Assembly: GCF_030144855.1 (NCBI RefSeq)
Contig: NC_082725.1
Coordinates: forward strand, 13,268,001-13,332,000
Source of the DNA: Hypanus sabinus
Lineage: Eukaryota
Direction: 5' to 3'
Length of the DNA: 64,000 nt
Numbering within the stretch: position 1 is the stretch's first letter; each line of letters begins with the position of its first letter. The notes beneath the pieces were generated by a model that did not search any database, was not told the origin of the DNA, and saw only the letters and a program-made list of their open reading frames with translations. Below are positions 1-64,000 of the stretch, one piece after another. The position numbers and the translations under genes were made by a program.

Positions 1-228
1 CACACATGCGCACCGGGCAGAAAGAACAGAACTAAAACCCCTCAACCCGGAAACAATCTCTCAACAGTATTTGTGTATTTATTTTTCTTTTTTTTTTGCG
101 GGATCTACTGGGAAAGTCTCAAAGATCGACCAGTCCCCAACGGGTTGGAGACCACCACTTTACATGCTTCCACAAATGTTTCCACTGTATGAAAATAAAA
201 TCAAAGTTTATTAAAGCAAATTACTCAC

Positions 229-324
229 TCTGAAAATGCCGATGTCAACATCTTCAAACTTTGCAGCAACAGATGTTCCAGCACAGTTTATCAGCATGTC
301 CACTGGCCCCAGCTTCTCCTGTGC
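229..324 (-). CDS. KDSR: KDSR exon 5 (3-ketodihydrosphingosine reductase); gene continues beyond the window start
   Basis: 96 bp, AG acceptor and GTGAGT donor. Translates AQEKLGPVDMLINCAGTSVAAKFEDVDIGIFR, including the SDR NCAG motif. Confidence 0.96.
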
Positions 325-879
325 CTTGAGAGTTAAATTTTATATTAATGTCTGAGCAGAACAAAAGTTCAATTGGAAAAAATATACAATTTCTCTGAAC
401 AGCTTAGTTGAAGCTTTTCAAATAGGAAGGCATAACTAAACTAACAAAAAAAAACTACTGGTAGAATTGTGTAGGGTCAAGGCTTTCTCCAGATTCCAAC
501 ATCTGTAGTTTCTCCTATCTCCATCAAAACATTGTTGACAAGTACTCTACCTGGAGTTTAAAAATGTCACAGTAACTTAGTTAAAAACACAAAACTACGG
601 CATTACATATTTAAAGCAGAAAGCGTTTAAAATTTGTTCTTTTGGATGGAAAAATGAGGCAGAACAGCTAATTTTATATTGACTCCAGTTGGCTTCTAAG
701 TACATTCTTTAACATGTACTTCACAATTCTTAGAACAGCTCTGTTTCAAACATGTACAAAACAGGCAAAACAAGACTTAGACATTGTGAGCAATGTACAA
801 TGATAATATTACGCAAGTTTGTCATTGACATTATAAATGGATAAACATTAGTTTGCCTTTTTCTAGCAAAGTACACGAG

Positions 880-1266
880 GAGGAATTCTTATTGAAAACT
901 ATCGGATATTGAAAGACAGAGACAGAGCGGATGTGAAGGTGACTTTTCCTATAGTGGAAGAGGCTAGGTCCAGAGGACACAACCTCTGAATCAAAGAATG
1001 CCCCTTTAGAAAAAGAGAGAAGGAATCTCTGTAGCCAGTGAGTGGTGAATCTGTGGAAATCATTGCCACAGGCGGCTGTGGAGGCCAAGTCACAGAATAT
1101 AATAAAAGTGGAGGTTGCTGGGTTTTTGATTAGTAAGGGTGTCAAAGGTTACAGGGAGAAGGCAAGAGAATGGGGTTGACAGATACAATAGATCAGCCTT
1201 GATGGAATGGCGGAACAGACTGCGTGTGCCAAATGGTCCACTTCTGCTCTGATGCCTTATGGTCTT
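880..1266 (+). mobile_element. CR1-type LINE 3' fragment
   Basis: Degenerate C-terminal ORF2 (..RVVNLWNSLP-like) and TTCTGCTC..TATGGTCT 3' end. Same family at 31845-32410 (+). Confidence 0.8.
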
Positions 1267-1289
1267 GTTTGTTTGTTTATTTGTTTATT

Positions 1290-1545
1290 TATTAAGATAC
1301 ATCGTAGTGTAGGCCCTTCTAGTCACGCCACCCAGCAACCCCTGATTTAACCCCAGCTAAATCACGGAACAATTTACAAGTACCAATTAGTCTACTAACT
1401 GGTATGCCTTTGGACTGTGGGAGGAAACCAGAGCACCCAGAGGAAACCCATGCATTCACAGGGAGAATGTACAAACTCCTCACAGACAGTGGCAGGAATC
1501 GAACCCAGGTTGTTGGGACTGTAACGCGTTGTGTTACCATGCTGC
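1290..1545 (-). mobile_element. tRNA-derived V-SINE (HE1-like); further copies at about 6021-6315 (+), 7345-7510 (-), 10955-11210 (+), 12380-12680 (+), 21050-21270 (-), 29400-29668 (-), 36675-36890 (-)
   Basis: Pol III A/B-box head plus the conserved GGGTTTCCTC.GGGTGCTC.GGTTTCCTCCCACAGTCCAAAG domain. Confidence 0.8.
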
Positions 1546-2799
1546 TCCTTACAGTTATTCCATTTGCAAAAGTTGTAACACCCTTTGTCAGAAGTAAGAA
1601 AAAAAACTAATACAAGTAGCACAGAAGGTAGGGAAAATTGAATCGGACAAATAGGACAAAAGAACCATTCTGAAGGAGTGAAGCCAGGGTTGCCATGGAT
1701 TTAAGGTGAGGGAATCTAGTCTATATGTTAATGAGGATAGAGGAATAACAAGAAGAATACAAGTAAGAATGCTGTGAAATCAGAAGTTACAGTGAGGAAA
1801 AACAATATAAGCAGACGAACAGAAAAGCAGAAATAGAGAGCTGTGTGAAATACCCAGAATGCCAGGCTATGGCAATTAGGACAGAAACAAGGAGCCAACC
1901 TCAGGGAACTGGTCAGTTCTAATACAGAGAATGAGAAATACCTGAAGGTATAGAATTCAGAGCTATGTCATACTTAAATAAAAAACATTATTCCTCAGGC
2001 TTTCATTACAATAGGCCACAGGCAGATAAGGTGGAGTAGGAATGGGATGGAGATACGAAATGGCGGGCAGCAGGGGAGCTCGGCCTTGTTTCTGTATAGT
2101 GCACACTGGTCGATCACATAGCAGCTTTAGAAAAGTGCATTTTACAATTCCATGCATTTGTCTGTAAAATTGCATGTGATAAGGACAGATTAAGCAAACG
2201 AGAGCTTTTGTCTTTGGAGCAAAAGAGAATGAGATATGAAGGTGATAATGGTGTACAAGATGATAAAAGACCGATTGTGTGGAAAGAGACTTTTTCCTAG
2301 GGCGGAAAGAGCTAATACAAGGGGGCTTGATTTTAAGGGGATGGAGAGAATGTTACAGACGATTTTTAAAAAATATACACAGAGTAGTGAGTGTATGGAA
2401 TACCCTGCTGGGGTGGCGGTAGAGGCAGGTATATTAGAGATACATTTAAGAAACTCTTGGATAGGCATACGCTTGATAGAAAAATGGAGGGCTTTGTAGG
2501 ATGGAGGGGTTAGATAGATTAGCTGGAGTAGGCACAACATTATGGGCCGAAGGGCTGTATATTCTAAAACCTACAAATCAGAATGATAGATGAGACGGAG
2601 CAAAGATGATGAGTCAATCGGCCTAAGTCTGCTTCTGTGTCTCATGGTCTAAATTACAACAACAAATCTTTCAATTTAAAAAAAACCTTTACTTTGCAAC
2701 ATAAGTAATTTAACTGAGTGTTCAACAAATTTAAAAAAATCAAAAGGCAACCACGAAGGCTGTCAGTGAATCTAGAAATCATTTGCATTTTCACAGTGT

Positions 2800-3240
2800 T
2801 GATGCCTTTACACTTCCAAGAGGGCCTCAGCCGTGCCAAAGGGTTTGGAAGCTTGCGTGCCTCAATAACCCAGAAGGAGCTCTGTTGGCTGGAGTCAGGG
2901 CTTTATGCTTTGGCTCTTGGTAGGGTTGCCCATGCCAAGCAGGTCAAAGGGTAGAGGCCAGACTGAGTGTGGTCCACCGGTCCTCCAAGTTCAGGGGCTC
3001 AGCTCAGGGCTAACAAACCTGATTGGCAAAACAAAACTGTTATGGAAACAGCAATGAAGAATCATTCTACACCTGGGTGTGACAATATTCTGGAGTCTTC
3101 ACCCAGGACTTGTGTGACTGATAGTAGTGAAAACCGAGAAGAAGCTACCAACGTGATGAAGGAAGCCCTGAACATCAGCAGGTATGGAGGACCTTCATTG
3201 TTGCCCTAAACACCAACAGTGAGCGCGATGCAACAACAGG
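2800..3240 (+). mobile_element. Non-autonomous RTE/Expander-like element; homologue at about 38030-38430 (+)
   Basis: The two copies share TGGCTCTTGGTAGGGT..CCCATGCCAA.CAGGTC.AAGGG and AAAA.TGTTATGGAAACAGCAATGAAGAATC. Confidence 0.65.
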
Positions 3241-3331
3241 TCAAAACCAAATGAGGACACAAGATACAAAAGGAATCTCGTAGATGTGCTTCGTATCGTT
3301 GAGCGAGGGGAAAAGAAAGCAACACACGTAC

Positions 3332-3397
3332 TTGTTTTATCACACTCTGCACTTGTCCATAGCCTTTTGAGACATCAACCGATATGCATAAAACCAC
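3332..3397 (-). CDS. KDSR: KDSR exon 4
   Basis: 66 bp, CAG acceptor and GTACGT donor. Translates VVLCISVDVSKGYGQVQSVIKQ. Confidence 0.96.
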
Positions 3398-4315
3398 CTG
3401 TGAAACAAATCAGAGTCTTCACCATCAAACATGCATTGATCAACACAGCCGAAGCATCAATGAGGACAGAACTGCACAAGTACCTCCCTAAAGATTCGCA
3501 CAATGGAAACTGGAACTACACAATGAAATCGATTCTTCGGACGAGGAGGAGACAGCAAGTGAGTGCAGGGGTTTAAAAAAAAAGACTGGGAACAGGCACA
3601 GGGATCACTAGGGAGGAGACTACGATGTATGACAAAGAAATGATGTGCACATAATCACAAGCAAGGGAAAATAAAACGCTACAGGACACAATGCAGAGCG
3701 AGACAGAAATGCAAGAGTGAGACAGGGGTGGGGTGGTGAAGAGGAAAAGCCACTCTTGCTCAATGATAGCTCGTCTATCTCTGGGCAAAGTACGGGAAGA
3801 GATGCAAATCTTCACATCCCCCACCCCCCCAAAAAAAAGCACAAGAAAGAAAGTGCAATACTGACTGAATATCCAAAGAGAACTCATCAGCATACCCAGA
3901 AAATTTAAAGTGAATATGCCCCACTTCCAGTCACTCAGCCGATTACATGGTGACAGCCTGCAGAAATAAAAACTAAGAACCAATCTGGTAGAAATACTTG
4001 TGCTATGGATGGTTAGTATTTAATGAGGTTTTAAAACCAGCATTTAGAAAGCAATTTTTTTAAGCTTTACAGTTATTTTGCCAGAAACCAAATTATTTTC
4101 TTATTGGCAGAGCGATGCAATTTATCTTGCCAAAATAAAAGCTCTCTCATTCCCCAATCACATGTGAACTGCTCTCTTTCAATAAAATGTCAGTGAACAA
4201 AGAAGCTACTTAGAAATACAAGGGTAACATTTAAATCACAATAGCTCTACACCCATACACACAAAATGCTCTGGTAAAAAGCACGCACATAACTTAACAA
4301 CTCTTCTACGCCCAC

Positions 4316-4372
4316 CTGTTTATCATTAATTGAATATTTCTCAATTTCCTTCTTTGCTCGCAGCAGCTTGGT
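4316..4372 (-). CDS. KDSR: KDSR exon 3
   Basis: 57 bp, CAG acceptor and GTGGG donor. Translates TKLLRAKKEIEKYSINDKQ. Confidence 0.95.
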
Positions 4373-4789
4373 CTGTAAGATAAAAAACAATCAAACCACA
4401 AAACTACATAAACACAAAAGACTCTACAGATGCTTGAAATCCAGAGTAGCACATACAATGAGCTGGAGGTCAGGCAGCATCTATGATCAAGAATAAAGAG
4501 CTGGTTTTTGGGCCGAGGACCTCGATTAAGGGTCAGCTCTTAATTCCTCTCCATAAATCCTGCCTGATCTGTTGAGTTCCTCCGGCATTTTTTGGGTGTT
4601 AAACCACACAACTATTTGCAGATACGACAGGGTCTTTGAAAAGACACTTGGATAGGTACATGGAGCTTAGCAAAATAGAGGTCTATGGATAACCCTAGGT
4701 GATTTCTAAACTAAGTACATGTTCGGCATAGCATTGTGGGCCGAAGGGCCTCTATTGTGCTGTGGGTTTTCAATGTTAACTATATTTTT

Positions 4790-5775
4790 AGAACTGTACT
4801 CACCCCATCTTCCCCCCCCCCCCGCCTTACCAGTGATAGGGCTCCTCTTGTCCTCAAATCACACCTCGTGACCTCTGTATCTCGCATGTTATTCTCTGTA
4901 ACTTCCACCATCTTCAACAGGATCCTACCACCAAACATGTCTTTACCCCCCCCCCCCCCATCCAACTCTCTGCTTTCTACAGGGATCACTCTCTCCCTGA
5001 TTCCCTTTGGCCAGTCATCCCTCCCCACCAATCTCCCTCCCTGCAGGTGTCAGAAATGCTACACCTGCCCATTCGCCAACTCCCTTACCTCCATTCAGGA
5101 CCCCAAACAGTCCTTTCTGGTGAGGCAACGCTTCACTTCCGAATCTGTTGGGACATCAGTTGTATCCGGTGCTCCTGATGTGGCCCCCTGTACATTGCTG
5201 AGACTGAAGTAAATTGGGGTGGGGTGGGGGGACCGTTTTGTTGAACTCGGCTCCATCCGCCAAAAGCCAAGATTTCTGGTGGCCAACCATTTTAATTCCC
5301 ATCTCCATTTTCATTCTGACATGAGGGTCCATTGCCACGAAGAGGCCATTGAGCACAGAGGAGTAACACATCATATTCCAACTAAGAAGCCGCCAACCTG
5401 ATGGAATGAATATTGATTTCTCCTTCCAGTAATTGTTTCCTTCCTCTTCACTCTTCTACTCCCCACTCCGGCCTTTTACCTCTTTTTCTCACCTGCCTAT
5501 CACCTCCCCTAGTGCCCCTTCTTCCCTTTCTCCTCTCCTATTAGATTCCTTCCTCACCAGCCCTTGACCTTTCCCACTCACCTGACTTCACCTATCATCT
5601 TCCAGTTTGTCCTCCTTTCCATCCACCCACCTTAAACTGGCATCTTCCCCCTTCCCTTCTTGACCTGATGAAGTTCTCGGTCCGAAACATTGACAGTTAA
5701 TTCCTTTCTATAAATGCTGCCTTACCTGCTGAGTTTTGCCAGCATATTCTGTGTGTGTTTTTCATCTGGATTTTT
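4790..5775 (+). mobile_element. Penelope-like element 3' part (GIY-YIG endonuclease remnant) with a hammerhead-like tail
   Basis: CQKCYTCP...KQSFLVRQRFT and GDRFVE...VANHFNS..HS; pyrimidine-rich tail; CTGATGA...GAAAC at 5665-5688. Confidence 0.8.
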
Positions 5776-8451
5776 TTTTTTTATCAGGCACTTAGTAAAT
5801 TTTGGTGACATCATATGTTCTAATAGAAGTACAAACCTGTTCCCGAAGTTTAAGTGTATTCCAAGCCACTGGTGATCCAACTGAACTGTTTTGGTCAACA
5901 ACCTCAAAGGGGATCATTTTAAGCCCCTGACTTAAGCAACTTGGAGACTTGGACGTGCAGATATAACTAAAAGGAAAAGGTTCTCCTCTTTTACAAAATA
6001 GTTACCGATAGTGCAGGAGGGTGGCATGGGAGCTTGGCGGTTAGTGTAATGCTCTACATGGCCAGTGATTGGGGTACAATTCCCGCGGCTGTAAGGAGTT
6101 TGCATGTTCTCCCCATTAGCACCTGTGTTTCCTCCTGGTGCTTCAGTTTCCTCCCATGTTCCAACGAAGTATGCTTTGGGTTAGTAAGTTGTGGGCATAC
6201 TACACTGGCAATGGAAACTGTCTCTGGCACATAATCGCACTGTGTTGATCGTTGATGTAAATGATGCATTTCACTGTACATTTCAACGTACATGTAACAA
6301 ATAAAGCTAATCTTTATTCCCAAAAAAACACCATTCCAAACTGATAACTTGTCCCTACTTGTAAAGGGGAATTGGAAACTCTGAATAACCATATGAATGC
6401 TCTTCCATTTTTATCCCCAATTAATTTCTTAAAAGTTATTTTTACCCCTGCAACTGCACAAATTCTTAAATCCAAGTTACTCCATCTCAACAACAACCAG
6501 CATCTAACACAGGCTAAGAAAATGCTTTCAATAGAACTAAAAACACATTGAAAATGCTTTCAATTTACATACAACTTTTAATGTGGGAATGGTGCTAAAC
6601 TACTACAGAAATTTCTTGGGGGAAAAAAGGAAATGAAAAGCTTAAAAGACGTATGGATTAGTAGGTTAATTGGTCACATGGGTGCAATTGAGTGCCATGG
6701 GCTTGAGGCGGGAAAGGACTGTTATAGGTTTTTATCTCTAAATAAAATTAATAAAATTTTACTACGGGTGGCATCTATCATTAAGGACCCCCGCTACCTA
6801 GAACATGCCCTCTTCTCATTACTACCATCAGGGAGGAGGTACAGGCGCCTGAAGGCACACACTCAATGATTCAGGAACAGCTTCTTACCCTTAGCCAAAG
6901 TCCTAAATGGACTTTGAACCCATAAGCACTTACCGCACTGCTTTCTTTTTCTCGTTTAGCACTACTTAAAATTTAAATGATTAGAAAATTTGACTGATCT
7001 TAAAAATGGTATGAAAAATTGTATAAATTAATGCATCTTCCAATGGCAGTGCTCAAGAAGGTGGGATCTGTTGACACACTCGGTATTTAGGAACAGCTTC
7101 TTCCCCTCTGCTATCAGATCTCCGAACAGTCTATAAACACTGTTCACTATTCCACTATTTACTTACTTCCTGCTCCCTCCCCTCTTTCTTCTCTTTTTCC
7201 CCCAAATCATGATTCCCCTCTCTCTGACCCTTTCCCACTCTCAGTCCACAATAGAGACCCACATCAGAATCAGGTTTATTATCACTCACGTCATGAAATT
7301 GTGGCAGCAGTAGAGTTTTATGCATATTATGTGCCCAAGACTTTTGCACAGTAATGCACATCTTTGGAATGTGGGAGGAAACCAGAGTACCTAAAAAGGA
7401 AGCCCACACGATCACAAGCAGAACAAACAAACTCCTTGGACAGAAATCAAACTCAGATTGATGATTCCTGGCACTGTAGAGCAATTGTGCTAACAGCTAT
7501 ACTACCGTGTCAAAACAACGGAAGTTTGACGTGTTAATTTCTCTACATTCATTATCAAAACAGAAGGATCCATGACATCCTGTGACATCACACCACTCTG
7601 GTAACGGTAGTGTAATGTCCAACTGCTCTGTCCAGGGTACTGCTGTCCTTTTGCTATCCTTAAAGTTTCAGTAACATATACTAGATTAATGTACAGTCAG
7701 CTCACAAATTAGGACAGGATTCCATTTCTGTGACCTGCTCTCAGGTCTGAAAAGAACAAAGGGCGTGAAACAGCTGTGACACAACACCAAGCAGGAGGGT
7801 GATGGCAGCCCACCTCACTGACTTGTTGAGCTAGAGAGCGACTCTGCTCAGTGCTCCCAGCAAACCCAGCCCCAAATTGTTGCAACCCAGTGGGGAAAAG
7901 GGGGAAAGAGACAAGGTAAAGCACAGAGAAATGCCTCATCCTCATCTGTAAATACATTTTAAGAAATGGAGCAAAAATCAAAATGACCTGTTCACATTCA
8001 AAGATTTTACCCATAACATAGGAAGACTTCTACTAAATTCAAACATGCAAAATTTCTACTCACCCCACTTTAATAGAAACTCAATTTTAAAAGAATAAAG
8101 AGAGTTAGAGACAACCAGGGAGTGACACATTTATCGCTTATTTCGCATTTGGGACGCTTATTTTGTTATTTTCACTCTATCGCTAATTTAGTTTCAGAAG
8201 GAAAAAAAATGCTGTTATATTGTTCGTCATTGGCTTCGTAATAAAGGATTGAAAGTACTTTTTTTGACTTGGAATTTAGTTATTTTTGGTAGTGTCAACC
8301 TCCTCAGTCAATCTCTCAGCAGTTTTGGTTTGTTTTCAAGTAACCTCTACAGATTCACTCAACACAAGTATGTTGTACTAAAATCATACTACAAGATCAA
8401 TTAAAATTTAGCAACTGGGCACGCGGCTATTAACTGTGTTCCATCACGTAC

Positions 8452-8541
8452 CTCATCCCGAGCCACCAAAGTTATAAAAGCGCCATGCTTGAAGCATTCA
8501 ATGGCAATGCTTTTACCGATACCACTTGACCCTCCAGTTAC
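8452..8541 (-). CDS. KDSR: KDSR exon 2
   Basis: 90 bp, AAG acceptor and GTACGT donor. Translates [30 protein letters not shown], with the Rossmann TGxxxGIG motif. Confidence 0.97.
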
Positions 8542-8719
8542 CTTTAAAAAGATAAGAAAAGTTACAAAATTATTTTACTTTCATACTTCAGAGTAGTCAC
8601 CCTACATTCTTGCTAGAACATCTCTCCAACAAATCTGGTCAGTTCCATTTGCTGCTCGTAGGATCTTGCAGCCACATTTCCTCAGTATGTGAGAACGCAA
8701 CACAAGTGTGAGTGGCAGG

Positions 8720-9300
8720 CAAGAGATTCTGCAGATGCTGAAGATCTTGAGCAACACAAGCACACACAAAATGCTGGAGGAGCCCATCGAGCACTCATTC
8801 CCCTCCACCGATGCCCGACCTGCCGAGTTCCTCCAGCATTTTGTTTTGTGCAAGTGTAAATCTTTCTCCAACCACCAAGTGATCTTTCATGGTCTTTAAA
8901 ATTCTAGTCCAAAGAAGAAGGACGGAACTTCTAAAAGTTTAACACATTGGAATTAGTTACCAACACTTTACATGCATTTGCTTTCATTTCACCTTCACTA
9001 CCATTTTCCTTTTTGGCAAAATAAACTTATGTATTGTGAGTCCTGACGAAGGGTCTTGTCCCAAAACATCGACAGTGCTTCTCCTGGCTGCCTGGCCTGC
9101 TGCGTTCCACCAGCATTTTGTGTGTGTTGCTTGAACTTCCAGCATCTGCAGATTTCCTCGTGTTTGCTTGTGTATTTCTTACTTTCATAGCAAAAATATA
9201 TTCTAGAATAAGCACAAGAGATTATACAGATGCTGGAATCTTGAGGTTCACACACAAAATGATGGAAGAACTCAACAGATCAGGCAGCATCTGTGGAGGT
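8720..9300. repeat. Cluster of Penelope-terminus-derived palindromic repeats (related copies at about 4410-4600, 9650-9845, 40610-40710, 49490-49710, 51430-51740, 63860-64000)
   Basis: Shared CACACAAAATGCTGGAGGAACTCAGC and CTGACGAAGGGTCT..CCCRAAAC motifs in both orientations. Confidence 0.75.
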
Positions 9301-11299
9301 ACGAGAGCCTTAGGTCCCAAATCACAAGGTTTGGGAACAGTTGGTACCCTTCAACGATCAAACATGAATAACTTCACTCAGCTCAACACTGAACTGATTC
9401 CACAACCTTTTATTTCCCCTCACTTTCAAGTTCTCTGCAACTCATGGTCTCCATATTTATTATTTGTGTTGGCACAGTTTGCCTTTTTTTGCACATTGGT
9501 TGTTTGTCAGTCCTTGTGTTCAGTTTCTCATTGATTCTATTGTATTTCTTTGTTCTACTTTGAATGCCTGCAAGAAAATGAATCTCAAGGTAGTACATGG
9601 TGACATACACGCACTTTGAAAATAAATTTACTTACAACTTTTGAGAGAAATAAACAGTTGATGTTTTGGGCTGAGACCCTTCATCCACGGGAAGCAGTAC
9701 AAGTTGGCAGGTGATAGGGAAGGAGGGAAGGGGTGGGGGGTGAAGGAGCTGGTAGGTGATAGCTGGAAAAGGTAAAGGCTCAAGGAGGAATTCGATGTGA
9801 GGCCAGAGAACCATAGGAGAAGGAGAGGGAGGAGGGGCATCTAAAGCATGAAGGAGTGTTACTTCTGTGGTCAGCAGATTTGATACAAGCTCACCAACCA
9901 ATTAAGGTATAAGCACGATATTAGAAAGGAGTTACCCGAAAGCAGTGGAAGAGATATTTGTGCAAAAGTTTCAATCTAGAAATGATTTCTTATTTTAGGT
10001 GGGGAGAAGCTGAACAGAAGGGGGGGGGGGAAGAAATTGCCTGCAATACACATATTCCAAAACAAAAACAACCACTGCATGATTGATAGAATACATTAAA
10101 CAAAAAAGAATCAAATTCAAGATAAAGAATGGCAAAACAGATGCTGGAAGTGGTCCAGTGCTACCTCAACTAACACCCGATTTTGATCTTAGGAATGGGG
10201 TAAAGGAAGATGCCAGTGATTATAATCAGAAGAATCGAACCACAGCCCAGCTCAAACTGTTGGAAAATGTATTGGCAAACAGAGTGGGTTCGAGTTGCAT
10301 GTGGAGTAGACAACATCTGTGAACCAGAAGTGTTAGAGCACCAATGAAGAGTTAAATATTTTTTATATATTCAGACCATGGCACTACTAATGAGGTGCAC
10401 TGTGCGAAGTTATAGGCTGTAGAGATATCAGAAACACCATTGTAAGGCAATGCCAATCCCAAAAGGGATCCCACAACAAAAGCACAAAATGTTGAAACTA
10501 ATTATCAGGTCAGACGGCATTTATGGAGACTGAACACCAGCAATTTTGTGTTAGAAATGGAAAAGGATGAAATATAGATGCAGGAAATATTGGCAGGGGT
10601 GAGGTGGGAAGGAAGTGAAACTCAAACAGAAAGGAATGCTGTGATAGAGCCCAGTTCTAGAGAGATTAAGATGGAAGCAATGACGGTGCAAACTGAAGAG
10701 ATTAATACCGGGGCAAATCAAGAAATGAAAGAGTGCAGTAGTAGGATTACAAACCACTGAAAGCACTGTTAACCGCGGGTCTAAGGGGCTATTGGCGCAA
10801 TGAAGTTTGATGCAGCCGCTTGCAAGAACTTGGTGGGGTAGAACCATTCAGGGGCTCTTCTGCTACTGGAGAGGGAGAGACTAGGTTTTGTGAGGAAGCT
10901 TCTCAATTATTGTGGTGGTATACCACTGCATGGGGTTGCATGGGGCAGTGAGGAAGTGTGGTGGTTAGCACAATGCTTTACAGTACAGCTGACCTGGGTT
11001 CAATTCCCACTGTTGCCTGTAAGGAGTTCGTACGTGCTCCCTGTGAGTCTCCTCTGGGCGTTCTGCTTTCCTCCTACAGTCCAAAGATGTACCAGTTGGT
11101 AGGTTAATTGGTCATTGTAAATTAGCCCATGATTAGGCTAGGGTTAAGTTGGTGGGCTGCTCCTTGGCATGGTTGGAAGGGCCAGAATACAGTGTCTCAA
11201 TAAAAATAAAATGAGTGCTATTGATGTGTAGCAATGTAATAGAAAAGTCTTGAGAGCATTGACTATGAGTGTAAAGAATAAAAAGGAATGATACACAAG

Positions 11300-11690
11300 A
11301 ACATAAGAAATAGGAGCAGGAGTCGGCCATCTGGCATGTCGAGCCTGCTTCAGCATTCATTAAGATCATGCCTGATCTGGCCATGGACTCATCTCCACCT
11401 ACCTGCCTTTTCCCCATAACCTTTAATTCCCTTACTATGTAAAAATCTTGTCTTAAATATATTCACTGAGGTAGCTTCCACTGCTTCATTGGGTAGAGAA
11501 TTCCAGACTCACCACTTTTGGGAAAAGCAGTTCCTCCTCATCTCCATCCTATCTCTACTCCCCTGATTCCTGAGGTATCCCCTAGTTCTAGTCTTACCTA
11601 CCAGTGGAAACAACTTTCCTGCCTCTATCTTATTTAGCTCTTTCATTATTTTGTATGTTTCTATAAGATCTCCTCTCATTCTCATATGGT
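11300..11690 (-). mobile_element. CR1-type LINE 3' fragment; closely related copy at 39735-40210 (-)
   Basis: RMRGDLIETYKIMK..IEAGKLFPLVG.TRTRG occurs in both copies. Confidence 0.85.
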
Positions 11691-14060
11691 TTATCTTTAT
11701 AAATACTGATAACCGTGGTGGTGGCATCCGTCAGTCTCGAGGGATCATGGATCTGCGCCTGGAGTTTCCAGGGCGCAGGCCTGGGCAGGGTTGTATGGGA
11801 GACGGCAGTTGCCCAAGCTGCAGGCCTTCCCCTCTCCACGCCACCGATGTTGTCCAAAGGAAGGACACTAGGACCTATGCAGCTTGGCACCAGTGACGTC
11901 GCAGAGCAATGACACAAACACGCTGCCTCAGCTGTCTCGAACCAGTGACCTTCAGGTTACTAGTCTGATGCCTTCCCCACTAGGCCATGCGCCAACACAA
12001 AATAAACTTTATTCATAATAAGAAGTGCCTATTGACAGCTGGGAGTTGTTCATTAAACCATATGGTGAACACACGTGTAGGATGGGGAACTGAATGGACA
12101 TCCAATAGAAGCTCAGCATCGTGCTCTTGACTAAAGAGCCGAAGCAAAACCGCCAAACCACATTCAATCTTCGCAATGCAGCAGAAAATTCATGTAGAGC
12201 AGCAAATTAAGGATGCTTCCCACAGCATTTTAAATTTAGATTACTTAATGAAGCAGAAATTACCTGTAGCACTTTGAATTTAATCTCTGCTTTATCAGGA
12301 ACATGGGACAGGACCAGAAGATGTAGGAACAGAATTCAAAAGCATGGGTCTCAATGCTTAGGATGGGATCATAGCGATAGGTGACACAGTACCGCAATGG
12401 TGAGCGCGACGCTGTACCGCAGTGGTGAGCGCGACGCTGTTACAGCTCCGATGTTCTGGCGTTCAGTGCCCAATTCCAGTGCCATCTGTATGGATTCTGT
12501 ACGTCCTCCCTGTGGAATGCCTGGGTTTCCCCCAGGTACTCTGGTTTCCTCCCACAGTCCAAAGATGTACTGGGTAGGTAGAACGGTCATGTTAAATTAT
12601 CCTGTGATTACATTTGTCGGGGGATGCCAGGGTGGCATGGCTCAAAGGTCTGGAAGGGCCTACTCCATTAGTAAATAAATAAATGGTGTTGAAAAGTGCC
12701 AAAGGATGGGGGGGGGGGTGCGGGATGGGGGAAAACAGACACTGAAGACAAGGAGAAGCAGAAACAACTGTAGACCTGGGAGGGGAGAGAGGAAGAGGTA
12801 AGAGCAGGGAAGGGGGAAATTAAATAGCCTCATTGTGCAGGCTCTATCAAAACAGTGCAAGGGAAGCTTTTGCCAGAAAGAAAAGGACAGAAGTACAGAG
12901 ACATGGGAAAGGGGTCAAAGACATTGGGTTGGGGAGGTGGGGTCATAGCCAGACAGAGTGAGATCACAGGCTGTTATCTAATTTACTGTTATTGACTTGA
13001 GAGTCCAAATTCTCTTTATTACATAATCATGAGGAATTCAGGTGGAATTAGCAACAAGAAGCATGAAAGCAAGCAGTATAGTGCAGTGATTAACTGCCAT
13101 TGCCTTGTTGCTCTAAAGACTCTGGTTCAAACCCCACACTGTGCTGTCTGTGTGCAATTTTCTACCAACTCCCTGTCTTTAGTTAGGGAGCACCATAACA
13201 TCTGATGGTACAGCTGACATCAACATTAGGAGGAAGATTGGGGTCGCTAAATGCATGTTTAAGCATTTGAGCAAGATACTGAAGAATAACACCATTTCTA
13301 AGGGTAGGAAACTCAAAGTGTCACAGTGCTACATTCATTCCACACTAACATCTGGAAGCGAATGATGGACAATATCAGAGCTAAATGAGGGAAGACTCGA
13401 AGCTGCGGAGATGAGATGAAGGAAGGAAGGACAGAGTAACAAATGAAGAAGTGTTGTGAAAAGTCAGAATAAGAGCTGATACCATGAAGCAGGAAATGGC
13501 AGCTAGAATTTCTGAGACGTACTGAGGAAAGAGAAGCTCGAACATCTTGCGGTGATGGGAAAAACTGAGGGATGAAAAAGTCACGGTCAACAGCACATGA
13601 CATTCATGAATTACATCAAAGGATGGACAGGCTGAAGTTTTGAAGAGGTTATCAGAACTTCTCAGATTAAAGACAGATGGAAGACCATGATTGACAGACA
13701 GGCATACTTTATTGATCCCGAGGAAAATTGGGTTTCGTTACAGCTGCACCAACCAAGAATAGTGTAGAAATTTAGCAACACAAAACCATAAATAATTAAA
13801 TAAGTTAATAAGAAGCTAATCATGCCAAGCCATACAGCATGCACATAATGATGATGATTCCTATATCTGCATGGCCTCTCCTTGGATTTTCAAGTTCCAG
13901 TTATCTCTCTATAATTGGATGTTTTTCGTATTTGCACAGTTTGTCTTGTTTTGCGCATTGCTTATTTGTAAGTTTTTGTTTGTGTGCAGTTTTTCATTGA
14001 TTCTATTGTATTTTTTGTTCTACTGTGAATGCCTGCAAGAAAATTAATCTCAGGGTGATA

Positions 14061-14757
14061 CAGTTGGCCCTCCTTATCCGCGGGTTCCGCATGCATGGAT
14101 TCAACCAACCGTGGATTGGGAAAACCCGGAAGTTCTCTCTCCAGCACTTATTGTTTGAGCATGTACAGATTTCTTCTTTAATGTAGGTATTATAAGTAAT
14201 CTAGAGATGATTTAAAGTACAGGCAGTCCCCGGGTTACGAATGAGTTCCGTTCCTGAGTTCGTCTTTAAGTGTTATTTAGCATCAGTTAGTCAAATGTTT
14301 GTCTTAGTATATAGTACATATTTTACCTTTCTATGCATATAAAACACTTAAGAAATGTATGTATTTCAATAATTAAACCATTGCATTGCTAAGTAGTAAT
14401 TGTAGCTTTCATCAGGGCAGGGCCTTTCACGTGTTCCATTATTCTCACTTTATCCTTTAAAATTATTCTAGTCGTTGACCGACTGTGGCCAAACGCTTTT
14501 CCAATGACTGATGACATTTCACCTTTTTCCGTTCGCTTTATTATTTCCACTTTATTTTCAATCGTGATCGTTTTCCGTCAACGGAACAGAAACACTGCGG
14601 ATTCAGCAGCAGTCACGGACGGCGGGTCCGGAGCTCCCCTGGGTCCTAAAGTCCAGGTTAAACAAGACAGGTTAAATAAGGGACTTGAGCATCTGCGTTT
14701 TTTAGTATCTGCAGGGGGGCCCGGAACCAATTCCCTGCAGATAAGGAGGGCCGACTG
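14061..14757. mobile_element. Tigger/pogo-like (Tc1-mariner) MITE
   Basis: TIRs CAGTTGGCCCTCCTTATCCGCGGG and CCTGCAGATAAGGAGGGCCGACTG, TA on both sides; it interrupts another repeat's tail. Confidence 0.85.
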
Positions 14758-15539
14758 TATATGATGATGTATATGTACTTGGATAATAAATTTACTTTGA
14801 ACTTTGATTGTCAGCGCTGATCTGGTCTATTTTTCTGCTGACTGACTCGATGATAAGCACGTAGTTGAGAGCAATGACAGCCAAAAGGTGAAGTAGTACA
14901 AGTTCCCACCCTGCCAATAAAAGATTTTAGCTAAAACTCTCTGGACTTCAAATAATGACAGCAGCTCTGAAATAAAGAAAAACAAAGCTGAAGTAAAGAG
15001 AAATAGGTCAGTACTATCGGCACAGATAGAAAGGAAAGAGGAGTTGGAAGGAAACCGAAGATACAGTGAAATAGAGCACGAAAATGAACTCACCCACTGC
15101 AGCACAGAGAAGCATGGATGATCAGCGAGAGATGGTGAAGGACAGGGAGAAATTTTCTCTATAAGGAGCATGATCTGGCAGCCAGTTATTGGATTCACAA
15201 GTAAAGTTTGTGTTGGGTGAACTGCAAATGACACATTTCACAGTGTGTCGCAATGTACATGTTATAGATAAATCTGAATCTGAAAGTTTGGGATTATTCT
15301 TTGGCCGCCAGTGTAGACTGTACTAAAGATTATGTTAAAAAAAATACTTGACTACAAATAAAAACATCTTTGTGTCCTTGAACTTCAGGAGTCAACCATA
15401 ACATATGTACAATTTAGTCTGCAGACAAGTCCTGAAACGTGGCACTGGCAACAAGAAGCAAACAACTCAGCACCTCACTAAAGGAGGATGAGTTAAATCT
15501 TCTAATTTAGAGTTAAATCCTCTAATAAAAGGTCAGGAC

Positions 15540-16250
15540 AGACCTTTTGGCCCACAATGTTGTGTCCAACCAAATAAATTGGTAATTAAATGACCAACTA
15601 AACTAATCCCTTATGCCTGCACAAAGTCCATATCCTTGTATTATCCTCCCATTCAGGTGTCTATCTAAACATTCCTTAAAAGTCCCTAACTTATCTGCCC
15701 CAACCACCAGCCCAGGCAGTGCATTCCAGGCATCCACCACTTCGACTAAAAAAAAATTCTTGTCTCTTACATCTCCTTTAAAATTACCCCCTCTTACCTT
15801 CAATGCATGTTCTCTGGTATCAGACATTTTGACCCTGGGAAAAAGATACTAGCTGTCTACCCATGTCTCACATAATCTTATAAACCTCCATCAGATCTTC
15901 CCTCTGCCTCCACCACTCAAGGAAAAACAACCAAAGTTTATCCAGGCACTCATTATAGCACATGCTCCCGCATACCAGGTAGCACCCTAGTAAACCTCTT
16001 CCACACCCCCTCCAAAGACTCGACATCCTTTCTATAATGGGGCGACCGGAACAGTATTCAATACTCTAGATGCAACCTAACTGGAGTTTTATAAAGCTGC
16101 AACATAACTTTGAGACTTTTGAACTCAATGCCTCAACTAATAAATGCAAGCCTTCTTCACCACCCTATCAACCTGTCTCACCATTTTCATTGAGCTATGA
16201 ACCTGGACTCTAAGACCCCTCTGGTCAACAGCACTGTCAAGGATCTTGCC
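15540..16250 (-). mobile_element. CR1-type LINE 3' fragment
   Basis: TREHALKVRGGNFKGDVR..FF..VVDAWNALP and VQVHSSMKMVRQVDRVVKKA. Confidence 0.8.
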
Positions 16251-16749
16251 TTGAGTTGACCAATAAAAAGCTGCAACAACTAGTGGATAAAAGGAACGAA
16301 GACTACATTGGCCATTGAGAATTAAAGATGCCACTCTCCAAGCAGAATATTTAATGATACAAATGAAGCTGCCAAGCTGAGAAGGGAGGAGTGCATCTTG
16401 CCAGCCGTCAAGATTTGAATTTTCTTTTTAAACTGGCAACATGACTGGGGGAACACTCAACTTTCAAGAGCCAAATGGTGAGAAACGTCAAAGGAGGAAT
16501 GAAAAAGATTTTTTCTTCCTGAAGTCACATGCCAGGTTAAGTCTGAAAGCCAAAACTGCTGATTCACAGGCCAGGTGAAGGCCAACGGGAAGAAGCTTTC
16601 AGTATGAAGACCACAGGAGGTGCCAAAAGAGGAGGGAAAAGGTTGGGGTGAACATAATTGGAAATAAATTCAAGAGAAAAATATTTAGTGGTAAATTACA
16701 AAACAAACAAGATTTGACAGCATCATATTGGGAAAAGAGACCTTCCATT

Positions 16750-17194
16750 TGTCACGATTCTGATCAGGTGCCAAGTTCAAGTTTGAGGAGAGGAGTATGT
16801 TTGCAAATGGGTAGCCATTCCATATACTGGGGGAACAATAACAAGCCCTGCCAGCTTTCCCAAGAAAAATGGATTTTTAAAAAACCTAGGAAGGGCTCCC
16901 TGGTGTGCACACAGAAAGAATGACAATTGGAAACGGGAATTGCAAACAGATGGCAGAACTGTCTCCCAAGGAGTGCAGGTAGTGCTAGTACAATCGCAAA
17001 GATGATGCAACTCAAAATGAGACTGGGAGTGCGAACACACATTCTGCAATGTAACACTGAATATTCAAGTTATGACAGAGGGACAAAACCCCCCCCATAG
17101 AAGTTTCTTCCCTTTGGATAAGCTTTTTTTTGGGGGGGGGGGAATCCTGGTCTTGCACCTGGCATGTGTTGATATAATATCGGTACACGTGACA
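16750..17194. repeat. Putative solo LTR
   Basis: Perfect 7-bp terminal inverted repeat TGTCACG...CGTGACA; the TSD match is only partial (CATT/CACC). Confidence 0.4.
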
Positions 17195-18199
17195 CACCAA
17201 ATAACTTCAAGATTCTGCTACCTTCCAACAGATCATGGCTGAACTATAACCTAAATCTACATTCACTCTTATCCCAAGTCTCTTAATGGTTGTGTTTTAG
17301 TTCCCAAAGATGTCTCCAAACCAGCTAAGAATTTTCAGTATTTACTGTTCTTATTTTACTGTTTTAACAAATGTCCAGCATCTGGGATAAAAAATAAACT
17401 AAACCAGAGAGCAGTTTCAAATTCCTAATACCACCGTGCATGTTCAAATATTTTGCAACCTCTTCCAAAAAACCAAGTTTTTAAATTTTAATTACATACA
17501 ATCCAATTCTAGGCTTCACAAACAACAATCACTTCTAAAAATGAGGAATACCAATCACTCCTTATAAACTGACCCTATTTATCTTGGTAATTAAAACAAA
17601 GATCTCGTCAGGCCTTTGCATTCCTGTCATCTATGCAGAAGATATTACTGTATATTCAAAATTGTGCCAGTAAGTCCATGCACAGCTGGTAATCATTAAC
17701 TGACACTCTCTGAGGCATGTCGAACAATAACAGCAGCTATGTACTTCAGTTCCGATCTAAAACAGAAGATTAAAAAAAACAAATGCTGACGGCAAACTTG
17801 GGCTCCAACAAGGCAAAGCCGTACCTGAAAGGTGCAAACTTTGTAGATTGAAATCTGCATATTGTGGGCTCTTTGCTGAACTTGGCCTTGTGTGTAAAGG
17901 CCCAACTAACCTCCAAAACAGGGGCAAGGAAAATCATGTGCACAGAAGCATACATTAAAAAAAAACTCCCTCTTCTTCACAGCCACGATCAGTACATACT
18001 ATAACCTGGGATAGACTAATGGGAAATAGGGTCGGCCTTTGGAATCAACATTAAGTCACTGGTCACATAGTATGCAGTTTTAAAACCTTAATAAATTGGA
18101 TGCAACAATTAAATGACTTGTGGCGCAAAACAAAAAGGTTTCATAACCAATCTAATAGAGTTTCCTGAAGCATCAAAACACTACCAGCTGAGGGGCTCA

Positions 18200-18720
18200 T
18201 TACTCAGTGTCCCAGCACAGTTCACCTCTCCGGGGAAGCGTTCAGCGGAGCCCCCGGCGCCCGTGTGGCTGTCCACAGCAGCCGCCCTCGACCCCCGGCT
18301 GGCTGCTCACTCACCACAACGTGCGAGCCGCTCAGTTTCAGCGGCTTGGGGCTGATCAGCGGCGACACCATGTACAGCAGCAGGACGAAAGCGACGATAA
18401 AGGCCCCGACCACCAGCAGCATGACGAGCCTCCAGCCCGATACCTCGCTCCACAGGGCGGACCCCTCCTCCAGGAAGAACATTTATAACGCACGGCGAGC
18501 CGCCTTCTCTCGGCGACGGAAGACCAAAGGCCGGCGATCCGAAAGGAAAATAACACAAACCGACGTCGCAGCCCCGGTGCGACCAATCAAAGAGTCGAAC
18601 TGTCTGTCTGCGACTCGGGGCGACTCGACATGCGCAACGACAGAGCCGAGGCGGAAAGGAACGGGCGCAGCCGAGCCGCTGGTTGCAGAGGGAACCCGTC
18701 CTGCTAACGTGACGGTACAC
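18200..18720 (-). promoter_or_regulatory. CpG island / KDSR promoter
   Basis: Dense CpG and high GC around exon 1; CCAAT box (GACCAATCA, 18581-18589). Confidence 0.8.
18315..18422 (-). CDS. KDSR: KDSR exon 1 coding part; possible in-frame extension to an upstream ATG at 18482
   Basis: 108 bp. Translates [36 protein letters not shown] (signal anchor), followed by a GTGAGT donor. All five exons join in phase 0. Confidence 0.96.
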
Positions 18721-19289
18721 CTGTGTCCCCAGAGGACAGGTATCGTGAAAAAAATCCAGAGAAAAGGATTCAGTGCAGTTTTTTTTTAAAAAATGGAAAG
18801 GTTCTTATATCAATACACTAAACATGTGGAAAATATCAGAGGAAAAGTACTTAATCGATACTGTAAAAAAAAGTCCTCGACAAGGTAAGAAAGTCAAGTC
18901 GAACTGGCGTGTACAGAAAATAAGAAACAAGAGAAGGCCAGTTAATAAAGATCTAGTCATTCATTCAACCATCACTTCAATTTACTCACGTTCTCTCTCC
19001 CGCAAGAGGGCATAGTTTTAAGGTGCTTGGAAGTAGGAACGGAGATGTCAGGGGTAAGTAGTTTAAGGTAGGGACAGGCTCGGCACAGCTTTGTGGGCCG
19101 AAGGGCCTGTATTGTGCAGTCAGTTTTCTATGTTTTCTACCAGTGGATGGCATCCGCCCCCCTCCCCCACAATAATTTAAACTTCTGTGAATCTCCTTGG
19201 ATTTCCAGCACGCTTTGAAGTTTCTCCTCATTTACATCCGAAGTGGCATTTTAAAACTATGACCTCCCCCCACCACACACACCCCCCAC

Positions 19290-19790
19290 CATTGGTCAGG
19301 GTCCACCATGGGTGCTAGCTGTCTACACAAGCCAGGGCAATACGATATGAAGGAGCGAGCTGTTGCCCGCGTAGTAGGTTTCCCCTCTCCACGACTCTAG
19401 TGAATCTAAAGGAACAGCGGAGATGGATACAGTTTGGTACCAGCAGCGTCGCCAGAGCTGCCACTCGGCTTTGAACTGCCTCAGGGACTCCGGCTCTGGA
19501 TTTCCCCCCGGGATTTGCTCCCGAAGCCTTCCCCACAAGTGGGTATAGCTACAAGGCAGCGGAGGTTTGAGATCAGTTTTTCTTCTATATGAGCTGCCAG
19601 CCATGGCTGACGAGACCCATTTAAGGGACCACCTTTGCCCATTCTCCTCTCAATAGAAACGGTTCTGCCAGGCTTAGTGGCTGAACCCCACGTGAAGGCA
19701 AGGAGCTGTACTTGGGTGTCAAAGGCTACTTGAAATGCACGCCATTGGGAGCATTTAATAAGTCGTGGGCGTTTATCGCCACTCCCCCCC
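19290..19790 (-). mobile_element. RTE-related non-autonomous element
   Basis: Shares CCCCTCTCCACG and TTGG.ACCAG..GCGTCGC with the tail of the 11.7-kb and 30-kb SINE copies. Confidence 0.55.
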
Positions 19791-20845
19791 CCCCCCGTTA
19801 TGATAATGTTAAGGAGCCGCATCTCCACAAGGGAGAAAATATTTTTACCACTCACTCTGTCAATCTCCCTCAGAATCCTTATTTTCAATAAGATCGCCAG
19901 ACCTTCCTCTCTGACACAATCAGTACAGACTCAAACTGCTGAAAATTTCTCTTCAACCCAGAAGTGCAGAGCACCTTCTCTCCGTTACTTCCTGCACCAG
20001 TACACCATTTCCTAAATATATCAATACCTGTACCCATTACTCTGTGTGATCTCACCAGTATCCTGTCAGGTTGTATCAAAACTTCTCTGGTTTTCTGCTA
20101 CATACCTTTTGCAATAAAGACAGACATTCCACTGATCTTCCTAATTCACATACTTTGTGATTGACTGGAGTTAAGTGAGTTGTTCAATGTGAGAAGTTTA
20201 GCCAGGCAATGGAGGAAGGTGTAAGGACCAACAAGGGGAACCTCAAACCATAACCAACTGGACTGCTTAGTTTCATGGCACCAAAAGGGAAGCAATTGCA
20301 TCAGGTCTTGGCCAATTTTCTCCCTCCCTAATTCATTGCAAGAGACAGTTCATGGATGAATTGCAGTTTAAAATAGTCTGGTGCAGAATGGGATACCTGT
20401 CAAGTGAGCAACTTTGTCCTTGATGTTAGGTATCTTGAATGTTATTAGAACTGCTGTGTTATCGCAGTGCTGTCCTGTGGCTTGTAGTGCATGGACGTGC
20501 CTTGGACAGTAAGTCATTCCATTCCCTAAGTTAATGCAGTTCATTGAGGACTACTGGAATATTTATACTGTAGTAGGATAAATCATAATGGTGATATCAC
20601 CAATTGCTGCTAGTTTCAATGCCTTGTTGAAGATGATTATTGCCTGAAATATATGCGCCGCCTTTGTGCTCTAGTCTGTAGATGCGCAGTGATGGCTTTG
20701 TCATCTAAAATTTTGTGAATGGAATTGAATGCTGTACTTCTGACTTCATGGTGCAAGTCAGGTGTGCGATAAGTAAGAACTACTTAATGGTACTATCAAA
20801 TGCATATTTCAATACTTTGTCGATGCTTGAAAGGAGGTATTAGAC

Positions 20846-21008
20846 CCAGTGTAGACCAGACACATTCCATAGCACTGTAGATACCAATATTGTATCCCCC
20901 ATGTAGATGTAGACCACAGGCATTCCACATCATTGTAGGTACCAGTACTGTAGCCCCATGTGGACCAGCCACATTCCACATCATTGGAGATACCAGTACT
21001 GTAGCCAT
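20846..21008. repeat. Degenerate tandem repeat, unit about 50-60 bp, about 3 copies
   Basis: Recurring ACATTCCACATCATTG.AG.TACCAGTACTGTAGCC. Confidence 0.75.
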
Positions 21009-24000
21009 ACTAAGTACTTTCTCCAAAGGTGCAGCTTATTCTCAATTTTATTTACTTAGAAATAGAGTAGGGCAACAGGTCCATCAAACCCAAAAAGCCC
21101 ACATTACACAATTACACCCATGTGATCTATTAGCCTACTAACTTGTATGTCTTTGGAATATGGGAGGAAACCCACATGGCCATGGGGAAAATGTACAAAC
21201 CCTTACAGATAGCAGTGAAATTGAACCCAGGTCGTTGCCGTTGTAATAGCATTATGCTAACTGCAACAATACTGGCCAAATGGATTCTCAGAGTAGATTG
21301 GTATTTTTCAGCATGAGATTACAGATTGGGAAGGGAAATCTTGCACTGCATGTGTTTCAGGATTCTGGTCACTCTTTTATTTGCTGTTTTTGAGCTGTTT
21401 GATTGAGGCAATCAATGCAGACTGGGGCGCTTCGGCGAAGAATAGCCCTGAACGCTTTGGCTAGCTGCGTGGCGCTGAACTGAACTAAAATGAATACTAC
21501 TGGACTCTTACTTTGATGTTTGATATTCTATATGTTGTTTGCTCGCTTTTTGCTGTTTGCGAAAATTGTTCTTTTTTTGTGTGTTGGGTGTTCGATGTCT
21601 TCTTGAACAAATTCCATGGTGTTTGTTTTGTGGCTTCCTGCAGGACGATGACTCTCAGAACTGTATCCATACTTAGATAATGAATGTACTTTGAAACTTG
21701 AAGCAGTTTTACTGTTGCCAGTGGCCGTGCCCAATGGATGCCCAGTGCTGATATGCTAGATGTCTTCATCTGATTCTTGTAAGCTTACAAGTTATAAAAA
21801 CGATGATTGAACTTGTTCTTCATGCAAAAGATAGATTTGATTTTACACAAGAAAACAAAATATAAAGGTTACTAATATTGTTTTAATGTAATATTTCATT
21901 ACATAGAGTATATAATCTCACAGCACACACCAATGAGATGTATTTAGCAGAAGACCATAGATGTAAACTCATATGTGAATATATGTTTACGGTCTTCTGC
22001 TGCTGCAGTACATCCACTTTACCCACAGAGCTGCCACTCATTATTTTTGTTTTTCACACCATTCTCTGTAAACTCTGTGCCAGTTTAAATGTCTGCATAC
22101 AAGATGTGTTCATCTGGGATTGCCTGATTAACAGCCTTCTGTTATTAAGCTCTGGGCATACCAATTGGTAGGTTAACAGGTCACTGTAAATTAACCTGTG
22201 ATTAGGCTAGGATTAAATTGGGGGATAGCCGGGTGGTGTGCCACAAAGGGCCGATTCCATGCTCAATTTATGTATCTCAATAAATAAATAAACAAACTTC
22301 CTCTCCCGTTCCCACATTGTCCCATCCATCCTTGGCCTTCTCACTGCAAGGATGAGGCAGAACACAATTCATATTTTGGTTGGGTAATTGTCAACCAAAG
22401 GTATGAATGAGGAATTTTACAATTTCAAGCAACGTTTGGTGCTTGTGTTCCCCTTTGTCCCTCCTTCCAATTCACCTTCAGTCCTCCCGTTTTTGTTCCC
22501 TTTTGTCCATGAGGTTCTTTGGAAGTCAAGAATGAAGCATAAAACTTGTTGCTTATAGTTGTTTATTAAGCATTACAAGAACAAAACAAAGAGAAAGAAG
22601 ATGAAGCAAGAGGGGGAGAGAGAGTGAAGGAAGATGACCCTATTGGAAGGGAAAAGAACAGAAGGTTAAAGAACAATCCAATGTTGTGTGCTCTTCTTAC
22701 ACCAGTTTGCTGCATCCCATTGAATTTTCATAGACAATCCATTTGCTTCAATTAACCAATAACCATTCAAGCAATGTGATACCCACAACTTCAACAACTG
22801 AAAAACACTGAACAATTACAAGTATGCTGGTAATTATAAAAAATTATAAACAGGAATAAGAAAGTTAATCTACAAGCATAATAACAATTATACAGTCCAA
22901 TCCGGATGTTTTCCATAATCACCATTCATTTTCATCCTTCTCCCTTTCAAGTTATGCCACAGTAGTGTGTGTAGTATGAGGCTATTCCAGAGTTCAATTC
23001 TGGAGCTTATACATTCTTCCCGTGGAATGTGTGTGTTTTCTCCTGCTCAAAGGGTCATTTCAGCACTGTATTTCTAAATAAAATACAAAACAAGTTCTAC
23101 CCACCTACATGTCAACCATATCTTTTCCTGTCTGCCCTTTCAGCTCTCCCTTAATAGTTCCCATAATCTCCTTCCCTATTTTTCAGATTCCAGCATTTGT
23201 AACCTTTATATACCTGCTGATCACCCTTCCCTCATTCTACCTGGCTCCATGTACATTTTTTCTAATCTGCTTCCACCTATTGCCTACTCAGGAATACCAC
23301 CGCAGTCAGATGTAGACCAAATCTTCATTGGTGTTTCAGTCAACAATTTTGTTTTACCAGCCAGGGTTGTAAGCTGTGAATCTCCAAACCTGGAGAAGCA
23401 GTGGACCGCTCTTCGCCTGGCCTTTACCCTTTGCTGTTTGCATGGTTGGCCCTACCAAGAGCGAAAGCATAAAGCCAATTCCACCCATCAGAGCTCTTCA
23501 GGTCATTGAGGCATACAAGCCTCCAAATGTGGTCCTCTTGGAAGCCTCTCTTCTTCATATTCACAACTTTCCCTCTCCATTCTTAGTCCTCTTTCTATAG
23601 GCCATTCAACTCATCAAGTCTGCAACTGCCATTCCATCATGGCTGATTTATTATCCCTCTCAAACCCATTCTCCTGCCTTCTCCCATATCCTCTCCACTC
23701 CCAAGAGATGCTGCTTGATTCCCATTTCCTCCAGAGGTTTGTTCTTGCTCAAACGCTGATTGTCTTCACTTACAACTGTGCAAACTTTCCTTCCACGTGC
23801 TTGGATCTGGAGGGAATCAGCATACTTCAATCTATCCAACTGCATTCCAGCTCTTGCATCTATCCACCAGGTATGCTGAAAGCACCTTGCATGCAGACAT
23901 TTCATCTGGTGACTCATCTATGCTCAGGCTGCAGCCCAAGAAAATAAAAACTGCTGAGGTACAGCAGAAGTGCCTCAAAAGTGAGATGCATAATAGAAGG

Positions 24001-24134
24001 CTGTTAATCATGAAATCCTAGGTGAACACATCTTGTGTGCAGTCAGCTAACAACATGGCCTCAGAACTTCTATTTGGCAACCTGAAGAAAATAATTAATT
24101 GCTATACCCAACTCTGACAATTTAAGTGCACAGC

Positions 24135-24840
24135 ATTAAGTAGATACATATTTTATTTACAAATAAACAGAAATTAAACTCACACAGGATTTAAGATTCC
24201 ATGACTTTTAAGCATTTACATTATTTAAAAAAATCTATGAGGGGATTTGCTCATCTCATACATATTTCCGAGAATACAAATAACTAGATGCATGTAGCCC
24301 AAATTTCTCCAGTACAAAGCTTAAGGTTTATATTTTATGCATATCATTAGTAGAAAATCTTAGAGCGTACTTGAAGTACGATGAGAAGGTCCCAGCCCCA
24401 AGGGCTGTACAATTATCACAGTCCATGTGCAATAATCAGTTTAAATGCACTATTCACTATTTGGAATGTATCACTAACAAGCAAGATTATTTTACAATCC
24501 ATAGCAAGCCCAGCAAATTGGTATGCACACGGTGCATTTGAAAATACTCAGATGTTTTTGTCATATATAAATATCATGTTATACCCTTAATGAAATCTGC
24601 ACTGTCCTCAAACTTTTTCTGTATGCTATGAGATATAGATTCATAATAGGCACATGCAGACATTCAGATAATAAGTAGGCTTAGATCCAATTTTATACAA
24701 AGTCCCATGGCCTGAAACACAAGAAACAAGATTAATATCAAAAAAGTAAAATAATGTTTACTAGTATATGTAATTGATTGAAGTGAATAGAAAAAAGAGG
24801 TACAAGAAAATAAATGCAGTGCAAATCATGTTCCTATGAT
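24135..24840 (-). other. VPS4B: Probable VPS4B 3' UTR with candidate AATAAA at 24152-24157
   Basis: AT-rich, repeat-free stretch after the stop codon; TTTATT on the plus strand. The true 3' end cannot be determined from sequence. Confidence 0.5.
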
Positions 24841-24942
24841 TTAGCCTTCCTGACCAAAGTCTTCTGTGAATTTTTTCAATTTCTTCAGATCTTCATCGTT
24901 AACTGTTGGTTTTATGTTCGCTAATGACTGCAGCATGTCAGG
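24841..24942 (-). CDS. VPS4B: VPS4B exon 11 (last coding exon, TAA stop)
   Basis: 102 bp. Translates [33 protein letters not shown], the conserved VPS4 C-terminus. Confidence 0.96.
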
Positions 24943-27292
24943 CTGTGGAAAAACAAGGAGCAAAAATGACAAGGTGTAAGAACTTTAAATAATCCCAACC
25001 AAACAAGACTTCCGTCATGTTGCAGTTTATAGTAAAAGGAGATATTTTACTTGCCACCCTTACCCTCTAAGCTTTTGGAATTCATCATAGCTCTTTTTAA
25101 AACCTTTGTATCTACAAACTGTTTTCACTGTTACAATACAAATTTTATAAAAAAAATCATAACCAAATATTCTGTTTCATTAGTGAACAAACTTAGTTTA
25201 CACATTTATATAAATAAGACATAGGAGCAGAATTAGGTCATTCAGCCCATCAAGTTTGCAATCAATAAATGTTAACTCATCTAACACCAAAGATAAATCC
25301 TCTTGCGCTGGATTTAAAATGGTTATTAAAAAATGTATTATAAATGTTACTCCCATATAACTATATTGTTTTAACATTGACTGTCTTGTGGAGACAGGCT
25401 TCTACCCTTTAATTTTCCTTTAATATCCCAGGCCAATGTGGATAAATGATGTGGAATATAAAAAAACTGCAAAATGACTAACAAATTCAGAAATGTGAGT
25501 ATGGGAGCGGAAATTTGCAACAAATAACTAGTTGAGAGAGCAAAACTATAATAGAATCACAAATCACTGGAAGCCAAAAGGCAAGAACAATACCATTAAA
25601 ACTACGAAGTCTTAGTAGTAAAGTACTTGGATTTTACCCTATTTAGAGTAGTGCATTTCTTTCTATAGCACCCATATCAGAAAGAATGTGCTGATATTAG
25701 AGGAGATGCACCAAAGATTTACCATAATGCTAGGACTAAACTAGACTCAGTTTGAACTGTGGACAGATTGCAGAGATTGGGTTTCAGTACACATGATTAA
25801 CATGATTCCAAACACATGGATATGGAGAGGATATACCCTATGGTGGGAGAATTCCACTGGTGATAGATTCTTGATTGCTCAGGACATGAAGGGATATGGG
25901 GAGAAGGCAGGAGATTGAGGCTGAGAGGAAAATTGGACCAGCCATGGTGAAATGGTGGAGCAGACTTGATGGGCTAAATTAAATACTATTCCTATATCTT
26001 AGAGTCTTATGATTAACCCTCAATCTTCTTGAGCATTTAAGATTAAATTTGTTGGATAGAATGTAGAGTTGAGGGTACGGTGGTTGGTAGGGGAAAGGAA
26101 GAAACCCTATTTTCAAATCTACAGAGGTAAGCTGTTCCTGAGTGAGACAAAACACTTTTTTCACCATGATGTTGAATTCCTCCACCTCAAAACAGAGCTG
26201 TTATGGCTAAGCCTATTGTAAGTTCCAAAAGATAGATCAAGATTAAAATAGTACGGATTACAGATGCAAGGCAAATGTTTGGTGTTCTGTGATGTACAGA
26301 TCTAAGAACCCAGGCATTGCCCAAGATTGCAGTTAAAACTGGTATAAAACTTAAGGGCACATAATATAGGTTCAAGTAAAGAAAAATCTTAGTAAAAAAA
26401 ACCAGGGAGAGATAAATTGAGATCTCAAATCTGAAGTCACTGGAAAAAATATTGGCTAAGTAGAAAAGGAAAGTGATTTTTCTTAAAACAGTAAAATAGT
26501 GCTAGTAGATACTGTCTTCCATAAACATTCACTTTGCACTTTATGGCAACCTGTCAATCTTGAGGCCATACCATTCAAAGACTTGCGCTAATTTTATTTT
26601 GTGACTCCGTGTGACGGATTGCAAGTATGTGCTGTATATGACGACATGTACTGTGTTTTGCACCCTGGCTCCAGTGGAACAATGTTTCATTTAGCTGTAT
26701 ACATGTCTGTGGTTGAATGACAATAAACTTGAATTTGAATAAAAGACCTTTGGTATTGGACTTTCGCCCTTCTGATCTCGAAAATTAAACATTTAGATTT
26801 GCACATCTATGAAAGACTACATCGAAATACCCGGAGCATAGATGGGTGCCAACCTACGATTTGGCTTTTCACACCTCAGTAGTCTCACAATTAATTGGAG
26901 TTTGAATGGAGATAATGGAACTTTTTGCACTTTATTGAGGTATGAGATTACTTTCATTAGGAAATGATGTTTGGCACCATGAAATACATGACAAAACATA
27001 GGCATTTACATAATGCACCTTGTTACAGCTCATATTATCTTACAGAAGTAATTTAAATAAATTGATGCTGAATCAGTTAATATTTTGACTAGATCAGGTT
27101 TCACATTTAGTAAATGATAGTCAATTTACCTGGTATTGATGACTCAGCTGCCTCGGTATTTATAACTTAAAACTAATGTAAGGTTTCAACAAATTCCCTT
27201 TGGTTAGACATACAGGGTGACTTTTAGCAAGAGATTCGTTGACCAATAATTAAAGACTTTTAAAAATATCTGGAAAAATTAAAACAACTTGC

Positions 27293-27433
27293 CATGGAGA
27301 CAACAGGCTCCAGAAGCTTATCACCTGGAACATCTATCCAGGTCATCTCCAAAGCATTGGGATCACCCGGTGAGCATGGAGTTAGGAGGTCATCTACAAT
27401 CACAGATGGATCCGAATTTGAAGGACCTCTGAC
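27293..27433 (-). CDS. VPS4B: VPS4B exon 10 (beta domain); GC donor
   Basis: 141 bp. Translates [47 protein letters not shown]; the donor reads GCAAGT. Confidence 0.93.
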
Positions 27434-29984
27434 CTAAAAATTAGAACAAAACAGATTACTTTCACCTATCATGCTGTGCTTTAGTGAATCTAATTGAATA
27501 AACCTACCTACAAGATTGTAAATAAAATTGAAAGAGTTCAGAGAAAACTTACAAGGATGTTGCCAGGACGAGAGAGCCTGATTTATAGGAAAAGGTTTAG
27601 TAGGTTAGGACTTCACTCCCTGGAGTGTAGGAGGAGGGAGGGGGGATTTGATAAGAGGTACACAAGTTTATGAGGGATATAGATAAACTCTGACTAAATT
27701 GCTTTTTCCACAGAGCAACTCAAGATGTTAAAACCTTTTTTTATCAAGCACCATTGTAACACATTGACTTGCAAAAGGAAATCAGGATATGGTTGTTCAG
27801 GTAGCTTCAAAGAGATGTCCTAAAGGATGAAAATTACATAGAAGGGTCGAGGGGCTTAGGAAGGGGTCAAGAGCATAGAGGTAGCTGAAAGGACAGAGGT
27901 GGCTGATGGAACAATTAGGAATAATCAAGAGACCAACAGTGGAAGACCACATATAATCTCAGGAGACTGCTGGTCTGGAGAAGATAACAGAGATGGGGTG
28001 GGACAAAGCAACGAAGAGTATTAAGATCAAAGGGATGAGAATTTTAATATTTTAACTCACAACTGATGAAAATCAGCAACTGCTCAAGTGACAGGTAGAA
28101 AGGTTAGTGTACATTAGGATATGACAAGAAGTGCTGAATAACCTGAAATTTATGGAGGGCACAGTAAACGTTGAAGTGCATTATAAATGTCAGGTTTAGA
28201 GGAAATTAAAAAAAACACGAAGTTTCGGCAGCCTATTAGTTGATGTCCAGTAGAATGATATGTTAAGGAGGTAGAAGCAAACAACTGCAGTGGTTGGTGT
28301 TGTAGTGCAGTGCAAAACTCAAGGGTCAATCTGATTCTAAAGCTGGATTAATTTCAGACATGGAACCAGAATTAGGAGACTTCAGTTGAGCTGGGGATTA
28401 AAAACAATGGCTTTAATCTCCAAAATTTCTATTTTTCTGCTCATCTCATACAGGTGGTCAGATAAGTAGTCTGGTGACAGAGACAGTTAAGGATGACAGT
28501 AGTTAGGTAGAGCTAGAGTTTGGTATACAAATAGAGAATCAGCTGTAGTTTTAGATGGAGATTACTAGCAGTCCGAAATAGTGGTGGTGATGGGGTGGGG
28601 TGGGGGGGGGGGGGGGTAGTCATCACACAGCAGTAGTGAAGCTATTGCAGGTGATTTGTGAGACCAGAAATACAAGAACTAGTCTGTGGACCCTTGATTC
28701 AAGATACCCCCACGGCAATGGAGGATGGTGCGATTAGCTGGGTTAAAAGCTGTAGAATAGTCAAAAAGAATAGACTGATTTCTTTTTCACCATCACATAG
28801 GATGTTTTATTACATAGGATATGTCATGAAACAGAAAGGCAGCACAGAAATTTAATTGCAAGGAATTCTGGGAAAGGCATCCACAAATTTTGGGGGGAAA
28901 ATCACTGCAAGGACCCTTGGGGAAAGTAAAGTTGGATTTGGACAGAAGGACCAAGTGGTGTTTCTCTGTGGTATGGGCAGGGAATGGGACAAGGAGAAGG
29001 CATTCAGAGGTTAGTGATACCTCGTGGACGAAGTGGCATGAGGACGGAACAAAAAAAAAGAAAAATTAGCAAATTTAGAGCTAAATGGATTGATACTTGA
29101 TTCTTAAAAATTTGGGCCAGTGGGATAGGGAACGGGAGTAAAGCAGAACAGACAGCTGACTAGATAGTTAGTCCATGGTGGCAGAGTAATTTTTGTAAAT
29201 GTCTAGACCAGTCCAGATGTTGCCATAAGCTGAAGAGGATAAATTTCAATTGTACTCATTTGGAAGCTGGAGGAACACTGATTCAGCCAGCTCTTAATAT
29301 CTGGTAGCAATCTGACAGTTAAGCAGCAGTACACATTCATTGGCAGAGGAAGTATGAAGAAAATAGCACTAGCTTTGTGTCACATCGAAACATATAGTAA
29401 AATGTGTTATGTGCGTTAACAACTAACAGTCCGAGGGTCTACTGGGGGCAACCCAGAAGTGTTGGTATGCTTCCGGTGCCAATATAACATGCCCACAAAC
29501 TTACTAAACCATATGCCTTTGGAACACGAGAGGAAACCTGAGCAGCAGGAGAAAACCCACACAGTCACTGGGAGAGCATACAAACTGCTTACAGACAACA
29601 GAGGGAATTAAACCCCAAACACTGACGCTGTACAAGTGCTATGCCAACTGCAACGCTACCTTGCCACCTACAGGGTACTAGCCTGTCTTAAACCCTACAG
29701 AAATAGAAACCTTTAATAAAGAGGAGGTACAATCATCTCATTCAATGGTATGAATGAAATAACTCAAAAGTTTTGCTGAAGATTGGATAATAGTGATGAA
29801 TTGAAGGGAAACATTTAAACCACCATTGGAAACCTCAGTTTTTTTAAATATAAGATTTATACTTTTTAAACAAACTTGTATTTTTTCACAGCATGTCGTG
29901 GGTCATCCCCACTCACTGGCAGAAAGTGGTATAGCAGTTAAATTAACAGTTTATCATCTTTCTCAATTTTCATTGGCATGTTAC

Positions 29985-30297
29985 ATGGCGCATGGCCAAG
30001 TGGTTAAGGTGTTGGTCTAGTGATCTGAAGGTCGTTAGTTTGAGCCTCAGCTAAGGCAGTGTGTTGTGTCCTTGAGCAAGGCACTTAACCACAAATTGCT
30101 TTGCGACGCCACCGGTGCCAAGCTTTATCGGCCCTTGCCCTTCCTTTAGACAACATCGGTGGCGTGCAGAGGGGAGACTTGCAGCATGGGCAACTGCCGG
30201 TCTTCCATACAACCCTGCCCAGCTCTGTGCTCTGGAAACTTTCCAAGGCGCAAATCCATGGTCTCTCGAGACTAACGGATGCCTATTATTATTATTA
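29985..30297 (+). mobile_element. tRNA-derived SINE with RTE-like tail; second copy at about 11712-11997 (-)
   Basis: tRNA-like head TGGCCAAGTGGTTAAGG...GTTTGAGCC, core GTGTCCTTGAGCAAGGCACTTAAC and a (TAT)n tail. Confidence 0.8.
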
Positions 30298-30766
30298 CCC
30301 ATGTGATGTAATTGTTCTAATTATATAGCTTATGAACTAGCTTATTCTCCAAGGAATTTCCTTGATCAAAGTGATGTGCTTTCAGAGGTGCTATCTTTAT
30401 TCCTTTGTCTTTGTATTCATTCTACTTCTGAGCATTGTTTTTCAGCTCTTTATATAGTTTGCTTAGTATTTGCTTTGTATGTTTGTTTGTACTCTAAAGT
30501 AAACCATCTTAGAATTAAAACTGCTCATCATTCCTGACTCCCAAGGATCAGAAAATAAACAGAGATCCAATTCTAGTAGCTGATATTTAGTGAAAAATGA
30601 CCAGGGCACAAAACAATACAACAAAATGGCACTTAACTAAAGGATATGGAGAAATAAAAGTCAAAATGTACAATCTTAGATAGTATAATTTCTTTATAAT
30701 TATCAATTCTGTCAATGGAATAGTTCCACCTTCCCTAAATTTACCAGTAATCATACGGTGCCTTAC

Positions 30767-30986
30767 CTTCTTGAAGTGAGTAGCTGATTGAACTTTCCTG
30801 ACTGGCTGCATCAGAGCCTCTCGCACTATGACACTGATGTCAGCCCCAGAATACCCCTCCGTTTTTTTCGCAAGCATCCGGTAATCTTCTTCAGACAAAC
30901 TGTTTGGTGTAGTTCCAAGATGCAATTTGAACATCACACCACGAGCAGCCTGCTCAGGTAATGGGATGTAGATACGTTTCTCAAAT
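30767..30986 (-). CDS. VPS4B: VPS4B exon 9
   Basis: 220 bp, [11 protein letters not shown]...GYSGADIS...VQSATHFKK; CAG acceptor and GTAAGG donor. Confidence 0.97.
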
Positions 30987-31174
30987 CTGGAAAACATAAT
31001 ACAAAAAGGAATTCTTATGCCAAAGGCTCCAGTAGAAGGGAGATTCAGAATTATCGTATCAGTGCAACACACTCAGTTTGTCTGGACTATATTGGTAAAC
31101 AGTGTATTATGCTTACATTTTATACATTGATAAATCGGTTTATTATTGTCATATGACCTGAGGTACAGTGAAAA

Positions 31175-31525
31175 ACTTTAATGCATACCATCCCTACATT
31201 CCTAATCAAAAAGCTACAGAACATGGGCCTGTCTAACTCCCTCTGCAACTGGATCCTCGGCTCCCTAACTGGAAGAACACAATCTGTGCAGATTGGTAAT
31301 AACATCCCCACCTCGCTGACGATCAACACTGGCACACCTCAGGGATGTGTGCTCAGCCCACTGCTCTATTCTCTCTACACCCATGACTGCTAGTGTTTTC
31401 CACAGTGAAGACTGACACAAAATACTTACTCAGTTCATCCACCATTTCATTGTTCCCCACTACTAACTCTCCTGCACAGTTTTCCAGAGGTCCAACATCC
31501 AGCATCACTTCTCCTTTACACTTTA
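31175..31525. mobile_element. Rex/Babar RT fragment (+, to about 31391) abutting a CR1 fragment (-)
   Basis: [12 protein letters not shown]...[21 protein letters not shown] on plus; EMVDELSKYFVSVFTVENT on minus. Confidence 0.8.
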
Positions 31526-32772
31526 TGTGGGAGGAAGCCAGAACATCAAGGAAAGCCCATGCAGATGGCAAAGCTGAGGCATGGTTTTGTCATCTGTCAT
31601 AAAGGAGTTTTGTGAGAGAGCTATGTTTGGGCTGAATCAGATAAGCCAATTTCAATGTTTTAGGGCTGCATGTGACAAGAGACCTCTGCTCAGCTCCACA
31701 CCAACCTTGGCCACCAAGTCTGGCTACATGGACCTGTTAATTTTGTTGACTATTGGGGATGCAGCCTCTCAGAAAAATCTGGGCCAATGGTTATGAAGGA
31801 GAAGAATAGCAGCAACTTCAATTGTGATTATATAAATTTAATAATTAATCTTGTTAAGGCTTTACAAGACATTGGTCAGACCACACCTGTGAGCAGTTTG
31901 TCTTTGAAAGGAAGTGCAGGCATCAGAGAGGGTCCAGAGGAGATTCATGAGAATGATCCCTGAGATGAAAGGGTTAACTTAGGGGAAAGTGTTTGATGGC
32001 TCTGGGCCTGTACTCACTGGAGTTTAGAAGAGGGAGGATCTCATTGAAACCCATCGAACATTGAAAGGCCTAAATAGTGTGGATGTGGAGAGGATGTTTC
32101 CGATAGTGTCTAGGATCAGAGTGCACAGCTTCACAATAGAGGGATTTAAAACAGAGATGAGGAGGAATTTTTTTTTAAGCAATAGGGTGGTGAATATGTG
32201 GAATATTCATGGGTGGCTGTGAAGGTCAAGTCATTGGGTATATTTAAAGCAGAGGTTGATAGGTTCCTGATTTGTAAGGGTGTCAAAGGGTTATGGAGAG
32301 AAGGCAGGAGAATGGGAATGAGAGGGATAATAAATCAGCCATGATGGAATGGCAGAGTAGATTCAATGGGCCTAATGGCTTAATTCTGCTCTGAGGTCTT
32401 ACAGTCTTGCAATAAAATCATCAGGCAGAACACCCTCTGGATGAAAAGGGTCCTCTCCATTTTATATCCAAAAGCCCACCATTTTATGCAGCTATTTTAC
32501 AAGTAGCACAAATCGTATACAAAAGACATTTTTGAACATTGTCAAGAGAAAATTGTTTTAGTGATATGCCAGACTGGTCTTTTTTTTTTAAAAAGTGTAG
32601 CATTTTACAAGGGAATGCTATCAGTTGTCTTAATAACTGGATGATCAAATAGAAAAGAAAATGGCATCCTTGTTCCACTCATACAGAGAACCTTATTAGT
32701 TCGGTTGATCTTTGTCAATTAAATATTAACTACGTAAAGTATAAACATGTAAAAAGAGTTCCACAATGTTAC

Positions 32773-32854
32773 CTCCTCCTTATGGCAGAATCAAGAACCC
32801 ATGGGATATTAGTTGCTCCGAGTACCAAGATTCCTTCATTATCTGCTCCAACAC
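32773..32854 (-). CDS. VPS4B: VPS4B exon 8
   Basis: 82 bp, [27 protein letters not shown] (sensor 1 and arginine fingers). Confidence 0.97.
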
Positions 32855-33785
32855 CTGTTAAAAACCATAGTAATTTTAATGTGTACTGTACTTTGTGTAC
32901 AATAGATTGTGGCAGGAATTATTAGTTATGCAAGAATTTGAATAATGCTAAGGAAATTATTCTTTCTCAGAAACTATATAAAATTAAATTAGAGACACAA
33001 GTTAGATATATATTAAAGTTCAAAATACCACACAGCAATAAAACTATGTTTTCCAGCTTTTGACTCTTTGACAAATATGTACAGGTTACTAAATTTTTGG
33101 AAGGTAAGTGCTGCTTTAGAAATACTGGTTATACCAGGAGAGTACAGCTTGCTAAATAGGTAAAGGAAAATTAGGAAACTAACTGGTTTGTATAAATGTT
33201 TCTTGGTGCATCTAATTTATTCATTAGAAACATTAACACAATTTAAAATTTCAGCTCACCATTTTAATAACTGATAATCAAATACTTCACAAAACTGACA
33301 GCAAACATTGTCCTTAATTTGGACTATAATCTTGTATAAAAATGAGGAAATAATAAGAGTACAGAACTTGTTGCAATTTTCCCCCAACTTAAAATTCAGA
33401 ATTAATCTGCGGTTGATAAAATTAAGAACATTTCCGATAATGCACACTGTGTTATTATAATGATCTGGGCATCAAGAACCACTGTGCTATTAAGTTAAAC
33501 ATGAAAAGCCTTTTCAGATTAAAATACATAAATGGAAAAGCAAAGACCAATAGATGCTGAACATGTGAATTAAAAGCAGAAAATATTTTAAATACCCAAG
33601 AGGTCAGTCAGCACCCGTGGAGTGAGTTACAGAGTTAACATTCCAGATTAATCGCATTTCTTAAAAGCTGAATGTTTGGATGGCGTCCACAATAAAGTGG
33701 AATGACGGTAAGAATAAACCAATGTACTGAATGAACTGCTTTTAATTTCATTCCTTCAATTTTCAAATTTTATTTGCAACTTTTA

Positions 33786-33980
<195 letters not shown>

Positions 33981-35076
33981 CTAATTAGAAGTTACAAAAA
34001 TTGTTGTAAAAAGTTCCAGAAATATGGAAGATTTGTACAAAAACAAGATCTCTGCATATTCACATCCTGTTTAGAAATATTATGTACCATTTTCACATTT
34101 TTTCTGGTCAAGATTTACCCACAGTAACCCTTTCACACTCAATTTTATTGTGCTAACAGTACAAAGTTGCTGATGACTCTGGCCACTGGTGATCTGTAGG
34201 CTTACATTTTGAAATCTCTTTCCCATCCTAAAGCACCTTTTGGAGATATTACCAACAATTAAATGAATCTTATTGGAGTCAGAGAGATACAGCAAAAAAA
34301 ACAGGCCTTTTGGTCGACAAGAGTGCATGTCAAGCATCAACAAACCATTTGCATTAATCCTATTTTAATCCCATTGTTGGGTATATCTTGAGCAATTTTA
34401 TAAATTTTGCAAAGCAAGTGAAGACAAAGGCATGAAGTATTTAATCAAAACAAAATCCAATTAAATGAAACTGAAAGTGGTTTGGAAGAGAACGTACATA
34501 AATGTATCACATTCTCTGAGTTTAGTCAACTGTGTATATTTAAGCCACTCAACAAGAAAATGCTGACTGCAATTAATACTGTAAAACTTAATCTGGCACT
34601 TTCAAGGCACTGGCTGTGCTGGATTGGCAGATTTTTCTGAACTACTGCATGTTATTCCCATTAACACTCCAATTTACAGTATAGATTTCTAAATGCAACA
34701 CAGCACAATAAATTTTGCACTAAACATGACCAGTTTCAAGGGAGTGCATGATGAAGGGATTGTGGCATCACCAGGACTTCTGAAAAATTGGATAGTGACT
34801 TAGAAGTTTACTATATGATAAAAAGCTACATTCCAAAGATCCACATAGCATGCAATTGACCTCAATGGAAGCAATTTTGACATGTTAATTTCACTTTGAA
34901 TTTACTCATACTTTTGATCTGGAATGAAACAGCACCAAAAACAAGGTATTTTTGTGGCAAAATCTTTACGAACTATGTTTGCCATAAGGCAGGAGAGTAT
35001 TAAATACACCCGATCAGTTAACAAACAGCTATCAAATCAATTAAGTCGTTGGCCACTCAACACAATAGAAACTCAC

Positions 35077-35233
35077 TTTTCACTTTCTCCAAGCCACTTA
35101 GACACGAGGTCAGATGAGGAAATGGAGAAAAATGTAGAGTTATTAGCTTCTTTTGCCACAGCCTTTGCCAGGTACGACTTGCCAGTTCCAGGAGGGCCAA
35201 ATAGTAGGATCCCTCTCCAAGGAGTTCTTTTAC
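35077..35233 (-). CDS. VPS4B: VPS4B exon 6
   Basis: 157 bp, [52 protein letters not shown] (Walker A and pore loop). Confidence 0.97.
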
Positions 35234-35632
35234 CTAGACAGCAACAGGGGAGGGTTCGTGGAAAGAAATTGTTTTACTCTTTAATTCTACAACCCTGAAA
35301 CTCTGTGCAAGAGGAAACATAAATGTATGTAAGCTATATCAGGCACTACTCAAAGACTGCAAACCTAATTTCTGATCATGAGGTGTGCCATTACGTGCAT
35401 GCCCGCCCCCTGGAGGGCAATCCCAATACTCCTGTTTGTCCTTTCCACATTTATCTCTGTCCCTGCAAATCGATTCCCTATCACACATATCATCCAGGTC
35501 ATTGCAGGAGTTGATTAACACGTCAACAGGTGTCTGGGATTTGGAAGGAAACTAGTACGCCAAGGAAAACCCCATTATCATTACAGAGAGAATGTGCAAA
35601 CTTCATACAGAGATCATAATCAAACCCGGACT

Positions 35633-36449
35633 CAAATTTGCCGATGACACTACATTGATTGGCCTTATCTCAAACAATAACGAGGTGGCCTACAGGGAAG
35701 AAATCATCTCTCTGACACAGCGGTGTGAAGAAAACAACCTCTCCCTCAATGTCGCAAAAACAAAGGAGCTGGTTGTGGATTACAGGGGGAATGGAGACGG
35801 GCTAACCCCTATTGACATCAATGGATCTGGGTTTGAGAGGGTAAACAGCTTCAAGTACCTCGGCATCCACATCACCGAGGACCTCACATGGTCCGTACAT
35901 ACCAGCTATGTGGCGAAAAAGGCACAACAGCGCCTCTTTCACCTCAGACAGTTGAAGTTTGGTGTGGGCCCCCAAATCCTAAGAACTTTCTACAGGGGCA
36001 CAATTGCGAGCATCCTGACTGGCTGCGTGACTGCCTGGCATGGGAACTGTACCTCTCTTAATCGCAGGGCTCTGCAGAGAGTGGCGCGGACAGCCCAGTG
36101 CATCTGTAGTTGTGAACTTCCCATGATTCAGGACATTTACAAAGATGGGTGTGTAAAAAGGGCCAATAGGATCACTGGGGACCCAAACCATCCCAACCAC
36201 AATTTATTCCAGCTGCTACCATCCGGGAAGCGGTACCACAGCAAAAAAGCCGGGACCAAAAGGCTCCTGGACAGCTTCTTCCACCAGGCCATCATGCTGA
36301 CTTGAGTGTACTCTATATTACATTGACAATCCTATTTATTATAAATTATAATAAATTACTGTGATTGCACATTTAGATGGAGAAGTAACATGAAGATTTT
36401 TACACCTCATGTATGTGAGAGATGTAAGAAATAAAGTCAATTCAATTCA
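35633..36449 (+). mobile_element. Rex1/Babar-type LINE 3' portion inserted into a V-SINE
   Basis: Open frame KFADDTTLIGLI...NNLSLNVAKTKELVVDYR...KKAQQRLFHLR; AATAAA(TCAAT)n tail; candidate 5-bp TSD GGACT (35628, 36450). Confidence 0.88.
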
Positions 36450-36941
36450 GGACTTGAGACAGCACCACCAGTTGCTGCATCATTATGCTCCCTGGTGAAA
36501 TGATACTAGAAGTGAGAATAATGTTCTAATTAATCTAATAAAGCAGCAGCAATCATATTACATTTAGTAATGTAACAAATTACAGATAGTTTAAAAAAAG
36601 GGTTGATACTTTGTCCAGAATTCTCACAAAATCACATGTCACATTCTGATGGAATACATGCCTCCTGCAAGCTTTCAATTTATGTATTTAACCCTAACAT
36701 TATCACCGGACAATCTATAATGACCAATTAACCTACCCAGTATGACTTTGGGAGGAAACCGGAGCACTGGGAGAAAACCCACGCATTCCCTGGGGAGGAC
36801 CTACAGAGACTCTTCACAGAGGTTGCCAGAATTGAACTCTGGTGTACTGAACCCCAACAGCATCATGTTAACCAGTACGTCTCAGTGCGCCCGAGATGCA
36901 ATAAGATTTTGGCATATCAGGGGGAAAAAAAAATCACCAAC

Positions 36942-37061
36942 CTGTAAAGAGATGAGGAAACTTTATGGGCAATATCACTGCTTCTTTAAGTGCTTCTTTG
37001 GCACCTTCAAGACCTGCAACATCATTCCAACCCACATCTGGTTTTTCCATAACAATGGCAC
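36942..37061 (-). CDS. VPS4B: VPS4B exon 5
   Basis: 120 bp, [40 protein letters not shown]. Confidence 0.97.
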
Positions 37062-38451
37062 CTAAAGAGTTAAAAAAAAAGGAACTTGTGAAAACCCAAG
37101 ATATGGAAGTTCAAAGGAGCTGAGTTCTGAGTTATACACAAAATGAAAAATAAGGAAGTTCGAAATTACTAACTTCCAAACTTCTCTTCTGTATAAGCCA
37201 GATAGATATTATATTGAACCCAAAGGAAATTACTGTGTCACAGTAGCATTACAAGTGCACAGATATACAAATATGAGAAGTATGAAATAACAAAAAATAA
37301 GTTATCTCAAACAGTCTAACAGAAGGGGGTCATCACTTCCCTGGCTGTAGGTTGACTCATTATAGAGCCTAATGGCCAAGGGTAAGAATAACCTCATATA
37401 GTGCTCTTTGGAGCTGCACAGTTATATTAATCTGTTACTCTGTTCAGCCAAGGTGGCATGCAGAGAGTGAGAAATATTGCCCACAATTGCCAAGATTTTC
37501 CGTAAGATCCTTTGGTCTACCACGGCCTCCAGTGTGTCCAGGTTGACTCCTAGAACAGAACCAGTTTCTCTAACCAGCTTTTAAGCCCATTGGCATCACT
37601 CATGTTGATGTCATTGCCCCAGCACACCACCACAAACTGGCAGAACATGTGAAGGAGAGGCCTGCATACTCCAAAGGACCTCCGTCTCCTCAGGAAGCAG
37701 TGGTGATTCTGGCCTTTCTTGTACACAGCCTCTGTCCACTGTTTAACCCCACCTGAGGCAATGAAATTTTTATCAAATTATAAGAAATAGAACCAGGAAT
37801 AGAATATGCAGGATTAAGAAAATACTTGGTTAAAACACCAGACTAATTTACATTTAATATACGGGGCTTTTAATAATAGCAATTGAAAAATCAAAACAAG
37901 ACCTGCATGTTTTATGGTAATGAACATTTTCATGATTTTTAATCTTCTGAGAAGAACCAAGGCTGGTTTGTCAATAAACATCATAGCTGATAATTTAATA
38001 CTCAATTTGAATTGAGTAAAACGGAATAATCCTCCAAGAGGACCACAACTCTGCCTTGGTCCGGAGGCCTGTGTGCCTCAATGACCCGGAGAGCTACGCT
38101 GGTTGCAGTCACGACTTTGTGCACTGGCTCTTGGTAGGGTCACCCATGCCAAACAGGTCGAAGGGTGGAGGACAGACTAGAGTCCTCCAGGTTTGGGGGA
38201 GCAAGGACATCAACCCCAAGTGATAAAACAAAATTGTTATGGAAACAGCAATGAAGAATCCTTCTACATCTGAGTATGTGAGTCTCCACCCGGGGCTTGT
38301 ACAAATGACAATCGGAAAAAACAGAGAAGCAACTGACGTGATGAAGGAACACCAACAGGGATGAAGGAGCTTCATTGCCGCCCCAAACACCAGTGGTGTA
38401 ACGGGCAGCAAGTAAAACAATAATAATAATTTGGCATAACAGCCTTGTCAC

Positions 38452-38513
38452 CTTGTAGTTGATTCTGCAATTTCTTCTTTTCTGAATTGTCAGCCTCTCC
38501 ATCACTTTCATTC
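38452..38513 (-). CDS. VPS4B: VPS4B exon 4
   Basis: 62 bp, NESDGEADNSEKKKLQNQLQ; phases match exons 3 and 5. Confidence 0.95.
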
Positions 38514-38618
38514 CTACAACACAAATGCACACAAAATCTCAATACAAGATCTTTTTCTATGAAATAACCATGTCTCATAACATTTAATATCAGAGACATT
38601 AAAAGAACACCATCTATA

Positions 38619-39148
38619 CACGCAGTGGCCACTTTATTAGATAGTCTTGTACACATGCTTATTAATGCAAATATTTTATCAGTCAAACATGCAGCAGCAA
38701 CTCAATGCAAAGAAGCATGCAGACTCATTCAACGGTTCACTTGTTGTTCAGACCAAACATCAGAATGGGGAAGAAATATGATCGCAGTAACTTTGCCTGT
38801 GGAATGATTGTTGGTGCCAGATGGGATGGTACTGGTCTCCTGGGATTTAACCACAACTGTCTCTAGAGTTTACAGAAAATGGTGCAACCCCCCCCCAACC
38901 CAAAATAAAACATCCAGTGAGAAAATGCCTTGTTAACGAGAGAGATCAGGGTAGAATGGCAAGACTGATTCAAGCTGACAGGACGGCAATAGCAATTGAA
39001 ATCACCAGGCATTAGAACAGTGGTGTGCAGAAGAGCACCTCTGAACACAGAACATGTCAAACCTTGAAGTGATTGGGCTACATTAGCAGAACACCCCAAA
39101 CATCCACTGTATTAGGTACAGGAGGTATCTTATAAAGTGGCCACTACG
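38619..39148 (+). mobile_element. Internally deleted Tc1-like DNA transposon
   Basis: TIR core CAGTGGCCACTTTATTAG / TATAAAGTGGCCACT; remnant of the transposase HTH region (RMARLIQADR...KSTSE...TLK*LGY.SR.P). Confidence 0.78.
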
Positions 39149-40990
39149 TACGTCTTCAAAACCCTCATGCTACACCAATAATGGAATGCAGGCTCAATTC
39201 CCCATCTGGGAGATAGTTAACATCCCTTTTTCTCAAGGAAGTAAAGGCAATCCTTAAACTACACGTTCTTCTGATATCCAATCGAAATGGAATGATTCAT
39301 AGCTGCAAGCCATGCTACCAGGCCAGAAAGCAAACAAAATACTCTTGATACGCAAGTTCTATGGTATTATCTAGCCTGAGTGCTCATTCATGTGTCAAAA
39401 TAAAGGGAACTGCATTTTTATATTCTGTGAATGGGTGGTATCTGGTCTTCTTGTGAAGTAAACGCTACCTTCCCAGGGAGCTCTCATGATTTTTATCATA
39501 AGGGAATCTGTGGAATCTGATTGAGAAGAACCCCGTACATTAAAATGTAATAGATAAACAGATCAAAGAATTCCTTTTAGTTTCTAAAAACACTTTAAGG
39601 ACATATACCCATCTTGTATTTTCAATGTTCTTCAGCCCTGTGCTCCTGCCTACACTCAGCATTTCCACTGGGAATTCCTCATTCTGTTGAATTCTTGAAC
39701 TAATGTTCCATCCTATTTCATAAGATGATACAAACACAAGAAACAGGAGCAGGAGTAGACCATCTGGGCTGTCAAGTCTGCTCTGCCATTCAATAAGATC
39801 ACAGTTGATCTGGCCATGGACTCATCTCCACCTACCTGCCTTTTCCCCATAACTCTCAATCCCCCGACTATGCAAAAATCTATCCAACCTTGTCATAAAT
39901 ATATTTACTGAGGTAGTCTCCATTGCTTCATTGGCAGAGAATTCCACAGGTTAACCAATTTTTGGGAAAATAAGTTTCCCATCTCCATTCTAAATTTACT
40001 CCCTCGAATCTTGAGGCTATGCCTCCTAGTTCTAGTCTCACCTACCAGTGGAAACAACTTTCCTGCCTCTATCTTACCCATCCCTTTCATAATTTTATAT
40101 GTTTCTGTAAGATCTCCTCTCATCCTTCTGAATTTCAGCAGGTACAGTCCCAGGTGACTCAATCTCTCCTCATCGTCTAACCCCCTCATCTCTAATCAAC
40201 CTGGTGAACCATTCTTCCTCCAATACGGCAATTAAGCTAATTCACTGTGCTTTACAAACTGTACAGTAAATAATCCAAAAGTATCAAAGGCACTATGAAC
40301 TCGAAAGTAAAGCAGACTGTGCAGGAAACCCTTTTAAAATCAGGCTGCATCTTTGGAAAGACAAATGCTACCTCTGCTCTCCAAGGCTTTTTAGTATTTC
40401 CTGCTCTTGTGAATTAAAGAAGCCTGTGCAATATTTTATTTCATCACTGTTCATGTCAACACAAACAGAAATTGGAATTGAGCAGTTGAAACATGGATGG
40501 ATACTGGTTGTTAGTATTATGAGTAAAAACATTGACACTTAACAAAGATGAACCAAAGATCGTTTTGAGCATGCTATATTCACAAAAACTACAAACGTCT
40601 AACCCAAAGCAACACACACAAAATGCTGTCATAACTCAGCAGGTCGGGCGACATCTATGGAGAGGAATAAACAGTTGTTGTTTTGGGTTGAGACTCTTCG
40701 TCGAGCCCGATTTAACCCTAACCTAATCACGGGACAATTTACAATGACCAATTGACAATTATCACAAGTATATTTTACCTTAGGCAGAACTGAACATAAT
40801 ATTCCAGATGTGATCTCACCAGGGCTTTTGTTTAACTGGAGCGATCAAAAACTTCTGCAATAATGACGAACGTGCAATTACACTCTTAATAATTGCTTGC
40901 TGTATGTGCACATTCATTTCCAGCAATTTATGTAAAATGACACTTCCTCAGTAAATGTTTGGGTTCTTCTTGATTTAGAAACCACAGTTA

Positions 40991-42704
40991 CATTTTGTAA
41001 TTCTGAAACATCAAACTAACTGAAAGAAAAGCATGGAGCCAGGAATAACATGTCTATTTCATTCCTTACTTTAGCAAGGCACACACCTACAACATGGTGG
41101 TATAATGATGTATGCCATTCACCTACTTTTACATATACCCCATAATGAATTATGTAATAAAATGCTTAATCAGCAATATTACTCAAATAATACTTAAATA
41201 TTAAATATACAACACTCCTCCCCGCTTAGCTATAAACTCCAACTCAATATAGAATACACATCAACTTAGATACATACACAAACACATTTATATATAGTAT
41301 ACTATATAATGCAACTACTATATAGACATCCTCAGCATAGTAAATCTTTTAATTTTTTTTAACTCAGGCCTGAAGATTTAATCACCGTGGAGGATTTCTT
41401 GCTCTTATGGGATAACGTGTTTCTGACAGGAGTGGGGGGGGGGGGGGGGTAGGGACACTACATTTGGCCGTGAAACGATCACTGGTTCTGTGTCCTCTTC
41501 CGCAGTGGTTGTAGGGGTTGACTCTGGGACTGCAGGAAGTGGCTCTGACAGCTCTGGACTCTCTTCTTTGCTAACAATCGACTCAACTGATCAATGGGTT
41601 GTCTCCAGAAATCGGACAGTGATCCAGTTCTGTCCTTCATCTTTTCAAGTATCCACTTTTGAACATCTCCATAGTCCCTCACCAGGACTGCTTGTCCAGC
41701 ATAGTGCTTTTGAGGTGGAGTGTGAGCAGATCCAAGCAAGAATGCAAGGGATGATCTGGGACCAGAACAGCTCGTGAGTTATTGGTTGTGGAGTGTGCTG
41801 CATTGCAATGTGCAAGGTGGAAATTAGCGAGCTTCTGATTCAGTGTCAGTGTAGTGTGCTCTGATAACATTGCTCACAGTGTATTCTTTAGGACAAACCT
41901 TTACACCAAGCCATTTGCAGCTGGGTGGTGTAGTGCAGGTGTAATATGTCTTATTCCATTCATTTTCAAAAATGACTGAAACTGTTCAGCAACAACTTGT
42001 GGTCCATTGACAGTATCTAAATGTTTTGGAACACTGGTCTTTGAAGAGGCTTCTCAACATGTGAACAGTGCACTAGACTGTAGTGGGGCTATTGGGAATA
42101 CTTCTGGCCAGTTTGCAGCTGCATCCACTATAATGAAACTTGTGTCCTTGAATGGTCCAGCAAAATCCACATGAATCCTCTTCGGGACAATGCAGGCCAT
42201 TCCCAGAGATAGCAGCTTCTGGATGTGTTGGCACCCTGAACAATTCATGGCATGTGGATCGATCTACTGATCTATCCTAGGCCACCAGAGAAAGCTTTGA
42301 GTCAATATTTTCATTTTGACCATGCCTAGATAACTGGCATGTGGCTCCTCCAACACTTTAGCTCCCAGCTTGGTTGGTACAACAACCCTCAATCCCCACA
42401 AGGTAAACTTCACCAAGTTCATCCTGATGCTAGCAAAAAATAGGGGAAGCTGGGATTTTGGTTGCACATTTTCTGTTGCCATGTAGACCTAAAACATTAT
42501 GGGGTACTTTCAGATTTCCCTTTGGATCATCTCTGCTATAATAGACTTACAATTTGCATTAGGGAGAATATATCAAGGAGTCTCCTCTCTTTAAATTTTT
42601 CAGGTGTTCCGTTTTCCCAATGGTTTACAGGACAATCCATCAACAATTCCACAGTTATCCTCTTGTATTCAATATTGTAATTGTGTCCTCCAAGAAAGAG
42701 CCCA
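40991..42704 (-). mobile_element. Ty3/Gypsy LTR retrotransposon remnant (end of RNase H, integrase, PPT, 3' LTR at about 40991-41214)
   Basis: Minus-strand fragments LFLGGHNYNIEYK, LWGLRVVVP...LGMVKMK, RIHVDFAGPF, WPEVFP. PPT AAGCGGGGAGGAG is followed by TGTTGTAT. Confidence 0.88.
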
Positions 42705-44609
42705 CTTCCGCATGTGCCCCCTGCTGACGGGAACAGTAAACATGCAGGGAGATGTACAAGTTTGGGATAATGAGGAGGAAAAAAGACAATACGAGAAGAA
42801 AAAAGCGGCGATATGGAAGGAGATACAGGCAGAAAGGATAAAGGTGGAACAGGCAAAGAGAGAAATGAAAGAAGAGATTGAACGGATGAAATACTTGAGG
42901 GAGGAAAAGGAGTATGAAGAGTATCGGTTATACTATAGAAATAAACAGACTAGAAAAGAAAGTGGCTCATCAGGGCAAGAAGAGATGAGGCATTCAAGAG
43001 GAAGTGGAAAAAAGATAGGAGATGAGAGTCTTGGAGAAACACAAGAGAGAAGTGAATCAAGCACGAGTAAGGATCATGAGGAGTCCCTGCCACAGGTGTA
43101 CAGACACGGACAGGAAGAAAGAGAAGGTGACTCATTGGAGGAGCAAGAGTTAAGTGGAGAGAGAGAGGATATGAGAATTTGTGGGGAAGAGGTAGGAGGC
43201 AGAAGCCTAGAAGAGCAGAAGGAAGCGGTAGGGGGGCGACTTGTGGAGGTAGAGAGAGAGCTAGATAAGTTACTGAGAGGGGATTGCCAGAAGAGATGCG
43301 AAAAATACTCCAGGGGCCAACCGAGTATTGAATCAAGACAGAAAGGAAGGACTCCACAGGGAGAGGAGGGAAGAAGAGGACCCCGGAGAAAATTTGTGTG
43401 GGAGGCAGTAAAGTCATACCCTGAGACAGATGGGGAGTCAGGTGAGGAGGAGAGCCAGGTCAGGTGGGAAGGAGGAGGAAGAATGATGCCGTTGTTAGTT
43501 AAAGGATCAGGACAAGCGCATTATATCCCTTGGGGATCCCAGGACCTAGAAGGGCTGAAAAACACTCTGCCCAATCTACATGAAGGAGCAGGGAAATGGA
43601 TTAGAGCCTTTGAAGAAGAAACGGCGGGAAGATTATTGGCTATGGGAGATTTGAAGGCACTATAAATAAGGTTGAAGGGAACCTCCAAATTTAACAAACT
43701 AATGGAAATGGCTGGCATAATAAACTCGAACGACCCTAAAACTGATGGAGACGGGTTTGACAGAGTGAGGCAGAGGGTATGGCAGGCCCTCAGGAAGCTT
43801 TATCCACCCAAAGTAGACCCAAACCCTTAAAGGGGGATCCACTGGGAGACACTGAAAACCCAGCAGCCTGCGTAGAAAACCAGTTGAAAAGGTGGAGACT
43901 GGAGACTGAGCAAGAGGTGGATAATAGCTTATTTATCACCACACTGTTCTGACATAGCATTTTGGATGCAATGCCTCCACAAGTAAAATCCAAACTGGAG
44001 GAAGTAGTTGGGCTGACATCAATGACCCCACAAGAATTTAGAGACCACATAGTTCATGTGGTTGAGAAGTACCGGAAAGACAAACGAAGGTTGGCTGAGC
44101 AGCAGGAAGAGGTGCAAAGAAAGTTAATACAGAAGCAGCTCAAAGAACTCAAAAAGGAAAAAGAGAAAAGTAAAAAGATGCTGCCAGCAACCACCTGTCC
44201 GAGTACAGCCATCGAACGGGATGAAGCACCACTATATGGAGGAACCGATCTTACTGTAAGACAAGGGCTGGAAAACCCTATGCCAATAATCAATGTCTTT
44301 GGAGGAGCATTCCCACAAATGCCCTATCAGGAACAGACTGAATTCAAACAGCCCAGACAGGACTGGAAGTCCCAAGGAGAGGGACAGAGGAGCTATGGGC
44401 AGAGGGGACCAGTGAGGAAACAGGGGGAAAGGGAGATAGAGAGATTGTGCTGGGGATGCAATCAGCCAGGTCACATGAGAAGAGATTGTCCGTTTACACC
44501 ATGGCCTGTCACACACCAGCAGGAACCGATAAGAAGGGAACTAAAGTTTAGCCAAGGACCAGCCCCCACAGGCCCAAGCGGACCTGTGAACCCCTATGCG
44601 AGGTATTAG
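42705..44609 (+). pseudogene. gag: ERV gag (N-terminus lost; stops and a frameshift at about 43663, 43825 and 43950)
   Basis: Capsid-like YIPWGSQDLEGLKNTLPNLHEGAGKWIRAFEEET, a coiled coil, and zinc knuckle CWGCNQPGHMRRDC (44448-44489); ends in TAG at 44607-44609. Confidence 0.9.
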
Positions 44610-47600
44610 GGGTGCCCCGAGAACTCGAGTGGGAAGGGACATTACCCAATGATAACAAGGGAGGCAGACGAGGAACCCATTGTTCAGGTTATGTTAGAAG
44701 GGCAACTGACACCAATGATGATAGATACTGGAGCCATGTACACTTGTGTACAGCCACAGTATGCCCTTCACCTTCCCATGTCAGGAAAGTTTATTAAGAC
44801 GGTAGGGTTCTCAGGGAAAACACAGATGACACAGTACGCGGCTCCAGTGCAGTTGAGAATGGGAAATAAAGGAATTGTTTTGCTGGTGCTAGTACTTAAA
44901 GGAACTCTGATTAATTTGTTAGGCAGAGATGCCTTATTGAAACTGGAATTAAAATTAGAATGCACCAGAAATGAGCTGAGTGTGGAAAGAGCAGGGGCTC
45001 AATTGATAGTGCGAGAAGACAAGAAGGCTAATGTCTTTTGGATAGGAGGCATTGCAGATCAGATTCAGGAAACCTGGGAAAAATGGAAAAAGGGCGTGCA
45101 GGCTATATTACTCAGGGCTGTAATGCCCAAATCTGAGCTACATTGTACAGTGATTTTTGATGAGACTCAGAACAGTGAGTTAGAGGAGAGGTGGCACCTG
45201 GAGGCATGTACCCAACAGCACCTGGAAGGGGAGTCTGTGATAATTGGAAAGCAAGGGGCAGCTTTACAAGTTAAGTGGAACACCTTTTTAGAAAAATGGT
45301 ACAGGATAACAGAGGCTGCGCCCCACGTAACGCTGTTGGTAAACAAGGGATATCAGTCTAAAGACTTAGGACCCTTAGCTAAGAGTGCTGAAACCATAAC
45401 AGTGTGGAGGAAAATCACGCCAGAGGTGTGGATATCAGAAGACAACAATTGCATTAAAATAATGGTAAGTGTAGATATGGTAGGGACAGTGAGAGAGGTC
45501 GAAATAACTCCCCAACCACACATGCCATTGCTGGGAAAGGAAAGAGGCCAGCAGAAAGATAGAAGGTTAGATGAGTTGCCATCTATTCTGTGGTCACAGC
45601 ATGACAGCTAGTCCGGTGGAAATAAGGCTGAAAAAAGGAGCAATTCCACCAGGAGACCACAATACTCTCTAAGACCAGAAGCAGAAGAGGGAATAGCATC
45701 GACAGTGCAGGGGTTGCTTAAAATAGGAGTGCTTAAAAGAACAAACAGTCCATGCAATACCCCATTGCTGCCAGTCTTAAAAGCAGATAAATCTAAGTGG
45801 AGATTGGTGCATGATTTGCGAGCAGTAAATGATGTGGTAGAGGACTGGCCAGCGGTAGTCCCCAACCCACACACACTTTTGACTAATATTTCACCAGAAG
45901 CAAGTTACTTTTCAGTGATTGATTTGTGTTCGGCTTTCTTCAGCATTCCTCTGGCCGACCAGTGTCAGTATCTGTTTGCATTTACTTACAGAGGTGCTCA
46001 GTATACCTTTACCAGAATGCCGCAAGGGTTTAAACATTCACCACGTTTTTAATCAGGTGTTGAAGGCAGACCTAGAGGGCATACCATTGGAAAGTACATT
46101 GTTACAGTATGTGGATGACCTGTTGATTTGCTCCCACAGTAAGGAACAGTGTGAGCAGGACACTATAACTCTGTTAGAGAAGCTGGCACATGGAGGACAT
46201 AAAGTATCCAAAAAGAAAGTGCAATTTTGCACGCAGCAAGTGGAATACTTAGGCAGGGTAATATCCAAGGGAGTGAAGGCAACAGCACCAGATCAGATTG
46301 AGGCAATAACTAAGGCCCCAAAACCCCAGACTGTAGGGCAGATGATGATGTTTTTGGGAATGGCAGGGTACAGCTCAGATTGGATAGGAGACTATGCTGA
46401 GATTGTGGCACCTTTGAGAAAGATAATGAAAGAAGCAGGACATACCAGTTTGAAGAACGGTTTACAGTGGAATGGAGAGGCAGAGATAGCTTTCAATACT
46501 ATTAAGCAAGAAGTGCAGTCAGCACCAGCATTAGCTTTGCCTGACTACAAGAAGGTTTTTCATTTGTATGTATCCAACCAACAGGAGGGTTATGTCACAG
46601 CGGTTCTAACACAAGAGACAGGCACAGGAAAAGCAAAGCAGCCGATAGCATACTACAGTACGAGACTAGATGAGGTGGCTCAGGGGTATCCACCCTGTTA
46701 TCAGGGATTGGCGGCGCTGTACCATGCATATGAAAAGGCATCATCTGTAACCCTGGGCTATCCTGTGACTCTGTACACACATCACAAAGTAGCAGAATTC
46801 CTGGAAAGAGGGAAATTCGTGCTGAAGCCAGCCAGGATAGCAGCGTATCAGATGCTATTGACATTTCCTGACATAAGTATACAGAGATGCACTACCAGTA
46901 ATATAGCCGATTTGGGCTATGAAGGAGAACCCCATGATTGTGTAGGGAAGACGATGGCATTTGCCAAATTGAGAGCAGATTTACGGTCAGAACCACTAGA
47001 GGATATAGATAAAAAGGTTCTGTTCGTAGATGGCTCTTGTTATAGGGATTATGATGGAAATCATGCAGGGTTCTCAGTAGTGCAGCAGGATCAGTCGAGC
47101 TATAAGATTATTAGGATGGAGTCCTGTCCCCAACCGTGTTCTGCCCAACTAGCGGAAATCAAAGCCTTGACAGCTGTGTGTGAAATGATGGAAGGTGAGA
47201 AAGTAGACATCTATACTGATACGGCATATGCTCATGGAGTATGCCATTTGTTCGGGTGTGGAAATAGAGGTTTTAAAAAAAGCAGTGGAGATCCCATACA
47301 ACATTGTCAGCAAATTCTAGACTTAATAAAAGCCATAATGAAACCTAAAGCATTGGCTATAGTAAAATGCCAGGCACATATAAAGGGAAATGATGTAATA
47401 ACAAAGGGAAATCAAGCTGCAGACGAGGCAGCCAGAAAAGCATCTGGATGTACTTCAGCTGTCATTGCCCCCCAGGTAAGCTTAGCTCCAGAACCTGTGG
47501 TAGAGGACCTGATTGAAATACAAGGCAAGGCAACTTTGGCAGAATAGACAATGTGGAGACGAAGGGGGGCCGAGCAGAACCCGGAAGGCTTGTGGAGCAT

Positions 47601-48167
47601 GGAAGACGGTTTGTTGGTAGCGCCCACCCCTCTACTGACATTTCTGATTTCAGAAGCGCATGGGATTGACCATTGTGCAAGGGGGGAAGTGATAAAGAAA
47701 ATAAAGAAGGATGGTTTTTGGTCAGCTTATTTACAGGCTTCATTGGACTTTGTCTTGTCACAGAGCGAGGTATGCGCACAGAATAATGTTCAGAAGGGAA
47801 TTACAACCCCAATAGGTCACATTCCTGTACCTGAAGGACCATTTAAACATCTAGTGATCGATTACGTAGACATGATAAAGACAGTGAGAGGGAAAGGACA
47901 CATGCTGGTAGTAATTGATCGATTTAGCAGATGGGTGGAGGCGGTACCTTCAAGAGATCAAGGGGCAAAGACAGTGGTAAAATTTCTGACAAATGAAGTG
48001 ATCCCAAGGTTTGGAATTTCTACAGAAGTTAGCTCAGACAATGGTTCAGCTTTTATCCAGAAAGTGGTCAAATTGGTACTACAAGCGCTGAGGATAAAGC
48101 AAAGATTTGGATGTGTATACCACTCTCAGTCGCAGGGCATGGTAGAGAGAATTAATGGAACCCTGAA
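44610..48167 (+). pseudogene. pol: ERV pro-pol: protease, 2H-phosphoesterase-like insert, RT, RNase H, truncated integrase
   Basis: DTG at 44724 and NLLGRD; HCT at 45141 and HVT at 45324; MPQG and YVDD (46108-46119); RNase H FVDGS, AQLAEIKAL, YTD; integrase H-H, IDY, SDNG, ERING. Disruptions at about 45610, 45650, 46045 and 47545. Confidence 0.93.
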
Positions 48168-48605
48168 GGAGGAGTTTGTGTGATGTTTGGAGAGAAGTGC
48201 TGTACTTTTATACCAAATAACACTAGTCCAGAAGGATCGTTTACTAAGGCAATGTATAAGTTGAAAAGTCTAAGAAAGGAAGTTAAACAGAATGTAGGGT
48301 CCAGACATCAGTTATTTGACTGGTTAGAAAGAAGACTCGGAGGATGGGGAGCATGGCTGACTAAAATGGCAATAACTGTCAGTATTGTATTGTTGAGCTG
48401 TGCGCTTGTGCTGTGCTGTTTTCTTCCTTGTCTCAAGTCTCTTGTAGTGCGTGCTGCAACCAAACGATTTCCGATGCTCATGGCAATTACTGAAGCAAGC
48501 TTAGTGGAGAAAGAAACACCGAAAATGTATCGTTACAACCTACAACACCTGCAGGATGAACAAGAGCAAAACGACAGTGTGGGAGTAGGTTGTAAGGGCT
48601 TCTGA
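48165..48605 (+). pseudogene. env: ERV env remnant (C-terminal half of TM subunit only)
   Basis: EGGVCVMFGEKCCTFIPNNT (gamma-type CX6CC plus an N-glycan site), heptad region, and membrane span AITVSIVLLSCALVLCCFLPCL. Confidence 0.9.
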
Positions 48606-48814
48606 GTTTTTTTCCCTGTCTCAGGTACAAAGGGACAGGTTTTTGGCTCAGCGGCCCAGGGTAACAGGGAGGGAATACTTTGAGGTCTTGGCGCAGAGAA
48701 TTATAGTTTAACCCGAGATTTGGGAATAAGTGCTTGAGTTTATTGGGGCTTTTGTGCGCGGACTCTTAGTCTTCTTTCTCTGTGTGAGACCCTATGGGTC
48801 TCAAAGGAGGGATA

Positions 48815-49231
48815 TATTGGAGTATAAAAGTTGCATTGTTCACTGTGTAACCAAAACTATGTAGTCAGCTTTGAGCTTGCTATTTGCTATGCATGTATCC
48901 AATTTAGTAGGAGAATGAAATCGCAAGAATGTAGAAGATAATGGTGTGTTAATGAGAAGTAGCTAAGAGATGTAGAGTAGAACATGATTAAATCAATGGG
49001 TAGAAACAATAGTGGCGGATGTACTTGTGATATGCAACTGTAGACCGATTGGATATGCTTATACAACGAAACCAGGAGATTGCTATAAAAAATGCTATGT
49101 ACAAGGATCAGTGGGCAATCAGCAACTAGCTCAATGACTGTCTCAGCTTTGATTTGCAAATTAAAGTTTAATACTTCTTGAAGAATCTTCTGCGTCTCCA
49201 GGTCGTTTGTGGGGCACGAGAAACCACGACA
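48815..49231 (+). repeat. ERV 3' LTR preceded by PPT (AAAGGAGGGA, 48803-48812)
   Basis: Starts TAttgg (degenerate TG) just after the PPT; TATAAAA at 49084, ATTAAA at 49160; ends ...ACGACA. No second LTR is present to confirm the boundaries. Confidence 0.75.
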
Positions 49232-49796
49232 AGTGGAGGAGTAGAGGGAAGTTTTTTGTTAGCCAAGAATATCAACAATGAGATGTGAATTGACGGAGTG
49301 TGGTCTCACAGATATGCATAACCACCCACACCTGCCTAATGCACAAAGTGAGAGAATGAATGATTTCTAAGATTTTGAATGTGAATGACATCTGGAAATA
49401 GAAAATATATTATGTGCTGAAAGGATGCACGGGAGCTTTAGGGTATCTTTGGGCAGAAGAAAATAAACTGGCTGATGTTGCTTAATCTAATACACACAAA
49501 ATGCTGGAGGAATTCAGCAAGTCAGACAACACTATGGAGGATAATGGGAGTTATATTTCAGCCGAGATCCTGCATCAGGATTGGAAAAGGGGTCAGAACC
49601 CGAATAAGAGGCCCAAAATTTGACTATTTCCCAACATCGATGCTGCACAACTTGCCAAGTTCTGCCAGCATTTTGTGTGTTGCTCAAAAATTTCCATCCT
49701 CTGCAAAAATGTTTGTATTAGTGTTCATTACCCATTATTATCCTGCAAATTAAACTGTATGTTATCATGTCATCATAGTAAGAGAAATAACCTTAC

Positions 49797-49944
49797 CCCT
49801 TATCGTTACTCGAGCTGGACTCTTCAACAGGCTTCTTCACCTTTTGTTTTTTTTGCAGATAATCCTTCAGTTTTTCAGCCCGATCAAGGTATTCTGTACA
49901 TTTAGTACGAAGGCTTTCTTTGGCTTTTGCACCTTGAGCTTCAT
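49797..49944 (-). CDS. VPS4B: VPS4B exon 3 (MIT domain and linker)
   Basis: 148 bp, [29 protein letters not shown]...NDK. Confidence 0.96.
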
Positions 49945-50725
49945 CTAACATTTATGAAAAACAAAATCATTTTCCATCTACTAAAATAAAAAGAATAATG
50001 TTTACTAACATCATGAAAACCATTTGCTGCACTACTTTTTTTTTCATTTTTGAGAATCCAGTAAACCTTAAGTAGAAAAGTCTGAGTGCAATTGTTCATT
50101 ATATTTAATTACACCATCCCTTGTTCCTCCCGAAGACAGACACTTATCTATTCCATCAGCTTACCAACACATAGGTCCCCCTACCCCTACACCCAACAAT
50201 AACCAAACTCTTTCACATTGAGTTATTGCTCAGAGACTAGGAAGCAAGAAAAAAATAACAGAAAAGTCCCTATTCCCCACAAGATGGTCAGCGTTCAAAA
50301 TTACACTGATTGTCTTTCAAAACAACCTGTTCATGACCCACACACTAATGATCTAATAATATTAATAAATCCTATCACTTTCTTCCTATCTAATAATCAC
50401 CCCTTTTCTTCACTGAAGCTGCATTGTCTATTTCAGCTTCCAACCATACCACAGAAATGTATTCGAAATTTCCCTTTTAATTTAATAAGCTATATGAATG
50501 ACACCTAGCTTTGGCGTATCTATAGCTCGTGAAACCTTATTTCTACATTCTGTCATCTTTTTTTCCATAACTTTAAAGACTTCCACCAGTGGGTGACAAA
50601 TGAGTACTTTTGAAAATATGTTACTTGATTTTATATTGGAACTTAAAAATACAATAAAGTGAAAATACAATGGAAAATCGGCAGTGTAATGTAATGAGCA
50701 GAAATCATTTAATAGAAATGCTTAC

Positions 50726-50837
50726 ATTTGACAACATGCAAGAAGTATTGCACTGCACACTGGTATAATCGTAGGGCTTCTTCATAGTTTTCTGCTTTAT
50801 CTTCCTGAGCTGCCTTGCTTGCAAGGTCAATACCTTT
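50726..50837 (-). CDS. VPS4B: VPS4B exon 2 (MIT domain)
   Basis: 112 bp, [43 protein letters not shown] and HVVK are VPS4B-like rather than VPS4A-like, and adjacency to KDSR supports the B paralogue. Confidence 0.96.
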
Positions 50838-52255
50838 CTAAGAGGAAAATACATTTGAACAATTATTAATGTAATTCAAGGTTTTATTTGCTACTGTTAA
50901 CCAAAACCAAACAAATCAAAAGGTTAAACAATTGAGTCTTTATGATTATGGTAAGTTAGTTAGTTAAGTCCATTACCCCTACTGGGCATAGGTTGTTGAA
51001 AATAGCTTGTCAGAGTCCTATGTTCTAGGCCAATCTTTCAAGCTATCCCCATCTTCTTGCTCTCCCAGGGATAAGGTCTTTGGAATATTCTGCTGCATTT
51101 CTGTAGCACTAGATTTTTATGGAAGGGGTTGCAAGCCTACCCAACCCTCCTCCTTTTGTGGTTGGGCTTAGGAATGTCCATGGTGGAGTAATGATTTTCA
51201 TAAGGAAGCATACTATTTCTTTTGTTGAAACAAGAAATTTCAAACTAATTCTTTATGGATAAAAAGTAATTTTCAAGATGGCCTTGCAATAGTCTTGTGA
51301 AGCATAAAGCACTGTGGAATGTGTTTGTACAACTGTTTGTGTGTTTGTTATGTGGTTCCTAGAGGGAAGTGCTGAAGGAGTATGGGAATGGGAGGGGCAT
51401 AACTGACGACAGCAATCTCACAAACTCAGGACATCCTGCGAATGTTAGAAATATTGAACAAACACACACAAAGTGCTGGACAAACTCAGCAATAAGGCAA
51501 CATCTACCGAGTTGATGTTTGGGGCCGTGACCTTTCAACAGGCTTGGAAAGGAAAAGGGCATGAGCCAGAATAAGGTGGTGGGGAGAGGAAGAGTACAAC
51601 CTGGCAGGTAATGGGGAAGTTAGGTATGTAGGTAGGGAGGGGGGCATGAAGTAATAAGCTGGGAAGAGACATGTAGAAAAGATGAAGGGCTGAAGGAGGA
51701 GGAAACTGATAAGAAAGTGGATCATGGAAGAAAGGGAAATAGGTAAACTTATAAACTAGACTCAAACATTTACACATGTTTTTGATTAGCAGTTTAGAGA
51801 CCATGCATAAAATGCCAATGTATTCTGTAAAAAAAATAAGCACTGTGACTAAATAGACAATTAAAGTTAAAAAAGCATTTTAGTTGGGCCTCATTTGAAG
51901 TGTCATGTGAGTTTTGATCACCACACATGACATGTATCGCAGAAATTGACATATTTTCTGTATCTCCACCCTAAGCACAGAGCAAGGTGAAATAATACAA
52001 ATCATTAATAAATCTGATCTGGGATTTGGGAGAAACATCTTTACAAAGAATAGAATGTGAAACACCCTTGCAAACAATACAAAAACTTATGAAAACTCTA
52101 GAAAAGCAACTGTATGGAATGAAAAGAGATATACACTTGGGAGATTAGGCAGCATCTGCAGAGCAAGTTAACTTTTCATATGGATATCCCAAAGATCATC
52201 GACCTGAAACTTTTAACTTTTAAATCCCTCCGAAAACATTGCCTGACCTAGTACA

Positions 52256-52470
52256 CACAAAATGCTGGTGGAACACAGCAGGCCAGGCAGCAACTATAGG
52301 GAGAAGTGCTGTCGACGTTTCAAGCCAAGACCTGTCCTGACGAAGGGTCTTGGCCCAAAACGTCGACAGCGCTTCTCCCTATAGATGCTGCCTGGCCTGC
52401 TGTGTTCCACCAGCATTTTGTGTGTGTTGTTGTTTGAATTTCCAGCATCTGCAGATCTCCTCGTGTTTGC
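52256..52470 (+). mobile_element. Young palindromic Penelope-derived non-autonomous element with 15-bp TSD
   Basis: Inverted arms of about 80 bp; flanked by GCCTGACCTAGTACA at 52241-52255 and 52471-52485; central hammerhead-like motif. Confidence 0.85.
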
Positions 52471-53019
52471 GCCTGACCTAGTACATTGGTTTAGATTTCA
52501 GACATACAGAGTTTGCAATTTCAATATTATAAACCAAATGTTTGGGAGAGGAAGGGATTGATATGACAAAGAGGAGAAATGGGAAGAGGATCACGATGAC
52601 CATCTAGGCTGGCGTGAAAATTTTACCTTCTTATGCTTTGTCATGCAACAATCTACTGAAGAACTCAGGGGCCCTGCAGCACTGTGGGGGGGGGGGGGGG
52701 GAGGGGAAAGGAAGAGGTAAGCAGGAACTGTCAAGGCCTTTCAATCAGGACTGAGTGAAGGGTCGACAGCATATACAAAGCTGAATCATGTGTTGTCATG
52801 AAGTGACTTTCCTTGCCTGAATCTCACCGCACCCACTATACGTCCCATTCCTTCCCTTGGATTTAAGGGCGGGACTGTGAGTCTATTCCAGTTCTACCTC
52901 CTCCATTCCCTTTTTGCTCTTCCGGGCCCTTTAACTCTCAGCACTCACTTCAACCTTAGGCCCAACCCTTTTCCTTCAGACTATATTCACGTCACCCTCA
53001 CTCTCTCAAATTGCTGGCA

Positions 53020-53660
53020 TCGAGTTCGGGCCCAGGGCCGCTGCCTGCCAAAACAAGAGGGAACCGGCCGAGCCAGGTGAGTACCTGCCGCAACCCTTCA
53101 ACAGTACTCACCTGCAGATTGTTACTGTGGGCAGCCATTTGTAGACAGACTGCCCCGTCACCACGTTGGATCGGTCAGAGCGAAGCCTAGCTCCGTAACG
53201 GGTTGACAACCTAACGCCGACCCCCGCCTGGCCGGCCTACCGACCACTTCTACGAGCGGCTACAAAACCCAAACAACGCCGGCACTCCACTTCCGCGTCC
53301 AAAATGGCGACGAACTTCCGGCACCAAACCACGCCCCTACCGCGCCGGGGGGGGGGGGAGGGGGAGAGAGGTGACGGCGGCGCATGCGCGGCCGACATTC
53401 GGCTGGGCGGAGGGAAGGTGCTGTGGGCGGGACAGGAGCGCGCAGCCGACCGCCGGTGCGCGGAGCGTGAGCGCGCGTAGTCTGGCCCCGCCCCCTGATC
53501 CTGGGGATCTGCGCGCCCACCCCAGCCCCGCAGTGAACGGGCGCGCGCACCCGCTTCCGGATGGCTGGCGCAGCAAACGGGGAGATAAAGTCAGATGCGT
53601 GTAAGACGTTGGCAACTAATTCCGACGTACTAAGCCACTGGCGTGCCTTCTTCCTGAGTG
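53020..53660 (-). promoter_or_regulatory. CpG island / VPS4B promoter
   Basis: NRF1 site GCGCATGCGC (53380-53389), YY1 site AAAATGGCG (53301-53309), ETS ACTTCCG sites (53289, 53314) and a GC box (53486-53495). Confidence 0.85.
53112..53138 (-). CDS. VPS4B: VPS4B exon 1 coding part
   Basis: 27 bp, MAAHSNNLQ followed by a GTGAGT donor, inside a CpG island. Total CDS is 1320 bp (439 aa plus stop). Confidence 0.92.
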
Positions 53661-55647
53661 CGTCAATGTCTGGTCCTCAGAGGTACTGATACCCAGAAAC
53701 TTGAATCAGGTTTAAAAACAACGGCATATAGTCGTGAAACCTGCTGTTTTGTAGAAGCGCATACAAAATAGCGAGGTAGTGCTCACGGGTTCAATGTCCA
53801 TTCAGAAATCGGATGGCAGAGGGGAAGAAGCCGTTCCGGAATCGTTGAGTGTGTGCCTTCAGGCTCACGTACCTTCTTCCAGATGGTAGCAATGAGAAGT
53901 GGACATGTCCTGCGTGATGATAGATACCACTTTCTTGAGCATCGGTCCTGGAAAGCCCATGATAGAGCTGACAACTTCCTGGAGCTTCTTTCTATACTGT
54001 GCGATTCATATTGGGATTACTCAATTACATCTGCTTTTGTCACAATACTGAAATTTGTTATTTTTCTCAAAGGCATTATTCTTTTCGTAAGGATTATATA
54101 ATTTTGTGAATGTGATAAAGGCATGACAGTGTGAATAACTGGTTGAAAACTCATTCTAGCGTCATCTTGGTGGTAAGCAATTTAACAGTTTAAGACAATC
54201 ACAGAACAAGCAATGTCTTGTGAACAAGACCAATAAACATGGGGTTTCACCTCTGTGATATGGTGTGGTATGAAATGAATAAATCCATTTTAACGTTGGT
54301 TGTTATTGTGGGAAAGTCAGGATTTTATGTTAATCCATAGTGGTGAATGAATGTAATGCTTTTTGGTCGTATTGGTAGACCATTGGACAATGAAGAAAGT
54401 TATCTAAGATTAAAATGAGATCTTGACTAATTAGGCCAATCAGCCAAGTTCAAAGATCAAAGTAAATTTATTATCAAAGTACATATATGTGACCATATAC
54501 AACTCTTGAGATTCATTTTCTTTTGGGCATACTCAATAAATCCATAATAGAATATTAACCATAACAGAATCAATGAAAGACTACACCAACGAGTGTGCAA
54601 AAGACAACAAACTCTGCAAATACAAAAATAAACAAAATAAATAAATAAGCAATAACTATCGAGAACATTAGATGAAGAGTCTTTGAAAATGAGTCTGTAG
54701 GTTGTGAAAACATTTTAATGATGGGGCAATTGAAGTTCCTACAATCCCTCCTAAAGAATCATTAGGAGGAAAAAGATGAAATATGAAAGCAAGCTAGCAA
54801 ACAATATCTAATTGGATAGGAAAAGCTTTTTCGAGTACAGTATATAAAAATAAAGAAGAGAATGGCTATAGGACTGCTAGAAAATGAGGCCGGGGAAATA
54901 ACCAAGGAGATGGCGGATTAACTAAATGAGTATTTTGCATCAGTTTTCAATGTATAAGACACTAGTAGTGTACTAGGTATTGAAGGATCTGAGTCAAGAG
55001 AAATTAGTGCAGTTACCATGACAAAGAAGAAGGTGCACACAAAGATGGAGGACCTAAAGGTACATAAATCACATGGACCAGATGAACTGCACACTAGGTT
55101 GTGAACTGCACACTGCAGAGGTTGTGGTTAGAGATTGTGGAGGCATTAATATCAAGGATCACTCTTAATATCAAGGATCACTGGACTCTGGCCTGGTTCT
55201 GGAGTTACTGGAAAATTGCAAATGTCACTCCATTCTTTAAGAAAGGAGGGAGGCAGCAGAAAGGAAATTATAGACCAGTTAGCCTGATTGGGAAGATGTT
55301 GGAGTCAATTGTTGAGGATGAAGTTATGGAGTACTTGATGACTGGGACAAAGTCAGTATGGTTTCCTTAAGGGAAGATCTTGCCTAATGAACCTGTTGGA
55401 ATTCTTTGAGGAAATTACAAGTAGGATAGATAAAGTGGATATTGTATATTTGGATTTTCAGAAGGCCTTTGACAAGGAGCTACACGTGAGGCTGCTTACC
55501 AAGTTAACATGGTAATACCATGGTATTACGGGAAAGTTATTAGCATGGTTACAGCATTGGCTGCTTGGTAGGAGGCAGTGAATGGGAATAAAAGGATCCT
55601 TTTCTGGTTGACTGCCAGTGACTAATGGTGTTCCGCAGGGGTTGGTG

Positions 55648-56244
55648 TGAGGAATTGAGGATATATAAAAAAATAAATTTGAACCTATGTAACCTCTGGC
55701 TAAAAGAATAATTGGGACTGAACAGGAATTTTTGAACTGAAGTAAACTCTGTCTTCAGCAGTTAGCAAAAAAAAAACGGCTTTTATTCGTTCTCTCTTAA
55801 TTTGCAGAGAGACATTGAGAATTTGATAAATCGTACATTGTACCCTCGTTTGAGTAGTGGGGGAGGAGGACTCACCAATGAAATGATACAGGAATGAATA
55901 TCCATCTGTAATTAAGTCAGGGCCTAGCAAAGCTAGTAACTGATAAGGACTGGACAGCACATCCATCTGTAATTAAACCTTGATTTAGCAGACTCTCTTA
56001 TCCGTAACTAAGTTTTGCACTAACAGACTTGGTGGGCGTACCAGTTTGAATGACATCTTGCAACAGTAATTTATGGGACTTACTATGTGACTAGATAATA
56101 GTAGTCCACTTGTCAGATGGTGGCAGTACTTACGTGCCTTCCCTCTGACAACTGGGTCTCAAATTCCTGCAGGAGGGTGTGCAATAAACTGCTGTAACTA
56201 TAAGAAGCTGGTCTCCCAAGTTTTATTCAGATTCGACTTTAACA
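55648..56244 (+). mobile_element. Solo LTR inserted in the CR1
   Basis: TG...CA termini, 4-bp TSD GGTG/AGTG and AATAAA at 56183. The CR1 sequence is continuous across it (GGGGTTGGTG|TTGGGAC). Confidence 0.75.
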
Positions 56245-56830
56245 AGTGTTGGGACTGCTTCTTTTTATGCTGTAAATCAATGATTTAAGATGATGGAATA
56301 GATGGCTTTGCTGCCAAGTTGCAAATGATACAAAGATTGGTGGAGGGGCAGGTAGTGTTGTAGAAACAGGAAGGCTGCAGAAGGACTTAGACAATTTAGG
56401 AGAATTGGCAAGAAAGTGGCAAATGAAGTATAATGTTGGAAAATGCGTGGTCATACACTTTGGTAGAAGAAATAAATGTGCAGACTACTTTCTAAATGGG
56501 GAGAAAATCCAAAAATCTGAGATACAAAGAGACTTGGGAGTCCTTGTGCAGAATATCCTAAAGGTTAACTTGTAGTTGGGTTTGTGGTGAGGAAGGCAAA
56601 TGCAATGACAGCATTCATTTCAAGAGGTCTATCATATAAGAGCAGGGATCTGATGCTGAGGCTTTATAAGGCACTGGTGAAGCCTCACCTTGAGTATGTG
56701 AACAGTTTTGGGCTCCTCATCTAAGAAATGGTGAGCTGGCATTGGAGAGGGTTCAGAAGAGGTTTACAAGGATGATTCTGGTACTTGCTGGAATTTAGAA
56801 GGATATGGGGGTATCTCAATGAAACCTTTT

Positions 56831-56918
56831 TTTAAAATTTTTTTTTATTAGTTTTTCAAAACATTTTACAAATTAAAAACCCCAAATCCCAATGAGGACC
56901 ATTAAAACAGTGCAAAAT
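56831..56918 (-). mobile_element. 5'-truncated poly(A) retroposon (L1/Tx1-like 3' end)
   Basis: AATAAA and an A-rich tail on the minus strand; 15-bp TSD TCAATGAAACCTTTT / TCATTGAAACCTTTT. Confidence 0.75.
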
Positions 56919-57439
56919 TCATTGAAACCTTTTGAATGTTGAAAAGCCTAGACAGAGTAGATGTGGAAAGGATGTTTCACATGGTGGAGAAGTCCAGGAC
57001 AAGAGGGCATGACCTCACGATAGAGGGATGTCCATTTAAAACAGAGATGCGGAGAAATTTCTTTAGCCAGAGGGTGGAGAATTTGTGGAATTTGTTACCA
57101 CAAGTAGCTGTGGAGACCAGGTTGTTGAGTGTACGTAAGACGGAGATTAATATGTTCTTCATTGTACTCCGCATCAAAGTTTACAGGGAGAAGGCCGGGG
57201 AGTGGGCTGAGAAGAGGAGAAAAAAGGATCAGCCATGATTGAATAGCGGAGTAAACGATGGGCCTATGTTTTATGGTCTTACGTTGAGTGAAGTTATCCT
57301 CTTTGGTTCAAGAGCCTGATGGTTGAGGCCCTCAACTTGAGGGGTAATAACTGTTCCTGAACCTGGTGGTGTGAATCCTGAGGCTGCTGTATCTTTTTTC
57401 CTGATTGCAGCAGAGAAGGAGAGAAGAAATGACAAATGG

Positions 57440-59245
57440 GGTTTAATTTGTATAAATGCAAGATACACTTTGGTAAGATGAACCAAGGCAGGGTCCTAGG
57501 GAATGATATAAAGTAGCGAGTTTTAAGGCTCCAGGTACATTACTCCTTGAAAGTGGAGACACAGTCTGATAGGATGGCAAAGAAGGTTTTTGGCACGCTG
57601 CTCTTCATTGATCAGAATATTTAGATAGAAGTTGGTGCACCATAAGCTGCATAAGATGTCAATAAGATTACATTTGGAGTGCTGTGTACTATTTTGTTCA
57701 CAGTCTTGAATGTAAATTTTATAGGATTTGTGTATGGTTTGAGTTGTAAGAGGCTGGACAGACTAAGACATTTTTTCGCTGGAGTGTAGGAGGCTTAGGG
57801 GTAAACATACAGAGGTTTATAAAATCCTGAGGGACATAGCTAGGGTGATTAATGAAAGTATTTCCCTCCAGATGGGGGAGGGGGTACAAAACTAGAGGGT
57901 ATACAATTAAAATAAAAGGGGAAAGATTTAAAAGGGACATGAGGGGGAACTTTTCACAAAGAGGATGCAGAAATGGTACAGGCTGTCAAAGTTACTGGTG
58001 GCTACTATTATGGCATTTCAAAGGACATTTGGAGATAGCTACATGTGCAGGAAAGATTTAGAGGACCATGGGACTAGCTCACTTCGGCAACCTGGTCAAC
58101 AGGAGCAAACTGGGCCAAAGGACCTTTATTCCATACTGTACAGCTCTCTGACCATCTGTAGTTCAGTTTAAGTTAGTCCAAGCAAGATTGCAGATTACTT
58201 TGGCATTAGGACCTTTGTTATTCATTATTTATGTCAATGATCTGGGTGATGCACAAGGCTTGATCAGTAGATTGGCAGATAGCACAAAATTAGGAGGTAT
58301 TCTTGAAAGTGAAGAAGGTTATTGTAGATTGGAGTTCCTAACCTGGGGTTGATGGACTTCTCTGTTAATGATGAGGCTCCATGACATAAAGAAGGTTGGG
58401 AACCCCTGGGCTGTAGATCTGGATTAGTTAGGAAATTGGGATGAGGAGTGCCAAAATGGTTTTTATTACAAATAAGTTTGAGTTAGAAAGTTAAACCAAT
58501 GTAGGAATTATACTATGAATGGTAGGGCACCAGGGAATGTAATGGAACAGAGAGATTTAGAAGTACTGATGTTGAATTCATTGAAAACTGTGTCACACGT
58601 AGACAGGGTGGTGAAAATGGCATTCGCAAACTGTCTTCATTATTCAAAGCATTAACTAAGAGCTGGGACATTATATTGCACCTCTCCAAGTTGTTGGTTA
58701 GGTTGAACATGGCGTATTGGATATAGTTTTGGTTGCCCAATTATAGAAAAGATGTGGTTAAGTTAGAAAAAGTGCTGAGAAGATTTATGAGGCATTGCCA
58801 GGACTAGGAGCCCTGAGATAGGGAGTGGTTGGCTAGGCTTGGTCTTTATTCCTTGGAATGTAGGTGAATGACCTTACACAAGAGGGAGTGTTAAAATGAC
58901 AAGAGGTGACAATGATAAGTTGATGGTAACAGTCTTTTCCTCAGGATCTGGAACACCAAAAATAAGGGGTATAAGTTTAGGGTGAGAGAGGAAAGATTTA
59001 AATAGGGTCTGTGGGACAACTTCATACAGAGGATGGTGACCATGTGAGATGAGGTGCAAGAGAAAGTGGTTGAGGCAGGTACAATAGTGTTCTTTACGAA
59101 GCATGTGGATTGGTGTATTTAGGGGGGAGGGACTGGAGAACTATAGATTGGACATAGGAAACGGGAATAAGCTGGGTGGGTACTGTGGTCAGCATGGACT
59201 CATTGGGCCAAGGAGCCTGTGTCCATGCTGTATTGCTTTGCAACT
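57440..59245 (+). mobile_element. Two older degenerate CR1 fragments
   Basis: KTRGYTIKIKGERFKRDMRGNF and a decayed FADDTK-like region, with many stops. Confidence 0.7.
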
Positions 59246-59739
59246 AAGATTTGCGAGCCACGAAGGTTCTTGTGACATATATTGTATTGTACAATGCAAA
59301 ACTATACTTTTAATTATTTTCATTATTGTAAGAAACCAAAGGCATGAATTTGAGAACATCTGAATTTGTATTGCTCAGCTTCAGTTTATGAATAGTTGAA
59401 AAATGTTTTTAAACCACAAACCAATACAAATAAACAGTTAAAATCACAACGTATTTTATAATTGCTATGAAACATTTCAAAGCATTGACAATGTACTTGA
59501 ATTATATTTATTTTCAGTGAAATTGATATCCATGTTAACATTTAACATTGCAAGGTATTTTATATCTACTATATACCATTTTGCACTTTTCAAGCTTTTA
59601 AGACCAAAAGGGAAGGGTGAGGGTGGAGGGGGAAGAGAGGTGGTGAGGGAGGGGATGAGGAGGTGGAAGAGAGGCAGAGAGGGGATGAGGGGAGAGAAGA
59701 TTAAGTGTGGGGGAATGAGGGAAGGGGAGTGATGGGAGA

Positions 59740-61660
59740 GGAAGGGAAGAGGGAGAGAGGGGGAAGGGGAAGAGGGAGGGAGGGAGGGGGAAGGGGAAGA
59801 GGGAGGGAGGGAAGGGGAAGAGGGAGGGAGGGAAGGGGAAGAGGGAGGGAGGGAAGGGGAAGAGGGAGGGAGGGAAGGGGAAGAGGGAGGGAGGGAGGGG
59901 GAAGGGGAAGAGGGAGGGAGGGGGAAGGGGAAGAGGGAGGGAGGGGGAAGGGGAAGAGGGAGGGAAGGGGAAGAGGGAGGGGAAGGGAAGAGGGAAGGAG
60001 GGGGAAGGGGAAGGAGGGGGAAGGGGAAGAGGGAGGGAAGGGGAAGAGGGAGGGAAGGGGAAGAGGGAGGGGAAGGGGAAGAGGGAGGGGAAGGGGAAGA
60101 GGGAGGGGAAGGGGAAGGGGAAGAGGGAGGGGAAGGGGAAGAGGGAGGGGAAGGGGAAGAGGGAGGGAAGGGGAAGAGGGAGGGAAGGGGAAGAGGGAGG
60201 GGAGGGGAAGAGGGAGGGGAGGGGAAGAGGGAGGGGAGGGGAAGAGGGAGGGGAGGGGAAGAGGGAGGGGAGGGGAAGAGGGAGGGGAGGGGAAGAGGGA
60301 GGGGAGGGGAAGAGGGAGGGGAGGGGAAGAGGGAGGGGAGGGGAAGAGGGAGGGGAGGGGAAGAGGGAGGGGAGGGGAAGAGGGAGGGGAGGGGAAGAGG
60401 GAGGGGAGGGGAAGAGGGAGGGGAGGGGAAGAGGGAGGGGAGGGGAAGAGGGAGGGGAGGGGAAGAGGGAGGGGAGGGGAAGAGGGAGGGGAGGGGAAGA
60501 GGGAGGGGAGGGGAAGAGGGAGGGGAGGGGAAGAGGGAGGGGAGGGGAAGAGGGAGGGGAGGGGAAGAGGGAGGGAGGGGAAGAGGGAGGGAGGGGAAGA
60601 GGGAGGGAGGGGNNNNNNNNNNNNNNNNNNNNNNNNNNNNNNNNNNNNNNNNNNNNNNNNNNNNNNNNNNNNNNNNNNNNNNNNNNNNNNNNNNNNNNNN
60701 NNNNNNNNNNNNNNNNNNNNNNNNNNNNNNNNNNNNNNNNNNNNNNNNNNNNNNNNNNNNNNNNNNNNNNNNNNNNNNNNNNNNNNNNNNNNNNNNNNNN
60801 NNNNNNNNNNNNNNNNNNNGGAGGGGGAAGGGGAAGAGGGAGGGAGGGGGAAGGGGAAGAGGGAGGGAGGGAGGGGGAAGAGGGAGGGAGGGAGGGGGAA
60901 GGGGAAGAGGGAGGGAGGGGGAAGGGGAAGAGGGAGGGAGGGGGAAGGGGAAGAGGGAGGGAGGGGGAAGGGGAAGAGGGAGGGAGGGGGAAGGGGAAGA
61001 GGGAGGGAGGGGGAAGGGGAAGAGGGAGGGAGGGGGAAGGGGAAGAGGGGGGGAGGGGGAAGCGGGAGGGAGGGGGAAGGGGAAGAGGGAGGGAGGGGGA
61101 AGGGGAAGAGGGAGGGAGGGGGAAGGGGAAGAGGGAGGGAGGGGGAAGGGGAAGAGGGAGGGAGGGGGAAGGGGAAGAGGGAGGGAGGGGGAAGGGGAAG
61201 AGGGGGGGAGGGGGAAGAGGGAGGGAGGGGGAAGGGGAAGAGGGAGGGGGGGGAAGGGGAAGAGGGAGGGAGGGGGAAGGGGAAGAGGGAGGGAGGGGGA
61301 AGGGGAAGAGGGAGGGAGGGGGAAGGGGAAGAGGGAGGGAGGGGGAAGGGGAAGAGGGAGGGAGGGGGAAGGGGAAGAGGGAGGGAGGGGGAAGGGGAAG
61401 AGGGAGGGAGGGGGAAGGGGAAGAGGGAGGGAGGGGGAAGGGGAAGAGGGAGGGAGGGGGAAGGGGAAGAGGGAGGGAGGGGGAAGAGGGAGGGAGGGGG
61501 AAGAGGGAGGGAGGGGGAAGAGGGAGGGAGGGGGAGGGGGAAGAGGGAGGGAGGGGGAGGGGGAAGAGGGAGGGAGGGGGAAGGGGAAGAGGGAGGGGGA
61601 AGGGGGGAAGGGGAAGAGGGAGGGGGAAGGGGGGAAAGGGGAAGGGGAAATGGAGGAGGG
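59740..61660. repeat. Polypurine (G/A) simple tandem repeat containing an assembly gap (N at 60613-60819)
   Basis: GGGAGGGGAAGA-type units, almost no pyrimidines. Confidence 0.95.
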
Positions 61661-61714
61661 GGGATGAGGTGTGGGGAGGGAGGGAAGGGAGGCTATGGAG
61701 GGGTGGAAGACAGA

Positions 61715-62094
61715 ACCCACACGTACATCCTCCCTGACTTGTCTCTGGTCGGTCGCACCTGGTCCTCGCCCCTCGGCGCCGCCCCCAGCCCGCAGAGCAG
61801 TGGTTGCCTGGAGACGGAGCCTGTTGTCTGGCCGCCTCCCCTCCTCCAGGACAGGCAGGCGAGGTTGCGGCGGACGGGTTGCTGTGCAGCGCCGGTGTGG
61901 GATGCCCCGACGCCCGACTGGACGCTAGCGTCAGCGCCGCACGGCAGGGCTCGGCAGCCGGGTGATGGATGGTGTCCGCGGGCCACGCAGAGCCACCGGC
62001 CTGAGCCCCAGAGCTGCGGGGCTCCGCAGCAGAGCCGCCCAGACGAGGTCACCGGTGGACTCCAAGGAGACCAAGGTTTGTTTGCGTCCCATGT
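61715..62094. other. Orphan CpG-rich segment
   Basis: High GC and CpG density between the purine repeat and the minisatellite; no recognisable protein in any frame. Confidence 0.55.
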
Positions 62095-62229
62095 GGAACA
62101 AACTGTGGAATAAACTTTAAGTTTAGGAACAAACTGTGGAATAAACTTTAAGTTTAGGAACAAACTGTGGAATAAACTTTAAGTTTAGGAACAAACTGTG
62201 GAATAAACTTTAAGTTTAGGAACAAACTG
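62095..62229. repeat. Perfect 31-bp minisatellite, about 4.35 copies
   Basis: Unit GGAACAAACTGTGGAATAAACTTTAAGTTTA starts at 62095, 62126, 62157 and 62188, with a partial copy at 62219. Confidence 0.95.
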
Positions 62230-64000
62230 AGCAGGGCAACTTTAGGTGCATTTCACGGCGATTCCCACGGGCTAGAGACATGTAAAGTTATGACCCACCT
62301 CTGCCGTAATTCATTCAACTCAAGCGGGTGTTAAACAGTCGTGCTCACTGGTTTCTAGGTATGCCAATGCCTAAATGAATTTCACACACCGAGAATGCTG
62401 TTCACTGTATGTCCCGAACTTATTCATCAGATATTGAAATTTACAACGGCTTAATTGACTTCAGAAATAGGCTGAGGTGGAAATTGAATCTGCGTACATG
62501 CTGATTTTTATTAACGTTAGATGCCAAACTCCGCCAAATGTTTGCTCTGCTACCCAGTGACCGGCTTTCGCATATAGATGATTCGGCACGATCGTGGTAG
62601 GTAAAAGCTTCAAAGAATCACTTGTTTTCAGAAACTCTAGAAAACTGCAAATATTTGAAAGCTGAAATCAAGGGGAAAGGATCAAAATTAATTGACTGCA
62701 CATGCAGGAAAAGAACCCGAAAGTTGTGCAAGAAGTAAGTGATCAAGAAGAAAAAGAGAAGTCACCGTAACGCCCCAGGTGAAAATCATAAAGAGATAGC
62801 ACTTCCAAATCACTTTGTGTAGCAGTTAGTCAGATAATTAGACATAATAGTAATGATCATCTGGGCGTGCAGTGAGTTCAGTTGTGGAGTCACCTGAAAT
62901 GAGAGAATCTGTGGTTGACCTTTCATTGATCCGGTTGTAGTTACTATTTTGTAGATTTGCTGAGTATGCCCGCAGGAAAATGAATCTCGGGGTGGTACAG
63001 TATCTGGTGACATTATATGTACTTTGATATTAAAATTTACTCTGTACTTTGTTGTCACAAAGAATTCTCAAGGTACTGAATTTGCCTGTGACTCCTGTGT
63101 TAGACCACTCAGCCCTTTTTATAGTCAGCAATTTTCAGTTGCCGAACCCACCACTAATTAAAATGTAATTAAAATGTGTGTGTGGGGGGGGGGGGAACTT
63201 CCTGCCAGAAATGAAAAGTGCAGAAATATTCATAAGTGCAGAAGTATTTACCTCTGGAGGAACAAATGATTGAATATGTAATGTCCCTGAATAGCAGATA
63301 GGAAAGCTTCTAGATTCCTACATGAATTTGGCAATAGATTGTCAACAGGAGGTTCATTTTTTCAAATGAGTGACTGATGCCCAGATAAGTTTTGTAGTGA
63401 GAATAGAGCTAGCAGGTATTTGAGATCTCAACCCATGAACCTGGAGAAAGGAAAATAAATAGCTTACCTTACCAGGGCTGTCAAGCAAAGAATCATCTTT
63501 ATATTGTCCAACTTCCATACATGACACTGAAGTCCAGCTGATTTGAAAATATGTAAAAGTTCACTGCACTCTGTTTGGGTTAATGTGATAGGCAGGCTAT
63601 TTCCTTTTGATCTGGGCGTATAACTGCTTGAAATTGCATGAATTTCTGTTACAAAAATCTGTACATGCAGTTAATCATAATTGACAGTTTAAGGCTGTTG
63701 AAGAAATGATGCCAGTTTAAAAAAAAATTTCTCAGGATACACATTACACTGGTGAGCAAAGTTGCAGTTATCCCTTCTATTGCAATTGTAGGTTTTTGCC
63801 AAAAACAAATGCCTCAGATCTTAAATTGAAATGTTGACTTCACTTCAAAAACGTGTGCAAATCTCCCCCACCACTTACATTCCCTCTCACCTGCTTTTAT
63901 CTATCACCTTATAGCTTGTATTCCCTCCTCCCTCCCCCCATCCCCTATCATCACTTTATTCTGGCTTCCTTCCCAGTCCCACTGAAGGGTCTTGGCCAAA

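Follow-up and report, generated by a model that had tools for sequence, protein, structure and literature searches.

The Pol frame of a retrovirus integrated in the genome of the ray Hypanus sabinus carries, between the protease (PR) and the reverse transcriptase (RT), an insert that is predicted to be a conserved 2H domain with the CNPase fold. The original prediction had called the insert a CNPase-like 2H domain, and this call is backed by a predicted structure, by conservation among related viruses and by an independent language-model search. On balance, the domain is likely to be a virion-associated 2',3'-cyclic-phosphate 3'-phosphodiesterase that would be made in Gag-Pol by readthrough and packaged. 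The copy found in the window, which is the whole 64,000-nucleotide stretch that was analysed, is an ordinary dead provirus.

2H or CNPase domains in fish retroviruses were noted two decades ago. An excerpt of PMC9503650, citing Mazumder 2002, places 2H domains in fish retroviruses including WDSV, and PMC4977317, citing Basta 2009, reports that CNPase or macro domains can be encoded by epsilon-like ERVs of fish. The ray domain is a further member of this set. It appears to belong to the same epsilon-like group as the published domains and has homologues in teleost ERV Pol and walleye-virus-type Env, but here the host is a cartilaginous fish and the family has a high copy number. No functional test of a retroviral 2H domain was found in the literature searched, a coverage outside which subscription journals and preprint supplements lie. 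PMC9503650 and PMC4977317 fit the earlier statement that the module had been noted without functional characterisation. The words "domain", "CNP" and "phospho" are absent from the elephant-shark ERV paper PMC4422223, and "retrovir" is absent from the main text of three recent surveys of viral 2H proteins (PMC11410667, bioRxiv 2025.08.21.671373 and bioRxiv 2023.05.12.540623), although the bioRxiv supplements may list retroviral 2H domains. One supplementary file of PMC9503650, in the portion available, has no "walleye" row.

The provirus and the insert in its Pol frame

The provirus is defective, lies on the plus strand and spans approximately 42600-49230 of the window. Its gag (42595-44609) is broken into frames 42595-43665 and 43953-44609, has one zinc knuckle (zf-CCHC, E 9.9e-5) and ends in TAG. 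This amber codon (44607-44609) lies in frame at the gag/pro-pol boundary, where the open reading frames 43953-44609 and 44610-45611 abut; gag and pol share one frame with an amber codon between them, a feature of epsilon-like class I retroviruses. By analogy with the biology of gamma- and epsilonretroviruses, readthrough of the amber codon would produce Gag-Pol. PR (DTG ... LLGRD, 44667-44957; PF00077) spans residues 20-116 of the 333-residue stop-free frame 44610-45608 (E 5.8e-9) and is followed by the insert. The RT-RNase H region (45570-47547) is interrupted by an early stop codon (45609-45611) and by frameshifts around 45600-45650 and around 46045, and the RT pieces lie downstream of the 2H frame in broken frames that begin at 45612 and 45919. 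A deletion fuses the shortened integrase core (47548-48183) to an env remnant (48156-48605), of which only the TM part is left (TLV_coat E 6.6e-4, below the curated cut-off). A probable 3' LTR (48812-49231) lies 3' of a purine tract and matches a segment of locus L008 at 85%. No 5' LTR partner was found within 39000-44000 and no 5'/3' repeat was seen. Gypsy-type integrase-like fragments on the minus strand (41430-42500), recognized by eye, adjoin the truncated gag where a 5' LTR would be expected. Elsewhere in the window, at 59600-62250, purine-skewed tandem repeats with units of about 23 nt and 31 nt flank an N stretch (60613-60819).

The distance between the Pfam PR and RT matches is about 286 residues in P0012, a homologue with the insert, and about 112 residues in the insert-free epsilon-type Pol of L063, one of three epsilon-type Pol proteins that made up the insert-free comparison set. 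The stop-free extra residues are therefore real and amount to about 175, not the 150 or so first proposed. The folded core (residues 17-176 of P0002) corresponds to 45027-45506 of the window. The two HxT motifs, likewise confirmed, are H-C-T at 45141-45149 (HCTV from 45141), with Phe at His +5, and H-V-T at 45324-45332 (HVTL from 45324), with Gly at His +15 as in the host CNPase; they are 61 codons apart.

Predicted fold and relation to CNPase

The AlphaFold model built on a 72-row alignment has a pLDDT of 94.4 and a pTM of 0.87, with lower confidence at the termini. This check had been proposed together with Foldseek, and it gave a predicted 2H fold that matches CNPase best: each of the 41 PDB matches listed was to CNPase or to RICH of fish, with TM 0.52-0.64 and a best E of 9e-6. 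A VIA search of 48,161 chains, which is independent of Foldseek, ranked CNPase first (Z 15.7, rmsd 3.8, 165 residues aligned), followed by drCPDase (9.7), LigT (9.0), ns2 (8.4), Usb1 (8.3) and plant CPDase (8.0), with Acb1 (7.8), VP3 (7.4-7.8), AKAP18 (7.5) and penguinpox PDE (6.5) lower down. Nearly all of the 21 VIA matches with Z >= 5 are titled as 2H enzymes, and the next match had a Z of 4.2. In the ESM atlas the top clusters belonged to the tRNA-ligase cyclic phosphodiesterase family PF08302 (0.96; 18-63% of members), followed by 2H-SAK (PF22547, 0.94) and Acb1 (0.89). Sequence searches of the PDB were less informative. Profile A1 matched PR and RT chains only, the domain profile A2 matched no sequence, and a single-sequence search gave weak matches to aprataxin and eIF4A (best E 0.049) that were judged to be due to chance.

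In model numbering, H55 and T57 are placed before strand 56-61 and H116 and T118 on strand 116-121. The latter strand is followed by a helix (127-139), and the loop and helix feature of CNPase (beta5-alpha7) is present, the equivalence being one of spacing. The superposition of 165 residues on CNPase implies that both His residues would lie in one cleft.

Vertebrate CNPase and fish RICH (2xmi, 1woj, 2i3e) are the best structural matches, and the viral domain has in common with them the two HxT motifs, an aromatic residue at His1+5, and a loop-helix element that follows His2 and has an identically spaced Gly. The viral domain differs in being about 50 residues shorter, in its identity to CNPase of 10-15%, in falling below the Pfam cut-off and in its location inside a viral polyprotein. 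It has no N-terminal kinase-like domain, since PR is directly upstream, and no Arg307 equivalent. Pfam CNPase (PF05881) did not match the window protein and matched 2 of the 72 alignment members weakly (E >= 0.011); PF08302 gave a weak match in one of the 72. A comparison of the domain profile with the host CNP exon gave a probability of 3.9%.

The substrate-binding features of CNPase include the base-stacking Phe235, the ribose-binding Tyr168, Arg307 and the beta5-alpha7 loop (PMC4643303, in part). Among the viral homologues, an aromatic residue is found at His1+5 in 82 of 91 and Pro at His1-5 in 84%. Gly at His2+15 is present in 90 of 93, spaced as it is in the CNP exon of the host, and an aromatic residue at position 20 in 69 of 71, which was matched to Tyr168 by eye against the host exon. 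The Arg307 equivalent, two residues before His2, is present in none of 93. In mouse CNPase the effect of losing Arg307 is a raised Km only, according to the accessible text of PMC4643303. The viral domains are acidic, with a median net charge of -10.

Language-model features place the domain nearest to the fungal and protist tRNA-ligase CPD (PF08302) and 2H-SAK (PF22547), from which the same chemistry would be expected, but the virus has no ligase or kinase partner. The tRNA-ligase CPD and CNPase have a 2'-phosphate chemistry in common. This chemistry is described in a portion of PMC5434554. On this evidence the domain is predicted to work like CNPase and to stand outside the vertebrate CNPase gene family. 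It may have been captured from CNP or from a tRNA-ligase-type CPD; the evidence fits either origin equally.

Distribution in retroviruses and in the ray genome

A phmmer search of 1.84 billion representatives gave 160 matches, and among the 150 listed both motifs are kept in 80 of the 101 that cover both. A single-sequence search for longer proteins with the domain found none, and a domain-profile search found 71. Reduction of 157 near-full domains at <70% identity left 93 non-redundant homologues with a mean identity of 30%. The motifs are near-invariant in these related ERVs, as the original prediction would have it: His1 is kept in 83 of 86 and its Thr/Ser in 85 of 87, His2 and its Thr/Ser each in 91 of 93, and the HxT-HxT spacing is mostly 61-63. 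That four residues are retained at 30% identity points to prolonged selection while the viruses were replicating. Most of the homologues are Pol proteins from ERVs of teleosts, and wherever a host is named for a long homologue it is a teleost, apart from one record labelled as a bacterial MAG. Of 24 longer homologues scanned with Pfam, most have the domain located between PR and RT. Among 99 long homologues, the domain is preceded by a PR motif and followed by an RT motif in 35 and has just one of these flanking motifs in 48; 15 have neither, and one has RT on both sides. A scan of viral contigs with P0167 found nothing.

Variations in domain context have been observed. Many cichlid proteins (P0063, P0074, P0115, P0195-P0205) have the order PR-2H-RNase H without the RT polymerase domain, which suggests amplified deletion derivatives that retain 2H; several of them bear unrelated host gene names. 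The domain of P0048 (436 aa) follows a coiled-coil-like region, with no Pfam match and no PR motif, and may represent a third context or an artefact of the gene model. The PR-2H protein P0208 is labelled as from a Cetobacterium sp. MAG and comes from a 2.9-kb contig that is likely fish-host DNA in a gut bin.

The domain also has a second location. A Foldseek search of viral models gave a 1,072-residue model first (TM 0.83), followed by the Env polyproteins of WEHV1 (TM 0.73) and WDSV (TM 0.72). In L063, a 12,708-nt viral contig, a matching domain (E 7e-13, hhalign 96%) follows the transmembrane segment of Env, with HFT at 1025 and HVT at 1087, 62 residues apart. The layout is as in WDSV, and L063 appears to be of the walleye-virus type. 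The 2H insert is absent from the Pol proteins of L061, L062 and L063. The presence of the domain in Env means that it need not be fused to RT, and both Gag-Pol and the Env tail face the particle interior or the cytosol, which suggests that the domain acts there. In a domain tree of 39 rows the Env-tail domain is on a very long branch, so that the tree is compatible with relocation and with separate capture. In an RT tree a group with P0069 and the epsilon-type L061-L063 had support of 100/100, in a set of 28 fish-type rows only, with no outgroup and with long branches flagged. Several Pol-type groups recur, by eye, in the RT and domain trees. A second membrane helix has been predicted in WDSV Env at residues 1045-1069 (PMC3185748). 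In the Env of L063 (5974-9645) this helix falls between the HxT motifs at 1025 and 1087, on the buried hairpin of the domain. It is probably not a membrane span, and if so the proposed topology of Env changes.

In the 4.04-Gb genome of H. sabinus there are at least 150 matches with 89-100% identity over the whole domain (150 were scored among 1,006 candidates). Close matches among database proteins are limited to three from H. sabinus, with 88-90% identity, which are open reading frames annotated by NCBI. Thirty loci, the window copy among them, were chosen by RT DNA for pairwise comparison, and the copies differ by a dS of about 0.08 and a dN of 0.044. Pairwise dN/dS is 0.56 (CI 0.40-0.79) for the domain, 0.53 for PR, 0.51 for RT and 0.46 for the gag end; these are uncorrected Nei-Gojobori counts, which transitions bias low, and values near 0.5 are therefore no proof of selection. 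The RT-chosen sample has a selection bias of its own in the RT N-terminus, where dN/dS is 0.24. A first estimate for 2H of 0.27, from 20 copies, was dropped, as the copies had been selected by similarity in the domain, which gives the same bias. There are 11 stops in 4,670 codons of the domain. All four motif residues are kept in 21 of the 26 covered copies chosen on RT DNA, a fraction equal to the 0.81 expected arithmetically from the dN of the family. The motifs are indeed intact in this dead copy, as had been pointed out, but intactness carries no signal, given that it is found at the expected rate.

It is highly improbable that the window copy has been co-opted and is now a ray gene. Its PR-2H frame is open for 333 codons and the three similar open reading frames carry NCBI annotation in H. 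sabinus, yet it is one among at least 150 similar copies, the motifs are kept at the expected rate, and the domain, with its stops and a dN/dS equal to that of PR and RT, decays like the remaining pol, so that the window copy is without a mark of co-option. The family is present in 16 of 18 listed sequencing runs, in contigs that show presence and cannot show expression. Three short contigs from an RNA library labelled "viral metagenome" (run X9) are 90-99% like the PR-2H stretch and may come from a host ERV transcript or from DNA.

Possible roles of the domain

The proposed role begins with amber readthrough, after which Gag-Pol would carry the 2H domain and the domain would enter particles as part of Gag-Pol. 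Its release by the protease is uncertain and it may remain joined to RT; in 20 sequences inspected, the linker that joins the domain to RT had no evident conserved PR-site pattern. The CNPase reaction leaves a 3'-OH. The domain would convert 2',3'-cyclic phosphates on RNA ends or on free nucleotides to a 2'-phosphate and a 3'-OH. The virus may benefit by having a 3'-OH restored, for use by RT, where primer or genomic RNA has been nicked, or by the removal of cyclic-phosphate ends that are read by innate sensors. Such ends are cited as stimulating RIG-I/MDA5, NLRP3 and TLR8 (PMC8406329, in part), and an immune role is thus possible without a messenger nuclease. Opening of 2',3'-cyclic phosphates was given only as an alternative in the original prediction, and with CNPase at Z 15.7 it is the alternative that fits better. 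The identity to CNPase of 10-15%, the weak profile links and the absence of Arg307 count against it, and a median charge of -10 is a poor fit to the binding of a polyanion such as an RNA end. Small alterations of the core are enough to shift the substrate choice of 2H enzymes (bioRxiv 2025.08.21.671373, in part), and this plasticity also counts against the cyclic-phosphate assignment.

The original prediction favoured an innate-immune antagonist like ns2, VP3 or Acb1, and this has become the weaker option. The viral domain resembles MHV ns2, rotavirus VP3-CTD, phage Acb1 and the penguinpox cGAMP PDE in its 2H fold, its motifs and its viral accessory setting, but the structural scores are far lower (Z 6.5-8.4 compared with 15.7 for CNPase) and on this evidence these phosphodiesterases belong to a different branch of the superfamily. 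Retroviral cDNA is a ligand of cGAS. A cyclic dinucleotide nuclease that cleaves cGAMP could blunt the sensing of reverse-transcribed DNA by cGAS-STING, a role for which delivery within the virion would be fitting. Cyclic dinucleotide nucleases of the 2H type in avian poxvirus and phage provide precedents (PMC11410667, in part), and there are weak Acb1 signals (Pfam E 0.14, BFVD E 1.3e-3, atlas 0.89). We nevertheless regard this activity as unlikely, since Acb1 and the penguinpox PDE reach Z values of 7.8 and 6.5 only, the Acb1 Pfam score is 12.4 bits against a cut-off of 27, and the domain did not group with Acb1. Destruction of 2-5A by a 2',5'-phosphodiesterase, blocking OAS-RNase L as ns2 or VP3-CTD does, is very unlikely and the weakest of the messenger-nuclease options. 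OAS genes do form a tandem array on host contig C31 (25 exon matches altogether), and ns2 (Z 8.4), VP3 (7.4-7.8) and AKAP18 (7.5) are recognizable matches, but with scores about half that of CNPase (7.2-8.4 against 15.7) none of them is the closest neighbour. The motifs are, moreover, conserved in viruses of teleosts, and OAS is absent from some teleost genomes (PMC2852836, in part). The array is OAS/OASL-like, has about seven genes and lies at 79.65-79.85 Mb of C31 (L021-L024). RNase L was not found in a host family search for the RNase domain, a search that cannot show absence. The two exons that it matched are presumably from IRE1.

Two further proposals depart from messenger cleavage. The hydrolysis of another cyclic phosphate, for example ADP-ribose 1''-2''-cyclic phosphate in conjunction with viral macro domains, would agree with the fish ERVs reported to have CNPase or macro domains (PMC4977317, in part), with the match to plant Appr>p CPDase (Z 8.0) and with an acidic surface that suits a small substrate. 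It is quite unlikely, however, as the macro family is absent from all 24 longer homologues scanned and from all 71 precomputed domain sets. There is also a slight chance, a little below that of 2-5A cleavage, that the domain is non-catalytic and acts as a Gag-binding protein or a decoy that mimics CNP, a host protein that restricts the assembly of lentiviruses. CNP is cited in PMC5434554 (in part) as binding Gag and blocking assembly in primate lentiviruses, and both locations of the domain, in Pol and in the Env tail, would be at the assembly site. A decoy would not need the four catalytic residues, which are among the most conserved at 30% mean identity.

The cyclic-phosphate assignment and the dual location in Pol and Env are the useful leads from this work. 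The domain is a small, well-folding enzyme candidate that is directly testable. A result from an assay would add an activity to the retroviral set of PR, RT, RNase H, IN and dUTPase, and might help to explain what CNPase-type enzymes do physiologically. A broader and more tentative proposal, which we consider possible but rather doubtful, is that the virions of fish-type retroviruses contain a fifth enzyme. This would be an ancient phosphodiesterase that heals RNA ends (or destroys cGAMP); it would have been passed on with Pol in both rays and teleosts and would be located in the Env tail of the walleye viruses, with two unrelated routes loading the same activity into the particle. If this is true, repair of cyclic-phosphate ends by a retroviral enzyme would be seen here for the first time, keeping RNA primable or hiding the scars of nucleases from innate sensors.
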